Source: Nitrospirota bacterium (GTDB lineage Bacteria > Nitrospirota > UBA9217). From it: a stretch of 64,000 nucleotides of DNA. The translations under genes and the position numbers were made by a program. Of the stretch, positions 1 to 64,000 are shown one piece after another; the first letter of the stretch is position 1, and each line of letters starts with the position of its first letter. The notes under the pieces are model-generated. The model did not search any database. It saw only the letters and a list, made by a program, of their open reading frames with translations, and was not told the origin of the DNA. The stretch covers positions 32,001 through 96,000 of the forward strand of contig CAVWHO010000013.1 in assembly GCA_963754875.1 (NCBI GenBank), given 5' to 3'.

Positions 1-623
1 GCAGCCGCCCATCGCTGGTGGCTCGTGAGTGCGAACTCGTCCTGTTCACGGCGCGTGATGCCGAAGTCCCGCACCAGCACCTCGGCAGTCTCTCCCATGA
101 TGAGGCCGGAGATGGGATCGGTGAGTCCGTCGATCAAACCGACCACGGGGACGAAGTCCTTCGGCCTGAGCGAGAGGATGGCCTGCGCTTTCGCCCCCAG
201 TGTTTTCGACCGCTGGACCGTCGTAATGACATCGCGAAGTTTCTTCTTTATATAGAAGGAATAGCTGGACATGGACTCCACGCCTGCGACCAGCACGATC
301 CCGCTCATGCCCGCGAGGATCTGCGTGAAGGCGCTTGCCGCGGCCTGCATGCCCGAGGCGCAGTTACGCTGTACGCTGTAGGCCGGGACGCGCTGCGGAA
401 CGTCCGCCCGGAGCGCGATCACCCGTGCGATGTTCGCCGCGTCGGCAGGCATGCCTGCGTTGCCGACGATCACCTCGTCGACAAGCTCCGTGTCGATCCC
501 GGTACGCATGATGACTTCCTTGACGATCGCGGCCCCGAGGTCGACGGGATGGACGTCCTTGAACGCCGAACCGGCTTTTGCGTAAGGAGTGCGGAAACCA
601 TCGATGATGACGACTTCTTTCAT
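1..623 (-). CDS. Thiolase (acetyl-CoA C-acyltransferase), 5' part; runs off the window start
   Basis: Minus-strand translation from ATG 623 gives MKEVVIIDGFRTPYAKAG...VDEVIVGN...ANIARVIAL...VQRNCASGMQA, the thiolase N-terminus with the catalytic Cys. Absent from the ORF track because it is truncated. Confidence 0.9.
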   Translation of the reverse strand, partial: MKEVVIIDGFRTPYAKAGSAFKDVHPVDLGAAIVKEVIMRTGIDTELVDEVIVGNAGMPADAANIARVIALRADVPQRVPAYSVQRNCASGMQAAASAFTQILAGMSGIVLVAGVESMSSYSFYIKKKLRDVITTVQRSKTLGAKAQAILSLRPKDFVPVVGLIDGLTDPISGLIMGETAEVLVRDFGITRREQDEFALTSHQRWAA

Positions 624-665
624 GATGACCTCACGAAGACAATCAAGCTAAAACACGTAAATTAT

Positions 666-814
666 TAACGGCCTCATAATAGAACGAACATCGCCCTCCA
701 ACAAAGCGGTCATTCCAGGCTTGACCTGGAATCCAGTGATTTTTTTGTGTATATTCTGGATTCCTGCTTTCGCAGGAATGACGAACGATAGGGTACATTA
801 TTATGAGACAGTAA
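666..814. repeat. MITE-like element with imperfect terminal inverted repeats enclosing a GTCATTCC...GGAATGAC REP-like palindrome (709-782)
   Basis: Outer ends taacggcctcataat / attatgagacagtaa are inverted. The inner gtcattccaggcttgacctggaatcc...ggattcctgctttcgcaggaatgac recurs at 57851-57922. Confidence 0.65.
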
Positions 815-840
815 GATTAGACCTCGGCGTCCTGCTTACT

Positions 841-2559
841 CTACTTCTTTGCAGTTTGTACTTCCCGTTTTTTCATTTCCTCATCCCGCAGGACACGGCG
901 GAGCACTTTCCCGACCAGGGTCTTCGGAAGTTGGTCGCGGAATTCGATTTCCTTCGGGACTTTGAACTTCGAGAGCTGTTCGCGGCAGTACTGGATGAGT
1001 TCCTCTGCTGTAGCAATCTGGCCCTCCTTCAAAACGATGTACGCCTTGATCTTTTCACCCAGATATTCCTCGTGCGGGAGGCCTACGACCACTGCTTCTT
1101 TCACTTTCGGATGCATGTACAGCACTTCTTCGACCTCACGGGGGTAGACGTTTTCCCCTACGGTTTTGATCATGTCCTTGATGCGGTCGACAATGTAAAA
1201 ATATCCGTCTTCGTCCATTTTTGCGATATCGCCGGTGTGGAGCCAGCCGTTGCGAAGCGTCTGGGCGGTTTCCTCCGGTTTGTTCCAGTAGCCTTTCATT
1301 ACCTGCGGTCCCCTGATGACGAGTTCTCCTGTTTCGCCGACAGGCAGCACCTGCTCGCCCGTATCGAGGTCCACGATGCGGGCTTCCGTGTCCGGCCAGG
1401 GAAGACCGATGCTCCCGATCTTGCGCGTGCCGAAAATAGGATTGGCATGGGTCACCGGCGACGCTTCTGACAGACCGTAGCCTTCCACGATCCGCGCCTT
1501 GGTCAGCCGCTCGAATTGCTCCTGCACCTCGCGCATGAGCGGGCCCGCGCCGCTCAGCGCGGCCTGGAGCGAGGTGAGATCGTATTTTTTGATGCCGGGA
1601 TAATTGCTGATCGCCAGGTACATGGCCTGGATGCCGGGAAAAATCGTTGGGTGATACTTGTTGATGATCCTGATGACCTCTTTCGTGTGGAATTTGGGGA
1701 CCAGGATCATTTCAGCGCCGATCAGCACGCCGAGGTTCATGGCCGTGGTCATGCCGTAAACGTGGAAGAAGGGGATGGCTCCAAGGACGATCTCCTTGCC
1801 TTCCTGCACATGGGAGAACCACGCCCTGGCCTGCGTTGCATTCACTATGAGATTCCGGTGTGTCAGGACCGCACCTTTGGGAACGCCCGTTGTCCCTCCC
1901 GTGTATTGCAGCAGCGCTGTATCGGTCGGAGCCACGTCAGCGGCTGGCGGCGTCGACGGTGCGTGTTGGATCATTTTTCGGAAATCATATAACGGTGCTC
2001 TGCGCCTGACGCTGACCCATTGTTTTTCGATCCGCGCTTTGAGCGGGTACAAAACATTCAACGGGAAGGGGAGAAAGTCTTTGATGCCGCAGAGAACCAC
2101 GTGTTTCACCTTCGTACGCGGCAGGACGTGGGAAATGACGGGATAAAACATGTCGACCGCAACAAGTGTCTCGGCCCCGCTGTCCTTGAGCTGGATCTCG
2201 AGTTCGTGCTCATGATACAGTGGGTTCGTCGGTACGGCCACGCCGCCGATGCGCAGTGTGCCGTAATACGCGATCACCATCTGCGGAATGTTGGGGAGCA
2301 TAAGCGCCACGCGGTCCCCCTTCCGAATTCCCAAATCAATGAGTGCGTGGGCAAATTGGTTTATCAGAGCATCCAGTTCTAGGTAGGTGATTTTCTTTCC
2401 GTAAAACAAGAGCGCTGTGTGATGTGGATATTTTCCAGCGGTCCGGGAAAGGACATTCCCGAGGGTAATTTCGGGGTAGGTAAGAGATGGTGCTACGCCG
2501 GCCTCGTAAAATTTCAGCCACGGACGTTCGTTATTTTTGTCTGTCATGACGGCAGCCAT
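841..2559 (-). CDS. fadD: Long-chain-fatty-acid--CoA ligase
   Basis: Motifs YTGGTTGVPKG, EGYGLSEASP, GWLHTGD and LPKTLVGKVLRR. Confidence 0.9.
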   Translation of the reverse strand: MAAVMTDKNNERPWLKFYEAGVAPSLTYPEITLGNVLSRTAGKYPHHTALLFYGKKITYLELDALINQFAHALIDLGIRKGDRVALMLPNIPQMVIAYYGTLRIGGVAVPTNPLYHEHELEIQLKDSGAETLVAVDMFYPVISHVLPRTKVKHVVLCGIKDFLPFPLNVLYPLKARIEKQWVSVRRRAPLYDFRKMIQHAPSTPPAADVAPTDTALLQYTGGTTGVPKGAVLTHRNLIVNATQARAWFSHVQEGKEIVLGAIPFFHVYGMTTAMNLGVLIGAEMILVPKFHTKEVIRIINKYHPTIFPGIQAMYLAISNYPGIKKYDLTSLQAALSGAGPLMREVQEQFERLTKARIVEGYGLSEASPVTHANPIFGTRKIGSIGLPWPDTEARIVDLDTGEQVLPVGETGELVIRGPQVMKGYWNKPEETAQTLRNGWLHTGDIAKMDEDGYFYIVDRIKDMIKTVGENVYPREVEEVLYMHPKVKEAVVVGLPHEEYLGEKIKAYIVLKEGQIATAEELIQYCREQLSKFKVPKEIEFRDQLPKTLVGKVLRRVLRDEEMKKREVQTAKK

Positions 2560-2788
2560 AGATGAAACCTCCCCTTTCAGTTCAATGGCACCTCCGCTTC
2601 AGTATCTTCGCTCTGGTGTATTTCAGACTGAAATCATCTTTCATGATTTCTAGTACTATTATACCACAGCGGGGAAGGCATATATTTTCTGCGAAAGACA
2701 GCTGTCGCACCGGTGACGCTCATCATTTTTTCCGGGAGTCAACCATTGAGGCATGAAGAAAGAAAGAGTCCTGTTGCCTCTGCTGTTG

Positions 2789-4042
2789 TCAGTGCTGACG
2801 TGCTTTCGAGTGAAATCGTCGATTTCTGCTGAAAGGAGAAGGGTTCTGCCGCTGAAGTGCGGAAGCACGCTGTTTTTCTTCCGCAGACCGCCTGATTTCC
2901 TTGATATACATCGTATCCTCCGCCCATTCCACGGGGATCTTCTGGCCGATGTATTTTTCGATGTCTTCGAGGGAAAAGACGTACTCCTCATCAGCGAGAC
3001 TGAGCGCCTTGCCGGTTGCCCCGGCGCGGCCGGTGCGGCCGATCCGGTGTACGTAGTCTTCAGCGTCCTGCGGTAAATCGTAATTGATGACATGCGTAAC
3101 AGCTTCCACGTGGATGCCCCGGCTGGCAACGTCGGTTGCCACGAGCACGGGCAGTTTCCCCTCTTTGAATTCCGCAAGGAGCCGGAGCCGTTTCTTCTGA
3201 ATGATGTCTCCGGTGATTGCGTCGGCTTTCCAGCCGTTGCGGTTCAGACGTTCGACGACCATATCGGCAGCGCGCCGGGTGTTGACGAAGATGAGCGTAC
3301 GGAGGGGCTGTTCTTTCTTGAGGATGCCGAGCAGGAGCGGGAGCTTCTCGTGTTTGCCGACATGATACAGGACCTGCTCGACCTGTTCAACCGTGATTTT
3401 CTCGGGCGTAATCGATATCTTTTCCGGAAGGTTCATGTGCTCGTAGGCGAGTTCCATGACCCGGTAGGAGAGCGTCGCGGAGAAGAGCATGGACTGGCGT
3501 TTGGTGTAGGGAGGCATTTTCTTGATGAGATACCGCAGGTCGTCGATGAACCCCATGTCGAACATGCGGTCCGCTTCATCAATGATCAGGTACCGGCTTT
3601 TCTTCAGGCTGTATACATGCTGCTTAAAATAGTCGATGAGTCTCCCCGGCGTGCCGATGAGTACGTCGACGCCCTTCTGCAGGATGTCCATCTGTTTCTG
3701 ATAATCGATGCCGCCGTACACGGCGAGGCAGCGAAAGCCCGTGAACTTGCCGAGCCGCTCGGCCTCATGAAATATCTGATCCGCAAGTTCGCGCGTCGGC
3801 GCTATGATGAGGGCCTGGGGAGAGTTCCCCAAATCGGTCGCCGGATTTCTTTCCATCCGTGTGAAGAGAGAAATAAGAAAGGCCGCGGTTTTGCCCGTCC
3901 CCGTCTGTGCCTGCGCGGCCACATCTTCACCCCGGACCGCCCGGGGGATCACAGCCTCTTGCACCGCTGTACATGCCGTGAAACCGGAGTGCTCGATACC
4001 TTGCATTATTTCAAAGGGCAGATCCAACTCACTAAAGTTCAT
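2789..4042 (-). CDS. rhlB: DEAD-box RNA helicase, RhlB-like
   Basis: Motifs AQTGTGKT, PTRELA, DEAD, SAT and YVHRIGRTGRAG. Confidence 0.85.
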   Translation of the reverse strand: MNFSELDLPFEIMQGIEHSGFTACTAVQEAVIPRAVRGEDVAAQAQTGTGKTAAFLISLFTRMERNPATDLGNSPQALIIAPTRELADQIFHEAERLGKFTGFRCLAVYGGIDYQKQMDILQKGVDVLIGTPGRLIDYFKQHVYSLKKSRYLIIDEADRMFDMGFIDDLRYLIKKMPPYTKRQSMLFSATLSYRVMELAYEHMNLPEKISITPEKITVEQVEQVLYHVGKHEKLPLLLGILKKEQPLRTLIFVNTRRAADMVVERLNRNGWKADAITGDIIQKKRLRLLAEFKEGKLPVLVATDVASRGIHVEAVTHVINYDLPQDAEDYVHRIGRTGRAGATGKALSLADEEYVFSLEDIEKYIGQKIPVEWAEDTMYIKEIRRSAEEKQRASALQRQNPSPFSRNRRFHSKARQH

Positions 4043-4576
4043 ACATCTCCGTTTCTGAAGGAAGACAATTTGTCAACAAATTATTCACTGTAGTATACCA
4101 TAAGTGCCGGAGCGAACGAAAGTAAAATAATGAAAGGGACGTCGAAAGGTCATCACCGTCATTCGCCGGGTTTGACTATTTAAACTCATCTTTACCTCAA
4201 AATGATCGGCATCATACAGAGAGGATAAAATTAATCCTCAATGTGCGTGAATGATGCTTGCGATTTTCGGCGTGCGGGTGAACGGAGAATCACCGGCTGT
4301 TTATGCGGTCAATATCGTCATATCGCACCAGGAGGGGGGATGCGAGGCGTTATCTCGATTTATAATCAGCGCCGCAGACGCCAGGAACAGCAAGAGCTAT
4401 GCACCATAAAAAGTGGTTATTTAGAGTGTAAAACATTAATTTTTTGTACCTATTTTACAAGATGTGAATTCAAGTGTTGATAAATTGTCTAACGTTATGA
4501 AAGATAATTTTTTTTATTTTCTTGTTGACAAATAATACACTCTTGTTGTATATTTGTCCACGAGGAGAAAACAAAC

Positions 4577-5143
4577 GTGCTGACAAAACTCTTCTCTTCC
4601 ACAAGAGCGGAGCTTTTAGGCCTGTTCTTTAATAATCCGGATGACCGCTTCTATTTGAGAGAGATAGCCCGCCACATCGGCAAAGATGCGGCAGGGATCA
4701 AACGGGAACTGGACAACCTGGTCAAGATGGGGCTTCTGGCAAGGGAGAAGCGGGGTGTTCAGAAATACTACTTTGCGAACAAGAACTCGCCCATCTTTTC
4801 TGAAATGAAGGGGTTGATCTTCAAAACCACCGGCGTCCAGGGCGCGATGAAAGCGTCGCTTTCCCGGCTAAAAGGCGTTCAGGTTGCATTAATTTACGGT
4901 TCCTATGCAAAGGGCGCTGAAAAAGAAGACAGCAATATAAATCTGATGGTAATCGGCCAGGCGAACATCACGGAGTTGAACGACACGGTGATGGGGCTGG
5001 AAGAAAAATTGAAGCGTGACATCGATTACCTGGTGTTCGACGAGCAGGAATACCGGAAGCGCAAGGAATCGAAAGATCCGTTCATCCGGGAGATATTAAA
5101 AGGCAAAAAGATTTTCCTGGCAGGCAGGGAAGATGACATATGA
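4577..5143 (+). CDS. wHTH plus minimal nucleotidyltransferase (MNT) domain protein; DxD motif replaced by NxN
   Basis: N-terminal HTH (YLREIARHIG...IKRELDNL) and MNT motif YGSYAKG...DSNINLMVIG. Overlaps the downstream HEPN gene. Confidence 0.8.
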   Translation: MLTKLFSSTRAELLGLFFNNPDDRFYLREIARHIGKDAAGIKRELDNLVKMGLLAREKRGVQKYYFANKNSPIFSEMKGLIFKTTGVQGAMKASLSRLKGVQVALIYGSYAKGAEKEDSNINLMVIGQANITELNDTVMGLEEKLKRDIDYLVFDEQEYRKRKESKDPFIREILKGKKIFLAGREDDI

Positions 5144-5618
5144 ATCGCTAAAAGAAATGGGCATCGTTGAGGAACGGGCTGCTGAGATCACGGAGATTAT
5201 CGCTCTCGTGACCAGGGCGGAACGAGATCTGTCAACGAGCAAGATCCTGGAGGACAAGGATGAGGAGTGGGCATTTGCCGCAGCGTATTTAGCCATGGTC
5301 CGGTCGGCAAGAGCTCTCATCCTATCCGAGGGCCTTCGCCCCAAAGGGGTTCGCGGAAGAGACGCTCAGAAAACGGTAGTGACGGCTGCAGGAGTCATTC
5401 TCGGCGGCCACTATAAAAGCCTGATCAATAAGTTCGATCGCATGAGAAGAAAATATCAGAGTTTCATGGAAGAGGCCGGTCGTATGATCTCCCAGTATGA
5501 AGCTGGACAGGCCATTAAGGACGCAGCTGAATTCATCGAACTGGTAAACGGGAGAATCCGGGAAAAATACTCACAGATGTCACTGCTGAATGATGTTCCT
5601 CAGCTTGTTTCAAGATAA
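5133..5618 (+). CDS. HEPN-domain protein with a degenerate RxxxxH motif
   Basis: RAERDLSTSK...WAFAAAYLAMVRSARALIL...FDRMRRKYQSFMEE...AIKDAAEFI follows the HEPN pattern. Paired with the MNT gene. Confidence 0.75.
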   Translation: MTYESLKEMGIVEERAAEITEIIALVTRAERDLSTSKILEDKDEEWAFAAAYLAMVRSARALILSEGLRPKGVRGRDAQKTVVTAAGVILGGHYKSLINKFDRMRRKYQSFMEEAGRMISQYEAGQAIKDAAEFIELVNGRIREKYSQMSLLNDVPQLVSR

Positions 5619-5666
5619 GGCCGCTTAAGGTCAAAACGCGGTATGCCGAAAGGGGGTGGAAAACTA

Positions 5667-5729
5667 ATGGCAGCCAAGAAAAAAGCGAAGAAGAAGGCAA
5701 CCAAGAAGAAAGCCACCAAAAAGAAGTAG
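5667..5729 (+). CDS. 20-aa Lys/Ala-rich basic peptide MAAKKKAKKKATKKKATKKK
   Basis: Strong SD (gaaagggggtgg) upstream, clean short ORF, downstream GC hairpin at 5762-5787. Confidence 0.7.
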   Translation: MAAKKKAKKKATKKKATKKK

Positions 5730-5761
5730 TTTTTATTCCATAGTGTCCCTGCAGTGGGGCC

Positions 5762-5787
5762 CGCCGGGGGCATTCGCGCCCCCGGCG
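5762..5787 (+). terminator. GC-rich hairpin between the two basic peptide ORFs
   Basis: cgccgggggc-attcgc-gcccccggcg, with only a weak U tail. Confidence 0.5.
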
Positions 5788-5883
5788 TATTTCAAGACCG
5801 GCTCACGTCGTACCATTTAGAGAGTGTTATTATTCATTGTTGTTCATCCGAATATTCCGCTGAGGAAAGGGGGTGAGGTATTC

Positions 5884-5943
5884 ATGGCGACAAAGAAAAA
5901 GGCCCCGGCAAAAAAGGCAAAAAAGACCACCAAAAAGAAATAA
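5884..5943 (+). CDS. 19-aa Lys/Ala-rich basic peptide MATKKKAPAKKAKKTTKKK
   Basis: Strong SD (gaaagggggtgagg). Similar to the 5667-5729 peptide. Confidence 0.7.
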   Translation: MATKKKAPAKKAKKTTKKK

Positions 5944-5989
5944 CCAGTGTGCAACGATGACGTACCTCGATAGTGCCATCTGCAACTCT

Positions 5990-6021
5990 ACCACGAAGCC
6001 GGTCTTCGTGGTTTTGTTTTT
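5990..6021 (+). terminator. Intrinsic terminator
   Basis: accacgaag-ccggt-cttcgtggt followed by a T-rich tail. Confidence 0.7.
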
Positions 6022-6080
6022 AGAAAACCTTTTCCATTTCAGCCGGCCCGGTCAGGATGTGGCCAACGAGACGAAGAATT

Positions 6081-6407
6081 ATGCGTAAACGGAATACTCT
6101 GAAATCTGATAGAAATTTCCGGAGTTTTTACCGCAGGAAACTTATCGTTGCCGCCGGAATCCTTTTCGCTCTGTATCTCATTGCAAACTTCATGTTTGGT
6201 GAAATGGGCGTGATCAAATACTATCGGATGAAGACGCAATATAATACCCTCACGAGAGACATCGCAACGCTCAAACAGGACAATGCAAAACTTGCGCGGG
6301 AGGTCCGCGCCTTGAAGACCGATCCCGACCATCTTGAGCAGATTGCCCGGGATAAACTCGGACTTGCGCGTCAAGGGGAGATAGTGTACTATTATGGCGA
6401 GCCCTGA
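6081..6407 (+). CDS. ftsB: Septum formation initiator (FtsB/DivIC family)
   Basis: One TM helix, GEMG, a coiled coil and EQIARDKLGLARQGEIVY. Confidence 0.85.
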   Translation: MRKRNTLKSDRNFRSFYRRKLIVAAGILFALYLIANFMFGEMGVIKYYRMKTQYNTLTRDIATLKQDNAKLAREVRALKTDPDHLEQIARDKLGLARQGEIVYYYGEP

Positions 6408-6541
6408 GAGCAGGCAAACTGGACTGCTCAAGCAAGGGTCCTCGTGCCGAATCGCTGAAATTTTACGGTATTGATGCATTTCAGCTGTGTGCAAAGAGGA
6501 AGAAATGCAGGGATGAGAAGATCGGTCTCGTCCTCATCACC

Positions 6542-8746
6542 ATGTCGAATGATCCTCTCTCCATAGCCTTTGTATGGCACATGCATCAGCCCTACTACAA
6601 GGACGACATTACCGGCTCCTATATTCTTCCCTGGGTCAGGATGCACGGGATCAAGGATTACTATGACATGCCCGCGCTGTTGACCGACTTTCCCGACATT
6701 CACCAGACGTTCAACCTCGTTCCCTCGCTGCTCAAGCAAATCCGTGATTACGTCGAGAACCATGCTGATGACAAATTCCTGGCCCTGACGCTCAAGCCCG
6801 CTGCGGAACTTGACCAGGGGGATAAACTGTTCCTGCTCAAAAACTCCTTCATGGCGAACTGGGACACCATGGTCAGACCTTATCCGTCGTACTGGATGCT
6901 GCTTGACCGCAGGGGCTACAGCGTTTCTCCCAACGATCTCGAAAATGCCACGCGGTATTTTACGACCCAGGATTATCTGGACTTGCAGGTCTGGTTCAAT
7001 CTGGCCTGGTTTGATCCCCTGTTCAAACAGACCGACCCGTTTCTCAAAGGCTTGATCCGGAAAGGCTCTGGTTTTTCCGAGAACGAAAAGACGCTCCTCA
7101 TTCAGAAACAGCGCGAGGTTATGGCACTGATCATACCGGTCTACAAGCAGTTGGCAGAGCTGGGCAGGATCGAGTTGACGACCACGCCTTTCTATCATCC
7201 GATTCTCCCGCTCCTGTTCGATACCGACCTTGCAAAGGTGGCTGTGCCCGACATCCGCCTGCCGGCAAAACGGTTTGCCCACCCCGAGGACGCCAAGGCC
7301 CAGGTCGACCGCGCGCTTGTCTATCACGAGAAACTGTTCGGCGCACGTCCGTCCGGAATGTGGCCGGCCGAGGGTTCGGTCGCCGAAGAAATTATTCCTC
7401 TTCTTGCTGATTCCGGAATCAAGTGGATCGGTTCGGATGAAGGGGTCCTGAGCCGCTCACTCGGCATCCATATCGATCGGGACTTTGCCGGCGTAATGAG
7501 GAACCCCGACGTGCTTTACAAACCTTATCTTGCCGGCAAGGGGGATAAACGCGTCTCGATTGTGTTCCGCGATCATACTCTGTCCGATCTTATCGGGTTC
7601 GTCTATTCCAAGTGGGACTACAAAAACGCGGTCCATGATCTTATTGACCGGCTCCACCGGGTCCGAAAAGGACTTTCCGACGGCCCTCATCTCGTGTCGA
7701 TCATTCTTGACGGCGAGAACGCCTGGGAATACTATCAGAACGATGGCAGGGATTTTTTCCTCTATCTCTACGAACGCTTGAGCGGGGAGCAGGGGCTTCG
7801 GTGCGTGACGGTAGGGGAATATCTCCGGGAGCATCCTGCGCAGGCCGTTATTGACCGGCTCCACGCGGGGTCATGGATAAACGCGAACTACCGCATCTGG
7901 ATCGGGCATGAAGAAGACAATCGGGCGTGGGACCTTCTCGCTCAAACGCGCGAGGCCCTGACGGACTATGCAAGCGGAAACGCGGACCCCGAGAAACTGG
8001 CGAAGGCCTGGGAAGAGATCTATATCGCCGAGGGGAGCGACTGGTGCTGGTGGTACGGGGACGACCATTATTCCGAGAATGACGAGGAGTTTGACCTGCT
8101 CTTCAGGACGCACCTGATGAACGTTTACCGGATCATCGGTCTCGATGTTCCCGACGAACTCCAGATATCCATTTTGCGCGAGGACCGGCAGACGCTGCCC
8201 ACGGTCGAGCTTACGGCCTTCATTTCTCCGACGATCGACGGCCAGGTGACGAATTATTTCGAATGGCTCCCGGCCGGCTTCTATGATGTAAGCCAGGGCG
8301 GCGGAGCGATGCATCGGGGGGCGTCGATCATAACACACATCTATTACGGGTTCGACCTCAAGAACATGTTCCTCCGTATCGATCCGAGCGGGAGCCTGAA
8401 GGACGAAAAGGTCTCCGAGCTTGCGTTCTTCGTCAATTTTCTGAATCCGAAAAATATGGATGTGGAAATCCGCGTCTCGCCCCAGGAACGGCGCGTGAGT
8501 GCAACGCTCTTCCGCGGGGACAGCGAAAATCGTCAACAGGCGGCCGCGATCAACACCGTTGCAGCCAATGATATCATTGAACTCGCCGTTCCCTTCGAGT
8601 TGCTGGGGGTCAAGCAGAACGATGAGCTCCAGATCTTTGTAACGGTAGAGCGTTCGGGGTCTGAAATCGAGAAGTGGCCTTACCGCGGCTACATTCAGTT
8701 TAAAGTGCCGACCGATGATTTCGAGGCAATGATGTGGCAGGTGTAG
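6542..8746 (+). CDS. Glycoside hydrolase family 57 (amylopullulanase-like)
   Basis: Motifs WHMHQP, HPILPL, GMWPAEGS, DGENAWE and AEGSDWCWW. Confidence 0.92.
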   Translation: MSNDPLSIAFVWHMHQPYYKDDITGSYILPWVRMHGIKDYYDMPALLTDFPDIHQTFNLVPSLLKQIRDYVENHADDKFLALTLKPAAELDQGDKLFLLKNSFMANWDTMVRPYPSYWMLLDRRGYSVSPNDLENATRYFTTQDYLDLQVWFNLAWFDPLFKQTDPFLKGLIRKGSGFSENEKTLLIQKQREVMALIIPVYKQLAELGRIELTTTPFYHPILPLLFDTDLAKVAVPDIRLPAKRFAHPEDAKAQVDRALVYHEKLFGARPSGMWPAEGSVAEEIIPLLADSGIKWIGSDEGVLSRSLGIHIDRDFAGVMRNPDVLYKPYLAGKGDKRVSIVFRDHTLSDLIGFVYSKWDYKNAVHDLIDRLHRVRKGLSDGPHLVSIILDGENAWEYYQNDGRDFFLYLYERLSGEQGLRCVTVGEYLREHPAQAVIDRLHAGSWINANYRIWIGHEEDNRAWDLLAQTREALTDYASGNADPEKLAKAWEEIYIAEGSDWCWWYGDDHYSENDEEFDLLFRTHLMNVYRIIGLDVPDELQISILREDRQTLPTVELTAFISPTIDGQVTNYFEWLPAGFYDVSQGGGAMHRGASIITHIYYGFDLKNMFLRIDPSGSLKDEKVSELAFFVNFLNPKNMDVEIRVSPQERRVSATLFRGDSENRQQAAAINTVAANDIIELAVPFELLGVKQNDELQIFVTVERSGSEIEKWPYRGYIQFKVPTDDFEAMMWQV

Positions 8747-8784
8747 CAATCCCACCCCGCATCCGCGTTTGATACAGTTGAAGT

Positions 8785-8816
8785 AAAAAAAGGCGCCCTT
8801 TTCAGGGCGCCTTTTT
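8785..8816. terminator. Bidirectional intrinsic terminator
   Basis: aaaaaaaggcgccc-ttttca-gggcgccttttt. Confidence 0.8.
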
Positions 8817-8819
8817 ATA

Positions 8820-9374
8820 AAAACATCCTGAAATACCCAGCAGCTCTGCTGCTGGGATGAAAAGGATATCCTGACGAAGTCAGGATGAGAATCTGTTACA
8901 ATACGGGCCATGAGCCCATTGAGAAGAAGCAAACATAGCGTCTATGATCTGAAGTACCATTTTGTATGGATACCAAAATATCGAAGGAAGCTGTTCAGCG
9001 ATCGAATGACGACGAGACTGAAAGAGATATTTCGTGAGATCGCAGAGCGATATGAATTTGAAATAGATACGATGGAAGCAATGGATGATCATGTGCATTT
9101 GTTTTTGGTTGTGCCACCGAAGTATGCTCCAGCGAGGGTAGTACAGATAATCAAAAGCATATCGGCAAAGATGATGTTTCGAGAATTCCCCGAGATAAAG
9201 AAAAAACTTTGGGGAGGAGAACTCTGGAATGACGGCTACTTTGTCCGTTCGGTTGGCGACAAAGTAACGGCAGAAGTTATAAGAAAGTATATTCGGTATC
9301 AGCATGATGAGCAAGTTGGCTTTAGGTTCTAGCGCATTTAGGATGCCCCGCAGCTCTGCTGCGGGGTAATTCAC
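8820..9374 (+). mobile_element. IS200-type element (tnpA only); ends approximate
   Basis: Y1 transposase flanked by near-identical subterminal hairpins cccagcagctctgctgctggg (8836-8856) and ccccgcagctctgctgcgggg (9346-9366). Confidence 0.85.
8910..9332 (+). CDS. tnpA: IS200/IS605 family HUH (Y1) transposase
   Basis: YHFVWIPKYRR, DHVHL (HUH), LWNDGYF and IRKYIRYQ. Confidence 0.95.
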   Translation: MSPLRRSKHSVYDLKYHFVWIPKYRRKLFSDRMTTRLKEIFREIAERYEFEIDTMEAMDDHVHLFLVVPPKYAPARVVQIIKSISAKMMFREFPEIKKKLWGGELWNDGYFVRSVGDKVTAEVIRKYIRYQHDEQVGFRF

Positions 9375-9394
9375 TGGAGATTTGATGCTCCTTC

Positions 9395-11116
9395 CTACCA
9401 GCTTTGCAAGCCGTGACATCCGGTAAGCCCGCCGGCGCTCGGGTTGCACGTCGTTCCCGTGAAGTTGACCGCGCTGTTGATTGTGGTCGAGGCCGTAGCT
9501 TCAGAGATCGGGGCGGTCAGCGAGGTGAAGTGCACCGCTGCAAGCATCGTCGTATCATGACAGACGGTACACGCGAGCCCTCTCATATCGCTATTATTGT
9601 GCTGGCCTGAGTAATAGCTGTTGTTCTCCGGAATGCCCGGGCCGGTACCCAGAACGTGGCATGCCGTACACTGAGTGTTGACGTTGATCGTGCCGGTCTG
9701 CCAGTCAGGCGTTGTCAGGCTGCCGTGGCAGCTCACATTGGAACAGGCCATCGTAGATGCGTTGTACGTTGCTGCTCCGGCTTTCGCATTGAACGTCGGG
9801 TCGAGGATCACGTCTACGACTCCGTTCTGGTGAAGCGTGGTGCCGGAGCCGGCCCCTAAATGGCAGGTTGAGCACGCTACCGTGTTGAGGCTCATATGAG
9901 GTGCATGGTTGCCGGCAACGTTCGGGAACACGGTGCCCGACGGCGGAATCCCGTGACAGGTCCCGCAGGTCGGTGTCGCGTGGCAGAGCGTGCTGTTGAA
10001 GCAGCCGGGAGCGGTCCCTGCTGCAGCCGGCGGCGACGGCGGTGCAATCGGCGAGTTCGCGCCGTTCGTATGGCAAAGCGCGCAGACCGAGGCATTGCCG
10101 GTGTCAGTGGTGGTGTGGGTATAGGAACCCGTTATCCATGAAGTTGGGTGCGGCCCGCTTCCCCCGTGACAGGTGAAGCAAGACGTCTGTGCGGCACCAC
10201 CTGAAAAATCAGAGCCGTGGCAGGTTTCGCACAGTGCGAATCCGCCTGTCGACGTGGGTGCCGATTTTGCGGCAACGCCATGCTGCGTCGGATCGGACCA
10301 TCCTGCCGGGTGCCCAACTTGTGCATGACAGAGGGTGCTGTTGAAGCAGCCCGGAGCGGTCCCTGCTGCAGCCGGCGGCGACGGCGGCGCAATCGGCGAA
10401 TTGGCGCCGTTCGTATGGCAAAGCGCGCAGACCGAGGCATTGCCGGTGTCAGTGGTGGTGTGGGTATAGGGACCCGTTATCCATGAAGTTGGGTGCGGCC
10501 CGCTCCCCCCGTGGCAGGTGAAGCAAGACGTTTGTGCGGCACCACCTGAGAAATCAGAGCCGTGGCAGGTTTGGCATAGCGCGAATCCGCCTGTCGATGT
10601 CGGTGCTGCTTTGGCAGAAACGCCATGCTGCGACGGATCGGACCATCCTGCCGGGTGCCCAACTTGTGCATGACAGAGGGTGCTGTTGAAGCAGCCCGGA
10701 GCGGTCCCTGCTGCAGCCGGCAGCGACGGCGGCGCAATCGGCGAATTGGCGCCGTTCGTATGACAAAGCGCGCAGACCGAGGCATTGCCGGTGTCAGTGG
10801 TGGTGTGGGTATAGGAACCTGTTATCCATGAAGTTGGGTGCGGTGCACTCCCACCATGGCAGGACTTGCATGCTACAGCCGAGATGCCACCGGAAAAATC
10901 ATCAGCGTGGCACTCCTGGCAAACTGCAAAGCCATTGGCTTGCGTTTTCGCCGCTGCACCGTGGACAGCCGGCGAGGACCAACCCGCTGTATGCTGACCG
11001 GTATCAGGATTAAATGACGATAACGCTTGTTTATTTGATGAACTACATCCAATGAAGAGTGCGACTGCGCAAAACAGACCCAATACCAGGACCACCCGTT
11101 CCATTTTCTTTCTCAT
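9395..11116 (-). CDS. Multiheme c-type cytochrome lipoprotein: 13 CxxCH plus 5 atypical CxnCH motifs
   Basis: Lipobox FIGC; 13 CxxCH, 3x CFNSTLCH, CSNVSCH and CNPSAGGLTGCH. Start taken at MRKKMERV. Confidence 0.9.
   Translation of the reverse strand: MRKKMERVVLVLGLFCAVALFIGCSSSNKQALSSFNPDTGQHTAGWSSPAVHGAAAKTQANGFAVCQECHADDFSGGISAVACKSCHGGSAPHPTSWITGSYTHTTTDTGNASVCALCHTNGANSPIAPPSLPAAAGTAPGCFNSTLCHAQVGHPAGWSDPSQHGVSAKAAPTSTGGFALCQTCHGSDFSGGAAQTSCFTCHGGSGPHPTSWITGPYTHTTTDTGNASVCALCHTNGANSPIAPPSPPAAAGTAPGCFNSTLCHAQVGHPAGWSDPTQHGVAAKSAPTSTGGFALCETCHGSDFSGGAAQTSCFTCHGGSGPHPTSWITGSYTHTTTDTGNASVCALCHTNGANSPIAPPSPPAAAGTAPGCFNSTLCHATPTCGTCHGIPPSGTVFPNVAGNHAPHMSLNTVACSTCHLGAGSGTTLHQNGVVDVILDPTFNAKAGAATYNASTMACSNVSCHGSLTTPDWQTGTINVNTQCTACHVLGTGPGIPENNSYYSGQHNNSDMRGLACTVCHDTTMLAAVHFTSLTAPISEATASTTINSAVNFTGTTCNPSAGGLTGCHGLQSW
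9979..10995 (-). repeat. About 3 tandem intragenic repeats of 345 bp (115 aa; one 4-heme module each)
   Basis: Near-identical blocks offset by 345 bp (for example 10132 vs 10477). Confidence 0.9.
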
Positions 11117-11534
11117 TGAGCACTTCCCCCGTGTTGTTAAAGTAGTACTAAAGTAAAGACAATATTTGTCCCGATTTCCCGTCATGCTAACGCGGCATAA
11201 TCGCGCCTGTCAACGTCTAATTATAATTTTATTGTGCATGCAGTATGCAATCATGTTTTTCAACATGCAGAGTAATAATTTGACGAGAGAGACGGTGCCC
11301 TCAGCTTTGCAGCCATAAAAAGACGGAGCTCGTTATGTTTCACAGCTGTCAGCTCACAACGTAATGTTGATTTTAACAAGCGTTCCTCAGCCGTCACTCC
11401 ATGCAGATAGCATGATTGCATTGCTTTTCCTGTCATGAAACGTATTCACACAGTCGTCGCACGATCTGCCTCTCAACGACTGAATGTCAGCACTCGTTGT
11501 ACGGCGACTGTCCTTTTAACTTGTCTCAGCCACT

Positions 11535-12014
11535 TCACGGGTTTTGTGTGGTGGTCCCGGCAGTTCCTACTGCTGCGTGGCAAAGAGTATTGTTGTAGCA
11601 GCCGGGGCCGGCGCTTAAAACCGAGACGGACGGCGAGGGTTGAAGGGGAGAATTCGAGCCGTCTGCATGGCATTCCGCACAGACCGCGGCATTGTTCGTA
11701 TCAGTGTCCCCATGGTTCCAAGGCGCGCGGGGATGCGGCGCGTTAACACCATGGCAATTATAAAAGCAGGATACCGCGGAGGTTCCGCCAGCGAAATCAA
11801 CACCATGGCACTCCTGGCAGGAAGCAAAACCGCCTGCTTGAGATTTTGCGACTGCACCGTGCGCGCTCGGATCGGAAAAGCCTGCAACATGATTGCCTGT
11901 GTCAGGATTTAATGTTGATACTGCCATGGGGTTCGGCGAGCTGCATCCGGAAAAGATGATCAAGGCACCGAGCAATCCGATTAACCAAAAAGACGCTTCT
12001 ATTTTTCTAGCCAT
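11535..12014 (-). CDS. Small cytochrome c lipoprotein containing one copy of the same heme module
   Basis: Lipobox FSGC; CQECH, CFYNCH, CAECH and CYNNTLCH. Similar to the N-terminus of 9395-11116. Confidence 0.85.
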   Translation of the reverse strand: MARKIEASFWLIGLLGALIIFSGCSSPNPMAVSTLNPDTGNHVAGFSDPSAHGAVAKSQAGGFASCQECHGVDFAGGTSAVSCFYNCHGVNAPHPRAPWNHGDTDTNNAAVCAECHADGSNSPLQPSPSVSVLSAGPGCYNNTLCHAAVGTAGTTTQNP

Positions 12015-12060
12015 GAATTTTTCCCCCTCAGTCGCAGAATATTGGCGTTTACCCCGTTAT

Positions 12061-12077
12061 AGCAAGTGATATGCCAA
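12061..12077 (-). promoter_or_regulatory. Sigma-54 (-24/-12) promoter
   Basis: Minus strand TTGGCAT-ATCAC-TTGCT, about 47 nt upstream of the cytochrome start. Confidence 0.75.
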
Positions 12078-12512
12078 ATAATGCACCATTTTGTCGCCTT
12101 ATTGATTTATCTCATAATTTTGACGTATATCACCTTGGCGCAATTATAAAGCGATTTTCAATGTTGTATGGATTCTCATTCGTTTAAAAGTTTTTTTTTA
12201 TATTAAAAAAAATTATTAGGACATAAAACCAAATGGTTACTCCTCTGAAGGGATTTGCATACATACTGGGAATTGCAATTAAGTGTTTCGTCCAGCTGTC
12301 GAATAATTTTGAACGTGCTGCGATTTATCATTTTGAAAAGACGTCATATTGAATCCGCGACTTTGCAATCTCACGGCCCCCTGCCGGAGGCGGCTCCACT
12401 GAAGCCTTGGATACAACTGGAACCCAAAAATGTGTCTGTACAAGAGATTATGCAATCGGCGGAAATCGATGCCGCCGACGTAAACGCGGATATTCTGAAA
12501 CCGGATATTTTC

Positions 12513-12540
12513 TTGACATCATAAGGTTTTTTTGTATAAT
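12513..12540 (+). promoter_or_regulatory. Sigma-70 promoter of glyQ
   Basis: TTGACA-16 nt-TATAAT. Confidence 0.65.
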
Positions 12541-12589
12541 AGCAGTCTATTTTCCTATCATTCCCGGTTCCCCTAGGCAGGAGCAATCG

Positions 12590-13459
12590 TTGACATTCCA
12601 GGAACTTGTACTTACGCTTCAGACATTCTGGGCTTCGAAGGGCTGTGTCATTCACCAGCCTTACGACACCGAAGTCGGCGCGGGAACATTCCATCCGGCA
12701 ACGTTTCTGCGCGTCCTCGGCCCTGAACCATGGAAGGCCGCCTATGTGCAACCTTCCCGCAGGCCGACGGATGGACGCTACGGCGAGAACCCCAACCGCT
12801 TGCAGCACTACTATCAGTTTCAGGTGATCTTAAAACCCCATCCGGAAAATGTGCAGGAAATTTATCTCGAGAGCCTTGTAAAGCTGGGCATCAATCCCTT
12901 GAAACATGACATCCGTTTTGTTGAAGACGACTGGGAATCGCCCACACTCGGCGCTTGGGGGCTTGGCTGGGAGGTCTGGCTGAACGGGATGGAAGTCACC
13001 CAGTTCACGTACTTCCAGCAGGTAGGCGGCATCGACCTCAAACCCATTTCCGCCGAACTCACTTACGGTATTGAACGCCTTGCCATGTATCTTCAGGGCG
13101 TAAACAACGTCTATGACCTCGAATGGACCAAGGGCGTCAAGTACGGTGACATCCATTTCGATACCGAAGTGCAATTCTCGAAGTACAACTTTGAACTTTC
13201 CGACCGGGATATGCTGTTCAGGCAGTTCGAGTCCTACGAGCGGGAAAGCGAGAAACTCGTCAAGGCCGGCGTGGTGCTGCCTGCATACGATTACTGCCTC
13301 AAGTGTTCTCACACCTTTAACCTGCTGGATGCCGCCGGGGCGATCAGCGTGACCGAGCGGACAGGTTATATCGCGCGGGTAAGAAAACTCGCACGACTCT
13401 GTGCCCATGCCTATCTTGCCGACCGGGAGGCGAAGGGGTTCCCGATGCTGAAGAAATGA
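12590..13459 (+). CDS. glyQ: Glycine--tRNA ligase alpha subunit
   Basis: TTG start after aggag; motifs [24 protein letters not shown] and [18 protein letters not shown]. Confidence 0.97.
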
Positions 13460-13481
13460 AATGCCGGCCATAATCTTTGTC

Positions 13482-13765
13482 TCTCGCGGAGGCGGAGGAC
13501 GCAGAGTACGGCAAAGGATTTTATTCTTTAATGAGAATTGATGTATTCGTACACAGTTAAACAGCAGTCATTCCCGCTTGCTTGCGGCCAGTGATTATGA
13601 GCGCTCTGCGCGGAATACAGGCTGTCGGGAATCCTTCTTGTCAGAAGAATATAAGGCAATACGATTCCGGGCAAGCCGGAACGACACAGAAGGGCTAAAG
13701 CTTGGTTTTGAGATTCGAGGCTGTTTTTTTATTTTTTTCGCGAGCTCCGCGTCTCTGCGAGAACA
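13482..13765. repeat. Nested intergenic repeats: outer CGCGGAG..GCAGAG / CTCCGCG..CTCTGCG inverted pair around a GTCATTCC REP-like unit (13567-13685)
   Basis: Inverted ends are visible. The REP left hairpin carries an ~40-nt insertion relative to the 28173 copy. Confidence 0.6.
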
Positions 13766-13785
13766 AGGCCTTTTAGGAGTTTTAC

Positions 13786-15870
13786 TTGTCCAAAGAATTT
13801 TTCTTAGAGATCGGGACCGAAGAGATCCCCTCGCGTTTCATCAATCCGGCGCTTGACAAAATGAAAGAGCTCTTTTCGGGGCTGCTCGTGAACGGACGCG
13901 TTGCCATCGAGAACGGCGCCATTCAGGCCTATGGAACGCCGCGCCGGCTCATCCTGTACGTACCGCAGCTGGCAGAGCGGCAACAGGACATTTCGAAGGA
14001 AGTTGTCGGCCCTCCGAAGAAAATCGCTTTCGACGCAGAAGGAAAGCCAACCAGGGCCGCGTTGGTCTTTGCCGAGAAAAACGGTGTGCCGGTCGATGCG
14101 TTGGCCAGTAAAACGACGGACAAGGGCGAGTACGTCGTCGCCCGTCTGGACGAAAAAGGCGGCGATACCGCTGACTGGCTAAAACAAGTGATGCCGGGGT
14201 TCGTCCTCTCGATCCCGTTTCAGAAAACCATGCGTTGGATGGACAAGGACATCCGGTTTGCGCGCCCCATACATTGGATTGTCGCGCTCTGGGGCGGTTC
14301 CGTTGTTGAGTTTGAATTGAACGGCATCAAGAGCGGCAACCTCTCCCGGGGCCACCGGTTCATGAGCCCCGGAGCATTCATGGTAAAGGACTTCAAGTCC
14401 TATACCGCGCAGGCCGAGCCGAACTACCTTGTTATTGACCCTGAAGTCCGTAAACAGCGGATCATCAAACAGACCGAGGAACTCGCCAAATCAAAAAACG
14501 GGACCGTACTCGACGATCCCGGGTTGGTCGAAGAAGTGGCAAACCTTGTTGAATACCCGGTCGCGGTCATGGGGACCTTCAACAAAGACTATCTTCGCGT
14601 CCCCAAGGAAGTTTTGATTACGGCGATGCGCGAACATCAGCGCTACTTCAGCGTCGTGGGACAGAACGGCAATCTGCTGCCGTGCTTCATCACGATCAGC
14701 AACACCCGGGCCGAGGACTTGGATATCGTCCGGGCCGGAAACGAGCGCGTACTTGCCGCGCGACTGTCCGATGCGGCATATTTTTTCGACCACGACGTGA
14801 AACAGCCGCTGGGCGACCGCATCGAAGGACTGAAGAAGGTCACCTATCAGGAAAAGCTCGGAACGGTCTATGACAAGATCCTGCGAGTGAAGCACCTGGC
14901 AGCGTATCTGGCCGGCATTGCTCATGCCGATGCACCAATCGTTGCCCGTGCCGCTGAACTGTGCAAAGCCGATCTCATCACCGGTGTCGTAGGCGAATTC
15001 CCTAAACTGCAAGGCGTTATGGGCAGGCACTATGCGCTTAACTCCGGGGAGGATCCCCGCGTTGCCGACGCGATCCTCGAACACTACCTGCCTCGCTATG
15101 CAGGCGATAAGCTTCCCGATTCTGTTGAAGGCATGTGTGTCGGAATCGCCGACCGCATCGATACGATAACAGGGTGCTTTTCCGTCGGGCTCGTTCCGAG
15201 CGGTTCCGAGGACCCCTATGGCCTCAGGAGGCAATCGGTCGCCATCTTGAACATGCTGATGGAACGGGGCCTTCGCATGCCGCTCGCGGACTTGATCACC
15301 GAGTCATGCAAAGCATACGGTCTTAAGAAGCAGGAAAAAGAAAAAGTTGGGTCCGAGACGCTTGACTTCTTCCGTCAGCGGCTGGCGGGTATGCTGGCAG
15401 CCGAAGGGCTCCGGTCAGACGTCGTGGATGCCGCGCTCTCCGTGGGGTTCAACGATCCTCTTATTGCGCGGGAAAAGGTGCGCGCCCTCGACGGACTTCG
15501 AACGTCGGTGGACTATCAGCCGCTTGTAACGGCCCTCAAGCGCGCAGGCAATATTCTGCCGAAGGAGTTTACGGGCAAGGTCAAGAAAAACCTGCTGAGA
15601 CTGGATGCGGAGAAAGCCCTCTATGCTTCCTATGCGGAGATCAAGGACCGCGTCGTGGAGAAGGCGGCAAAGCTCGATTTCCGCGGCGCTCTGGCCGACA
15701 TAGCATCGCTCAGGAAAGACGTTGATGCATTCTTCGACACGGTCATGGTCATGGACAAGGATGCCGAAGTCAAGGCGAACCGCCTCGCTCTCCTTGCCGG
15801 CATCACGGGCCTGTTTTCTCAGATCGCGGATTTTTCGCGGCTTGTTTTAAGTACGGAAGAGTCAAAATAG
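13786..15870 (+). CDS. glyS: Glycine--tRNA ligase beta subunit
   Basis: Motifs LEIGTEEIP, TPRRL, GNERVLAARLSDA and GSEDPYGLRR. Confidence 0.97.
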   Translation: MSKEFFLEIGTEEIPSRFINPALDKMKELFSGLLVNGRVAIENGAIQAYGTPRRLILYVPQLAERQQDISKEVVGPPKKIAFDAEGKPTRAALVFAEKNGVPVDALASKTTDKGEYVVARLDEKGGDTADWLKQVMPGFVLSIPFQKTMRWMDKDIRFARPIHWIVALWGGSVVEFELNGIKSGNLSRGHRFMSPGAFMVKDFKSYTAQAEPNYLVIDPEVRKQRIIKQTEELAKSKNGTVLDDPGLVEEVANLVEYPVAVMGTFNKDYLRVPKEVLITAMREHQRYFSVVGQNGNLLPCFITISNTRAEDLDIVRAGNERVLAARLSDAAYFFDHDVKQPLGDRIEGLKKVTYQEKLGTVYDKILRVKHLAAYLAGIAHADAPIVARAAELCKADLITGVVGEFPKLQGVMGRHYALNSGEDPRVADAILEHYLPRYAGDKLPDSVEGMCVGIADRIDTITGCFSVGLVPSGSEDPYGLRRQSVAILNMLMERGLRMPLADLITESCKAYGLKKQEKEKVGSETLDFFRQRLAGMLAAEGLRSDVVDAALSVGFNDPLIAREKVRALDGLRTSVDYQPLVTALKRAGNILPKEFTGKVKKNLLRLDAEKALYASYAEIKDRVVEKAAKLDFRGALADIASLRKDVDAFFDTVMVMDKDAEVKANRLALLAGITGLFSQIADFSRLVLSTEESK

Positions 15871-15879
15871 CAGGAAAGA

Positions 15880-15960
15880 GAAGTCAGGAGCCAGGAGTCA
15901 GGAGAACGGCGAAGGGAAAACGCTCTTCTGAATTCTGACTTCTGGCTTCTGAATTCTGAA
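15880..15960. repeat. Inverted pair of short heptamer tandem arrays
   Basis: agtcagg-agccagg-agtcagg on the left and ttctgaa-ttctgac-ttctggc-ttctgaa on the right. Confidence 0.6.
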
Positions 15961-15986
15961 GAATCATTTCCAGGGAGGAAGGTCAC

Positions 15987-18671
15987 ATGACGACGGGGAA
16001 AAAATATACTTATTTTTTCGGCAGCGGCAAGGCGGATGGAACAGGGACGATGAAGGGCCTGCTCGGCGGCAAAGGCGCAGGTCTTGCTGAAATGACGAAT
16101 GCCGGCGTTCCGGTGCCGCCAGGATTCACCATTACCACAGAAGTATGCAACCTTTTTTATGAGCTGAGAAAACGCGTACCGGACGGTCTCGATGCCGAAA
16201 TGCGCGACCATATGAGCAAGATAGAAGGTGCGCTGAGCGGCAAGTTCAAATTCGGTGATGTCGAACGCCCGTTGCTCGTGTCCGTGCGGTCGGGTTCCAA
16301 GTTTTCCATGCCCGGCATGATGGATACGGTCCTGAATCTCGGGTTGAACGACCGAACGATCCACGGCCTCATCCGCATGTCCGGCAACGAGCGATTCGCG
16401 TGGGACGCCTATCGCCGGTTCATCCAGATGTTCGGCAACGTCGTGATGGGGATCGGGAAGGAAATATTCGAACACATTATCCATGAGGTAAAAAAGAAAA
16501 AGAAAGTCAACCTCGACATCGAACTGACCGCGGAAGACCTGAAGGCCCTCGTCGAGAAGTTCAAGGCCAAGGTGAAGCAAATCGAGAAGCGCGAATTTCC
16601 GCAGGACCCCTGGGAACAGCTCATCATGGCGCGCGATGCCGTCTTCGGCTCCTGGAACAACCCTCGCGCAATCACGTACCGCAAACTGAACGACATCCCC
16701 GGCAATCTCGGAACGGCCGTGAACGTGCAGGCCATGGTATTCGGGAACATGGGAGAAACTTCCGCAACGGGCGTCGGCTTCACCCGGAACCCCTCCACCG
16801 GCGCAAAGGAGTTTTACGGCGAGTATCTGACGAACGCGCAGGGCGAGGACGTTGTGGCGGGCATCCGCACGCCGCACCCGATCGCCGACCTTGAGAAGGA
16901 AATGCCGCACGTGTACAATCAACTCCGCGAGATTACGACCAGGCTCGAGAAGCACTACCGCGACGTTCAGGATTTCGAGTTCACTGTGCAGGAAGGCACG
17001 CTCTTCATGCTCCAGACCCGAACGGGTAAACGGACGGCCCAGGCCGCGGTCACGATTGCCGTGGACATGGTGGCGGAAAACCTTATCTCCAAGGAAGAAG
17101 CCGTCCTCCGCGTCGAGCCTGCTTCTCTTGATCAACTCCTCCATCCCATCATCGATCCCAAGGCGAAGATCGAAGTCATTGCCAAGGGCCTTCCGGCGTC
17201 GCCCGGAGCTGCTTCCGGCAAGGTCGTGTTCACTGCCGACGAAGCGGTGAAACAGGCGAAGAAGGGAAGTGTGATCCTTGTAAGGCCTGAGACGACGCCC
17301 GACGACATTCACGGCATGGACGCGGCAAAAGGCATCCTGACGGCACGCGGCGGTATGACCTCCCACGCGGCGGTAGTCGCCCGCGGCATGGGGAAGCCCT
17401 GCGTAGCGGGCTGCGAATCCATCAAAGTGGACCTCAAGGCTGAAAAATTTACAGTGGGCAAATATACCGTGAACTTGGGCGACAGCATCACGATCGACGG
17501 CGGCACGGGCCGTGTGATCATCGGCAAAGTGACGACCAAGGACCCCGAAGTAAGCGGCGATTTCGGCACGCTCATGAAGTGGGTTGACGAAATCCGCACC
17601 ATGGGCGTCCGTGCGAATGCGGACATCCCGCGCGATGCCAAGATGGCCCGCCAGTTCGGCGCGGAGGGCATCGGCCTTTGCCGAACGGAACACATGTTCT
17701 TCGCCGAGGAGCGTCTGCCGATCGTGCAGCAGATGATCCTTGCCGACAACACCGAGATGCGTGAGAAGGCGTTGGCCAAGCTGCTCCCGATGCAGCGCTC
17801 GGACTTTAAGGGCCTCTTCGAAAGCATGGCGGGTTTTCCCGTAACGATCCGTCTTCTCGATCCCCCGCTCCACGAGTTCCTGCCGAAGCGCGAAGATCTC
17901 ATGGTCGAGTTGGCGGTGATGCAGGTGAAGAAGGCGCCCAAGGCGTCGATTTCAAAAAAGGCAAAGCTTCTGCGCCGCGTCGAAGAGCTGCACGAACTGA
18001 ACCCGATGCTCGGCCACCGCGGGTGCAGGCTCGGCATCGTCTATCCCGAGATCACGCGGATGCAGACAAAGGCCATCATCGAGGCGGCCTGTGAACTCGC
18101 CAAGAAGGGCACGAAAGTCGTACCGGAGATCATGGTGCCGCTCGTCGGCATTAAAAAAGAGCTCCAGAACCAGAAGGACCTCATCAAGAAAACCGCCGAA
18201 GAGGTGATGCAGAAAAAGGGCGTCAAGATCGACTACCTGATCGGGACGATGATCGAGCTGCCACGTGCAGCCGTGATTGCCGACGAGATCGCGAAGGAAG
18301 CAGAATTCTTCTCCTTCGGCACGAATGACCTGACCCAGACCACCTTTGGGTTCAGCCGCGACGACGCAGGGAAGTTTATCAACTACTATACGGAGAACAA
18401 CATCCTCGATAAAGACCCGTTCCAGACGCTGGACCAGGAAGGCGTAGGCATGCTCGTGAAGATGGGTGTGGCAAAAGGCCGCGGCACGAGGCCCAACCTC
18501 AAGGTCGGCATCTGCGGCGAGCACGGCGGAGACCCCGCCAGCGTGGAATTCTGTTATCGCACGGGTCTGAACTATGTGAGCTGCTCACCCTACCGCGTAC
18601 CGATTGCGAGGCTTGCGGCGGCGCATGCAAAACTCAAGGAAAAAGGTGTTGGCGGTTCCGGGACCAAGTAA
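15987..18671 (+). CDS. ppdK: Pyruvate, phosphate dikinase
   Basis: Motifs LLGGKGA, SMPGMMDT, GGMTSHAAVVARG and FSFGTNDLTQ. Confidence 0.97.
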   Translation: MTTGKKYTYFFGSGKADGTGTMKGLLGGKGAGLAEMTNAGVPVPPGFTITTEVCNLFYELRKRVPDGLDAEMRDHMSKIEGALSGKFKFGDVERPLLVSVRSGSKFSMPGMMDTVLNLGLNDRTIHGLIRMSGNERFAWDAYRRFIQMFGNVVMGIGKEIFEHIIHEVKKKKKVNLDIELTAEDLKALVEKFKAKVKQIEKREFPQDPWEQLIMARDAVFGSWNNPRAITYRKLNDIPGNLGTAVNVQAMVFGNMGETSATGVGFTRNPSTGAKEFYGEYLTNAQGEDVVAGIRTPHPIADLEKEMPHVYNQLREITTRLEKHYRDVQDFEFTVQEGTLFMLQTRTGKRTAQAAVTIAVDMVAENLISKEEAVLRVEPASLDQLLHPIIDPKAKIEVIAKGLPASPGAASGKVVFTADEAVKQAKKGSVILVRPETTPDDIHGMDAAKGILTARGGMTSHAAVVARGMGKPCVAGCESIKVDLKAEKFTVGKYTVNLGDSITIDGGTGRVIIGKVTTKDPEVSGDFGTLMKWVDEIRTMGVRANADIPRDAKMARQFGAEGIGLCRTEHMFFAEERLPIVQQMILADNTEMREKALAKLLPMQRSDFKGLFESMAGFPVTIRLLDPPLHEFLPKREDLMVELAVMQVKKAPKASISKKAKLLRRVEELHELNPMLGHRGCRLGIVYPEITRMQTKAIIEAACELAKKGTKVVPEIMVPLVGIKKELQNQKDLIKKTAEEVMQKKGVKIDYLIGTMIELPRAAVIADEIAKEAEFFSFGTNDLTQTTFGFSRDDAGKFINYYTENNILDKDPFQTLDQEGVGMLVKMGVAKGRGTRPNLKVGICGEHGGDPASVEFCYRTGLNYVSCSPYRVPIARLAAAHAKLKEKGVGGSGTK

Positions 18672-18692
18672 TATCCGACTGGCAACTTTCAA

Positions 18693-18722
18693 GGGCGGCT
18701 CACAAGGCCGCCCGTTTTTTTT
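18693..18722 (+). terminator. Intrinsic terminator
   Basis: gggcggc-tcacaag-gccgccc followed by a T tract. Confidence 0.8.
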
Positions 18723-18859
18723 GAGCGCCAAAAGTACGAACAATGGTTTATCTTCCGTAAACCAATTCCTCTGACCAGGAGCACCGCTTCGCCGCCGGTG
18801 TTATACTGAAACTAGAGAATAAACTCTCTGCGGAGTTGAACGAGGGAGGTGACGTAAAA

Positions 18860-19183
18860 ATGAAACAATTCGCGTGCGCAGCCATGGGGAATAATTGCAA
18901 TGTCGTTCTGACTGCTCCGACGGAAGAACGGCTTGTGGAAATGGTGTCCCTGCATCTTCGCGAGGTACATGGGATGCCGGCGATTTCGCAGGATGTCGCT
19001 GGTAAAATCAAACAACTATTCGTGAACCGTACGGCACCGGATGCTGCCAATGTCGTTGACCGTATTTTCGAAAAATACAACTGCAACAGTGATCCGGAAT
19101 GTACCTGGCGGTACATCGCCGAAGCAGAGGCGATCCTCACAGGCGATAAATCAGCCCATACGAAGGAACTGAAGGCCGCCTGA
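18860..19183 (+). CDS. DUF1059-like small metal-binding protein with a C-terminal extension
   Basis: FACAAMGNNC...EERLVEMVSLHLREVHG; SD ggaggt. Confidence 0.7.
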   Translation: MKQFACAAMGNNCNVVLTAPTEERLVEMVSLHLREVHGMPAISQDVAGKIKQLFVNRTAPDAANVVDRIFEKYNCNSDPECTWRYIAEAEAILTGDKSAHTKELKAA

Positions 19184-19211
19184 CATACGCAGGTACGATG
19201 GTGGTGACAGT

Positions 19212-19242
19212 GAATGCCTCCGAAGCGGGAGGCATTCTTTTT
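19212..19242 (+). terminator. Intrinsic terminator
   Basis: gaatgcctcc-gaagcg-ggaggcattc followed by a T tract. Confidence 0.8.
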
Positions 19243-19278
19243 ATGAACGCTTTTTTCCCCCATAATCCGTTGCGTGCC

Positions 19279-19307
19279 TTGACAACTCCTCGCGGGAATC
19301 ATACAAT
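19279..19307 (+). promoter_or_regulatory. Sigma-70 promoter upstream of ribD
   Basis: TTGACA-17 nt-TACAAT. Confidence 0.6.
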
Positions 19308-19396
19308 GTATGTCCGTGCTTGCAGGGACACACGCCTGATTACTGCGGTGCTGGTGTAGTGCGCGCTGCAGGTTTTTTGAAAACCCCTTATCAATA

Positions 19397-20500
19397 ATGT
19401 TGCCTAATTCTCCTGATGAAAAATACATGCGCCTGGCTCTCCGGCTGGCGAAAAAGGCGAAAGGCCGCACGAGCCCGAATCCCATGGTCGGCGCTGTGCT
19501 CGTGAAGAGCGGCAAGGTCATCAGTACGGGATTTCATCACCGGGCGGGAGAATCCCATGCCGAGGCCATTGCGCTCAAGAAAGCAGGATCGGCTGCGCGG
19601 GGGGCGACGCTCTATGTGACGCTTGAGCCATGTTCCCATACCAACAAGCGTACGCCGCCCTGCACGCCGCTCGTGCTGCAGAGCGGTGTAAAACGGGTCG
19701 TCGTGGCCATGATCGATCCGAATCCGCGCGTATCCGGAGGCGGCATCAAAGCTCTTCGAAAAGCCGGTATCGACGTCGTGACCGGCGTCCTGCAACAAGA
19801 GGCTCTGAAGTTGAACGAGGCGTTCGTCAAATATATTACATCAGGCATGCCCTTCGTGACGCTCAAGATCGCCCAGACCCTGGACGGCAAGATCGCCACC
19901 GCATCGGGAGAATCGCAATGGATCACCGGGGAAAAGGCGCGTGAGGAGGGGCACCGCTTGCGTGACGCCAATGACGCGATCCTTGTGGGCATCAACACCG
20001 TACTGAAGGACAATCCCTCGCTGACTGCGAGGATATCGAATGGCCGCGATCCTGTCCGGGTGATCCTCGACAGCAAACTGCGCATTCCTCTTACTTCGAA
20101 AGTTCTCACGCAGAAATCAACGTCAAAAACCATCGTGGCCACGCTTGCCACTGCGCCGAAGACGAAGATCAAGAAACTTCATGATGCCGGTGCAGACGTT
20201 TTTCTGGTCAAACCTGCCAAGGGCCGCGTGGATCTGCGGGACCTTATGAAGAAACTGGGGGGAAAAGATATACTGTCCGTGCTGATAGAAGGAGGTGCTG
20301 AGGTTCATGCCTCGGCGATAAGGGCAGGTATCGCAGACAAGGTCGTCTTATTCATCGCGCCGACGCTCATGACCGGCGCGGATTCACTTTGCTCCATTGG
20401 AGGGATTTCTCCGATTCGGCTCGACCGGGCAGTCAGACTCAAGGACATTACTACCCGCTTCATAGGAGAAGACCTGATGCTCGAAGGGTACATTCGCTGA
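19397..20500 (+). CDS. ribD: Riboflavin biosynthesis deaminase/reductase
   Basis: Motifs SPNPMVG, HAE, LEPCSH..TPPC, LDGKIA and IEGG. Confidence 0.96.
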   Translation: MLPNSPDEKYMRLALRLAKKAKGRTSPNPMVGAVLVKSGKVISTGFHHRAGESHAEAIALKKAGSAARGATLYVTLEPCSHTNKRTPPCTPLVLQSGVKRVVVAMIDPNPRVSGGGIKALRKAGIDVVTGVLQQEALKLNEAFVKYITSGMPFVTLKIAQTLDGKIATASGESQWITGEKAREEGHRLRDANDAILVGINTVLKDNPSLTARISNGRDPVRVILDSKLRIPLTSKVLTQKSTSKTIVATLATAPKTKIKKLHDAGADVFLVKPAKGRVDLRDLMKKLGGKDILSVLIEGGAEVHASAIRAGIADKVVLFIAPTLMTGADSLCSIGGISPIRLDRAVRLKDITTRFIGEDLMLEGYIR

Positions 20501-20512
20501 CCGGCAAAAAGA

Positions 20513-20920
20513 TTACATGCTGTGAACGAGATAGAGCACGAGGAAGGCGCCGATGGAAAGTACGGACAGGAAGAGCAGTACGCTTAAAACGACCGACGGC
20601 TTGTAGGTGTCTTCCTCGATCTGATGCTCTACTGCTTTGTACCGGACGAACGCAAGCACTCCCATCACCACGCCTAGGCCGACAAGAACGATCCCGACGA
20701 TCGACGAATAGCCCGGCGGCGGGGGGGAGGACTCTTTCCCCAGGTAATAAGCCATCTGCTTCACGAAGAGCGAGAATTTTTCTACTACGAACCCGAAGGC
20801 CATGATGGCGACGCTCGTCCGAATCCAGGCGAGGAAGGTCCGTTCATTCGCCATGTGGACCCGACGGTTGCGTCGGCCCTTGGATACTTTGTCAACGGCG
20901 GTTTCTGGCATCATACTCAT
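20513..20920 (-). CDS. DUF202 (YidH-like) membrane protein
   Basis: Motif ANERTFLAWIRT. Confidence 0.9.
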   Translation of the reverse strand: MSMMPETAVDKVSKGRRNRRVHMANERTFLAWIRTSVAIMAFGFVVEKFSLFVKQMAYYLGKESSPPPPGYSSIVGIVLVGLGVVMGVLAFVRYKAVEHQIEEDTYKPSVVLSVLLFLSVLSIGAFLVLYLVHSM

Positions 20921-20941
20921 CAGTTCTTTCTCTCCTGTCCC

Positions 20942-21529
20942 TCAACCCTGAATATACATAAATATTCCGCTTCTGATCATCTTCACGGCAAATGCTGCCA
21001 GGATCAATGACGCGACTTTGGCAAAGGCCCGGGAGCCGCTGATGCCGATGAGCTTTATGATCCGCTCCGACTGCGCAAAGATGAACCATGCCAGCAGCAG
21101 GTTCACAATGAGAGCAAGAATGACGGGAACGTATCCGTTCGTCCCCACAAGGACGAGGGCCGTCGTGAGCGTGCCGGGGCCGGCAATGAGCGGCGTGCCG
21201 AGCGGGACCACGCCGAATTCCGGGCTCCGTTCCATTTGCCGTTCGCCTGCGCGGACCACGTCGGTAACGGCGATGATCAATAGGACGCCGCCGCCGGCGA
21301 CCATGAAATCCTCGACCAGTATCCCCAAAGCATTAAAAATCGCTTGCCCGAGGAGGATGAACCCTATGGTTACCAAAAACGCGGTGGCAATGGACTGGCG
21401 AACAATCTTCTTCCGGTCCGCGCGCGTCACGCCCTCGGTCATGCCTACATAAAGCGGCAGCGTCCCCGGCGCATCGAGTGCAACCATGAGAGGAATGAGG
21501 GTCACTAAAAAAGGCTTGAAAAATTCCAT
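20942..21529 (-). CDS. MarC family membrane protein
   Basis: VPLGTPLIAGPG and six hydrophobic segments. Confidence 0.9.
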   Translation of the reverse strand: MEFFKPFLVTLIPLMVALDAPGTLPLYVGMTEGVTRADRKKIVRQSIATAFLVTIGFILLGQAIFNALGILVEDFMVAGGGVLLIIAVTDVVRAGERQMERSPEFGVVPLGTPLIAGPGTLTTALVLVGTNGYVPVILALIVNLLLAWFIFAQSERIIKLIGISGSRAFAKVASLILAAFAVKMIRSGIFMYIQG

Positions 21530-21792
21530 GCATGCTCCCCGGCTCCCAGAACAAACACCCGTATCAACTCTTCTGAGAAGAGTATAACCCAGTTTTCCCG
21601 AGGTGTCCAGCTCGGCGGCTCATAGAGGTGTGCGTGGGAAAGTGCGTGCCGGTTTCATTCTTCGTCTCATGGCGTACAATAGATATTTCCTATATAATAT
21701 TGAGAAGGAGATAGGTATTTGCAATTTGACGGGGCAGGTGACTCACGGTATTGTTAAACCACTTATGTCGAGTGTCGAGCGGAGGCAGGGAA

Positions 21793-22845
21793 ATGGCAGA
21801 CAACCAGGACAGCGGGCAGCAGCTCAAACTTACGTCGCTCAGCCACGGTGCCGGCTGAGCCTGCAAACTCGGTCCAAAGGTTTTGGACGAGATCCTCAAG
21901 GCTCTACCGAAGGTGACCGATCCGCGCGTGCTCGTTGGGACCGAAGATGACGCAGGCGTGTATCAACTGAGCGATGAAATTGCGATCGTCCAGACCGTGG
22001 ATTTCTTCACGCCCATCGTGGATAGTGGCTACGATTTCGGGGCGATTGCCGCGACCAATGCGCTCTCCGACATCTATGCCATGGGGGCAAAACCGCTTAC
22101 GGCATTGAACCTGGTGGCATTTCCGAAGGACGGGCCGCTGAATGTGCTCGGCGATATCATGCGCGGGGGTGCCGAAAAGGCGCAGGAAGCGGGGGTGGTC
22201 ATTATCGGCGGCCACTCCATCGACGATAAGGAGCCGAAGTACGGCATGGCCGTAACGGGTATCGTGCATCCCGGGCGCATAGTGCAGAAGGGCGGCGCGA
22301 GGCCGGGAGACTTACTTGTTTTGACCAAGCCCCTTGGAATCGGCATTATATCAACAGCGATCAAAGTGGGACGTGCATCGGACGAAATGATCGCGATTGC
22401 AACGCGCAGCATGAAAACGCTGAATAAGCTTGCTTCTGACGCAATGGTCGAGGTTGGGGTCAAGGGGGCCACGGACATAACGGGGTTCGGCCTGCTCGGT
22501 CATCTCCATGAGATGCTGCATACCAGCGGTGTGAGCGCGCGGCTGACGATGTCCCGGGTACCGGTCATTGAGGGAGTACGGGCCCTCGCGAAATTCAGTA
22601 TTCCCGGCGGCACACGCTCGAACCTGAAATATGTGAGCGACAAGGTCACGTGGTCGGAAGGAATATCGGAAGAAGAAAAATTGATCCTTGCGGACGCGCA
22701 GACTTCCGGCGGCCTTTTGATCGCGGTTTCTGCGGACAAACTCGACACGCTTCTCAAGGGACTCGCGGGGCGGGGAGTGGAGACGAGGGCGGTGATCGGA
22801 GAGATCACTGCAGGGGACGCAGGTAAAATAATGGTCGAAAGGTGA
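21793..22845 (+). CDS. selD: Selenide, water dikinase (selenophosphate synthetase); selenoprotein with UGA at codon 22 (21856-21858)
   Basis: MADNQDSGQQLKLTSLSHGAG-UGA-ACKLGP is in frame with the tracked ORF 21883-22845. Motifs DDAGV, TVDFFTP, TDITGFGLLGH and AQTSGGLL. Confidence 0.95.
21868..21891 (+). promoter_or_regulatory. Bacterial SECIS hairpin of selD
   Basis: ctc-g-gtccaaa-GGT-tttggac-gag, with the apical loop about 20 nt after the UGA. Confidence 0.8.
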
Positions 22846-22978
22846 TGGGGACAAGTGGTCATTCCCTTCTTTCATAATCCCGGATGAACAGAGCAGGCCG
22901 GGGAAATACGGAATCCCTCTTTCGAAAATGCCTGTCGGACCGTGATGAGTCAATTACCATCGCCCGTGAGGAACAGGC

Positions 22979-23084
22979 GAGGGGCAAATGGGGCTGGCGC
23001 CTCTCCTGGTCTGCAAAACCAGAGTCACGGTGTCGTGAGTTGACTGAAAACCGTGGTGGGTTTGATTTCCACTTCCCCTCTCCA
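22979..23084 (+). tRNA. tRNA-Sec-like tRNA with GCA (Cys) anticodon and U73 (selC*-like)
   Basis: GAGGGGCA AA TGGGGC-TGGC-GCCTCT CCTGGT-CTGCAAA-ACCAGA [long variable arm CACGGT..ACCGTG] GTGGG-TTTGATT-TCCAC TTCCCCTC T CCA. Confidence 0.85.
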
Positions 23085-23131
23085 GATTAGCCATATCGAT
23101 CAGCAATTCAGGATGCTTGTACGGAGGTTGT

Positions 23132-23731
23132 ATGCAGATAGATGCTCGCGGCAAAGCGTGCCCCCTGCCGGTGATGATGGCCGAGGAAGCGCTCTCGAAA
23201 ATCGGGGAAGGAATTCTCGAAGTCCTCGTGGACAACGAAGAATCAGCGCTCAATGTTTCGGGCTATGCAGCCCAGAATGGCATGTATGCTGAAACAGCAA
23301 AAGAAGGCAAGGATTGGAAGGTGAAGGTCGTCAAGGGGTATACGTGCAAAGTCCAGGGACCGGAGTCCAGCGTTCAGAGTGAACGGACCGCAAAAAGGAA
23401 GACATTGTTACTCATCGTCGGCACAGACAGCCTGGGCAAGGACGAAGATCTGGGAAAGAAATTGATGAAGGGTTTCTTTGACACCATGAGGGTGTACAAG
23501 CAGCTGCCCCATACCCTGTTCTTTTTGAATGCAGGGGTCAAACTGACTACGGTGAATGAAGAAAACGTCGGGGTGCTGAAGGAAATCGAGGCGCTTGGTG
23601 TGGAGATTTATTCCTGTGGCACCTGTTTGAAACACTACGATCTCGAGTCCGCATTGAAAGTAGGCAGCCGCGGTACGACGAACCAGATCGTGGAAGGAAT
23701 GCAGGATTTCGACAAGGTCGTGTGGGTGTAG
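23132..23731 (+). CDS. yedF: Sulfurtransferase-like selenium metabolism protein YedF (TusA + DsrE domains)
   Basis: IDARGKACPLPV, LG..LMKGF, FLNAGVKL and SCGTCL; located next to selD. Confidence 0.88.
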   Translation: MQIDARGKACPLPVMMAEEALSKIGEGILEVLVDNEESALNVSGYAAQNGMYAETAKEGKDWKVKVVKGYTCKVQGPESSVQSERTAKRKTLLLIVGTDSLGKDEDLGKKLMKGFFDTMRVYKQLPHTLFFLNAGVKLTTVNEENVGVLKEIEALGVEIYSCGTCLKHYDLESALKVGSRGTTNQIVEGMQDFDKVVWV

Positions 23732-23831
23732 ACGGCTTCACTGGGACGACAGACAGCAGTCTGCCTGTTCGGATAGACCTTTGAATCTCAAGTCTTCACT
23801 TGCTCAATTTCACTCATACATCTTTTGCAAT

Positions 23832-23865
23832 AAAAAAAAGGGACCTGTTGAGAACAGGTCCCTTT
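23832..23865. terminator. Bidirectional terminator
   Basis: aaaaaaaagggacctgtt-gag-aacaggtcccttt between convergent genes. Confidence 0.8.
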
Positions 23866-23902
23866 CATCTTTATATCATTTCACGTCGGCTGAAACGTTC
23901 CG

Positions 23903-25582
23903 TCAGGGAAGGGTAGCCAGGAAATTAGCATAATCCTGTGCAGTCGTCCCGGATGCCAACGAGGCCCCCTTGCTGACCATCGAATTGACTGTGGACAGCC
24001 ACGTGGTCGCCGTCCTGCCCGTGACTGTGTATCCGCCTGACTTGAGAACGGTAGTGTTCACAGTGAGACCGTGGCACATAGTGCAGGACGATGTTACCTG
24101 GGCCAGCGTAAGCGTCGGCGTCGGCGGCGTATAGGTGCAGGACTGCGAGAGGAGCGGCGTCCCGGCGCAGCCGGCTGGTGACGATGTCAGGAGGTTCCTT
24201 GTCTGCGTGCTGTTTGACTGGCAAGCACCCCATGCACTATAGGTGTAGGTGCATGCCGGCGGGACATAGGTGCAGGCTTGCGACGTGACCGGCGTTCCCG
24301 TGCAGCCTGCCGGTGTCGTGGTCAGCACGTTTCTGGTTTGCGTGTTGTTCGACTGGCAGGCGCCCCAGACGTCATAGGTGTACGTGCAGGCCCCAGGCGC
24401 AGGCGGTACATAGGTGCAGGCTTGCGACGTGACCGGTGTCCCCGTGCAGCCTGTCGGCGTCGTGGTCAGCACGTTTCTGGTTTGCGTGTTGTTCGACTGG
24501 CAGGCACCCCAGACGTCATAGGTGTACGTGCAGGCCCCAGGCGCAGGCGGCACATAGGTGCAGGACTGTGACACGACGGGTGTACCGGTGCAACCTGACG
24601 GCGATGTCGTCAGCACGTTTCTCGTCTGTGTGTTATCCGACTGGCAGGCGCCCCAAACATCATACGTATAGGTGCAGGCCACGGGCGTTGGAGTGGGCGT
24701 TGGAGTCGACGATAAAGCCGAAGCGATGGCTTGGATCTGGGCGGTCGTGAGCTTGGAGAGGAAGCTCATAGTGCCCACACTTTGAATCGCAGACTGTATC
24801 TGGGCTGCCGTCACACCTAACTTACTGCTTGTGGCAAGAGGTCCGTGGCAGGAACTGCAGTTAGTCACATAGAGTGCTGCCCCATTCACCTGTCCCGGCT
24901 GGGGCATGTTCCCGTTGTAGAAGGTCCCGGAGTTGATGTCATTGATCGGGGCAGTAAAGATCACCGCCCCGGTCTCTTTATTCGTGACGATGATCATGCC
25001 GTTTGATACGGTGATCTTCACGTCGTCGAACATGGCGTCAAGCCCGGTGTGGTCGGCTTCATAATCGTCGTTGACCGGGTCCTTGGTCGTCCCGTACAAG
25101 GAAAAAAGCGGCGTAAGTTTCTGCCGCAGACTGGCTATGGCTGTCGACCGGTGGGATTCTATGGACTCGTATAAAGCCGGGTCCGGATTTGCAGGGAGTG
25201 TTGAGGGGTCCCCATCGATTGCTGCGGCGAAAGCCGCATTTGAGAACGGGTTTATGTTCGCCGTACCCGGCCCTAAGGTAAATGAATACAACTGGTTCGT
25301 GCCGCTGCTGTCCGTCCACGTAACCGTGAGCACAAAGGGCGGTGTAAGCCCGCTTACGTTGATTGAGAACGATCCGTTGGCTGCCGACGTGGTCGTCCTG
25401 ACCCGCGGCGGAACCGACGCATCTGTCAGGGTAACAGTCCCGACTACGGGCGCCCCTGAGGCGGCTACGCCCTTTACCGACTGCGCCGGGCTCGGCGTAA
25501 TGTTGCTGACGCCGCAAGCGGCGAGCAGGACGCTTAATGCTACTGCGCCTGCCATGAGAATAGTGTCCATTTTTTTCTTCAT
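23903..25582 (-). CDS. Diheme cytochrome c lipoprotein with four Cys-rich thrombospondin-type-1-like repeats
   Basis: Lipobox LAAC; CSSCH and CTMCH; PT linkers; 4x CTYTYxxWGACQSxxTQTR...GCxGTP...C. Confidence 0.85.
   Translation of the reverse strand: MKKKMDTILMAGAVALSVLLAACGVSNITPSPAQSVKGVAASGAPVVGTVTLTDASVPPRVRTTTSAANGSFSINVSGLTPPFVLTVTWTDSSGTNQLYSFTLGPGTANINPFSNAAFAAAIDGDPSTLPANPDPALYESIESHRSTAIASLRQKLTPLFSLYGTTKDPVNDDYEADHTGLDAMFDDVKITVSNGMIIVTNKETGAVIFTAPINDINSGTFYNGNMPQPGQVNGAALYVTNCSSCHGPLATSSKLGVTAAQIQSAIQSVGTMSFLSKLTTAQIQAIASALSSTPTPTPTPVACTYTYDVWGACQSDNTQTRNVLTTSPSGCTGTPVVSQSCTYVPPAPGACTYTYDVWGACQSNNTQTRNVLTTTPTGCTGTPVTSQACTYVPPAPGACTYTYDVWGACQSNNTQTRNVLTTTPAGCTGTPVTSQACTYVPPACTYTYSAWGACQSNSTQTRNLLTSSPAGCAGTPLLSQSCTYTPPTPTLTLAQVTSSCTMCHGLTVNTTVLKSGGYTVTGRTATTWLSTVNSMVSKGASLASGTTAQDYANFLATLP
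24131..24676 (-). repeat. Four tandem repeats of about 144 bp (48 aa)
   Basis: Near-identical units are visible in both DNA and protein. Confidence 0.9.
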
Positions 25583-25830
25583 ATTTCCCTCTCTTTTGTA
25601 AATTTGGCTCTTTGAGTCTTTCGGTCAAGGATACTGCTGCTTCTGAATTGCAATCCTTAATTCTACCCGGCTTCGGTAACAAACACTGGAATGCAGCAAT
25701 TCTTGACGCATTCTTTAGTCTGCAGCTCAGAGATAGCGCCTAGGCAGGTGCAAAGAAAAAAATCCCTTCGATTGCTGCTATGGCCTGCATCACCCCCTCC
25801 TGCGCCCTTCTCTGAGAAGTACCAGGAACG

Positions 25831-25877
25831 AAAAAAAGCCGGGCGCCTCATATCGAAAGATATTTCGGCAGCCCGGC
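25831..25877 (-). terminator. Riboswitch expression-platform terminator
   Basis: Minus strand GCCGGGC(T)GCC...GGCGCCCGGC-TTTTTTT, overlapping the aptamer 3' strand. Confidence 0.8.
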
Positions 25878-25943
25878 TGTCTCAAGGAGATCCTGAAGGC
25901 TTTCCGCCCCATCCTCGCGGATGGTTGAGTATTGTCGTCTATC
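25859..25943 (-). promoter_or_regulatory. GEMM-I cyclic dinucleotide riboswitch, GEMM-Ib (cyclic AMP-GMP) type
   Basis: Minus strand GATAGACGACAATACTCAACCATCCGCGAGGATGGGGCGGAAAGCCTTCAGGATCTCCTTGAGACAGCCGGGCTGCCGAAATATC shows a P2 GNRA hairpin, the GGAAAG junction and P3. Confidence 0.9.
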
Positions 25944-26114
25944 TGGTACTATGGAATTCGAGCAGAAAAAAATTACGCCATGCGCCTGCAAAAACAAAAT
26001 GCCGGATATTTCACAACTAATGAAGAAATGTCGTCCGTCGCGATTACGCTGATCCCGTGCCGGAAGCATGAAGGTTTGTTTCGCAACTTTGCATCCTCAT
26101 TGGTTGATGTCTAT

Positions 26115-26131
26115 AGCAAATGGAATGCCAG
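26115..26131 (-). promoter_or_regulatory. Sigma-54 (-24/-12) promoter
   Basis: Minus strand CTGGCAT-TCCAT-TTGCT, upstream of the riboswitch. Confidence 0.7.
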
Positions 26132-26886
26132 AAATTGCAAATTTTTGTTATCTTATTGATTTATGAAAACAATCTCGATTTTGTCGGCACGTTTCACCAT
26201 CGCGTGAATTTTGCAAAGTGTCGGGTTTTTCCTACGGTAAAAAATGACGAATAGAAACAGTGATGTCGTTCAAATAATAAAAGCCCTGCAATAATGCTGT
26301 ATTATAGTCAGCCAATTCGTAAAACAGTGCAGAGCTTTTTCGCGCATAGAGAATTGAAAGAGAGCTCTTCCGCGCACAAAGAATTGCGGACGGTTTGATA
26401 GTGCTGCTGTAAAGGTAAAATAAGATACTTTTGGAATCATTTCGTCATTTTTCTCTGCCATATCAGCAGCGATCATTGCGGTCCTGCTGTCCGGTTTACT
26501 CATAACAGGTTCGAATGATGCCGTATACGTTGAACTATTCCCAAATAGTACAAGCAGGCTTAGCTGATAAAGTATCAACGAACTTTTCCCCGTGCTGATC
26601 ATAACGTTTGGCTATAGGAGCTTGTTGACAGGTTCGAGGGGCGGCGATAAAATTTTATCAAGCTTGAAGTCATTGATGAGCTGTGAAAGCTTATTACGAG
26701 GACATGAGCCAGGTCGCTTAAAAAATACTTCCACAGGCGTCGCTCTCGGAGTTCTCGACCAGAGTCATTCTGCACAATAAGCCCAGCGCAAAAGGGCGTG
26801 GAGGCCTTCGGTCCTTTTGTAATTGTGGCTTTACCAAGGAATGCAGATTTGTAAATTGTAGGCATTTGAAAAGGAGGCACCATTCC

Positions 26887-28095
26887 ATGAAGAAATTCGG
26901 TACAGATGTCCTGATACTCGCACTGTCGGCCGCATTTGTTTTCTCCCTGGCGAGTTGCGGCCGCAGTAACAGCAGCACTAGCACTAGCAGTATAACGCCG
27001 GTCAGTACCAACGCTCAGGCTGCGCAAGCGGCCACTGCCAGCGTCAAAACCGCCCGTAACGTTATGGTCATCGGCTCAGCGCTTGCGATGATAACTTCAG
27101 CGGCGACGAGCAGCGGCGTAGGATTGCCCCTTGCGCCGGCCATCAATGCCCCTTCGGGCACGACGAATGCCACAGCATTGGCCAGGTTTTCAACAACGTT
27201 CTCTCCAACCCTCAGGAGGACGATGGACGTTCGGGCTGCTGCATTGACGTTTCCCGTCACGATCGACTGTGCCACGAATACGACAGTAACAGGGGGCAGC
27301 ACAGCGACGCCGGACAGTGTCACGATTGTCGGGAGCGGCATCGGCCCGTTTACCGTAACGTTTAACGCGTGCAGGGAGGGGGTGGCGCAAGTGGACGGCG
27401 TCGTGACCGCGACGCTCACCGGGGTCATCGCTGCCACCTTGACGCTTGGAACAGACACCGCCCCGCTTACCGTGACCGAGTACGCAGGGGCCTCGTCTTC
27501 GTCTGTCATCGACGTTATTAAAACCACGTCGAACATATCGTTCAGTCAGTTGGGTGTGACCGACACGTTTGTGACGACGGGATCGTTCGAGAACTGGGAT
27601 TACGTGGCACATGGACACGAAAAGCAGGTCATGACCAATCTTATAATTGCGGTGACAACTGGGGTCGCAACGGTCGGCGGCGCAAACTATACGGCCGATA
27701 CGTTTACCGTGAACGGCCCTTCGACCGGTACAGTCTACCTGTCGGATACGGACAGTACGATAAACTATACGGAATCGGACAGTTATTCGAATTTTGTGAT
27801 CGTGGATAAATCACCTGCTGCAGGTTCGCCTGATTTCGACTATCTCACCATGACCGGCGTCTTCAGCATCTCCACCACGCCGGCAGACAAGTGTATCGAC
27901 GGCACATTCAGCATCGCAACAAACACTGATGTGAAGATCGACAATGCTACGGAGACGATAGTGGAGGGACAGCTCGCGATCAACGCGGCTGCAGTGGCGG
28001 TATATAATGCCGACGGCAGCCTGACGGTCACCGTGAACGGAGGCACGCCGGCGACGTTTTCGGAAGCGGAATTGGCGGCATTATGCTCATTGTGA
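26887..28095 (+). CDS. Ser/Thr-rich, beta-rich lipoprotein of unknown function
   Basis: SD aaggagg; lipobox LASC. Confidence 0.8.
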   Translation: MKKFGTDVLILALSAAFVFSLASCGRSNSSTSTSSITPVSTNAQAAQAATASVKTARNVMVIGSALAMITSAATSSGVGLPLAPAINAPSGTTNATALARFSTTFSPTLRRTMDVRAAALTFPVTIDCATNTTVTGGSTATPDSVTIVGSGIGPFTVTFNACREGVAQVDGVVTATLTGVIAATLTLGTDTAPLTVTEYAGASSSSVIDVIKTTSNISFSQLGVTDTFVTTGSFENWDYVAHGHEKQVMTNLIIAVTTGVATVGGANYTADTFTVNGPSTGTVYLSDTDSTINYTESDSYSNFVIVDKSPAAGSPDFDYLTMTGVFSISTTPADKCIDGTFSIATNTDVKIDNATETIVEGQLAINAAAVAVYNADGSLTVTVNGGTPATFSEAELAALCSL

Positions 28096-28153
28096 CAGAA
28101 CAGAGGAGGCGGAAGGGTTTCATCCATTTCGCTCCGAGAGGGCTTGTTTATGT

Positions 28154-28286
28154 GATGAAGTCGTAAAAAGTCGTCATTCCCGCTTGTCGGGAATCGTAGT
28201 GCTTTTACAACATACTGAAAAGAGAAGATTCCGGACAAGCCGGAATGATGTCAAAAGCGTGATATCCGACTTTTTACGAAACCATC
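28154..28286. mobile_element. MITE-like element enclosing a GTCATTCC REP-like unit (28173-28249)
   Basis: 19-bp imperfect inverted ends gatgaagtcgtaaaaagtc / gactttttacgaaaccatc. Confidence 0.7.
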
Positions 28287-28471
28287 TTATGTATACGCTG
28301 AAGGGAGATAAGGAGATTGCAAAATCCGGCTTAGTTCGTCGCGGTGAAATGTTCCTCGGCAGTTTGTCCTTCTAAAGTCGTCAGTGAAAAGGGCCGCCGG
28401 TTCATACGAGGAGGACCTTGATTCAGGATGATTTTGGTAGTAATATATAGTTCAGGAAGAAGGAGGGTGAA

Positions 28472-29788
28472 ATGAAAAATTGGCTGTCAATGGTAACGAC
28501 AGCCTGTTTGCTTCTCTCTCCTTTCGCGGCCTTTGCAGCAGACTACGGGTCGCAATCATCGCAAACTCAACAAGCCCCTCCTGTAGCCCAGCCGCTCGTA
28601 CGCGAAGGAGATTTCGCAATCAGGCTGGCCTCTGAACTTGATCTGGGCAACCCCACAGAAGAAACTGTTGCGGAAGACATGCTCATCACTGCGGGCGTTG
28701 TTCCCTCGAACGGCTGGCTCTCTGATTATCCCGTGACACCGGAGATCATCGGTCAGATCCAAAGCTCCATCGCCAAGGCGGTAGCGGAAGGCAAACTTCC
28801 GATGAACTCCGACGAGGCGACACGAGGACTCTACTCGCTGACGCAGCAAATGGACCTGCCAACGCCGGCAGGTCCCTGGAATGCAGCGCCGCCGGAAGGT
28901 GAACAGCCTCCCGCAGCTCAATCCAACCCCACAGTGATCAACAACTATTACAATGAGGAAGGGCCCCCGATTGTAACCTATTATCCGCCCCCCTACTATG
29001 ACGCCTACCTCTATGACTGGGTGCCTTATCCGGTCTTCTGGTTCGGGTTTTGGTTCCCCGGTTTCTACATTTGCCATAGTTTTACCACGGTGATCGTTAC
29101 GAGAGTCGGTGATTTCGACCATCGAGGCAGACGAGGCATCGTGAGCAACCGGGTCATCGACCCCGTCACGAGAAGGGCGGCCGTAGTGGATCCGGTGTCG
29201 AGAATGAGCGCGGGCAGCGTGAGGCCAAGGACTATGCTCCGTACGGGCAACGGCAATGCGTTCATGAATATTGGCGATATGAGGCGTGGGTACGCATCAT
29301 CAACCGTGGCCGGCGTAAGTCGTCGACCGGAGGCAAGCGGCGCCTCAAGAATCGAAGGGTTCAGGACGCCGGAAGCAAGGAGGAGCGCCGAGGTCATCTA
29401 CGCAAGAAGTCTGGACAAAATGAATAGGAATAGGGGACCGGTCGGCGGCATGGTTCGCGGTGATGAGAGACACATTATCTCTCCGAGCTCGTCGGCACGG
29501 TCTTTCCGTGCTCCTTCAAGAAGCGGAGAACGAGAACTGACCGCTCCCTCGCGCGGCAATGAGTGGCGGTCCGTCTCGCCGGTTCAGCGACAAGACAGGA
29601 TGTTCAGGGCGCCGTCGAGCGGCGGTGAATGGCAGCGGTCCGTTGCGCCGAGCAGACCCGCCAGATCATTCAACGCTCCCGTAATGCGCGGGGGCGGGGG
29701 CTGGTCGTCAACACGGCCGTCTTCCGGCTACAGTCGGCTCGGCAAAGGCGGAAGAGCGGGGAGTGCGTTCTGCAGAGGCAGGTGCTGA
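28472..29788 (+). CDS. Secreted hypothetical protein with a Pro/Tyr/Trp-rich middle and an Arg/Ser/Gly-rich tail
   Basis: Signal peptide (AFA), SD ggagggtg, long ORF. Confidence 0.75.
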   Translation: MKNWLSMVTTACLLLSPFAAFAADYGSQSSQTQQAPPVAQPLVREGDFAIRLASELDLGNPTEETVAEDMLITAGVVPSNGWLSDYPVTPEIIGQIQSSIAKAVAEGKLPMNSDEATRGLYSLTQQMDLPTPAGPWNAAPPEGEQPPAAQSNPTVINNYYNEEGPPIVTYYPPPYYDAYLYDWVPYPVFWFGFWFPGFYICHSFTTVIVTRVGDFDHRGRRGIVSNRVIDPVTRRAAVVDPVSRMSAGSVRPRTMLRTGNGNAFMNIGDMRRGYASSTVAGVSRRPEASGASRIEGFRTPEARRSAEVIYARSLDKMNRNRGPVGGMVRGDERHIISPSSSARSFRAPSRSGERELTAPSRGNEWRSVSPVQRQDRMFRAPSSGGEWQRSVAPSRPARSFNAPVMRGGGGWSSTRPSSGYSRLGKGGRAGSAFCRGRC

Positions 29789-30068
29789 TGCAGCCTGCCC
29801 TCGTCAGGACGATACCTCATTTTTTAAAAACAAACGCCGGAGCCGATCACTGCGCGGCGAGCAGAGAGGTTTCCTTTGAGGGTAAAAGTATAAGCGAGGC
29901 CTTTCTCAACTCTCCGCGCGTACTTATTGTTCTCACGTTTTGCACAGACCTCTTCCCCTCTTCATTCCCGAGCCTCTGACAGCTGTTCTGCTTGACTTCA
30001 CGCAGTACGTCTGATATGTTCATCATGAAAATTTAAAACAACGGTGTACGTCCCTGAGGAGACCAGCC

Positions 30069-30692
30069 ATGCTGCCCGATGATGTTTTGCCCATGCGCAA
30101 CGAGACCTTGAAAACGATCAATGACCGCCACAGTGTCAGGACATTCACCAAGGATGACGTGACCGAAGATGAGATCAATGTCCTCCTGCGCGCGGCAAAC
30201 GCGGCGCCGTCGGCGCACAACCAGCAGGCGTGGAGGTTCATCATCCTCCGGGGTGAGAAGAAGCAGCAGCTGGCGCAGCTCGTGACCGCGCAATCGGCCT
30301 CCTTTCCGAGACCGGCTGCGGCCCTTCTCCGCATGGGCGCAAAGAGCATCCTCTCGGCCCCTGTCGTGATCGCGGTGGCAAACACGGGGGACCTCATCAG
30401 GCACGGGACCGAGCTCTTCAAGGTAGAGAAGGAGACGGCCCACGATTTCTTTCGCACCATGGAGATCCAGAGCTCGGCCGCTGCCGTGGAGAATATTCTG
30501 CTCTCGGCGACTTCCCTGGGCCTGGGCACAGTTTGGCTCGGGGTTCTCTATCTCATCAAAGATGAAGTGCTCCGGTTTCTCGGAGAGCCCGAAGGCGAGT
30601 TCATGGCCGTGGTCCCGGTGGGCCGTCCTGTCAAGGCCGGCAGCGGACCGAAGAAGCAACCGGTGGAGATGAAGATAAAGTCATTGCGTTAA
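30069..30692 (+). CDS. Nitroreductase family protein
   Basis: RHSVRTF, APSAHNQQAWRF and ENILLSATSLGLGTVW. Confidence 0.9.
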   Translation: MLPDDVLPMRNETLKTINDRHSVRTFTKDDVTEDEINVLLRAANAAPSAHNQQAWRFIILRGEKKQQLAQLVTAQSASFPRPAAALLRMGAKSILSAPVVIAVANTGDLIRHGTELFKVEKETAHDFFRTMEIQSSAAAVENILLSATSLGLGTVWLGVLYLIKDEVLRFLGEPEGEFMAVVPVGRPVKAGSGPKKQPVEMKIKSLR

Positions 30693-31114
30693 CGAGGGGG
30701 GCGGCCAAAGTATTCGTTCGATCTAAGCTTCCCCGTAACACAGCTCGTTATCACCGGACTCACAATCATCCGGCAGGATCCTTTGTTCCCCATGGCCATT
30801 GGCGGAACTCTTGACATTCTGAAAGGCGCCCGGCCCTGCCCGGGGACTTCAAGCGTGCCTGCTTCCGGCTACCCGAATCCCTCTCCGGCTTTGACGTCCT
30901 CCGTGATATCAAGGCCCAACTCGGACAGCGCAGCGTGCGCCATCACATCATTCAGCTTCTGAAGAAGTTTTTCATGGTCCTACCCCCAAACCTCTCTGGT
31001 ACAATTATAACATTGCATGCTCACGGCGTCACGCCCGTCGTTCCGGGCTGGTATAATGAATACCAGAACCAAGATCGGCTACAAGCGTGACAGACTTTAT
31101 CCCGGGAGAAGACC

Positions 31115-31567
31115 ATGACAAAACGTGTGATTCTTTTCTTTGCGGCAGTTTTCGTTGTTCTTGCCCCTGCTGCATATCCTGCAGACGCGAGTAAGCAGGA
31201 ACTCAACAAGAAGATCGTGAAAGAGTTCTATGACCTTGCGATCAACAAAAAAGATTTTGAGGCAGCTTCAAAGTATCTCGGCCCGCGGTATATCCAGCAT
31301 AACCAGAGGGCAGCCGACGGCGCCGAAGGGCTGAAAAACTTTATCCGGTTCCTGCGCACAAAATTTCCCGGCGCGCACAGCGAAATCAAGCGAATTTTCG
31401 CTGACGGAGACTACGTGATCCTGCACGTACACGCGGTCAGGGAACCAGGCACCCGCGGAGCCGCCATTGTCGATATTTTCAGGCTTCAGGACGGCAAGAT
31501 CGTCGAGCATTGGGACGTTCACGAAGACATCCTGGAGAAAGCGGCCAACCCGAACGGCATGTTTTAA
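31115..31567 (+). CDS. Secreted SnoaL-like (NTF2-fold) protein
   Basis: YIQHN...DG and DIFRLQDGKIVEHWDV. Confidence 0.85.
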   Translation: MTKRVILFFAAVFVVLAPAAYPADASKQELNKKIVKEFYDLAINKKDFEAASKYLGPRYIQHNQRAADGAEGLKNFIRFLRTKFPGAHSEIKRIFADGDYVILHVHAVREPGTRGAAIVDIFRLQDGKIVEHWDVHEDILEKAANPNGMF

Positions 31568-31656
31568 CGGCTTCCATCATTCTTTCTTACGTTAAGAAAG
31601 AGGAACGGTCCACCTGCGCATGTTTGTCTAAGACCATTTACCTCAAGGAGCAGCTT

Positions 31657-32091
31657 ATGAACCCCAGGGTCTGGCTTTACACGGCGTCCATCCTGACATT
31701 GGTTCACGCACTGCTGCACACCGTGGGCGGGGTGTTCGGCGGTCCTCGTAATGCCGCACAGGCTGCGGCGCGTACAGCCGTGCAGGCCCTTCACTTTGAT
31801 GCGTTCGGATCGAAGAGGTCCTATTGGGACTTCTATTTCGGGTTCGGCCTTGTAACGAGCGTGGCCCTGTTTTTGTCGGCCGCGCTGCTGTGGCAGCTTG
31901 CCGCTCTCGTCAAGACGGACCCGGCGAAGGCGCGCCCTTTCCTTGCCATGCTGTTCATTACGTTCATCGCCTTGGCCGTCATCTCGTGGATATACTTCTT
32001 CACGCCGCCTTTCGTGTTTGAAATAGTGATTGCGGTCTGCATCGGCGCGGCATTCGTATCAGCAGGAAGAGAAGCTCCGCGTAAGACCTGA
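31657..32091 (+). CDS. Hypothetical four-TM membrane protein
   Basis: SD aaggag; hydrophobic segments. Confidence 0.7.
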
Positions 32092-32125
32092 ATCACCACA
32101 ACGAAAACTTACAGGGAGGATGAAA

Positions 32126-32518
32126 ATGGAAGCTCAGGACCGTTACGAGCGAGGCTGGAAGAAACTGAAAGAAATCGACGGCGAGGCCGGTGAGCGCGTC
32201 ATTGAGAGCCTCAAAGATATTGCGCCGGACTTCGCACAATATGTCATCGAATTTCCCTTTGGGGACATCTACTCCCGTCCCGACCTTGACCTCAAGTCCC
32301 GGGAGATCGCCGTCGTCGCAGCGCTGACCGCGCTCGGCAATGCCGCGCCCCAGTTGAAGGTGCACATCCATGGCGCACTCAACGTGGGATGCACACGGAA
32401 GGAAGTTGTCGAAGTGATCATGCAAATGGCGGTCTATGCCGGATTCCCGGCTGCCCTGAACGGTTTGTTTGCGGCAAAAGAGATTTTTGCCGAGCGCGAC
32501 CAAAAGGGAATGAGCTGA
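32126..32518 (+). CDS. Carboxymuconolactone decarboxylase family protein
   Basis: [28 protein letters not shown] and YAGFPAA. Confidence 0.9.
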
Positions 32519-32678
32519 TGCTCGGCATCTCGTGCTTACCATCTACCCGACAGCTGATTCAACGCTCCGGGATTCCGCAGCAACGTAATAACTGCTTTTA
32601 TTGAAACTGCAAAAAGGCCTGACTATGAAGGATCGCGGCGTGCCGGTGAAAGTGTAAGCGGGCAATCAGGAAACCTCG

Positions 32679-33251
32679 TTGAAAAAAATCAAGCATACAT
32701 TCTATAAGCGGGATGCAGCCAGGCTTGCACGCGGCGTGATCGGTGCGGTCCTCGTCCATCGGGTACGCGGCAAAGAGTATTGGGCGCGCATCGTGGAGGC
32801 GGAAGCCTACGTGGGGCCGCATGACCTGGCGTCGCACTCGTCCAAGGGCCGGACGAAGCGGACCGAAGTCATGTTCGGCCCCGCGGGCCGTGCCTACGTC
32901 TATTTGATCTACGGGATGTACGAGATGTTCAATATCGTGGCAGGCGCGGAGGGCAGCGGTCAGGCCGTCCTCATCAGGGCAGCGGAACCGCTCGGTGACT
33001 GGAAGGCCGATCTCTCCGGTCCGGGAAAGCTCACCCGCGCACTCAAAATTACACGCTCGCAGAACGGTCTGGACCTGACGAAGGACAGGTTGTTCCTCCT
33101 GCATGACCCTGATTACCGGCCACGGATCAAAAAGACCGGCCGCATCGGCGTTGACTACGCGAAGGAATGGAAAGACGCGTTGCTTCGTTTTTTCGATGCA
33201 AAAAGCAGCGCGGTGTCCGGACGACGCACTGTCCGACAATCTGACCGCTGA
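32679..33251 (+). CDS. DNA-3-methyladenine glycosylase (MPG/AAG family)
   Basis: IVEAEAY, YVYLIYG, AVLIRA, GPGKL and RIGV. Confidence 0.92.
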   Translation: MKKIKHTFYKRDAARLARGVIGAVLVHRVRGKEYWARIVEAEAYVGPHDLASHSSKGRTKRTEVMFGPAGRAYVYLIYGMYEMFNIVAGAEGSGQAVLIRAAEPLGDWKADLSGPGKLTRALKITRSQNGLDLTKDRLFLLHDPDYRPRIKKTGRIGVDYAKEWKDALLRFFDAKSSAVSGRRTVRQSDR

Positions 33252-33329
33252 TCACTTCTCTGTTTGCGTTCGGTGATTAATCCTCTTTCCGCTGAATCCC
33301 GTCTTCGTTTTCGACGAAGCTGTTCCCCA

Positions 33330-35165
33330 CTACTCCACCTTGACCATGAAATCAAAAAGTAGAGTTTTGCCCTCGTGGTTCACTTCACTGAAAATCTTGT
33401 ATACTCCCTTTACGGGGAAGACGATCGATGCATCCACCTCCGGTCCGAAGCGGTCCGGTGGACTTCCGTGCGTATCCCCGTCATGGCTGTGCAAGGCGCC
33501 GGGCACGGTCCCGTGGGTGTGGATGAACTCGGTGAGGTCATTCCGTACGACTGCAAGGTGCATGGGAGCGCCGAGATAGGGCCCGAGGTCGGTCACGGGT
33601 TTGTTGTTTTTTTTGATCAGGAACCGGAGCAGTGTTTCCGTGTTCGGCTTGATACTGTGCGGGGATGTTCTCAGGATGACACGATAGGGTCCGAAGTCTT
33701 TCTTCGTCGAAATGTCTGCCTTCGGCTCCGCCATGCGCGGCCGGCCTGATACGAGGAGGGAAACCCGCTTGCTGTAATGGCCGTCTTTTGTCGCAAAGTC
33801 CAGCCCCATCATGTATTCTCCCGCCATCGGGAAGGTGTATTGCAGCGGAAAGAGGGCCTTCTTCAGCATTTCATCGGTTATCGGGCCCATGTCCTCGGGG
33901 TGGATGTGCGCAAACACGTTCAGGTCCTTTCCGATGATAATAACGTGTACGATGCGGTCATGATGAACTACCAATCCCCGGAGCGGTCTCCGGTCCGCGT
34001 CTTCAAGATGGACCTGCATCGAAACCGGGACCTTGGCAATGATTTCTCTTGGGTCCGTTTCGAGGCGCACGAAAGTCTCCGGACCAATGCCGGTTTGATG
34101 TTCATGTCCTTCCTGTTCGTGTGTCGCATGACCGACTGCGGTTTGAACGTGTCCAACGTGCGCATTATGGCGCGCTGGAACTTCATGCCGAAGTAGTGCC
34201 ACGCAAAGCAGCAGCCCGAGCATGAGGAAGGCTTCGCTCCTTACGCTCTTCAAAAACCTCGAAGAGACCACTTCCCTCGTTGCTTCGCGGACCATGGGAG
34301 TTGCGAGCGAAACTGCGATGCGATTGACGATGCTTTTGTTTGTTGCCGCATGTCCGGTCGCCTGGTGCAATTGCGGGACGGTGACATAGCGATTGTACGC
34401 AGCAAGGACCAGAATCAGGATGAAGAGAACGATCTTTGCAGTGATCGCTTGCCCGTAAGGAGATTTGAATAAGGCGTCAAAGTTGCCGACATAAGCCCAG
34501 GCGTTATACAGCGAGGTGATGACGATGGACCCGACCGCGATGCCGGCAAGCCGGGAAAATCGGGCAGCAGCAACGGCAAGGGGCCTGGCTGCAAGGTCAC
34601 CGGCGGTTATCATGGCAGGAAGGACGATCAGGGAAAGTACAAAGAGACCGCCGGCCCAGACCAGAGAACCTGCGAGATGAAGCAGGTCCGCGAGCTCTGC
34701 GACGCTGAAATCGCCGGAATCCGCTGCATGCCCGGTGGCGCTGTGGGTAAACGCGATGACTGTCGCGACAATAAACAGGAGGGAAAGATACATCTGCGCG
34801 TCGCGATATTTCTTCCCCCACAGCACCAGGACGGCGAGGAGGGCAAGAGCGGTCATGCGAATGGTCCAGATCTTGCCGAAGTGGGTTTTCATGATGACCG
34901 CGGGGAGCAGGGGCAGGACGGTTCGCACCGGGTAAGCGCTCATCTCTGCGGCGCGTCCCACGAGGTCGGCAATACTGCATACTGCGATTACGGCAATACT
35001 GAGTTGGAGCACTGACCACATGCGCGCAACAAGTCCGGCATGATCGGCCCCCTCGTCCTGTGTCCCGGGAGCGAGTATCCAGAGACGGCAAACGAGCGTC
35101 CCGACGCAGAAGGAAAGGGAAACAAGAAAACACCACGTAGGGAGACTGTGCAGGAACAAATTCAT
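33330..35165 (-). CDS. copD: CopD-family copper resistance protein fused to a His-rich soluble domain
   Basis: TGHAA, HL...WAGGL, multiple TM segments; C-terminal FAHIHP / LGAPMH / FIHTH. Confidence 0.8.
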   Translation of the reverse strand: MNLFLHSLPTWCFLVSLSFCVGTLVCRLWILAPGTQDEGADHAGLVARMWSVLQLSIAVIAVCSIADLVGRAAEMSAYPVRTVLPLLPAVIMKTHFGKIWTIRMTALALLAVLVLWGKKYRDAQMYLSLLFIVATVIAFTHSATGHAADSGDFSVAELADLLHLAGSLVWAGGLFVLSLIVLPAMITAGDLAARPLAVAAARFSRLAGIAVGSIVITSLYNAWAYVGNFDALFKSPYGQAITAKIVLFILILVLAAYNRYVTVPQLHQATGHAATNKSIVNRIAVSLATPMVREATREVVSSRFLKSVRSEAFLMLGLLLCVALLRHEVPARHNAHVGHVQTAVGHATHEQEGHEHQTGIGPETFVRLETDPREIIAKVPVSMQVHLEDADRRPLRGLVVHHDRIVHVIIIGKDLNVFAHIHPEDMGPITDEMLKKALFPLQYTFPMAGEYMMGLDFATKDGHYSKRVSLLVSGRPRMAEPKADISTKKDFGPYRVILRTSPHSIKPNTETLLRFLIKKNNKPVTDLGPYLGAPMHLAVVRNDLTEFIHTHGTVPGALHSHDGDTHGSPPDRFGPEVDASIVFPVKGVYKIFSEVNHEGKTLLFDFMVKVE

Positions 35166-35184
35166 GAACGTTTCTTTTGTGCTT

Positions 35185-35571
35185 TCATCTGACCGTGAAC
35201 GTATAGTCCCCCGAGGTCCTGTGCCCGTCCCGCGATACGACGCTCCAGATCACGCGATACGTGCCTGCAGCCAGAGGGGACAAGCCCACTTCCAGCAAGG
35301 TGTCATCGGCCGGGCTGACACGCCCATCACCGCTGTCAATTTTGTTGCCCTTCGCGTCCTGGACGGAAATACTCGAAAAGAGCGGTTCCAGATCGCTGTC
35401 GAACCAGATCCGCACACGGACAGGCGCACTTGAGACCGTTGCGCCGACTTTCGGGTCGGCATGGTCTGGGTACGCGTGGCCGAGCGACACGCGAGGCACC
35501 CCGCAGAGGAACACCAGAAAAAGGACCGCTGCGGCCTTCCCGAGGCCGGGATATCGCGCGGCCGTTTCCAT
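35185..35571 (-). CDS. copC: CopC copper resistance protein
   Basis: Signal peptide followed by HAYPDHADP; GTYRVIWSVVSRDGH. Confidence 0.9.
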   Translation of the reverse strand: METAARYPGLGKAAAVLFLVFLCGVPRVSLGHAYPDHADPKVGATVSSAPVRVRIWFDSDLEPLFSSISVQDAKGNKIDSGDGRVSPADDTLLEVGLSPLAAGTYRVIWSVVSRDGHRTSGDYTFTVR

Positions 35572-35763
35572 GGAATGATGGGCCTCCTCAGAGTAATTAT
35601 GCCGGTGCGCAGCCGAGTATCGGTACGGCATTACAACGAATATATCATATATTCTCATGAAGCGCATTACTCTTCGCTAAAATTCTGTTCAAACTTTTTC
35701 CGCTGATATTGGGCGTGAGGAGAAGGCTGGAAAGCCCGGGCGCGGGTAAGATGATTGGCCGGA

Positions 35764-36411
35764 TTAATTCTGCAATTCTCTTTGCCGCTGCAGGGCCTCC
35801 TGGTACCTGGCTTCGTCTCCTCCTGCTTTATAGGCTTCGGCAAGATGCCCCTGCGCTTCCGCAAGCAGGTCCCTCCTGTCTTTCGGGAGCGTGGCCAGGG
35901 ATTCGTTCAACGCCGATATCGCTTCTCCTGTGTTACCGAGTTTCAGCAGGAGGACGCCGAGCGTGTCGAGATAGTACGGCCGGTGATCGGGGGTGAGTGT
36001 CATGGCACGGGCGATCAGTCCCCGTGCTTTCTCAAGTTTTGTCCCCGTCTGCAGATATACCCACGCCAGGTTGTTGCAGGCATCGCCGTTCTTCGGATCG
36101 AGCTTCACGGCTTTTGCAAACGCCGCTTCAGCGCCGGCGTAATCTTTTGTCCGGTAGGACAGGTCCCCCAGCAGAAGGAGGGAGGGAACGTGCTTTTTGT
36201 CCTGTTTGAGCGCTTCCCGATACTCTTCAAGGGCAAGATCGGGTTTCCCCTGTGATTCGTAAATGCGGCCGAGATTATCGTGTTCCACGGCAGAGAGCGG
36301 GTCATGAAGTACGATGATCCGCGGGAGGGAACATCCGGACAGAAAAAAGACCGCCGCAGTGATGAGCGCCCACGGACCGGCAGCGATATACAGTTGTTGA
36401 AGACGTTTCAT
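35764..36411 (-). CDS. TPR-repeat lipoprotein
   Basis: Lipobox LSGC; TPR motifs (NNLAWVY, YLDTLG). ATGA overlap with the upstream peptidase. Confidence 0.85.
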   Translation of the reverse strand: MKRLQQLYIAAGPWALITAAVFFLSGCSLPRIIVLHDPLSAVEHDNLGRIYESQGKPDLALEEYREALKQDKKHVPSLLLLGDLSYRTKDYAGAEAAFAKAVKLDPKNGDACNNLAWVYLQTGTKLEKARGLIARAMTLTPDHRPYYLDTLGVLLLKLGNTGEAISALNESLATLPKDRRDLLAEAQGHLAEAYKAGGDEARYQEALQRQRELQN

Positions 36412-37049
36412 TGCCTGCCTTGGTCCAGCGGTGTTCCTGGTCTGGCAACCAGCATCCAGTTTCCCGCACGGTCCCACTCCTTCAGAAATTTGTCATACTC
36501 AATCACCCTGTTAGCCTGTTGGCCGTCATGAGCGATGATGACCGCATCGACATCATCAAAACCGACCACGGTAACATAGTGGGGACGTCGGTAGACGCTG
36601 AAACCCAGATCGATAAGACAGATGACCGGTACGTTTTTACGCACCTGTTCTTTCAGCTTGTCGAGGTTGCCGGAAGAGGACGACGTCTGGAACCCTTCTT
36701 CACGAAAAAAATTTTCCATATCCATGGGAAGCGTGCCGCGGAGTTGCGGAAGGTAGACTTTGGCGATAATGTGTTCCAGACTGACGTTTCTGCCCCAGTA
36801 GGAAGCAACAGAGGCAAGCGCGGCCGGCCCGCAGGAACTCTCCTCCTGCTTAAAAAAAGGGACGCCGGAGATATAATGTCCGCCTTTCTCCAGGCCGGGC
36901 TGGAGAAAGGCAAACTTTTTTTCCGCGCATCCCGCGGCGACCATCATCAGCAAGACGGCAAATACGAGAAGAAAGAGACGGTTCCTCTCCTCCCTCCTCC
37001 TGGTGGAGCTTTTGACGATCTGAACCAATGATGCAAACGCTCCGGTCAT
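36408..37049 (-). CDS. C39-like cysteine peptidase (PA2778-like), probable lipoprotein
   Basis: VPFFKQ...CGPAALA, HYVTVVG and AHDG. Confidence 0.85.
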   Translation of the reverse strand: MTGAFASLVQIVKSSTRRREERNRLFLLVFAVLLMMVAAGCAEKKFAFLQPGLEKGGHYISGVPFFKQEESSCGPAALASVASYWGRNVSLEHIIAKVYLPQLRGTLPMDMENFFREEGFQTSSSSGNLDKLKEQVRKNVPVICLIDLGFSVYRRPHYVTVVGFDDVDAVIIAHDGQQANRVIEYDKFLKEWDRAGNWMLVARPGTPLDQGRQ

Positions 37050-37475
37050 TTACTTGCGGATCTCTATGCGGTCCTGCAGCAGGAACACGAGGACCACGAC
37101 GAGCAAGGCGACGATCACCAGACCGAAGAACAGATCTGCCCCGTCGCTGCCGGCTTGAAGCGAGTCCGTATGGGTCGCGAGCACATGGAGCTGTTCATCG
37201 GAAAGCTTGTTCACGCGCGCCAGCGCCTCAGCAGGCGAGAGCCCGTAATCCTGGAGTTTCTGCCGGACGATCTTCGATTCGAAAGCCGCCTGGATCCTGG
37301 CAAGGTCCGCTGACCGGCCGAGAGAACCTCCCGTCGGGTCGGCTGTTGCCTGAGCGGGAGCGGCAGAAACGAACATGGCCTCCGCAGGTCCTGCAAACGT
37401 CGTGATCGTGATCAGTGCGATGATTAAATATAAAGCGAGCGGCTTGGCGTAGCACGCTTTTACCATGGTTTTCAT
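37050..37475 (-). CDS. PA2779 family protein
   Basis: Signal peptide, LQDYGLSPAEALARVNKLSDEQL, AG followed by a C-terminal TM. Confidence 0.8.
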   Translation of the reverse strand: MKTMVKACYAKPLALYLIIALITITTFAGPAEAMFVSAAPAQATADPTGGSLGRSADLARIQAAFESKIVRQKLQDYGLSPAEALARVNKLSDEQLHVLATHTDSLQAGSDGADLFFGLVIVALLVVVLVFLLQDRIEIRK

Positions 37476-37513
37476 GTTGACATCACCTCCGGTATTTAAA
37501 TCAGCCGTCACGT

Positions 37514-37903
37514 TTATTTGACTATCACCCGGTGACCCGTGGCCTCGAGAACGACGACCGTGACGATCGCTGCGACGAGGAGAAAGATCAGAAGCCCGAG
37601 GCCGTCATCTGCCCCTGCCTGGAGCGAATCGAGTTGCGAAGCGAACTGATGGATCTGTTCATCGGAAAGCGTATTGATCCTCGCCATGGCCTCTTGCGGG
37701 GAAAGTCCGAAGTCCATGAGGCGCTGCTTGATCATCGTCGATTCGAGGGATTTTTGAATTGACGTCATTTCGGCTTGCCGCGCTGTAGAGCTTTGACCGG
37801 CAGGGATGAACATTGCCCATCCCTGGGCCGGTAAAGAAATGAGTATCATCGCGAAAACCAGGTAGAGAGACAACAGTTTCAGAAACGAATTGTGGAATAT
37901 CAT
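37514..37903 (-). CDS. PA2779 family protein (paralog)
   Basis: LMDFGLSPQEAMARINTLSDEQI, AG followed by a C-terminal TM. Confidence 0.8.
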   Translation of the reverse strand: MIFHNSFLKLLSLYLVFAMILISLPAQGWAMFIPAGQSSTARQAEMTSIQKSLESTMIKQRLMDFGLSPQEAMARINTLSDEQIHQFASQLDSLQAGADDGLGLLIFLLVAAIVTVVVLEATGHRVIVK

Positions 37904-38314
37904 GGTCTGCTCCTTTTCTGATGCTGCCTGTTTTTATCATTTAACGGATTCAACAGACTACTAAAAAAGAAGACTTAAGTCCCACTCTTTTAGAAACCTT
38001 GCTTTTCATTATCCGTTTGCACTTATATTTTAGCACATTGCAACAGCTCAATTCCGATGGCGTGATTTGTATACATCCTGAGTATCGCTGTTCGTGCTGC
38101 AAGAAGGTAAAAAAACAGGGGTTGTCCTGGCGGTGCCGATTCATGTTTTTTAATACGAATGTACTCGCGTCCATGCCGGTTTGTTTTTATTCAGCCGGTA
38201 ATCAGCAGCACAACCCACGCTCGGCCAAATTGTTTGGTATCATTTTCTTAAGGGCAGTTATCATGAAGGCATCAGAGTTACAGCAATTGTCAGTTTGATA
38301 GAAAGGAGAACAGT

Positions 38315-39370
38315 ATGCGTTATCGCTTATTAGGAAAAACCGGTGTCTATGTCTCCGAACTGACCATGGGGACCATGACATTCGGCGGGAAGGGTTTCTG
38401 GGAAGTCATCGGCAAATTGGGCGCGTCGCAGGCAGAATCGTTTATCGGCACCGCACTCGATGCCGGAGTGAATATGATCGATACGGCGGATGTTTATTCC
38501 GAAGGAGAGTCGGAAAAACATGTTGGCGCGGCGCTCGCTTCGCTGGGGAGGCCCCGTGACCAGATCATCGTCGCGACCAAGGTCCGGGGAAGGACGGGTC
38601 CGGGGCCGAATGAAATGGGCCTGTCGCGTAAACACATCCTGGATTCCGTTGACGTCAGTCTGAAGCGCCTCAAACTGGACTATATCGACCTCTACCAGAT
38701 CCACGGCGCAGATCTCATCACGCCCATCGAAGAGACCATGCGGGCGCTCGACGACCTTGTGCGCAGCGGCAAAGTACGCTATATCGGTTACTGTAATTTA
38801 CCGGCGTGGCAGGCGATGAAGGCGATCGCGTATTCCGACGCACACAACTTGGCACGTTTCGTGAGCGCCCAGATGTACTACACGATCGCGGGCCGCGACA
38901 TCGAGCGGGAGGTGGTGCCTCTGGCAAAGGACCAGGGTCTTGCCATTCTCCCCTGGAGCCCGCTTGCCGGCGGGTTGCTTTCGGGCAAGTTCGACCTGGA
39001 GAGTCCCGGTCCTGAGGGCGCGCGGCGCACATCATTCGACTTCCCGCCGGTTGAACGCGACCGCGCGAAGAACGTGCTCAGGGCCATGCATTCCGTCAAA
39101 CTGGCTACAGGCATTCCCATTTCCCGGATCGCCCTGGCCTGGCTTCTGGGCCGCCCCTTCGTCACAAGCGTTATCATCGGGGCGAAGACGCGAGAACAGC
39201 TTATCGACAATCTTGCTGCTGTCGATGTGAAGCTCACGCCTGAGCAGGTCTCCCAGCTGGATGCGGCGAGCGCCCTGCCGTCGGAGTATCCGGGCTGGAT
39301 GATCGAACGGCAGGACCGGGACCGCCGTCCGGAACCGGCAATGAAGGCCGAAGCCAGAAAAGCAGCGTAG
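38315..39370 (+). CDS. Aldo/keto reductase
   Basis: DTADVYS, DYIDLYQIH and WSPLAGGLL. Confidence 0.93.
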   Translation: MRYRLLGKTGVYVSELTMGTMTFGGKGFWEVIGKLGASQAESFIGTALDAGVNMIDTADVYSEGESEKHVGAALASLGRPRDQIIVATKVRGRTGPGPNEMGLSRKHILDSVDVSLKRLKLDYIDLYQIHGADLITPIEETMRALDDLVRSGKVRYIGYCNLPAWQAMKAIAYSDAHNLARFVSAQMYYTIAGRDIEREVVPLAKDQGLAILPWSPLAGGLLSGKFDLESPGPEGARRTSFDFPPVERDRAKNVLRAMHSVKLATGIPISRIALAWLLGRPFVTSVIIGAKTREQLIDNLAAVDVKLTPEQVSQLDAASALPSEYPGWMIERQDRDRRPEPAMKAEARKAA

Positions 39371-39551
39371 ACCCAACCCTCCTCTCCCCTCCGGGGAGAG
39401 GACAAAGGTGAGGGGCAGCAACGAATGAGAGGTGTTTGTATTAATTTAGCAACGGAGGACGGAGAAGGCCGAAATCGTAATGTTGTTTTCACGCCTTCTC
39501 CGTGTCTTTGTTGTACAGAACCTTGCGTTCAACATCAGAGGAAGGACTACC

Positions 39552-40526
39552 ATGAAAGCAATAAAGATTTCGAATTATGGCGACCCGAGCGTGCTTAAGC
39601 GTTCGGACGCGGAGCCGAAACCTGCTCCGAGGACAGGCCAAGCGCTCGTGAAGATCCACGCAGCAGGCGTAAACTTCGTCGATATTTACCAGCGACGGGG
39701 GACCTATCCGGTGACGCTGCCCTTTATCCCCGGTTTGGAAGCATCGGGCGTTGTAGAGGCAGTCGGCGATAAGCTCTCAGGTCTTCGAGTCGGAGAGCGG
39801 GTCGCATATACCGGTCATCTCGGGAGTTACAGCGAGTATACGGTGATCGATGCGAACCGGTTAATCCGTCTGCCGGACGGGCTTTCTTTTGAGCAGGGCG
39901 CTGCTTTCCCGCTGCAGGGGATGACCGCGCACTATCTTATTCATGAGTTCCGCAAGCCGAAGCCCGGAGACACGGTCCTGGTCCATGCGGCCGCAGGGGG
40001 CGTGGGACTTCATCTGGTCCAATGGGCGAAGCATCTCGGAGCAACGGTCATCGGGACAGTGTCCACGGAAGAGAAGGCGCGTATTGCCAAAGAAGCAGGC
40101 GCCGATCATGTGGTCCTGTATACGAAGCAGGACTTTGTGAGCGAAACGAAACGCCTGACAGGCGGCCGCGGCGCAGAGCTCATCATCGACGGCGTGGCAA
40201 AGACCACGTTTGCCGGAGATCTGGAAGCAGTGGCCCTCCGCGGTCACATTGTCGTCTTCGGGTCCGCAAGCGGCCCGGCTGACCCCCTTATGCCGAATTC
40301 GCTGGGAGCAAAATCTATCTCCGTTTCCGGCGGAAGCCTGGGCAACTTTATTGCTACTCGCGAGGACCTGGTCCTGCGGTCAACTGATGTTCTGAACGCC
40401 ATCAAAGAAGGGTGGCTCAAACTGCGTATCGATTACGTGCTCCCGCTGGCTGAGGCAGAAAAAGCGCACCGAATGCTTGAAGGACGGCAGACCGTGGGCA
40501 AGATCGTCCTGAAAGTAGTTGATTGA
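39552..40526 (+). CDS. qor: NADPH:quinone oxidoreductase (MDR family)
   Basis: GVNFVD, HAAAGGVG and GKIVL. Confidence 0.88.
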   Translation: MKAIKISNYGDPSVLKRSDAEPKPAPRTGQALVKIHAAGVNFVDIYQRRGTYPVTLPFIPGLEASGVVEAVGDKLSGLRVGERVAYTGHLGSYSEYTVIDANRLIRLPDGLSFEQGAAFPLQGMTAHYLIHEFRKPKPGDTVLVHAAAGGVGLHLVQWAKHLGATVIGTVSTEEKARIAKEAGADHVVLYTKQDFVSETKRLTGGRGAELIIDGVAKTTFAGDLEAVALRGHIVVFGSASGPADPLMPNSLGAKSISVSGGSLGNFIATREDLVLRSTDVLNAIKEGWLKLRIDYVLPLAEAEKAHRMLEGRQTVGKIVLKVVD

Positions 40527-40873
40527 ATAAAAAAGAATCGAAATCGTCATGCATCATTCCACTGAAGGGCCTTAAAACCTCACGTGAGAAAATAAGAAAA
40601 TCTTTATTAGGGGAAAGTGGGAAGAAAGACGAAAGGGAGTAACAAAGATCCTACGTGTTTTTTCCCCATTTCTCCCCTTTGCATCTTCGAGGTATTTGAA
40701 GACACTTTCCTACTTCCACGGCATTGCATCAAAACATAACACTCTGTTGCTGCTTGCCTGCTGGTATACGTACCTCTTTTGCTATACTTCTGATAAGTGC
40801 TGATTACCCCTACCGAACAATAAAGAAATTTTTTCAGCTAAATGGTCCAATGTCATTGGAAAAGGAGCCTGCC

Positions 40874-41359
40874 ATGGAAGAAGTCATTCAATTTCAACTG
40901 AACGGCAAACCAGTCAAACTGAACGTAGACAGCGAGCGAAAGCTTTTGTGGGTCCTGCGAACCGATCTCGGGCTCACCGGGACAAAATACGGATGCGGGG
41001 AAAGTTATTGCAACGCCTGCATTGTGCTGGTGAATGATGAAGCAGTCAGGTCCTGTCAGACATCGGTAAAAGATGTCCAGGGTAAAACGGTCCTTACCAT
41101 CGAGGGGTTGTCCCACAATGACAAGCTCCATCCTTTGCAAAAAGCATTTATGGAACACGATGCGCTCCAATGCGGGTATTGTACGGCGGGAATGATCTTG
41201 CAAGCCTATTCGTTATTGCGAAAGAATTCCCGGCCTTCTCCAGCGCAAATCGTAGAAAGCATGGAGGGGAACCTGTGCCGGTGCGGGGCCCACAACCGCA
41301 TCATTGAAGCAATCCAGACGGCTGCGAAGGAAATGCAGGGAGGACTCTACCATGAATAG
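40874..41359 (+). CDS. (2Fe-2S)-binding subunit, IorA/CoxS type
   Basis: GTKYGCGESYCNAC, QCGYC and NLCRC. Confidence 0.92.
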   Translation: MEEVIQFQLNGKPVKLNVDSERKLLWVLRTDLGLTGTKYGCGESYCNACIVLVNDEAVRSCQTSVKDVQGKTVLTIEGLSHNDKLHPLQKAFMEHDALQCGYCTAGMILQAYSLLRKNSRPSPAQIVESMEGNLCRCGAHNRIIEAIQTAAKEMQGGLYHE

Positions 41360-43511
41360 GGACCAAAACCCGGAATTAAGCAGTGAACATCAGGCCAATG
41401 ATCTCTCCATGAGCAGGCGGGAATTCCTCGGCTTGACCGGAACTGGGATCTTTCTGTATTTTGTCATTGGTGAGCTGCCGGCATATGCGCAGGAGCGTCC
41501 CGCTTTCAGACCGCAGATGAACCTGCCGACCGATTTTAATGCCTATCTGCGCATCAGCGAGGACGGCCGCGTGGCCTGCTACACCGGGAAGATAGAGATG
41601 GGCCAGGGGGTGGTGACTTCACTCGCCCAGATGCTTGCGGATGAGCTGGATGTTCCTCTCGATGCCGTTGATATGGTGATGGGCGACACTGACCTATGCC
41701 CCTGGGACATGGGGACGTTCGGGTCAATGTCCACCCGCTTTTTCGGACCGGCCCTCAGAGCGGCCGGTGCCGAAGCACGCCTGGTGCTCTTGGAGCTTGC
41801 CTTGGAACGGCTCAAGATACGCGTTGATACTCTTATGACCAATCAGGGTGTCATAATCGATAAAAAAGATAAAGCCCACAGGATATCGTACGGCGAGCTT
41901 GCCAAGGGCCAAAGGATCGAGCGCCATCTGACGGGAAAGGTCGCAATAAAAAAACCCGGAGAGTTTACGGTCATGGGCAAGTCAATCGTCCGGAGAGACG
42001 CCGGAGAGAAGGTGACCGGCAAGGCGAAATATGCAGGAGACGTTCAAATCCCCGGCATGGTCTCCGCAAAAATTCTGCGGTCGCCTGCGCACGGATCCAA
42101 ATTGGTCAACGTTGACCTGTCAGAGGCGGAGCGCGTTGACGGCGTTCAGGTCATCCGGGACAATGACTTCATCGCCGTTCTGCACAAGTATCCTGATGTT
42201 GCGGAGCTCGCTCTATCGAAGATCAAAGCGAAATTCGACAAACCTGCGGCAACCGTGGATGACAAAACCATCTTCAGCCATCTGCTCAAGGTCGCACCGG
42301 AAGGCACGGTCCTGGCAAAGGACGGCGACCTCGAACGGGGTGCGAAGGAGTCGAGCTCGGTCTTTACTCAGACCTATCTGAATGACTACGTGGCACACGC
42401 ACCGGTCGAGCCGCACGCCGCCGTTGTGAACATAGAGAAGGGCAAGGCCACTGTCTGGGCATCGACACAGAACCCCTTCGGCCTCAAAGAAGAGGTTGCC
42501 AGGGAAATCAGTATACCTCCGAAGAACGTGAGGGTCATGCCGGTCTTTGTGGGCGGAGGCTTCGGCGGGAAGACAAACAACCGGCAGGCTGTGGAAGCCG
42601 CACGCTGCGCAAAATTATGCGGCAAGCCGGTCCAGGTTGCGTGGACCAGAAAAGAAGAATTTTTTTACGACACTTTCCGGCCGGCCGCAATGGTCACCAT
42701 AAAATCCGGCATAACTGACAAAGGCAAAATAAGCCTCTGGGACTATCACGTCTTTTATGCAGGCGAGCGGGGCGCTCCGCACTTCTATACCATCCCGAAC
42801 CACAGCACGATCGCACACGGCTTGAACTGGCTCGGCACTCCGGGCTCCCATCCCTTTGCCACGGGACCCTGGCGTGCGCCGGGGAACAATACGAACACCT
42901 TTGCCCGGGAATCCCAGATCGACATCATGGCAGCAAAGGCGGGTGTGGACCCCCTGGAATTCCATTTGCGAAACCTGGCTGACCCGAAAATGCAGCGCGT
43001 GTTGCGCGCGGCTGCGAAGAAATTCGGGTGGAGACCGGGGAAGGCGCCGAGCGGAAGGGGCCAGGGTGTTGCCTGCGGACTGGACGCGGGCACTTACGTG
43101 GCCGTTATGGCTGAACTCGCAGTTGATAAAACGGGGGCAGTCAAGGTGAAGCGCGTGGTGTGCGTGCAGGACATGGGGCTGGCAGTAAACCCGGAAGGCG
43201 CAGCGATCCAGATGGAAGGAGCAGTTACCATGGGCCTGGGCTACGCTCTCAAGGAGCGCGTTCGGTTCATTGACGGTGATATCAGGGAGCGCAATTTCGA
43301 TACCTATGACCTGCCCCGGTTCTCCTGGGTGCCGAAGATCGAGACCGTGATCATTGACGATAAAAACAGCGCACCGCAAGGCGGGGGCGAGCCGGGGATC
43401 ATCACGACCGGCGCTGTACTCGCAAACGCCATCTATGATGCCATCGGGGCAAGGCTTTTCCAGTTGCCTATGACGCCGGAAAGGATTAAGGAAGCCCTAA
43501 GGAAGGGGTAA
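41352..43511 (+). CDS. Xanthine-dehydrogenase-family molybdopterin subunit (IorB-like) with a Tat motif
   Basis: SRREFL, EMGQG, GGGFGGK and GGGEP. Confidence 0.9.
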   Translation: MNRDQNPELSSEHQANDLSMSRREFLGLTGTGIFLYFVIGELPAYAQERPAFRPQMNLPTDFNAYLRISEDGRVACYTGKIEMGQGVVTSLAQMLADELDVPLDAVDMVMGDTDLCPWDMGTFGSMSTRFFGPALRAAGAEARLVLLELALERLKIRVDTLMTNQGVIIDKKDKAHRISYGELAKGQRIERHLTGKVAIKKPGEFTVMGKSIVRRDAGEKVTGKAKYAGDVQIPGMVSAKILRSPAHGSKLVNVDLSEAERVDGVQVIRDNDFIAVLHKYPDVAELALSKIKAKFDKPAATVDDKTIFSHLLKVAPEGTVLAKDGDLERGAKESSSVFTQTYLNDYVAHAPVEPHAAVVNIEKGKATVWASTQNPFGLKEEVAREISIPPKNVRVMPVFVGGGFGGKTNNRQAVEAARCAKLCGKPVQVAWTRKEEFFYDTFRPAAMVTIKSGITDKGKISLWDYHVFYAGERGAPHFYTIPNHSTIAHGLNWLGTPGSHPFATGPWRAPGNNTNTFARESQIDIMAAKAGVDPLEFHLRNLADPKMQRVLRAAAKKFGWRPGKAPSGRGQGVACGLDAGTYVAVMAELAVDKTGAVKVKRVVCVQDMGLAVNPEGAAIQMEGAVTMGLGYALKERVRFIDGDIRERNFDTYDLPRFSWVPKIETVIIDDKNSAPQGGGEPGIITTGAVLANAIYDAIGARLFQLPMTPERIKEALRKG

Positions 43512-43549
43512 GCGTAGAGAAGAGAGAAGCTGCGATGAGGAAGGGCCGT

Positions 43550-44857
43550 TCACTCTTCGTGATCATCCTTGCCAACGAGCTTCCTGTTGATGCCGGAGAG
43601 CCGTGCAAGCAGCGTGTTCAAAAATTCTTTCGTAAACTTCAGCTGGCAGTAGACCGAGGTGCTTTCAAGACTCTCGTTGCTGATCTTCAGGGCAGTCACA
43701 TCGCCCCCTGCCTCGATGCTTGCGGTGCGCGGTCGCTTTGAGATATATGCCATTTCCCCGAAGCAATCGCCTGCCCGCAACGCGGCTATGTGTTCCCCTC
43801 CAACCATCACCGAGACGTCACCATAGACGAGCACATAGAACGAATCATCGAGGTCGCCTTCGGATATGATCACCTGGCCTGCCGAATAGTCGAGCCACTC
43901 GCCCGCGTTAATGACCTCGGACAGCTCGATTTCGAAAAAGTCCCTGAAGAACCGCAGCTTCTTGAGCCGCTCAAGCTTCTCCCGCATGTTCACGTCCGTG
44001 GTCACGACGACATGAACGAGTTTTTTATGGATAGCGTTCAGGTCCGAGGCCAAGTCCGCCGCGCTCTGGTACCGGTCTTTCACCTTTTTGGCCAATGCCT
44101 TTTTAACGATCGGCTCAAGGATGTCCGGCACGTCGGGGCGGAACTGCCGGAGCAACGGGGCCTCGTTTGTCAGGATCTGCTCGATCAGGTCGTGCTGGTC
44201 CTTGCTCGAGAACGGTCGATGCCCCGTCAGCAGGCCGAACAAGACCACGCCGAGCGAGTAGATGTCGGCCTGATGGTTGACCGGTCCTCGCCGAAGCCGT
44301 TCCGGGGATATGTGCGTCGGCGTACCGAGAATATGTTCCAGGTAGAGGTGCTCGGTGTCCGGATGCAGTATCTTTGAGAGCCCGAAGTCGGCCAACCTCA
44401 CTGTGTCGTCGGGAGTCAGCAGGATGTTGCCGGGCTTGATGTCCAGATGGATGACATTGCGCGAGTGGGCGTACTGAAGTCCTTTGCAGCATTGGTACAA
44501 GAGCTCCACCACTTTCGGGATCGGCAGGAGATTGTCGGGCAGGCAGTAGGGGTACAGCGTCCTGCTGTTTTCAATGTATTCCATGACGAGATAGTACAGG
44601 TCCCCGTCCTGGCCGGCGTCGTATACGGGGAGGATGTTTCGGTGGTCGAGCATCCCGTAGATCTGGGCCTCAGTAAAGAAGAGTTCTACGAGGCGCTGCC
44701 TGATATTTTTGTCGGTCAGCGATTTTGGGTCCGTGACCTTGATGGCCACGTTCCTTTGCATGTAGGGGTCATAGGCCCGGTAGACCGTGCCCATGCTTCC
44801 TTTGCCGATCTCTTCGACGATGCGGAACTTTCCTATTTTTGATGGTGCTTCGCTCAT
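43550..44857 (-). CDS. Hanks-type Ser/Thr kinase with a C-terminal cNMP-binding domain
   Basis: GKGSMG, VAIK, HLDIKPGN, DFG; FGEMA...PRTAS. Confidence 0.92.
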   Translation of the reverse strand: MSEAPSKIGKFRIVEEIGKGSMGTVYRAYDPYMQRNVAIKVTDPKSLTDKNIRQRLVELFFTEAQIYGMLDHRNILPVYDAGQDGDLYYLVMEYIENSRTLYPYCLPDNLLPIPKVVELLYQCCKGLQYAHSRNVIHLDIKPGNILLTPDDTVRLADFGLSKILHPDTEHLYLEHILGTPTHISPERLRRGPVNHQADIYSLGVVLFGLLTGHRPFSSKDQHDLIEQILTNEAPLLRQFRPDVPDILEPIVKKALAKKVKDRYQSAADLASDLNAIHKKLVHVVVTTDVNMREKLERLKKLRFFRDFFEIELSEVINAGEWLDYSAGQVIISEGDLDDSFYVLVYGDVSVMVGGEHIAALRAGDCFGEMAYISKRPRTASIEAGGDVTALKISNESLESTSVYCQLKFTKEFLNTLLARLSGINRKLVGKDDHEE

Positions 44858-45115
44858 GATTTATGAACCTGAAAAAAATGTCGTCAATTGGCACGGATGA
44901 AAAGGGACATCAGAAGAAAGAGAGCGGATGTCTTCGCTTCTACATCATTTCTCTCCAGGCTTTCCTTGTATAATTCGTTTTATAATACAACTCGGCGCTT
45001 ATGTGGTCAAGAAGGGTTTGCAGGGACTGAGGAAGGGAACAAGAAAAAACGTTGTTCCTGGAAATCGTTGGGCAAGGTGAAGCTTTTTGTCAAACCTATT
45101 GGCGAACACATCCCT

Positions 45116-45965
45116 TTACCGCGTGAACAGGTCCGAGATCTTTGTGATATCCGGCGCTACGTAATGTATGACCCAGGCTGCTGCGAAGGAGATTAGGAGT
45201 ACAACGAGAAAGGGTTTATAAGTGTCTTTGAACACACTGCCTATCCAGTCAGGGTGGTTTATTTTCCTGTAGCTCCGGATAAGGCTGGAACCGAGCAGAA
45301 AGTCGAAGGCCGCCTCGGACAGGATATGAGGCGCTATATAAATGAGGTAGATTGCCGATCCGAAGACCGCTGCCAGGAGCACGATGATGGCGACGAGGAT
45401 CATCCAGCCGTCATCGAGATCGAAGATGCCTGACGCTGCATTGCCGACCGCATCACCTACGCCGGATGCCGAGTCCGCAGCACTGGAAGAGGGGGGCACG
45501 AAAGCCGCCTGCACATTCGTCACCGGGCCGTCGAACGCGCCCGTTGCTCCGCCACCGCCGCCCGTCCCGCCGCCTCCCTTGCCGAAACTCTGGAATTTCC
45601 ACATCGGGCCCGGAGCCACCGCCGGACAAGTTCGGCAGATCGGAAAGCACATCTCCGGCAACATCGGGACCCTTAAACGCCTGGGAAGCCGACATATAAG
45701 CCAGCCACAGCTTTACGAACAGAAAGAATGCGAGATAGGCACAGAGCACGGTCAACGGATAGCGGACGACGATGTTGTCCACCTGCAGGAGGAGAAGCAG
45801 CTTTGAAGCCAGGAGTCCGGACAGACCTGTTGCCAGCAGGATCAGCGACATATGGAAACGGAGAAAGAACCGTTCCTTGAGTTGGCGCATGAACGACCGC
45901 ACCTTCTTGCCGCTTTGCTTACCTTGTTGAGCGGCGGGAATGCTTTTATTATCATGAATAGTCAT
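45116..45965 (-). pseudogene. Membrane protein split by one frameshift near 45590 (possibly a sequencing error)
   Basis: The N-part (RFHMSLILL...) lies in ORF 45453-46211 and the C-part (FGKGGG...APHILSEAAF) in ORF 45116-45664; removing one base joins them. Confidence 0.65.
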
Positions 45966-45982
45966 AGAGTGATAGCTGGGGA

Positions 45983-46042
45983 ACAGAACACGCCGGTCAC
46001 GCGCCGCCTTTTGGCGCGTCGCTGTGGACCGGCAGGTTATCC
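45983..46042 (-). other. attC site 6
   Basis: GGATAAC-ctgccggtccac...gtgaccggcgt-GTTCTGT with one extrahelical base. Confidence 0.85.
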
Positions 46043-46471
46043 TTTTGCTATTATGTATGCCTTTACGTCGTGCCGCATGAAGTAGACGAATATTAGAACA
46101 TTTACAAGGCAAAGAGAAATTACCAGTAAAGAGGGCAAGCTCAAAAACGGAATCGTTGAGGCAACTGGCAGGTAATAGTAAATTGTCGTGATCAAGCTGT
46201 ATAACACACAAATCAAAATTGATATTCGTCCAATCTCTTTTAGTTTAAAGATCCAAATGCCCGCAACGATTAACGCGAGGCTTTGTATGAGCCAGATCGT
46301 ATCAGAAATAGACGTATCGCCTTGGGCCTCGAACGCTGTCTTCAGCTGAGGTATGGCTGACATCAGAAATAGTATCGCACTGCCGATTATTCCAATGCAG
46401 CCTAGAAAAATGCAAACACCTCTAAACAAAGTAAAGAATTTCGGCCGAGTATTTGAAGTTGAAGGTTTCAT
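46037..46471 (-). CDS. Cassette 6: four-TM membrane protein
   Basis: SD aggagg; stop codon lies within the attC R'' box. Confidence 0.8.
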   Translation of the reverse strand: MKPSTSNTRPKFFTLFRGVCIFLGCIGIIGSAILFLMSAIPQLKTAFEAQGDTSISDTIWLIQSLALIVAGIWIFKLKEIGRISILICVLYSLITTIYYYLPVASTIPFLSLPSLLVISLCLVNVLIFVYFMRHDVKAYIIAKG

Positions 46472-46488
46472 GTGCCTCCTAAACGAGC

Positions 46489-46546
46489 GGATAACGCGCG
46501 GGTGAGCCGCGTGTTTTTCGCGGCGGTCTCGACCCGCTCGTTGGTT
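46489..46546 (-). other. attC site 5
   Basis: AACCAAC-gagcgggtcgag...ctcacccgcgc-GTTATCC. Confidence 0.85.
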
Positions 46547-46906
46547 CTAATCTCGGGATAAGCGTGCTGCTTTTTCTTTGCCTAACTCAGAAAGAACCCA
46601 CGTTCCGTAAGGTGAATGCGACGGATCAAGCAGTAGACCCTGTTTGACAAGCTTCCTCTTTGCCCAGTCTATATTATGTATCCAACGCTCCTTCGGTGGT
46701 CGCTGGCTCGTCAAAAGGGCATAGTCCGGCTCAGTAAATTGATTTGAATACGTACCATGAATTGTTTTGATTATTTCCTGTCTTTCCGCTTGAGCTCCTG
46801 CAAAGTGAATAAACGCAATAATTATTTCAAGAAATTCATCCTGCTCTATGCTCCCCAAAGACCCGCGACGAAGTCGTCTGCTTTTGAAATAATCAGGAAT
46901 TTGCAT
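46547..46906 (-). CDS. Cassette 5, gene 2: Mrr N-terminal-like winged-helix protein
   Basis: RWIHNIDWAKRKLVKQGLL...GTWVLSELG matches the Mrr_N pattern. Confidence 0.65.
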   Translation of the reverse strand: MQIPDYFKSRRLRRGSLGSIEQDEFLEIIIAFIHFAGAQAERQEIIKTIHGTYSNQFTEPDYALLTSQRPPKERWIHNIDWAKRKLVKQGLLLDPSHSPYGTWVLSELGKEKAARLSRD

Positions 46907-46933
46907 TTATAACCTCCTGCCGGTCCTAGGATT

Positions 46934-47461
46934 TTAAAATTCATGGTTCGGGGCAAAGTCTTTCACCGATTCGAGAACGGGGTCGTAAAGCAATATCCAT
47001 AGATTCAGGTGCATTCTTAAGGAAGGACGAACGCGCTGCTTTAATTCACGGAGGTAGTGTGGTGAAGCGGGGAGTGCAAGACCAAGAAATAATTTCGCAT
47101 TTTTGACTTCTTCAGAATTGGAAAGTAATGTATAAGGGGGCAACTCGAAATATGTGACCACACTCGCTAGAGCACGATCAAAATTGTTTCTTTGAGTTTG
47201 ACTTGTTCCAGAACCGCTCCCTTTGCATTCGATACGCCACCATTCTTTTTCAGAAATACCCTCTATATCGGCACCTGAGGCGGAAAAGACAGGATTAATA
47301 CCGGCAGATGCAAATTTTTGTGAAATGGATGATAAAACTTCTGATGAATTTATACCTCTGCCGCGAGCTACTGAAAATCTGTATGGTATTACACCACGAT
47401 TAATCAGGAAATCGGTCGTCTTTTTCAGCACCGTCGATTCTTCAACGATAGGGAATGACAT
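46934..47461 (-). CDS. Cassette 5, gene 1: putative PD-(D/E)xK nuclease
   Basis: GADIEG...WWRIECKG motif. Confidence 0.6.
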   Translation of the reverse strand: MSFPIVEESTVLKKTTDFLINRGVIPYRFSVARGRGINSSEVLSSISQKFASAGINPVFSASGADIEGISEKEWWRIECKGSGSGTSQTQRNNFDRALASVVTYFELPPYTLLSNSEEVKNAKLFLGLALPASPHYLRELKQRVRPSLRMHLNLWILLYDPVLESVKDFAPNHEF

Positions 47462-47479
47462 ACGACCTCCGATTTTTCA

Positions 47480-47538
47480 AACTGACGCCGCCGTGAGGGG
47501 CGCGCCCTTTAGCGACCCTCTCGACGGCGTGGTTGGAA
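47480..47538 (-). other. attC site 4 (R' reads GTC instead of GTT)
   Basis: TTCCAAC-cacgccgtcgag...ctcacggcggc-GTCAGTT. Confidence 0.8.
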
Positions 47539-47540
47539 TA

Positions 47541-47900
47541 TTATTTATTTTCTTTCGCTTGTAGTTTGACTATATGTTTATCAATAGCGGAGATATCTGA
47601 AAGCCAGTCACTTGGATTCTTTAACGCATTGTTGATTCTGTACTTGATAAATTCGTCCTTTGCTCGCAAATAGGATTTGAGCGCATTCGCATTTTCACCC
47701 ATCTTGGTATATGAACTTGCCATTTCTTTGTAAAATAACGGGATCACAATTCCAATAAATTTTGCGTCCAAATCCAATTGGATTATGTGATTGCAGCTTT
47801 TGATTACACCAGCCCAGTTCTTGTTCTTTTTACTTTTTCGTAAATCAGTTCTCAATTGTAGCCATTTTTTAAACAATTCATCATTCCAATCGGCTGACAA
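47541..47900 (-). CDS. Cassette 4, gene 2: small helical (TPR-like) hypothetical protein
   Basis: TTG start with SD ggggag; no attC between it and the HNH gene. Confidence 0.65.
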   Translation of the reverse strand: MSADWNDELFKKWLQLRTDLRKSKKNKNWAGVIKSCNHIIQLDLDAKFIGIVIPLFYKEMASSYTKMGENANALKSYLRAKDEFIKYRINNALKNPSDWLSDISAIDKHIVKLQAKENK

Positions 47901-47911
47901 GGCATTCTCCC

Positions 47912-48865
47912 CTAAAGTTGAGTCTCTGTAATGGAATTAAAATGAATGAATATATGGTCAGATTCATTACGCACGTAGTCGTTTAATGCAAAATTGACCG
48001 CAGAATATCGCACCATTCCCGCGGCTGTACCATCGTGATAAATATTGGGGAAAGCTGGCAAAGTTAGCTGTTTGCCAATCAAATGACAATCTTTATTCGA
48101 AAAGGGAAGGGCAATTTGAAATGTAAAATTAGAAAAAGCTATAAAGAAGATCGTATATGGCAAGTCGGCTGTATCTACTTTTCTTTTTAAGAGTGTGGCC
48201 ATAATGAATGGGAATGGTTTGGGTCCGGGAGTAAAAGAGCATATCGTGCTAAATGGACCGGCCGCAGCAACAGGATCGTTTTGCGGATTTTCTATCAGAA
48301 GCCATTTTATCGTATCGGTGAAATATGGTAATTCACTATCGGGTAAAATAGATATGCCCATCTTGACGAGGCATTTAAAAACAGATCGTGGTATATATGG
48401 CTGGCGGTAGCCTCGTATTTTAACCCTTTTATTGTCCAGATCGAGTTCAATAAAGTTGTCATCAGGGTGATAAATTATTTCTATCCGATTATTGAGACTA
48501 TCTATCCGGGATTGTTGTGACTGAGATTTATAAGATGGCCTTTTCTTACCTTTAATTTGTGTGATTGCGCGTGCGAGAAGCGTGTACTTTCCCAAATGAT
48601 CTTCGATTGTTCTACTGAAACGTTCATTACAAATATCGCACTCGGAATTAGATATCAGTTCTCTATTACCTATCAATTCAGGGAACGCGTGTGCTTCCAG
48701 TCTAAATTTGCTCGGATCATTTTCACCACAAAAACGACATTGTCTTTTTGTTTTATCTCCTATATACAATTTGCGACCGGAATTCAAAGGCAGAGGTGCC
48801 AAATAATAATTCTCGTCATAGAACTTGATCATCTCCTGCATTTCCTTGGAAAATACATGGTCCAT
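47912..48865 (-). CDS. Cassette 4, gene 1: HNH endonuclease-domain protein
   Basis: CRFC...EAHAFPELIGN...ECDICNERFS. Confidence 0.75.
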   Translation of the reverse strand: MDHVFSKEMQEMIKFYDENYYLAPLPLNSGRKLYIGDKTKRQCRFCGENDPSKFRLEAHAFPELIGNRELISNSECDICNERFSRTIEDHLGKYTLLARAITQIKGKKRPSYKSQSQQSRIDSLNNRIEIIYHPDDNFIELDLDNKRVKIRGYRQPYIPRSVFKCLVKMGISILPDSELPYFTDTIKWLLIENPQNDPVAAAGPFSTICSFTPGPKPFPFIMATLLKRKVDTADLPYTIFFIAFSNFTFQIALPFSNKDCHLIGKQLTLPAFPNIYHDGTAAGMVRYSAVNFALNDYVRNESDHIFIHFNSITETQL

Positions 48866-48898
48866 TTTGGTTCCTTGTTTGTTGCCTGAATTTGATCG

Positions 48899-48956
48899 GT
48901 ACAACACGCGGGTGAGGAGCGTGCCTTCCGCGACTCACTCGACCCGCAGGTTGATT
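48899..48956 (-). other. attC site 3
   Basis: AATCAAC-ctgcgggtcgag...ctcacccgcgt-GTTGTAC. Confidence 0.85.
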
Positions 48957-49693
48957 TACGTTCCTTTTTTTGGTGTGCGTTCCTTAAAATATTCTTTCAC
49001 TGCATCGGCAAGTAAAGCGGCAACTTTATCAAGCGAAGCGTCATCTATTGCGAATTGTTGTTTGGAAGTAGATGAGATGCGAAAATCTATCAGAATAGTA
49101 GGCAACTGTGCGTTTTTGAGAAGATAATCCTTCCCCCTGCGCAATTCGACACAGTCGTGTGATGATTCTTTAAATTTCCGTGAAACAATATCGGCTAGAA
49201 ATATACTTTCTTCTATGATGTCATCAACTTTAAGATCATTATATATTTTGTCCAGGAGAGGGTCTAGTTCTTCTGCTTTGGCAGTCTTGCTGCTAGTTTG
49301 TGGTTTTCTGATTGGGATAGATGGAAACAATATTTGCACGCAATCCTTACTTGCTCTGCTTACCTTGAGCGCAAGGTGAATGTCGGCTCTCTTTGACTTT
49401 CCCTGAAATAGTCTGTCATCAAGAGTAACAAACTTATCTTCGGAACGAGTAAGATAAATTTTGAATTCAGCTACATTTAGCAAACCTTGAAGTTTTTGAG
49501 CTATCTCGAGGGTTATATTCTTGCCATATTTTTTCTGTGCGATAAAGGGACCGCTTTCCTTCCCTCCATACCACGGGTCAATAATGATTGTCTTTTGACT
49601 ATTCGAAGATGTGTCAGCGCTGCTGGCGGCTAGTGGCCCGAGGAGTTGAATACAAAAGATAAATATTATAAAGGCAGCCAATTTATGTTTCAT
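48956..49693 (-). CDS. Cassette 3: secreted N-acetylmuramoyl-L-alanine amidase (Amidase_3)-like protein with degenerate Zn ligands
   Basis: Signal peptide; IIIDPWYGG, YLTRSEDKFVTLDDR and LLKNAQLPTILID. Confidence 0.75.
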   Translation of the reverse strand: MKHKLAAFIIFIFCIQLLGPLAASSADTSSNSQKTIIIDPWYGGKESGPFIAQKKYGKNITLEIAQKLQGLLNVAEFKIYLTRSEDKFVTLDDRLFQGKSKRADIHLALKVSRASKDCVQILFPSIPIRKPQTSSKTAKAEELDPLLDKIYNDLKVDDIIEESIFLADIVSRKFKESSHDCVELRRGKDYLLKNAQLPTILIDFRISSTSKQQFAIDDASLDKVAALLADAVKEYFKERTPKKGT

Positions 49694-49705
49694 ATTGATC
49701 CTCAA

Positions 49706-49759
49706 AACTAACGCCGACGTGAACGGCGCGAAGCGACCGTTTCGACGGCGTGGTTAAAA
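49706..49759 (-). other. attC site 2
   Basis: TTTTAAC-cacgccgtcgaa...ttcacgtcggc-GTTAGTT. Confidence 0.85.
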
Positions 49760-49780
49760 ATTCAGGGAGGATATATTCAA

Positions 49781-50047
49781 ATGGAAACATGGTACAAATA
49801 TTCATCATCAGCGTGGAGAAACGAACCGCACATTGTTCCGGTGCAGGTAGAAAAATCGTCTGCATCCTCTGTTTGGATCAATGGTAGGCCGGTGCGATTG
49901 CAGTCTACCTATGACAATTACTTCCGCACGTTCGATGAGGCGAAACAGTATGCAGTAAACAAATTCACAAAGCGAGTTGAACAACTCAAAGAACAGCTTT
50001 TGAGAGCAGAAGGTACGCTGAAAGAAGTACGGGATCAAACTATTTAA
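49781..50047 (+). CDS. Cassette 2: 88-aa hypothetical protein, antisense to the array
   Basis: SD gggagg; stop codon overlaps the cassette core site. Confidence 0.75.
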   Translation: METWYKYSSSAWRNEPHIVPVQVEKSSASSVWINGRPVRLQSTYDNYFRTFDEAKQYAVNKFTKRVEQLKEQLLRAEGTLKEVRDQTI

Positions 50048-50096
50048 CGCGGCGGTCACAAGCCGCAGGCGGTCTTTGTGGACCGCCTTGTTATCT
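50042..50096 (-). other. attC site 1
   Basis: AGATAAC-aaggcggtccac...gtgaccgccgc-GTTAAAT. Confidence 0.85.
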
Positions 50097-50119
50097 TTGT
50101 TGTAGAAAGGAGAAGCACA

Positions 50120-50299
50120 ATGTCGGAATCAAAATATGAATCATTTGCATCCATCAGCGAACTAAAGCCGGGCATGATAGTTCGCGGAAAATCAACCGGA
50201 CAGGCGTTTATGGTCATTGTAAACTTTGGGGACCGAGTTACCGCCGTAAGTACGGCAGACGTAACGAATCCCGATGAGTGGGAAGTTTTAAAAAAATAA
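50120..50299 (+). CDS. Cassette 1: 59-aa hypothetical protein, antisense to the array
   Basis: SD aaggag; TAA lies within the attI core. Confidence 0.7.
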   Translation: MSESKYESFASISELKPGMIVRGKSTGQAFMVIVNFGDRVTAVSTADVTNPDEWEVLKK

Positions 50300-50351
50300 C
50301 AAGTAATTAGTCTTTCGGGATACAGTAGCATAGAACGGGCAAGCCAGTCAA
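50294..50351 (-). promoter_or_regulatory. attI core (GTTATTT, 50300-50294) and candidate Pc promoter
   Basis: The core is complementary (1 mismatch) to the attC1 R'' AGATAAC. Minus strand TTGACT-18 nt-TACTGT. Confidence 0.6.
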
Positions 50352-50368
50352 TGAGTTTAAGAAAGAAC

Positions 50369-50397
50369 TTGACGTAACTTCCTGAAATCGTTATGCT
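50369..50397 (+). promoter_or_regulatory. Candidate intI promoter
   Basis: TTGACG-17 nt-TATGCT. Confidence 0.55.
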
Positions 50398-50488
50398 TGC
50401 ACAAAAAGACTAATATGCAAAATGACGGCAAGTTATATTATTGAAACTAATATGCAAAAACGGTATTCGCTATTTTGAGGAGAACTGC

Positions 50489-51916
50489 ATGCAGCCCATT
50501 CCAGAAGATATTCTGACGCCATTTAATGCAGTTTTGGCACAGAAGGCAGTCTCATCTTCGTTGCAAGACGAGTATCGGAAATGGCTTAAGTATTACCTTG
50601 ATTTCCGGGTAAAGTATCCGCCGCCGGACAGTAAATCCGAACAGGTCCGCTTGTTTATCGAAAAGATGCGCTCAAAGGGAAAGTCCGGAAAGGATTTGCA
50701 TCATGCCGCACATGCGTTGTCGCTCTTTTTCTCGCTGCAATCCCATAAAAAACAAGCTGCGTCGCATGCCGAACGCGTAAGAGAGGAACTCTCCGCTGGT
50801 ACCTTGACCGGCCCGATAACACGGCGCGATGGGGAAAAGCGCTCCCTTGAACGGACTGCTGGGAGGGATATCACCTCGGCAATCAGAGTTCCGACGGCCA
50901 ACCGCCCGGGCAGAAAGTACGACGAGTGGTGGTGTTTGGAGAAGACGAAATCCCCGGCCTGGGACGCGATCATCGATAAACTGGCAGGGGAGATCAAGAC
51001 GCGGCATTATTCACGGAAGACGCTCAAGGCCTATGCGGACTGGTCCCGTAAATTTCAGATCTATCTGAAGGACAAGCCGCCGGACGGCCTGTCTGCCGAA
51101 GACGTGAAGGCGTATCTCACGTACCTCGCGGTTCGATCCAAAGTGTCGGCATCGACCCAGAACCAGGCGTTCAATGCATTATTATTCCTGTTTCGGCATA
51201 TTCTGAAGAAGGATTTCGGAGATCACAAGGACACGCCGCGCGCGAAAAAATCGAGTTATATCCCCGTTGTTCTGACGAGAAAAGAGGTCGATGCAGTGAT
51301 CGGCCGGCTTCCGCCGCCCTATGATCTGGTGGTGAAGCTTCTGTACGGGTGCGGGCTCCGGCTGTTCGAATGCCTGAAACTCCGTGTGCAGAACTTCAAT
51401 TTCGACGAAGGGGTGCTTCTGATCATGGACGGCAAGGGGAAGAAGGCGCGCACGGTCCCAATTCCGCAGGTGATCGTGCAGGAACTGCTGGCGCAGCTTG
51501 AAGCGGTCAAGCAACTTCACGACCAGGACCTGAGGGCCGGATATTCGGGGGTGTTTCTCGACGACGCGCTGGATAAAAAATACAGGAATGCTTCGAAAGA
51601 TTTCATCTGGCAATGGTTCTTCCCGCAACAGTCCCTGACCTTCCTGCAGGAAACGAATGAGCTGCGGCGGTATCATTTAACCGACAAGGACGTGCAGGGG
51701 CCGCTATACACCGCGGTCCGGAAGGCGAAGCTCACGAAGCGCGTCACTTCCCATACCTTCCGCCATTCCTTTGCCACGCATCTCCTGCAGGCCAACTATG
51801 ATATCCGCACGATCCAGGAAATGCTTGGCCATGCCGATGTGAGAACGACGATGATCTATACGCACTGCGTGCCGAGCAGGACCGCAAAAGAGCGGAAAAG
51901 CCCGCTGGATTTTTGA
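50489..51916 (+). CDS. intI: Integron integrase with a long N-terminal extension (475 aa)
   Basis: ASTQNQAFNALLFLF, LLYGCGLR, the IntI-specific patch KYRNASKDFIWQWFFP, HTFRHSFATHLL and LGHADVRTTMIYTH. Confidence 0.95.
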   Translation: MQPIPEDILTPFNAVLAQKAVSSSLQDEYRKWLKYYLDFRVKYPPPDSKSEQVRLFIEKMRSKGKSGKDLHHAAHALSLFFSLQSHKKQAASHAERVREELSAGTLTGPITRRDGEKRSLERTAGRDITSAIRVPTANRPGRKYDEWWCLEKTKSPAWDAIIDKLAGEIKTRHYSRKTLKAYADWSRKFQIYLKDKPPDGLSAEDVKAYLTYLAVRSKVSASTQNQAFNALLFLFRHILKKDFGDHKDTPRAKKSSYIPVVLTRKEVDAVIGRLPPPYDLVVKLLYGCGLRLFECLKLRVQNFNFDEGVLLIMDGKGKKARTVPIPQVIVQELLAQLEAVKQLHDQDLRAGYSGVFLDDALDKKYRNASKDFIWQWFFPQQSLTFLQETNELRRYHLTDKDVQGPLYTAVRKAKLTKRVTSHTFRHSFATHLLQANYDIRTIQEMLGHADVRTTMIYTHCVPSRTAKERKSPLDF

Positions 51917-51917
51917 A

Positions 51918-52435
51918 TTACACCTTCAAATACCTCTCCACCTCGTTCGCCCATGCTTTGTAACCTTTGTTCGCCAGATGTACGCCGTCGTCTGACAGAT
52001 ACCCGCTTAGGGGAAATCCTTTTTCATCCACGAAGAGGCGGTAAACGTCGAGATAATCCGCGTTATACTCGCGTGCAATCTCCCTGAGATGGACGTTCGT
52101 GTCTATGATGACGTTGTTGCTGATCCACGTGAACCCGACAGGCAGGATGCTCTGGATGACGATTTTTGACTTTTTGTACCACGTGGTCAGGTTGCGGACG
52201 ATTTCTCGGTAGGGGACCAGGATGTCATTACGCCCGTTGGCGATGTTGTTGATGCCGGTCATGAGGAAGATGAAGTCGGGGGTATCTACTGTCGCGCGGA
52301 TGCGCTCCCTGCGGGCCAGGAGGCCTTCCACGGTTTCTCCTGAGATCCCGAGGTTCATGACGCGGTGTCCGGGAAAGCGGCCTTCCCAGTCGAACCATTG
52401 GGTCAGGGAGTCGCCGATGAAATGAGGTTTGACAT
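51918..52435 (-). CDS. SGNH/GDSL hydrolase with an apparent 1-nt deletion just after the start (~52420)
   Basis: FIGDSLT lies upstream of the tracked start; GINN and DDGVHL follow. ATG 52435 is out of frame by one T in a homopolymer. Confidence 0.75.
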
Positions 52436-52633
52436 AAAAAAGACACCTACGGATTTTTTAATTTGCCATTCCCTGTAGCTTGGATCCCTCCACCTTGACA
52501 GGGGAGGTGAGGTGGGGTGTTGAGCATGAGCGCCGGATATTTCACCCTCCCCTTAGTCTCCTCCCATCGTAGGGAGGGGAGAGTTAAAAGCCCAGATAAC
52601 CCGTCAGGTTGCTGCGGGGCGCTTCAATGACTG

Positions 52634-52942
52634 TTAACGCTCTCGCTGGATCGCCTGCTTCAACATTTCCACTGACGGCACGTTGCTGAGCCTCCCGGAC
52701 TCATCCAGATACATCCTTCAGGTGATCCCCGGCGAATTGCCCCCTTCGAATGCGTCCGCTCCATTGATCCAGATGGAAGGGGAGCCCTTGATATTGCGGC
52801 TGACGGCGTCGTCGTAATAGATGGTCTGGTAATTGACGTCAATATTGACGGCCAATTCTGCCAGTGCTCGGTCCACGTTTTCGCGGATCTTGTAGTAGGA
52901 GCCGCAAATCTCAGACATATAAACATCGATCCTGATTGCCAT
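52634..52942 (-). CDS. Thioredoxin-fold (DUF2703/DF-family-like) putative selenoprotein, UGA at 52720-52718
   Basis: SEICGSY...GSPSIWING...PGIT-UGA-RMYLDESGRLSNVPSVEMLKQAIQRER. The UGA sits at the Cys of the family's C-R-x-Y motif. Confidence 0.8.
52687..52703 (-). promoter_or_regulatory. Candidate SECIS
   Basis: tgag(t)cc-GGGA-ggctca, with the loop 21 nt after the UGA. Confidence 0.55.
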
Positions 52943-52953
52943 GACGATGGAAC

Positions 52954-53184
52954 CTATCCTACATGGATGATCTGGACCGGGCATGAGTCTGCTGCTTCCT
53001 TTACCTTGTCCAGGAGATCAGCCGGCGCTTCCCCCTGGGCCGGGTCATTGCTCACCCGGTATTTCGGTGTGACCTCGCTCCAGCTGTCGACGGTGTTCTG
53101 CTGAAAGAATTCCGGGCACGTGGCCCAGCAGGATTCGCAGCTGATGCATTCTTCCCGGTCGATCGTGACTTTTGTGTTTGCCAT
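52954..53184 (-). CDS. Single-cluster ferredoxin
   Basis: CISCESCWATCP...AADSCPVQII. Confidence 0.9.
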   Translation of the reverse strand: MANTKVTIDREECISCESCWATCPEFFQQNTVDSWSEVTPKYRVSNDPAQGEAPADLLDKVKEAADSCPVQIIHVG

Positions 53185-53245
53185 GACGCACCTCTCCTCT
53201 GTTGAAGTATCAAGATGACGCGGTCAAGAGACCGCGGTTCTGTTG

Positions 53246-53560
53246 TTATTTCTTTTCCAGCACGTCTTCGGCCCACGAGAGCGCGGCCGAGACGTTCGGG
53301 AAGCCGATGGTGCTGGTGAGCAGGATGATCGCGTGTCTGATCTCGTCCGGTTTCGCGCCGGCTGCAAGGGCCCGTCGTACGTGGGAGTGGACCGAACCTT
53401 CGGACCTCACGGATGCTGCTGCGGCCAGCTGGATGAGCCTCGCCGTCTTCTCATTCAGCGGTCCCGCGGCTTTTGTGGCCTTGCCGAGGTTTTCGACGGC
53501 CTTTATAACGCCTTTATATTTTTTCTGGATCCCCACATATTGCGCAGGCAATTTCGGCAT
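53246..53560 (-). CDS. Carboxymuconolactone decarboxylase family protein
   Basis: GPLNEKTARLI, VHSHVRRAL and TIGFP. Confidence 0.88.
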   Translation of the reverse strand: MPKLPAQYVGIQKKYKGVIKAVENLGKATKAAGPLNEKTARLIQLAAAASVRSEGSVHSHVRRALAAGAKPDEIRHAIILLTSTIGFPNVSAALSWAEDVLEKK

Positions 53561-53791
53561 ATGGTGTCTCCTCTCGTGCGGCGGCTTGTCTGGAGTGGTG
53601 CGATTGCGGAGTATGAATAGTATTAAGTGTAGGCAAGAAAAGAGCAGTAGTCAAGGACAGGGGCGCTTTTTCCGGATATGCGGGGGAAAATGCATTTTTG
53701 AAAGACATTGGTCCCTCGTCTTCCAAGTCCTCGGCTTTGCAAGCGTCTCTTGTCGTTTGACTGTGAAACACCCCTGTGCTACGCTCCTACT

Positions 53792-54676
53792 ATGGACTCT
53801 GCAGCTTACCTTTGCAAGGTTGTGACCGCACTTGCCCAAGACATCGGTGTCCGGAGCTACCGTGATCGTGATCAGCTCAGGAAGGCGGTTGATTTCATCG
53901 CCGGACAGTTTGAGTCGTTCGGCTATTCTACTTCCCGACAGCCCTTCCCGTATAACGGGACTACCTATTACAACCTCATTGCAGAACTGACCGGAGCAGA
54001 ATCGCCGGAGGACATCCTCGTCGTCGGCGCGCATTACGATACCGTCAGTACGACGCCGGGCGCCGACGACAATGCGAGCGGAGTTGCCGGTATGCTTGAA
54101 CTGGCGCGGACGCTTGCCGGGAGCCGGCCTGCGAAGACGGTGCGATTCGCGGCCTTCGCGCTTGAGGAACCGCCTGCATACCGTACGAGAAATATGGGCA
54201 GCTATCATTACGCCAGAACATTGCGCGAAAACAAAGAGCAAATTGCGGGGATGATCTGTCTTGAAATGATCGGCTATTTCTGCGACCGGCCGGGCTGCCA
54301 GAGTTACCCTTTCCCGTTCATGTCCCTGATGTTTCCTAAAAGGGGAGACTTTATCTCCTTGGTCGGGAACATGAGGTCAAAGAGCTTTACCCAGATGATC
54401 TCGAAAGAATTTCGCAAGGCCGTCGACCTCCCGGCAGTAACCTTGAACGCGCCAGCGATCGTCATGGGCATCGACTTTTCGGACCACTGGTCCTTCAATA
54501 AGTTTAAATATCCGGCGCTTATGGTAACCGACACGGCCTTTTACCGGAACCCGCACTACCACGCTCTTTCGGACCTGCCGGATTCTCTGGATTATGAGCG
54601 AATGGCGAAGGTCACGTCAGGATTGGCTTCAGCAATTGCGGCCTGGGGCAGCGCCAGCTTGCACAAAGAAGTTTGA
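53792..54676 (+). CDS. M28 family metallopeptidase
   Basis: GAHYD, GADDNASG, LEE, SDH and YH. Confidence 0.9.
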   Translation: MDSAAYLCKVVTALAQDIGVRSYRDRDQLRKAVDFIAGQFESFGYSTSRQPFPYNGTTYYNLIAELTGAESPEDILVVGAHYDTVSTTPGADDNASGVAGMLELARTLAGSRPAKTVRFAAFALEEPPAYRTRNMGSYHYARTLRENKEQIAGMICLEMIGYFCDRPGCQSYPFPFMSLMFPKRGDFISLVGNMRSKSFTQMISKEFRKAVDLPAVTLNAPAIVMGIDFSDHWSFNKFKYPALMVTDTAFYRNPHYHALSDLPDSLDYERMAKVTSGLASAIAAWGSASLHKEV

Positions 54677-54789
54677 GTTGGAAATGATGGCATGAGCGGC
54701 CTGGCGCATCGTACCTTGTATTGACAATCGATTCTCCTCCGTGTATGTTATCATTGTCTTGGAAATCATTTTGATATGAGGAGGTCACG

Positions 54790-55056
54790 ATGCGCATCCT
54801 CGGCATAGCGCTGGTCCTGCTGTTTCTATTTTCTCCGGCGATGACCCGCGCTGACGATGAAAAATCGGCAAAGGAAGGCTTCAAGGAAGTCCACGAAGGC
54901 ATGAAGAAAGTGGTCAAGGCCGTGGACAAGAACGCCAAAAAAGGGTGGAAGGCTGTTGACCGGCAGGCGAAGAAGGACTGGAAGACGGTTGACAAAGAGG
55001 CGAAGAAGACCTGGAAGAAGGCTGGAACGGACATAAAAAAAGCAACTAAGGATTGA
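54790..55056 (+). CDS. Small secreted Lys-rich protein with 11-aa repeats
   Basis: SD gaggagg; signal peptide; KAVDKNAKKGW / KAVDRQAKKDW / KTVDKEAKKTW. Confidence 0.8.
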   Translation: MRILGIALVLLFLFSPAMTRADDEKSAKEGFKEVHEGMKKVVKAVDKNAKKGWKAVDRQAKKDWKTVDKEAKKTWKKAGTDIKKATKD

Positions 55057-55179
55057 TGGGCTTGATTGGCGCCTTGCGACGATCTTCTCGAAAATCCCGA
55101 TTGACTTTCCCGCCCCGCCATTATATGCTGTCGCCGCTCGCTGCCGTTTTCCGAGGACCCTTCCCGCACGAGGCTTGAC

Positions 55180-57795
55180 ATGATCCTGAACAAAATCCAG
55201 GAAGCCGCAGAACGATACCCGGGCACCATTGCCGTCCAGATGAAGATCGGCGACCAGTATCAGCAATACGCTTACCGACAGGTGTTGCGCCGGATCGCCT
55301 CCGCAACGCAGTCCCTGTCCAGCCGCGGTATCGAAAAGGGGGACCGGATCGCGCTCCTTTCCGAGAACCGGCCCGAGTGGATGTTTGCTTACCTTGCCAC
55401 GGTATCGCTGGGCGCGGTCATTGTGCCGCTCGACGCGCAGCTTACGGAAAAAGAGGTAGCTCTGCTCCTGGCAAGCTCGGGGGCAAAGGCCGTTTTCGTA
55501 TCATCAGCGACAATTCAGAAACTTCCCCGCAGCGGTCCTCTCACGGTCATCTCTTTTGACCCGGGCAGCGGCGTTCCGTTCCCCGATATGCTCACTGCCC
55601 GTCCCGATGCTCAGCTTCCGCCTGCTCCCGCATCGGGAGACCTGGCCGCTCTCCTGTACACCTCCGGCACGACCGGAGACCCGAAGGGCGTTATGCTGTC
55701 TCACGGAAACCTGGCGTCAAACTGCGTGAGCTGCACGAAGCTTGACCTCGTTCACCCCGACGATAACATGCTCTGCCTGCTCCCGCTGCACCATACCTAT
55801 CCCGCCATGGCGGCCATGCTGCTGTGCTTTTCGACCGGGGCCACGGTCACGCTTCTGAACAGCCTCAAAGGCCCGGACATCCTGGCATGCATGCAGGAGA
55901 CGAAGGTCAGCATCCTGCTCGGCGTGCCGCAGCTGTTTACGGGACTCCGCCGCGCCATCTTCGATGCGATCCAGAAGAAGCCGGCGCCCGTGCGGCTGCT
56001 GGTCGGGCTTCTCCTGAGGTTGAACGGGCTGCTCAGGAGGACCGTGGATGTGAACATCGGCAGGGCCGCGTTCGGTAAAGTGCACGCGATGTTCGGCCCG
56101 GCGTTCAGGCTCTTTGCGAGCGGCGGGGCCCGGCTCGATCCCGGACGTGTACACCGACATGACCAACCTCGGGTTCACGGTCATTGAAGGGTACGGCCTG
56201 ACGGAGACCTCGCCGGTGTCCACCTTTAACCCGCTTTCGAAACAGAAAGCCGGTTCCATCGGCATCCCGGTACCGGGTGTGGAGGTCAGGATCGCGGACC
56301 CCGATGAGAACGGCCAGGGCGAGATCGCGATCCGCGGCGCCAACGTGATGCTGGGATACTACAAGAAGCCGCAGGACACGGCGGAGGTGCTCCGGGACGG
56401 CTGGTTCTACAGCGGGGACCTCGGCTACCAGCGACAAGGACGGCTATTTTTTCATCACCGGCAGGTCCAAGGAAATGATCGTGCTCGCGACGGGGAAAAA
56501 GATCTTTCCTGATGAGCTCGAGAAGTTTTACAAACAGATCCCGTCCATCAAGGAAATCTGCCTGCTCCAGGGCGACCGCGGACTCGAGGCTGCGGTGGTG
56601 CCGGACTTCGAATATCTCCGGAAGATGAACCTGTCCAACTCCCGGGAGACGATCGCCTTCGAGATCGAGGACCTTGCCAAGGACCTTCCGCCGTACAAGC
56701 GGATCACGGGGCTGAAAATTTTTAAAGACCCGCTCCCGGTCACGAGGCTCGGCAAGCTGAGAAGGAGCAAGGTAAGGGAACTTTATGCAACGGGCGGCGA
56801 GCGCGCCGAGAAGGCAGTGCAGGAAATCGACGCAGGCCTTTTGCAGGACCCCGTGACCCGGAAGCTGCTGGCATGCCTCGAACCTTTTTCCTCGAAGAAG
56901 AACAACATCGTGCCCGACGACAATCTTGAACTGGACCTCGGTCTTGACTCGCTCGCACGTGTGGAACTGGTCGTGAGCATCGAGAAATCGTTCGGCATCG
57001 CGGTCCCCGAATCCTTCGGTTCCGAGGTCTTCACTGTCAGGGACGTGGTCCAGAAGATCAAGGACCTGCTTGCTGCGGGACCGATTGCGGCGGGGGAAAA
57101 TGTGAAAATGTCCTGGTCGGAAATTCTGGCGCTGGAGCCGTCGACAGATCTGACATCATCGCTGAGGTTCGATCCCGGAGCCGCTGCTCAACGTTGCGCG
57201 CTCTATTCTTAAAATCGCACTTAACCTTATATTCACCGTCTATGGCCGGCTTTCAGTCCGGGGCACGGAACATCTGCCTTCGAAGGGGCCCTATATCCTC
57301 GCGCCGAACCACCTGAGCCTTGCTGATGCTCCTGCGGTCGTTGCCGCACTATCCCGGCATGTTGCTTTCCAAACGTTTTTCCTCGGGACGACCGATTACT
57401 TCGGCGGTCCGCTCTCTTCCAAAATCGCCGGCGACTTCAACGTGATCCCCGTGGACATGGATACGCGACTTTACGGCGCAATGCAGTTGTCGGCCTACGT
57501 ACTTCGGCACAACAAGGTCCTGTGCGTCTTCCCGGAGGGGGGGCGCTCGCGCGATGGTCACATCAAGGAATTCAAAAAGGGCGTCGGCATTATCGCAAAA
57601 GAATTGAACATCCCGATCATACCGGTCGCAATCAGGGGGACCTATGAAATGCTGCCGGCCGGCAGGAGGTTCCCGAAGCCCGTCCGGATCAGCGTAACGT
57701 TCGACAAGCCGGTTTACCCCGAAGAGAAAGATTACGACGAGATCGTGAAAACGTTGTACAACCGGGTGGTTGAGTTGCTGGAACGGGAGCATTAG
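55180..57795 (+). pseudogene. Acyl-CoA synthetase + acyl carrier + PlsC acyltransferase fusion with three +1 frameshifts (~56140, ~56428, ~57180)
   Basis: YTSGTTGDPKG; EGYGLTE; GDLGY/DGYFFITGR; LGLDSL; NHLSLAD and FPEGGRS occur in successive frames. Confidence 0.8.
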
Positions 57796-57850
57796 ACACG
57801 AATTCTTCTCATTACGATCGCTCTGTTGTTTTCAAAATAGCATCCAAAAC

Positions 57851-57922
57851 GTCATTCCGGGCTTGACCCGGAATCCAGAAACTTTTTGCAGAATCCTGGA
57901 TTCCTGCCTTCGCAGGAATGAC
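57851..57922. repeat. GTCATTCC...GGAATGAC REP-like palindrome
   Basis: Near copy of 709-782. Confidence 0.75.
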
Positions 57923-57955
57923 GAACTAGAGGTTCGGGTCATGGACGAGGAAAAA

Positions 57956-58849
57956 ATGAAACACATTAAGATGTCGCTCATATTTTGTTTGCTCGTTCTG
58001 CTGACGTCCTGTGCTTCCACCCAGGGGCCGCCAATCGCCGGGGCGCCAAGGCCGAAAATAGCGCTCGTGCTCGGCGGCGGCGCAGCCAGGGGCTTTGCAC
58101 ATGTCGGTGTGATACGGGCGCTCGAACAGGAGAAAGTGCCCATCGACATGATCGTGGGCACCAGCGTCGGGAGCCTCATCGGCGCGATCTATGCCTACGA
58201 CGCCAACAGCTTTGACCTGGAGTGGACGGCGTTTTCCCTAGAGAAAGACGACCTGTTCGACTACGGGATCCTGACGGCAATTACCGGAATGGGCGTGGCG
58301 AAGGGAGAAAAACTGGAGGCGTTCGTGAAAAACAAGGTGCCGGTCCAGAACATCGAGAACCTCAAGATTCCCTTTGCAGCGATTGCCACGGATCTGAACC
58401 GCGGAACGCGGGTCGTACTCGACCGGGGGCCCGTGGCAAAGGCGGTCCGCGCAAGCAGCGCCATCCCGGGGGTGTTCAATCCCGTGGATTACCAGGGAAA
58501 GCTCCTCGTGGACGGGGGCGTGATCGACAATCTCCCCATCTCCGTTGCGCGGGAGCGGGGCGCGGACATCGTCATTGCCGTGGACATCAGCGAAAACGTG
58601 ATCAACTATAATATTACGAACCTCGTCGACGTGATGCTCCAGGCCGTCACCATCATGGCCGCAGAGAACGTGAAGTATAAACGGAAGGAGGCCGACGTGC
58701 TCATTGCACCGGCCGTAGGCAACGTTGGCATGCTGGACTTCACTCAGAAAAAAAGGTGCATGCAGGCCGGCATCGAGGCCGCACAGAAAGCAATGCCGGA
58801 GATCAAAAAGAAGATCGAGGAGTGGGGGAGGAAGAACGCTGCGAAGTAA
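57956..58849 (+). CDS. Patatin-like phospholipase (probable lipoprotein)
   Basis: LTSC; GGGAARG, GTSVG and DGG. Start uncertain (57941/57956/57971). Confidence 0.9.
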   Translation: MKHIKMSLIFCLLVLLTSCASTQGPPIAGAPRPKIALVLGGGAARGFAHVGVIRALEQEKVPIDMIVGTSVGSLIGAIYAYDANSFDLEWTAFSLEKDDLFDYGILTAITGMGVAKGEKLEAFVKNKVPVQNIENLKIPFAAIATDLNRGTRVVLDRGPVAKAVRASSAIPGVFNPVDYQGKLLVDGGVIDNLPISVARERGADIVIAVDISENVINYNITNLVDVMLQAVTIMAAENVKYKRKEADVLIAPAVGNVGMLDFTQKKRCMQAGIEAAQKAMPEIKKKIEEWGRKNAAK

Positions 58850-58873
58850 TTTTAACCACGGAGACACGGAGAA

Positions 58874-59222
58874 ATGCTCTATCATGAGGACTTGACGGAA
58901 AAGTTTATTGCCGGTGCAATTGAGGTTCATCGGCATGTCGGTCCGGGATTGCTTGAGTCAGCTTATGAAGAATGTTATTGCAGGGAACTGACCCTGAAGA
59001 ATATAGCATATGAGAGACAGAAGTCATTACCTTTGGAATATAAAGGAGTCAGACTCGATTGCGGTTACCGCTTGGACGTTGTTGTCGATGACAGGGCGAA
59101 TATTGCCTGTGCATGAAGCTCAGCTTTTAACCTACCTGAAGCTATCGGGTCTCAAGGTTGGGCTCATTATCAATTTTCATACGAGATTTATCAATGATGG
59201 TATCAAACGACTGGTTCTTTAA
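58874..59222 (+). pseudogene. GxxExxY protein with an internal deletion/frameshift
   Basis: GPGLLESAY...RLDVVVDD then shifts frame to ILPVHEAQLLTYL; the usual VExK segment is missing. Flanked by cacggagacacggag / ctccgtgtctccgtgg repeats. Confidence 0.8.
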
Positions 59223-59328
59223 CCTCCGTGTCGCTGTGGTTGGGAATTGGTTTAAGAAGGGCATTAAGAAACTCGCTCAATAGTTTCTCTCCGTGTCTCC
59301 GTGGTAAAATATTTTCTCTGAGGTTCTC

Positions 59329-60180
59329 ATGATCAAAAAAATAAAAATCATCCTCGAGATGATCAAGTTCGAACACACGATCTTTGCGCTGCCCTTTGCC
59401 TTCACCGGCGCGCTGCTCGCGGCCCATGGCATGCCGTCCGGGAAGACGGTTCTCTGGATAACCGTGGCCATGGTCGGTGCGCGCTCGGCGGCCATGGGGT
59501 TCAACCGTTGGGCAGACCGGAAGTTCGACGCGGAAAATCCCCGCACTAGGGAGCGGGCCCTGCCGAAAGGCCTTGTTACGCCCGGGCAGGTGGTCGTCTT
59601 CACCGCGGTTTCCTCGGCCGTGCTTGTCTTCGCGGCATACATGTTGAACCCGCTTGCCTTCGCGCTCTCTCCCCTGGCGCTGGCCGTCGTGTTCTTCTAT
59701 TCCTATACCAAGCGGTTTACCTTCCTTGCCCATGCCTTTCTCGGGCTCGGCATCGCCGGCGCTCCCCTGGGCGCCTGGATAGCGGTCACGGGAAGGTTTG
59801 AGGCCCCGGCCCTCGTGCTCGGGGCCGCGGTGCTGTTCTGGCTCGTTGGTTTCGATGTGCTCTATGCGCTCCAGGACATCGATTACGACAGGAAGGCGGG
59901 GCTGCATTCCATACCGCAGCGGTTCGGCATCAACCGTTCGCTCTGGATCGCCCGGATTTCCCACGGATTCACGATGGCGGCGCTTTTCTGGCTGTCCTCG
60001 CTGCTTTCGCTCGGGTGGTATTATCTCGCCGGGGTGTTCCTGTCTCTGGCACTGATCGTGTATGAGCATGCACTGGTCAGGAAGGATGACCTCTCGAAGC
60101 TCAATTTTGCGTTTTTTAATATGAACGGATACATCAGCGTGACGATCTTCCTGTTCACCCTGCTCGATGTATTAATATGA
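59329..60180 (+). CDS. UbiA-like polyprenyltransferase (MqnP-like)
   Basis: IKFEHTIFALPF, NRWADRKFDAENPRT and YALQD. Confidence 0.9.
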   Translation: MIKKIKIILEMIKFEHTIFALPFAFTGALLAAHGMPSGKTVLWITVAMVGARSAAMGFNRWADRKFDAENPRTRERALPKGLVTPGQVVVFTAVSSAVLVFAAYMLNPLAFALSPLALAVVFFYSYTKRFTFLAHAFLGLGIAGAPLGAWIAVTGRFEAPALVLGAAVLFWLVGFDVLYALQDIDYDRKAGLHSIPQRFGINRSLWIARISHGFTMAALFWLSSLLSLGWYYLAGVFLSLALIVYEHALVRKDDLSKLNFAFFNMNGYISVTIFLFTLLDVLI

Positions 60181-60342
60181 AGCAAAACGGCAAAAATTCC
60201 CGCTGCTGATTGACAAAGCCCGTAAATGCTGGTAATTTAATAGCACTCTGTTTTCGCAGCAGCAGGGGCAGCATTGCGAAAAATGATATCGGCATTCCCA
60301 AAAGACACGGAGCATTTCATTCAAAAAAGGAGAAGAAACGAC

Positions 60343-61047
60343 ATGAAGAAAAGTTTGGTAATCATTTTTTGCATCGTGCTTGCCGCAGGTACGGCTTTTG
60401 CCGAGAAAAAGCAGGCATTGACGACACAGAAGGAAAAGTTGAGCTATGCCATCGGTATCGACATGGGCACCAGCCTGAAAAAGAATGACATCGACGTAGA
60501 TCCCGACATCCTGTTCAGGGGAATCAAAGATGCCCTCTCGGGCGGCAAACCGCTCATGACCGAGCAGGAACTCAAGGAGACCATCCAGGCGGCGCAAAAA
60601 GAGCTCATGGCGAAACAACAGGAGAAGAGAAACACGCTCGCAGAGAAGAACAAGAAAGAAGGCGTAGAGTTCCTGGCCGCGAACAAAAAGAAGAAGGGGG
60701 TCAAAACCCTGCCGGACGGTCTGCAGTACAAGGTCATTACCGAAGGGAAGGGCCAGATGCCCAAGGCAACGGACACGGTGACGGTGAATTACAAAGGTAC
60801 GCTCATTGACGGCACCGAATTCGACAGCTCGTATAAACGCAAAGAACCGGCGACCTTCCCGGTGAGCGGCGTGATCAAAGGCTGGACAGAGGCGTTACAG
60901 CTGATGCCGGTGGGCTCCACGTGGGAGCTCTTCGTCCCCGCTGATCTTGCCTACGGAGAGCGCGGCACGATGGGCGGCCCCATCGGCCCGAACGCGGTCC
61001 TGATCTTCGAGGTCGAGCTGCTTTCGATCAAGCCCGCTGCAAAGTAG
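60343..61047 (+). CDS. FKBP-type peptidyl-prolyl isomerase (FkpA/Mip-like)
   Basis: Signal peptide; SYAIG, YKGTLIDGTEFDSS and VIKGWTEAL. Confidence 0.93.
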   Translation: MKKSLVIIFCIVLAAGTAFAEKKQALTTQKEKLSYAIGIDMGTSLKKNDIDVDPDILFRGIKDALSGGKPLMTEQELKETIQAAQKELMAKQQEKRNTLAEKNKKEGVEFLAANKKKKGVKTLPDGLQYKVITEGKGQMPKATDTVTVNYKGTLIDGTEFDSSYKRKEPATFPVSGVIKGWTEALQLMPVGSTWELFVPADLAYGERGTMGGPIGPNAVLIFEVELLSIKPAAK

Positions 61048-61087
61048 TTCGCTGACAGGGAAAAGGTAAACGAACCAGGAAATCAGG

Positions 61088-61132
61088 GCGGGGAAAGGGA
61101 GAACTTTTTTATCCTCCTTTTCCCCGCTTTTT
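61088..61132 (+). terminator. Intrinsic terminator
   Basis: gcggggaaaggga...tccttttccccgc followed by a T tract. Confidence 0.6.
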
Positions 61133-61212
61133 TCCTGCTGAGAACAGCCGGTTTCATCGGGTTTGCTTTTTGGATTTGACCTGAGTAAAGAACTTCGCTT
61201 CAGTATATGGGA

Positions 61213-62010
61213 TCACTTCTGCCGCGCCACTTCTCCGCCCCATTCCTTCAGTTTTCCCGTGATAAAATCGATGATTTGTTGATGTTCGTCGCTACCGCGG
61301 TCCTTGATACGAAGCGGGCCCCCGAAGGCGAAGTGCACCGTCTTTGCAGGCACGATCCTGCCGAAGTCTTTAAGGAACTTCCCGTTGCCCCAGGCATCGG
61401 TTTTGAGGGCAATGGGCACGACCGGCACGCCCGCGCGTTTCGCGAGTTTGATCCCTATCGAGTTGAATTGTTCCGGATCGAAGACAGGCGTGCGCGTGGT
61501 CTGCGGGAAAATGATAATGGACGTTCCGGCTCTCAGGCGTTCGGCGCCTCCTTCCAGCACCGCCTTCAGGTCGTCCCGCGGGTTTGCTCTGCCCACGGTA
61601 ACGGGGTTTCTTGCACGCATGACATATTTGAAGACCGGGTACTCAACGAGACTTTGTTTGACGACAAAGGTCGCTTCCTTGAACGAAGAAATGAGGACCG
61701 GCAGGACGAAGGTCTCGAGGGTGCTCATGTGGTTGCCGATGAATATACAGGGGCCTTCGAGCGACCGAAAGTTGTCGAGGCCGGTGACCTCGATTCTGCT
61801 TCCGACGTACTCGAGCGCATGGAGGGTGTCCAGGCTGCTGCCGCACCACGCCGCCGTATCGTAAGCGCCCCGTTTTGCTTTTTTGCTGGCCTGCCTAACG
61901 ATCCGGATGATATGGAGGTAAAACGAGAACGAGGGAAAGAGCCTGGCAAGGATTGCTACCCGTCCCGGCTTCGTAATATAGGAACCACTTTGCAAGTCTA
62001 TCGGCTTCAC
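61213..62010 (-). CDS. 1-acyl-sn-glycerol-3-phosphate acyltransferase family protein
   Basis: NHMSTLE, FPQTTR and VVPIAL. GTG start inferred from SD ggag. Confidence 0.85.
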   Translation of the reverse strand: MKPIDLQSGSYITKPGRVAILARLFPSFSFYLHIIRIVRQASKKAKRGAYDTAAWCGSSLDTLHALEYVGSRIEVTGLDNFRSLEGPCIFIGNHMSTLETFVLPVLISSFKEATFVVKQSLVEYPVFKYVMRARNPVTVGRANPRDDLKAVLEGGAERLRAGTSIIIFPQTTRTPVFDPEQFNSIGIKLAKRAGVPVVPIALKTDAWGNGKFLKDFGRIVPAKTVHFAFGGPLRIKDRGSDEHQQIIDFITGKLKEWGGEVARQK

Positions 62011-62250
62011 GCGGCGCTCCCAGATAATGGATCCCGCGACTTGCAATCCCGGCTCCTGCCGGGGGATTGCGACGTAAACCGCGGGGGGTCGTGTTGTTGG
62101 AGCCTCCGGCCCCTTGCCGGAAGGGGCTCCACTTGTTTCCTTTGTGGCGGCCCAGTATACCACGGCCGGGAAAAAGAGTGAAGGGGGAACTGTGATAAAT
62201 GCAGTAAAAAATGCTTGCAAAGGCCCGGCGAAAAAGAGAAAATAAGCGCC

Positions 62251-63807
62251 ATGCATGATCGCTCGCTCAAACACGACGTAGCGCAGATGGTGATGCCGCG
62301 GATCGACGGCGGCATGCTCGAAGATCCCCGGTATGCTCTTCAGGCGCAGTCGCTTGTTCAGGAAGGGATCGGCGGGTTTATCCTGTTCGGCGGATCGATC
62401 GCGCTGACGCCAAAGCGGCTTCAGGAGCTTCAGAAGGCATCCGAGATACCGCTCTTGATTTCCTCCGACGTCGAACGCGGTCTCGGCCAGCAGCTTGCTG
62501 GCGGGACGAGGTTCCCGAACCAGCGGGCCGTTGCTTCAGCCGTCAACCGGCGGTCGAAAAAGGACATCGGCCTTCTCGACCGGATGCTGGACGCCGTACG
62601 CATCGAAACGCGCGCCGCAGGCATTCATGCGGTTTTTTCTCCCGTCGTCGACGTGAACAATAATCCGGACAACCCCATCATCTGCACGCGTGCGTTCGGC
62701 GATGAACCCGGCGTGGTCGAATGGTTCGGCTCGCGCTACATCAAAGGGCTGCAGAAACCGACAGCCAGGGGCAGGGTCGATCTCCTGGCCTGCGCCAAGC
62801 ATTTCCCGGGGCACGGGGACACGGACCAGGACTCTCACTCCGTCCTTCCGGTTATCCGTGCGGACCGGCAGCGTTTGAACCGGGTCGAACTCCCTCCCTT
62901 TCGCGAAGCGGTAAAGGACGGCGTCGGTATGATCATGGTGGCGCACCTGCTCGTTCCTGCTCTGGAACCGGAAAAACCGACCACGTTTTCGAAAAAAACC
63001 GTTACCGCGTTGCTGCGAGAAGGCATGGGATTCGGGGGCTTGATCGTATCCGATGCCCTGGACATGGGCGCACTTGCCCGGGATTATTCTCCGGAAGAAA
63101 TTGCGGTGAGGGCCGTAGAGGCGGGCATCGATATCCTTCTCCACCCGGGCGATGCGCGCCGGACGATCGAAGCCGTCGTCAGAGCCGTGGAGGAGGGGCG
63201 CCTTACCCGGCAGCACATTGCCGAATCTGTTGAGCGGATCATGGCGGCAAAGACGAGGTTGGGACTGTTCGATAAGACCGCGCCCACGGCCACGGCCGAT
63301 TACCGGAAACATGCACACATCGCCCGCGAACTCGGCGGCAAGGCGCTCCGCGTCGTGTCGGGCAATAAGAAAATATTCCCCCTTTCCCGAAAAGCGGGGG
63401 TGGCCTGCTTTATCCTTGATGACGACAATAACACGGAGGCCGGGAATGCATTCATCCATGCAATGCGTGAGCGGTATCGCAATTTGTCGGTGCTCGTCCT
63501 GACGCCGGGCTCCGATATGCCCGAATCCCTGGTGCTGGACAGCATCCTCGCGGCGGAGTTCACCGTGCTGGCCGTCTTCTCCAACATATCGGCGTCGAAA
63601 GGGCACTCGGGGCTCACCGACAAGCTCCACGACATGGTGCTCAAACTTTTGCGCAATACACAAAAAGTGAACGGGAAATCCGTTTTGGTTTCCTTTGACA
63701 GCCCCTATTTGCTGGACCGGTTTGTCGATGCCGACCTGCGTATAGCGGCATACGATCGTATGAACGAGATCCAGCATGCCGCAGTAGTGCTGTTGGCGGG
63801 GGAATGA
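62251..63807 (+). CDS. nagZ: GH3 beta-N-acetylglucosaminidase
   Basis: KHFPGHGDTDQDSH and SDALDM. Confidence 0.88.
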   Translation: MHDRSLKHDVAQMVMPRIDGGMLEDPRYALQAQSLVQEGIGGFILFGGSIALTPKRLQELQKASEIPLLISSDVERGLGQQLAGGTRFPNQRAVASAVNRRSKKDIGLLDRMLDAVRIETRAAGIHAVFSPVVDVNNNPDNPIICTRAFGDEPGVVEWFGSRYIKGLQKPTARGRVDLLACAKHFPGHGDTDQDSHSVLPVIRADRQRLNRVELPPFREAVKDGVGMIMVAHLLVPALEPEKPTTFSKKTVTALLREGMGFGGLIVSDALDMGALARDYSPEEIAVRAVEAGIDILLHPGDARRTIEAVVRAVEEGRLTRQHIAESVERIMAAKTRLGLFDKTAPTATADYRKHAHIARELGGKALRVVSGNKKIFPLSRKAGVACFILDDDNNTEAGNAFIHAMRERYRNLSVLVLTPGSDMPESLVLDSILAAEFTVLAVFSNISASKGHSGLTDKLHDMVLKLLRNTQKVNGKSVLVSFDSPYLLDRFVDADLRIAAYDRMNEIQHAAVVLLAGE

Positions 63808-64000
63808 AAAAGTTCAGAGCTCACCGTACCCTGCACCGACATATTCCCGGCCCGCGGTCAATCCGGCCAGGGGCACTGGGCGCTTTGTCGCTATGATCAG
63901 AGTCGTCATCATCTTTTTTCTCTTCGTTTTCATCCACAGCATTACTGTCTCGAAAATATTCAAGCATGCCTGCAGTGCCTTTTTCGGCGAGACTTTTATG

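Follow-up and report, generated by a model that had tools for sequence, protein, structure and literature searches.

The window (the whole stretch of DNA analysed here, 64 kb in length) contains, on its minus strand, a gene for a lipoprotein cytochrome c of 559 amino acids (23903-25582), which is preceded by a long leader. In the order of transcription, the region upstream of this gene comprises a sigma-54 (-24/-12) promoter-like site (26115-26131), with a predicted transcription start near 26104; a GEMM-I aptamer of the Geobacter GEMM-Ib type (25859-25943); an intrinsic terminator (25831-25877); and a Shine-Dalgarno-like purine run (25788-25801), which lies past the terminator and before an ORF of 16 codons (25740-25790). 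A divergent gene, 26866-28095 (+), encodes a Thr/Ser-rich lipoprotein of 409 amino acids that has no Pfam or NCBIfam match, and a near-perfect sigma-70 site (26625-26653) lies ahead of it. An earlier interpretation of this DNA, made without database searches (the sequence-only reading), had proposed that a riboswitch for 3′,3′-cGAMP controls a surface cytochrome at this site; the first base of stem P1 (25943) and the end of a tract of seven U (25831) are the bounds which it gave.

The leader RNA and its promoter

The Rfam family RF01051 (c-di-GMP-I, GEMM-I) matches positions 25864-25940 (-) with 37.5 bits (gathering score, 35) and is the sole Rfam family matched in the window. The aptamer comprises stem P1 with an internal loop, P2 with a GCGA tetraloop, and P3. 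In an alignment of 27 copies of the switch, the pairing of the aptamer is kept in 97.9% of cells (slid controls, 36-52%); the three-stem fold rests on the Rfam model, because covariation of the aptamer pairs in this alignment is not above that of shuffles (246 of 500 reach it). In the register used, bases 21-22 (CU) pair with bases 45-46 (GG) and A47 comes next, the J1/2 sequence is ACAAUA, and A occupies position 20; G20 and C92 are numbered as for Vc2 in PMC6140456. A20 (25930 (-)) is the base by which GEMM-Ib switches are described as recognising the adenine of cGAMP (PMC6140456, PMC6456294), and C92 (25868 (-)), described as pairing with the guanine of the ligand (PMC6140456), is paired inside the terminator in the OFF fold. 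C92 is retained, as are A47 (25903), C44 (25906) and G83 (25877). We take A47 and the C44-G83 pair to have their GEMM-I roles. At the closing position of upper P3 (25879-25891 (-)), most Geobacter-type copies have G-C, but the copy in the window has an A.C mismatch (25891 with 25879); A is present at this site in 20 of the 28 copies from the family of the host, versus 6 of 131 metagenome copies among the matches listed. The sequence-only reading had named a GEMM-I aptamer with A at the specificity position, to be checked by a search with the Rfam c-di-GMP-I model and by inspection of position 20: the match lies above the gathering score, and the base is A.

The terminator has a stem spanning 25877-25838 and seven U at 25837-25831, and it excludes the aptamer fold: its 5′ arm is the 3′ strand of the aptamer, C92 and P1 included. 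Folded without constraints, the RNA is predicted to form the terminator (-57.5 kcal/mol, z -5.29, with none of 200 shuffles equally stable). For a stretch of 120 nt, the free fold has -50.0 kcal/mol versus -29.5 kcal/mol with the aptamer enforced, and by folding the terminator overtakes the aptamer at a transcript length of 105-110 nt. A generic terminator scan has no match here because the stem has bulges. Across the 27 copies, the terminator pairing is kept in 94.0% of cells (slid controls, 15-44%), and three pairs have changed on both sides, which 2 of 500 shuffles reach, a figure that is inflated by relatedness. A terminator that is mutually exclusive with the ligand-bound aptamer is the geometry predicted for a transcriptional ON switch, and the same architecture has been described for the ON switch of pilM in G. 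metallireducens (PMC9262584). The overlap of the 3′ strand of the aptamer with a terminator, which had also been pointed out from the letters of the sequence, is upheld both by the folds and by the conserved pairing.

About 30 nt past the terminator, a Shine-Dalgarno-like run is present in 15 of the 22 copies that are last in their leader, and a start codon comes next in only 5 of these 15. The run may bind ribosomes and so stabilise or couple the long leader. The ORF of 16 codons was considered as a conserved leader peptide and rejected, as most copies have no start codon.

The sigma-54 pattern has two matches in the window, where 0.06 would be expected, and the host genome encodes RpoN and 22 ORFs with a GAFTGA motif. 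Of the 28 family copies, 9 have a similar sigma-54-like site no more than 500 nt upstream. Control by sigma-54 had been part of the proposal of the sequence-only reading, and the predicted site at 26115-26131 (-) agrees with it. The second match, 12061-12077 (-), precedes an ORF that has 13 CxxCH motifs (9398-11209 (-)) by about 850 nt, and its surroundings are similar to the promoter of the switch locus.

The cytochrome gene and the spread of its switch

The cytochrome has a lipobox cysteine (Cys23) and two CxxCH motifs. It begins with a haem-less domain, which is followed by a monohaem domain with His/Met ligation (CxxCH at residues 242-246), a short PT linker, and a C-terminal part with four Cys-rich repeats and the second CxxCH (residues 500-504). 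Residues 31-227 match the solved chains PDB 9I0D (E 1e-46) and 9I0E (E 9e-45), and the first haem domain matches 8QJ6 (E 7e-14) and 8QJG (E 2e-10); all four are named 'Lipoprotein cytochrome c'. According to PMC11520253, 8QJ6 and 8QJG represent haem domains I and II from PgcA, a protein with a haem-less first domain. We infer that 9I0D and 9I0E are this haem-less first domain; a search of the literature found no paper naming 9I0D. A structure prediction of the cytochrome from its single sequence had a mean pLDDT of 44 and was set aside. In G. sulfurreducens, pgcA is reported to be needed for the reduction of Fe(III) oxides and to be driven by a cGAMP switch (PMC5732950, PMC6456294), and the number of haems is given as 1 to 6 across PgcA homologues (PMC5732950).

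The Nitrospirota protein shares with PgcA (GSU1761) the lipoprotein signal, the haem-less first domain, the His/Met monohaem domain, the PT linker and a leader with a switch of the cGAMP type. However, GSU1761 is an extracellular trihaem lipocytochrome with 29 PTx repeats, whereas the Nitrospirota protein has two CxxCH and, instead of long (PT)x tethers, a short PT run and four Cys-rich repeats; its C-terminal haem domain has no match to the solved PgcA domains. Thus, the matches to solved chains turn the surface cytochrome of the sequence-only reading into a homologue of PgcA. A second gene with the PgcA first domain, without a haem domain match, is located elsewhere in the host genome (G000:C2:80241-80834 (-), equivalent to L128); it has no riboswitch upstream and is preceded by a sigma-54-like site. 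One relative (G033; contigs C9, C19, C21, C32 and C43) carries the pgcA-type switch in six copies, and its PgcA-type monohaem domains (38 matches) stand in long arrays of up to about ten per ORF.

The distribution of the switch was determined with a pattern of 24 bases, one mismatch allowed, in 401 Nitrospirota genomes. There are 28 sites, in 16 of the 64 genomes of the family of the host (7 genera), and none in the 337 other Nitrospirota; the reversed control pattern has no site in the 401 genomes. With the one mismatch allowed, position 20 is A in all 28 copies. One copy at the end of a contig was dropped, leaving 27 for analysis of context and for alignment. A PgcA-like gene lies at most 1.4 kb downstream in 23 of these 27 (the copy in the window included), and 5 of the 28 come first in a tandem pair. 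A match to a PgcA domain is present in 15 of the 16 switch-bearing genomes versus 8 of the 48 others, an association for which a Fisher test is descriptive only, because the genomes are kin and the features are physically linked. The patchy spread, restricted to the family, suggests that the switch moved together with its gene.

In metagenomes, the same pattern is found in at least 125 stretches. Exact look-ups of adjacent proteins, two of ten of which had a taxon, assign locus L188 to Geobacter sp. and locus L235 to G. benzoatilyticus. The aptamer of the window is identical to the three aptamers of these loci at 77, 78 and 76 of 89 bases (85-88%), a comparison which covers these copies, with the assayed Gs1761 and Gm0970 outside it. 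The closeness to Geobacter switches, put forward in the sequence-only reading, can now be expressed as 76-78 of 89 bases relative to three copies assigned by the names of adjacent proteins. No aptamer match was found in plasmid and phage records. A search with the protein encoded downstream of the switch found three genome loci, all of them titled 'Nitrospirota bacterium'. The named homologues of the cytochrome include Nitrospirae GWC2_56_14 and GWD2_57_9, which presumably belong to the GTDB family UBA9217. The PPDK encoded in the window is 94% identical to the product of a gene that shares a contig with the switch in a Nitrospirota genome (L012), and the contig is therefore regarded as native. 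The suggestion of a lineage other than Geobacter, whose novelty would have gone with an assignment to Geobacteraceae, is in agreement with this placement in Nitrospirota.

The Geobacter GEMM-Ib switches (Gs1761/GSUR3008 before pgcA, and Gm0970 of pilM) have in common with the Nitrospirota switch the RF01051 fold, A20, C92, a terminator that takes the 3′ strand of the aptamer, frequent tandem copies and a target of the pgcA family. The Nitrospirota switch differs in belonging to another phylum, in being mostly confined to pgcA-like genes, in the A.C mismatch of P3, in having C at position 23 (19 of 28 copies) and in its long leader with a sigma-54 site. The host genome has one copy of the pgcA-type subtype, whereas 17 GEMM-I switches are given for G. 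sulfurreducens in PMC8835794.

Candidate enzymes for synthesis and removal of cGAMP

The host genome has 28 GGDEF matches, most of which have Asp at the specificity site; two have the Ser of Hypr enzymes. The canonical GacA type (Ser/Thr348 with GGDE[F/Y]) was not found among these 28, and each of the 16 hits that the canonical pattern had in the 64 family genomes proved spurious. With a loose DNA pattern for the Hypr serine, the controls had counts no lower than the test. A degenerate REC-GGDEF protein (G000:C5:95250) was considered as a GacA candidate and rejected, as it has no catalytic motif. For the Hypr GGDEF enzyme that the sequence-only reading called for, the genome thus has two candidates, a Ser/GGDDF and a Ser/GGEEF gene, both frameshifted in the host assembly; a canonical Ser/GGDEF GacA was not found.

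The first Ser cyclase (G000:C21) has two transmembrane (TM) helices, a HAMP domain, GGDDF and the Hypr-site Ser, and neither EAL nor HD-GYP. Proteins of this TM-HAMP-GGDDF(Ser) kind are found in 55 of the 64 family genomes versus 41 of 337 other Nitrospirota, and Ser with GGDDF is kept in all 25 loci that could be parsed (of 30). The cross-dimer residue is Gly, which is outside the residues that PMC6456294 lists. The layout and motifs are those of GSU1937, the second cGAMP synthase of G. sulfurreducens (TM helices, HAMP, GGDDF, Ser348), and the likeness is one of layout and motif; distant relatives of the Nitrospirota protein have Ser, Asn or Asp at the Hypr site, and the wider clade Ser or Asn. 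Its nearest atlas clusters are mostly Thermodesulfobacteriota; of 20 representatives from the GGDDF clade, 1 had a taxon (Deltaproteobacteria). GSU1937 is reported to account for part of the cGAMP, its share being largest under Fe(III) citrate, and a GSU1937 fusion in E. coli is reported to make c-di-GMP too (PMC8835794). Three of the 16 switch-bearing genomes (97%, 83% and 74% complete) have no Ser/GGDDF match; among those of their GGDEF matches that could be parsed (16 of 18, 20 of 28 and 17 of 21), Ser occurs with GGEEF alone.

The second Ser cyclase, a GAF-GGEEF protein (G000:C16:84193-85065 (-), equivalent to L009:5194-6066), adjoins clpB. It is present in 62 of the 64 family genomes, with GGEEF in all 30 loci, and its best solved match is GacA (6D9M, E 1e-33, 120 bits versus 104 for the next). 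With GacA (GSU1658/Gmet_1914) it shares Ser348 and the cross-dimer Tyr; it differs in having GGEEF instead of GGDEF and a GAF instead of a receiver domain. In the account of PMC6456294, a Ser/GGEEF mutant of GacA is inactive, natural enzymes with Ser or Thr have exclusively GGDE[F/Y], and the Ser/GGEEF combination is absent from a sequence set of 2014. By its sequence, the GAF-Ser/GGEEF protein would be a natural exception to this rule.

A candidate for the removal of cGAMP is an HD-GYP protein with the motif RxxQ (G000:C21:233605-234783), which is found in 50 of the 64 family genomes and keeps RxxQ at 28 of 30 loci. Rxx(Q/N) is described as the mark of cGAMP hydrolysis in HD-GYP proteins (10.1101/600031); in the screen reported there, three of six candidates were selective for cGAMP, two degraded both ligands and one was inactive. 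PmxA, Bd2325 and Gmet_3476 likewise have RxxQ/N in place of Rxx(K/R), but the N-terminal part of the host protein is unlike theirs, and the likeness is one of motif. A second RxxQ HD-GYP match (G000:C18:6391-6768 (-)) has a stop inside the match. The candidates for synthesis and removal are far more widespread than the switch and are therefore weak evidence about this RNA.

The ligand and its alternatives

We hold with moderate confidence, from what the sequence tells, that the GEMM-Ib-type riboswitch in the leader of this pgcA-like gene is a transcriptional ON switch which answers 3′,3′-cGAMP. Transcription by sigma-54 RNA polymerase would begin near 26104, leaving about 160 nt before the aptamer. 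In the ligand-free state, the terminator would capture the 3′ strand of the aptamer (from G83 to P1, C92 included) by pairing, ending transcription at 25831. Binding of cGAMP between A20, A47 and C92 would let the aptamer keep its 3′ strand, and the polymerase would continue over the ~250 nt that are left and enter the cytochrome gene. The locus would then be a gate with two inputs, i.e., initiation driven by an activator, followed by read-through set by a second messenger. The source of cGAMP would most likely be the membrane HAMP-GGDDF(Ser) protein resembling GSU1937, and the RxxQ HD-GYP protein would clear cGAMP. The gene would encode a cytochrome anchored at the cell surface, passing electrons to particles such as Fe(III) oxides.

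Selectivity for cGAMP cannot be read from A20, because A20 switches can be bispecific: Vc2 with the change G20A is reported to bind both ligands (53 and 120 nM), and the preference of Gs1761 for cGAMP to be about threefold by ITC versus about 1200-fold by probing (PMC6140456). The ON switch could instead be bispecific, or c-di-GMP could be its ligand in practice, in a cell which depends mainly on c-di-GMP and which acquired the cassette from a Geobacter-like donor or ancestor; we consider this unlikely, but an alternative to be taken seriously. A20 riboswitches are described as binding c-di-GMP by means of an adenine in protonated form, several natural ones being bispecific (PMC6140456); Asp predominates at the specificity site of the 28 GGDEF matches of the host; and of the seven GEMM-I switches of its genome, four have G20 and three A20. 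Another GEMM-I switch in the family precedes omcS-like genes (6EF8 match, E 1e-95; 24 of the 64 genomes). Of its 14 copies, 8 have G20 and 6 have A20, a toggling that can mean either that the switch was rewired to cGAMP repeatedly or that position 20 tolerates both bases. The absence of a genuine canonical GacA hit from the 64 family genomes, and the three A20-bearing genomes in which no GGDDF match was found, also fit a c-di-GMP reading. However, position 20 is constant in the 28 pgcA-type copies (again with one mismatch allowed), the near-identical Geobacter switches of the pgcA and pilM types are reported as about 1200- and 1600-fold selective for cGAMP by probing (PMC6456294, PMC8835794), and the family-wide Ser cyclases with the RxxQ phosphodiesterase would fit a pool of cGAMP.

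If the synthase genes were truly broken in the host strain, the switch would be an orphan, its sensor intact and its cytochrome gene mostly off. This appears highly improbable. It would account for the one extra base that each of the two Ser cyclase genes has in the host assembly, for the patchy presence of the subtype (16 of 64 genomes) and for the fact that a SMODS-family nucleotidyltransferase, an alternative source of cGAMP, was not found in the host genome, which is 90% complete. But each extra base is absent from contigs of four out of four runs of close strains, and the genes have no other decay. Further, 22 of 120 orthologous ORFs (~18%) are split by frameshifts in the host assembly, and broken genes in this genome are therefore treated as likely assembly errors; both extra bases are probably such errors, though two given genes would be hit by chance in only ~3% of cases. 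The promoter, the switch and the gene, in turn, are intact in the host and its relatives. The identity of 85-88% to Geobacter aptamers and an estimated contamination of 4.5% could also indicate mis-binned DNA, i.e., that the contig or the cassette belongs to Geobacterales and the switch is an ordinary Geobacter one. This is hardly credible and has been largely refuted by the PPDK, with its 94% identity to a gene on a switch-bearing contig of a Nitrospirota genome, and by the presence of the subtype in 16 genomes of seven genera of the family, with the P3 variant that is typical of the family.

A switch answering cGAMP could also be part of a wider system, in which this Nitrospirota family runs cGAMP without GacA. 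The GAF-Ser/GGEEF protein would be either an active synthase or a dedicated receptor, breaking the rule that Ser/GGEEF cannot bind substrate; it would supply the signal even where the GGDDF enzyme is lacking; and cGAMP would switch cells to mineral respiration via PgcA while c-di-GMP drives the OmcS-like nanowire genes. Taken together, this scheme is doubtful, and we give it a small chance. The Goldilocks model of GGDEF catalysis has a natural test case in the conserved Ser/GGEEF protein.

The switch, the terminator, the cytochrome and the candidate enzymes are all of known kinds. No report of a cGAMP-switch system in Nitrospirota was found in the literature searched, a scope to which the supplementary distribution lists of the founding papers do not belong; one review that recurred there names Nitrospira solely in connection with wastewater. 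If the reading of a cGAMP-responsive ON switch is true, cGAMP signalling extends to another phylum. Riboswitches for cGAMP have been studied mainly in Geobacter, where the respiration of Fe(III) oxides is under their control; the same type of switch and gene, together with candidates for synthesis and removal of the messenger and with OmcS-like genes, suggests that mineral reduction is under the same second-messenger logic in this uncultured Nitrospirota family. The material for the bench can be obtained free of culture: one RNA of 115 nt and three enzyme domains.

Among the other GEMM-I switches of the host genome, one with G20 precedes two tandem genes for OmcS-like hexahaem cytochromes (G000:C8:407478-410295 (-), equivalent to L002, L409 and L436), near ORFs with 26 and 16 CxxCH motifs; homologues of OmcE have been reported in Nitrospirota (PMC13712944). 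The other two A20 switches (G000:C7:149889-150021 (-) and G000:C16:341041-341121 (-)) have different junctions and a different P3, and both overlap terminator-like stems. The C7-type A20 switch is located near PgcA-like genes in L116 and L121 too.
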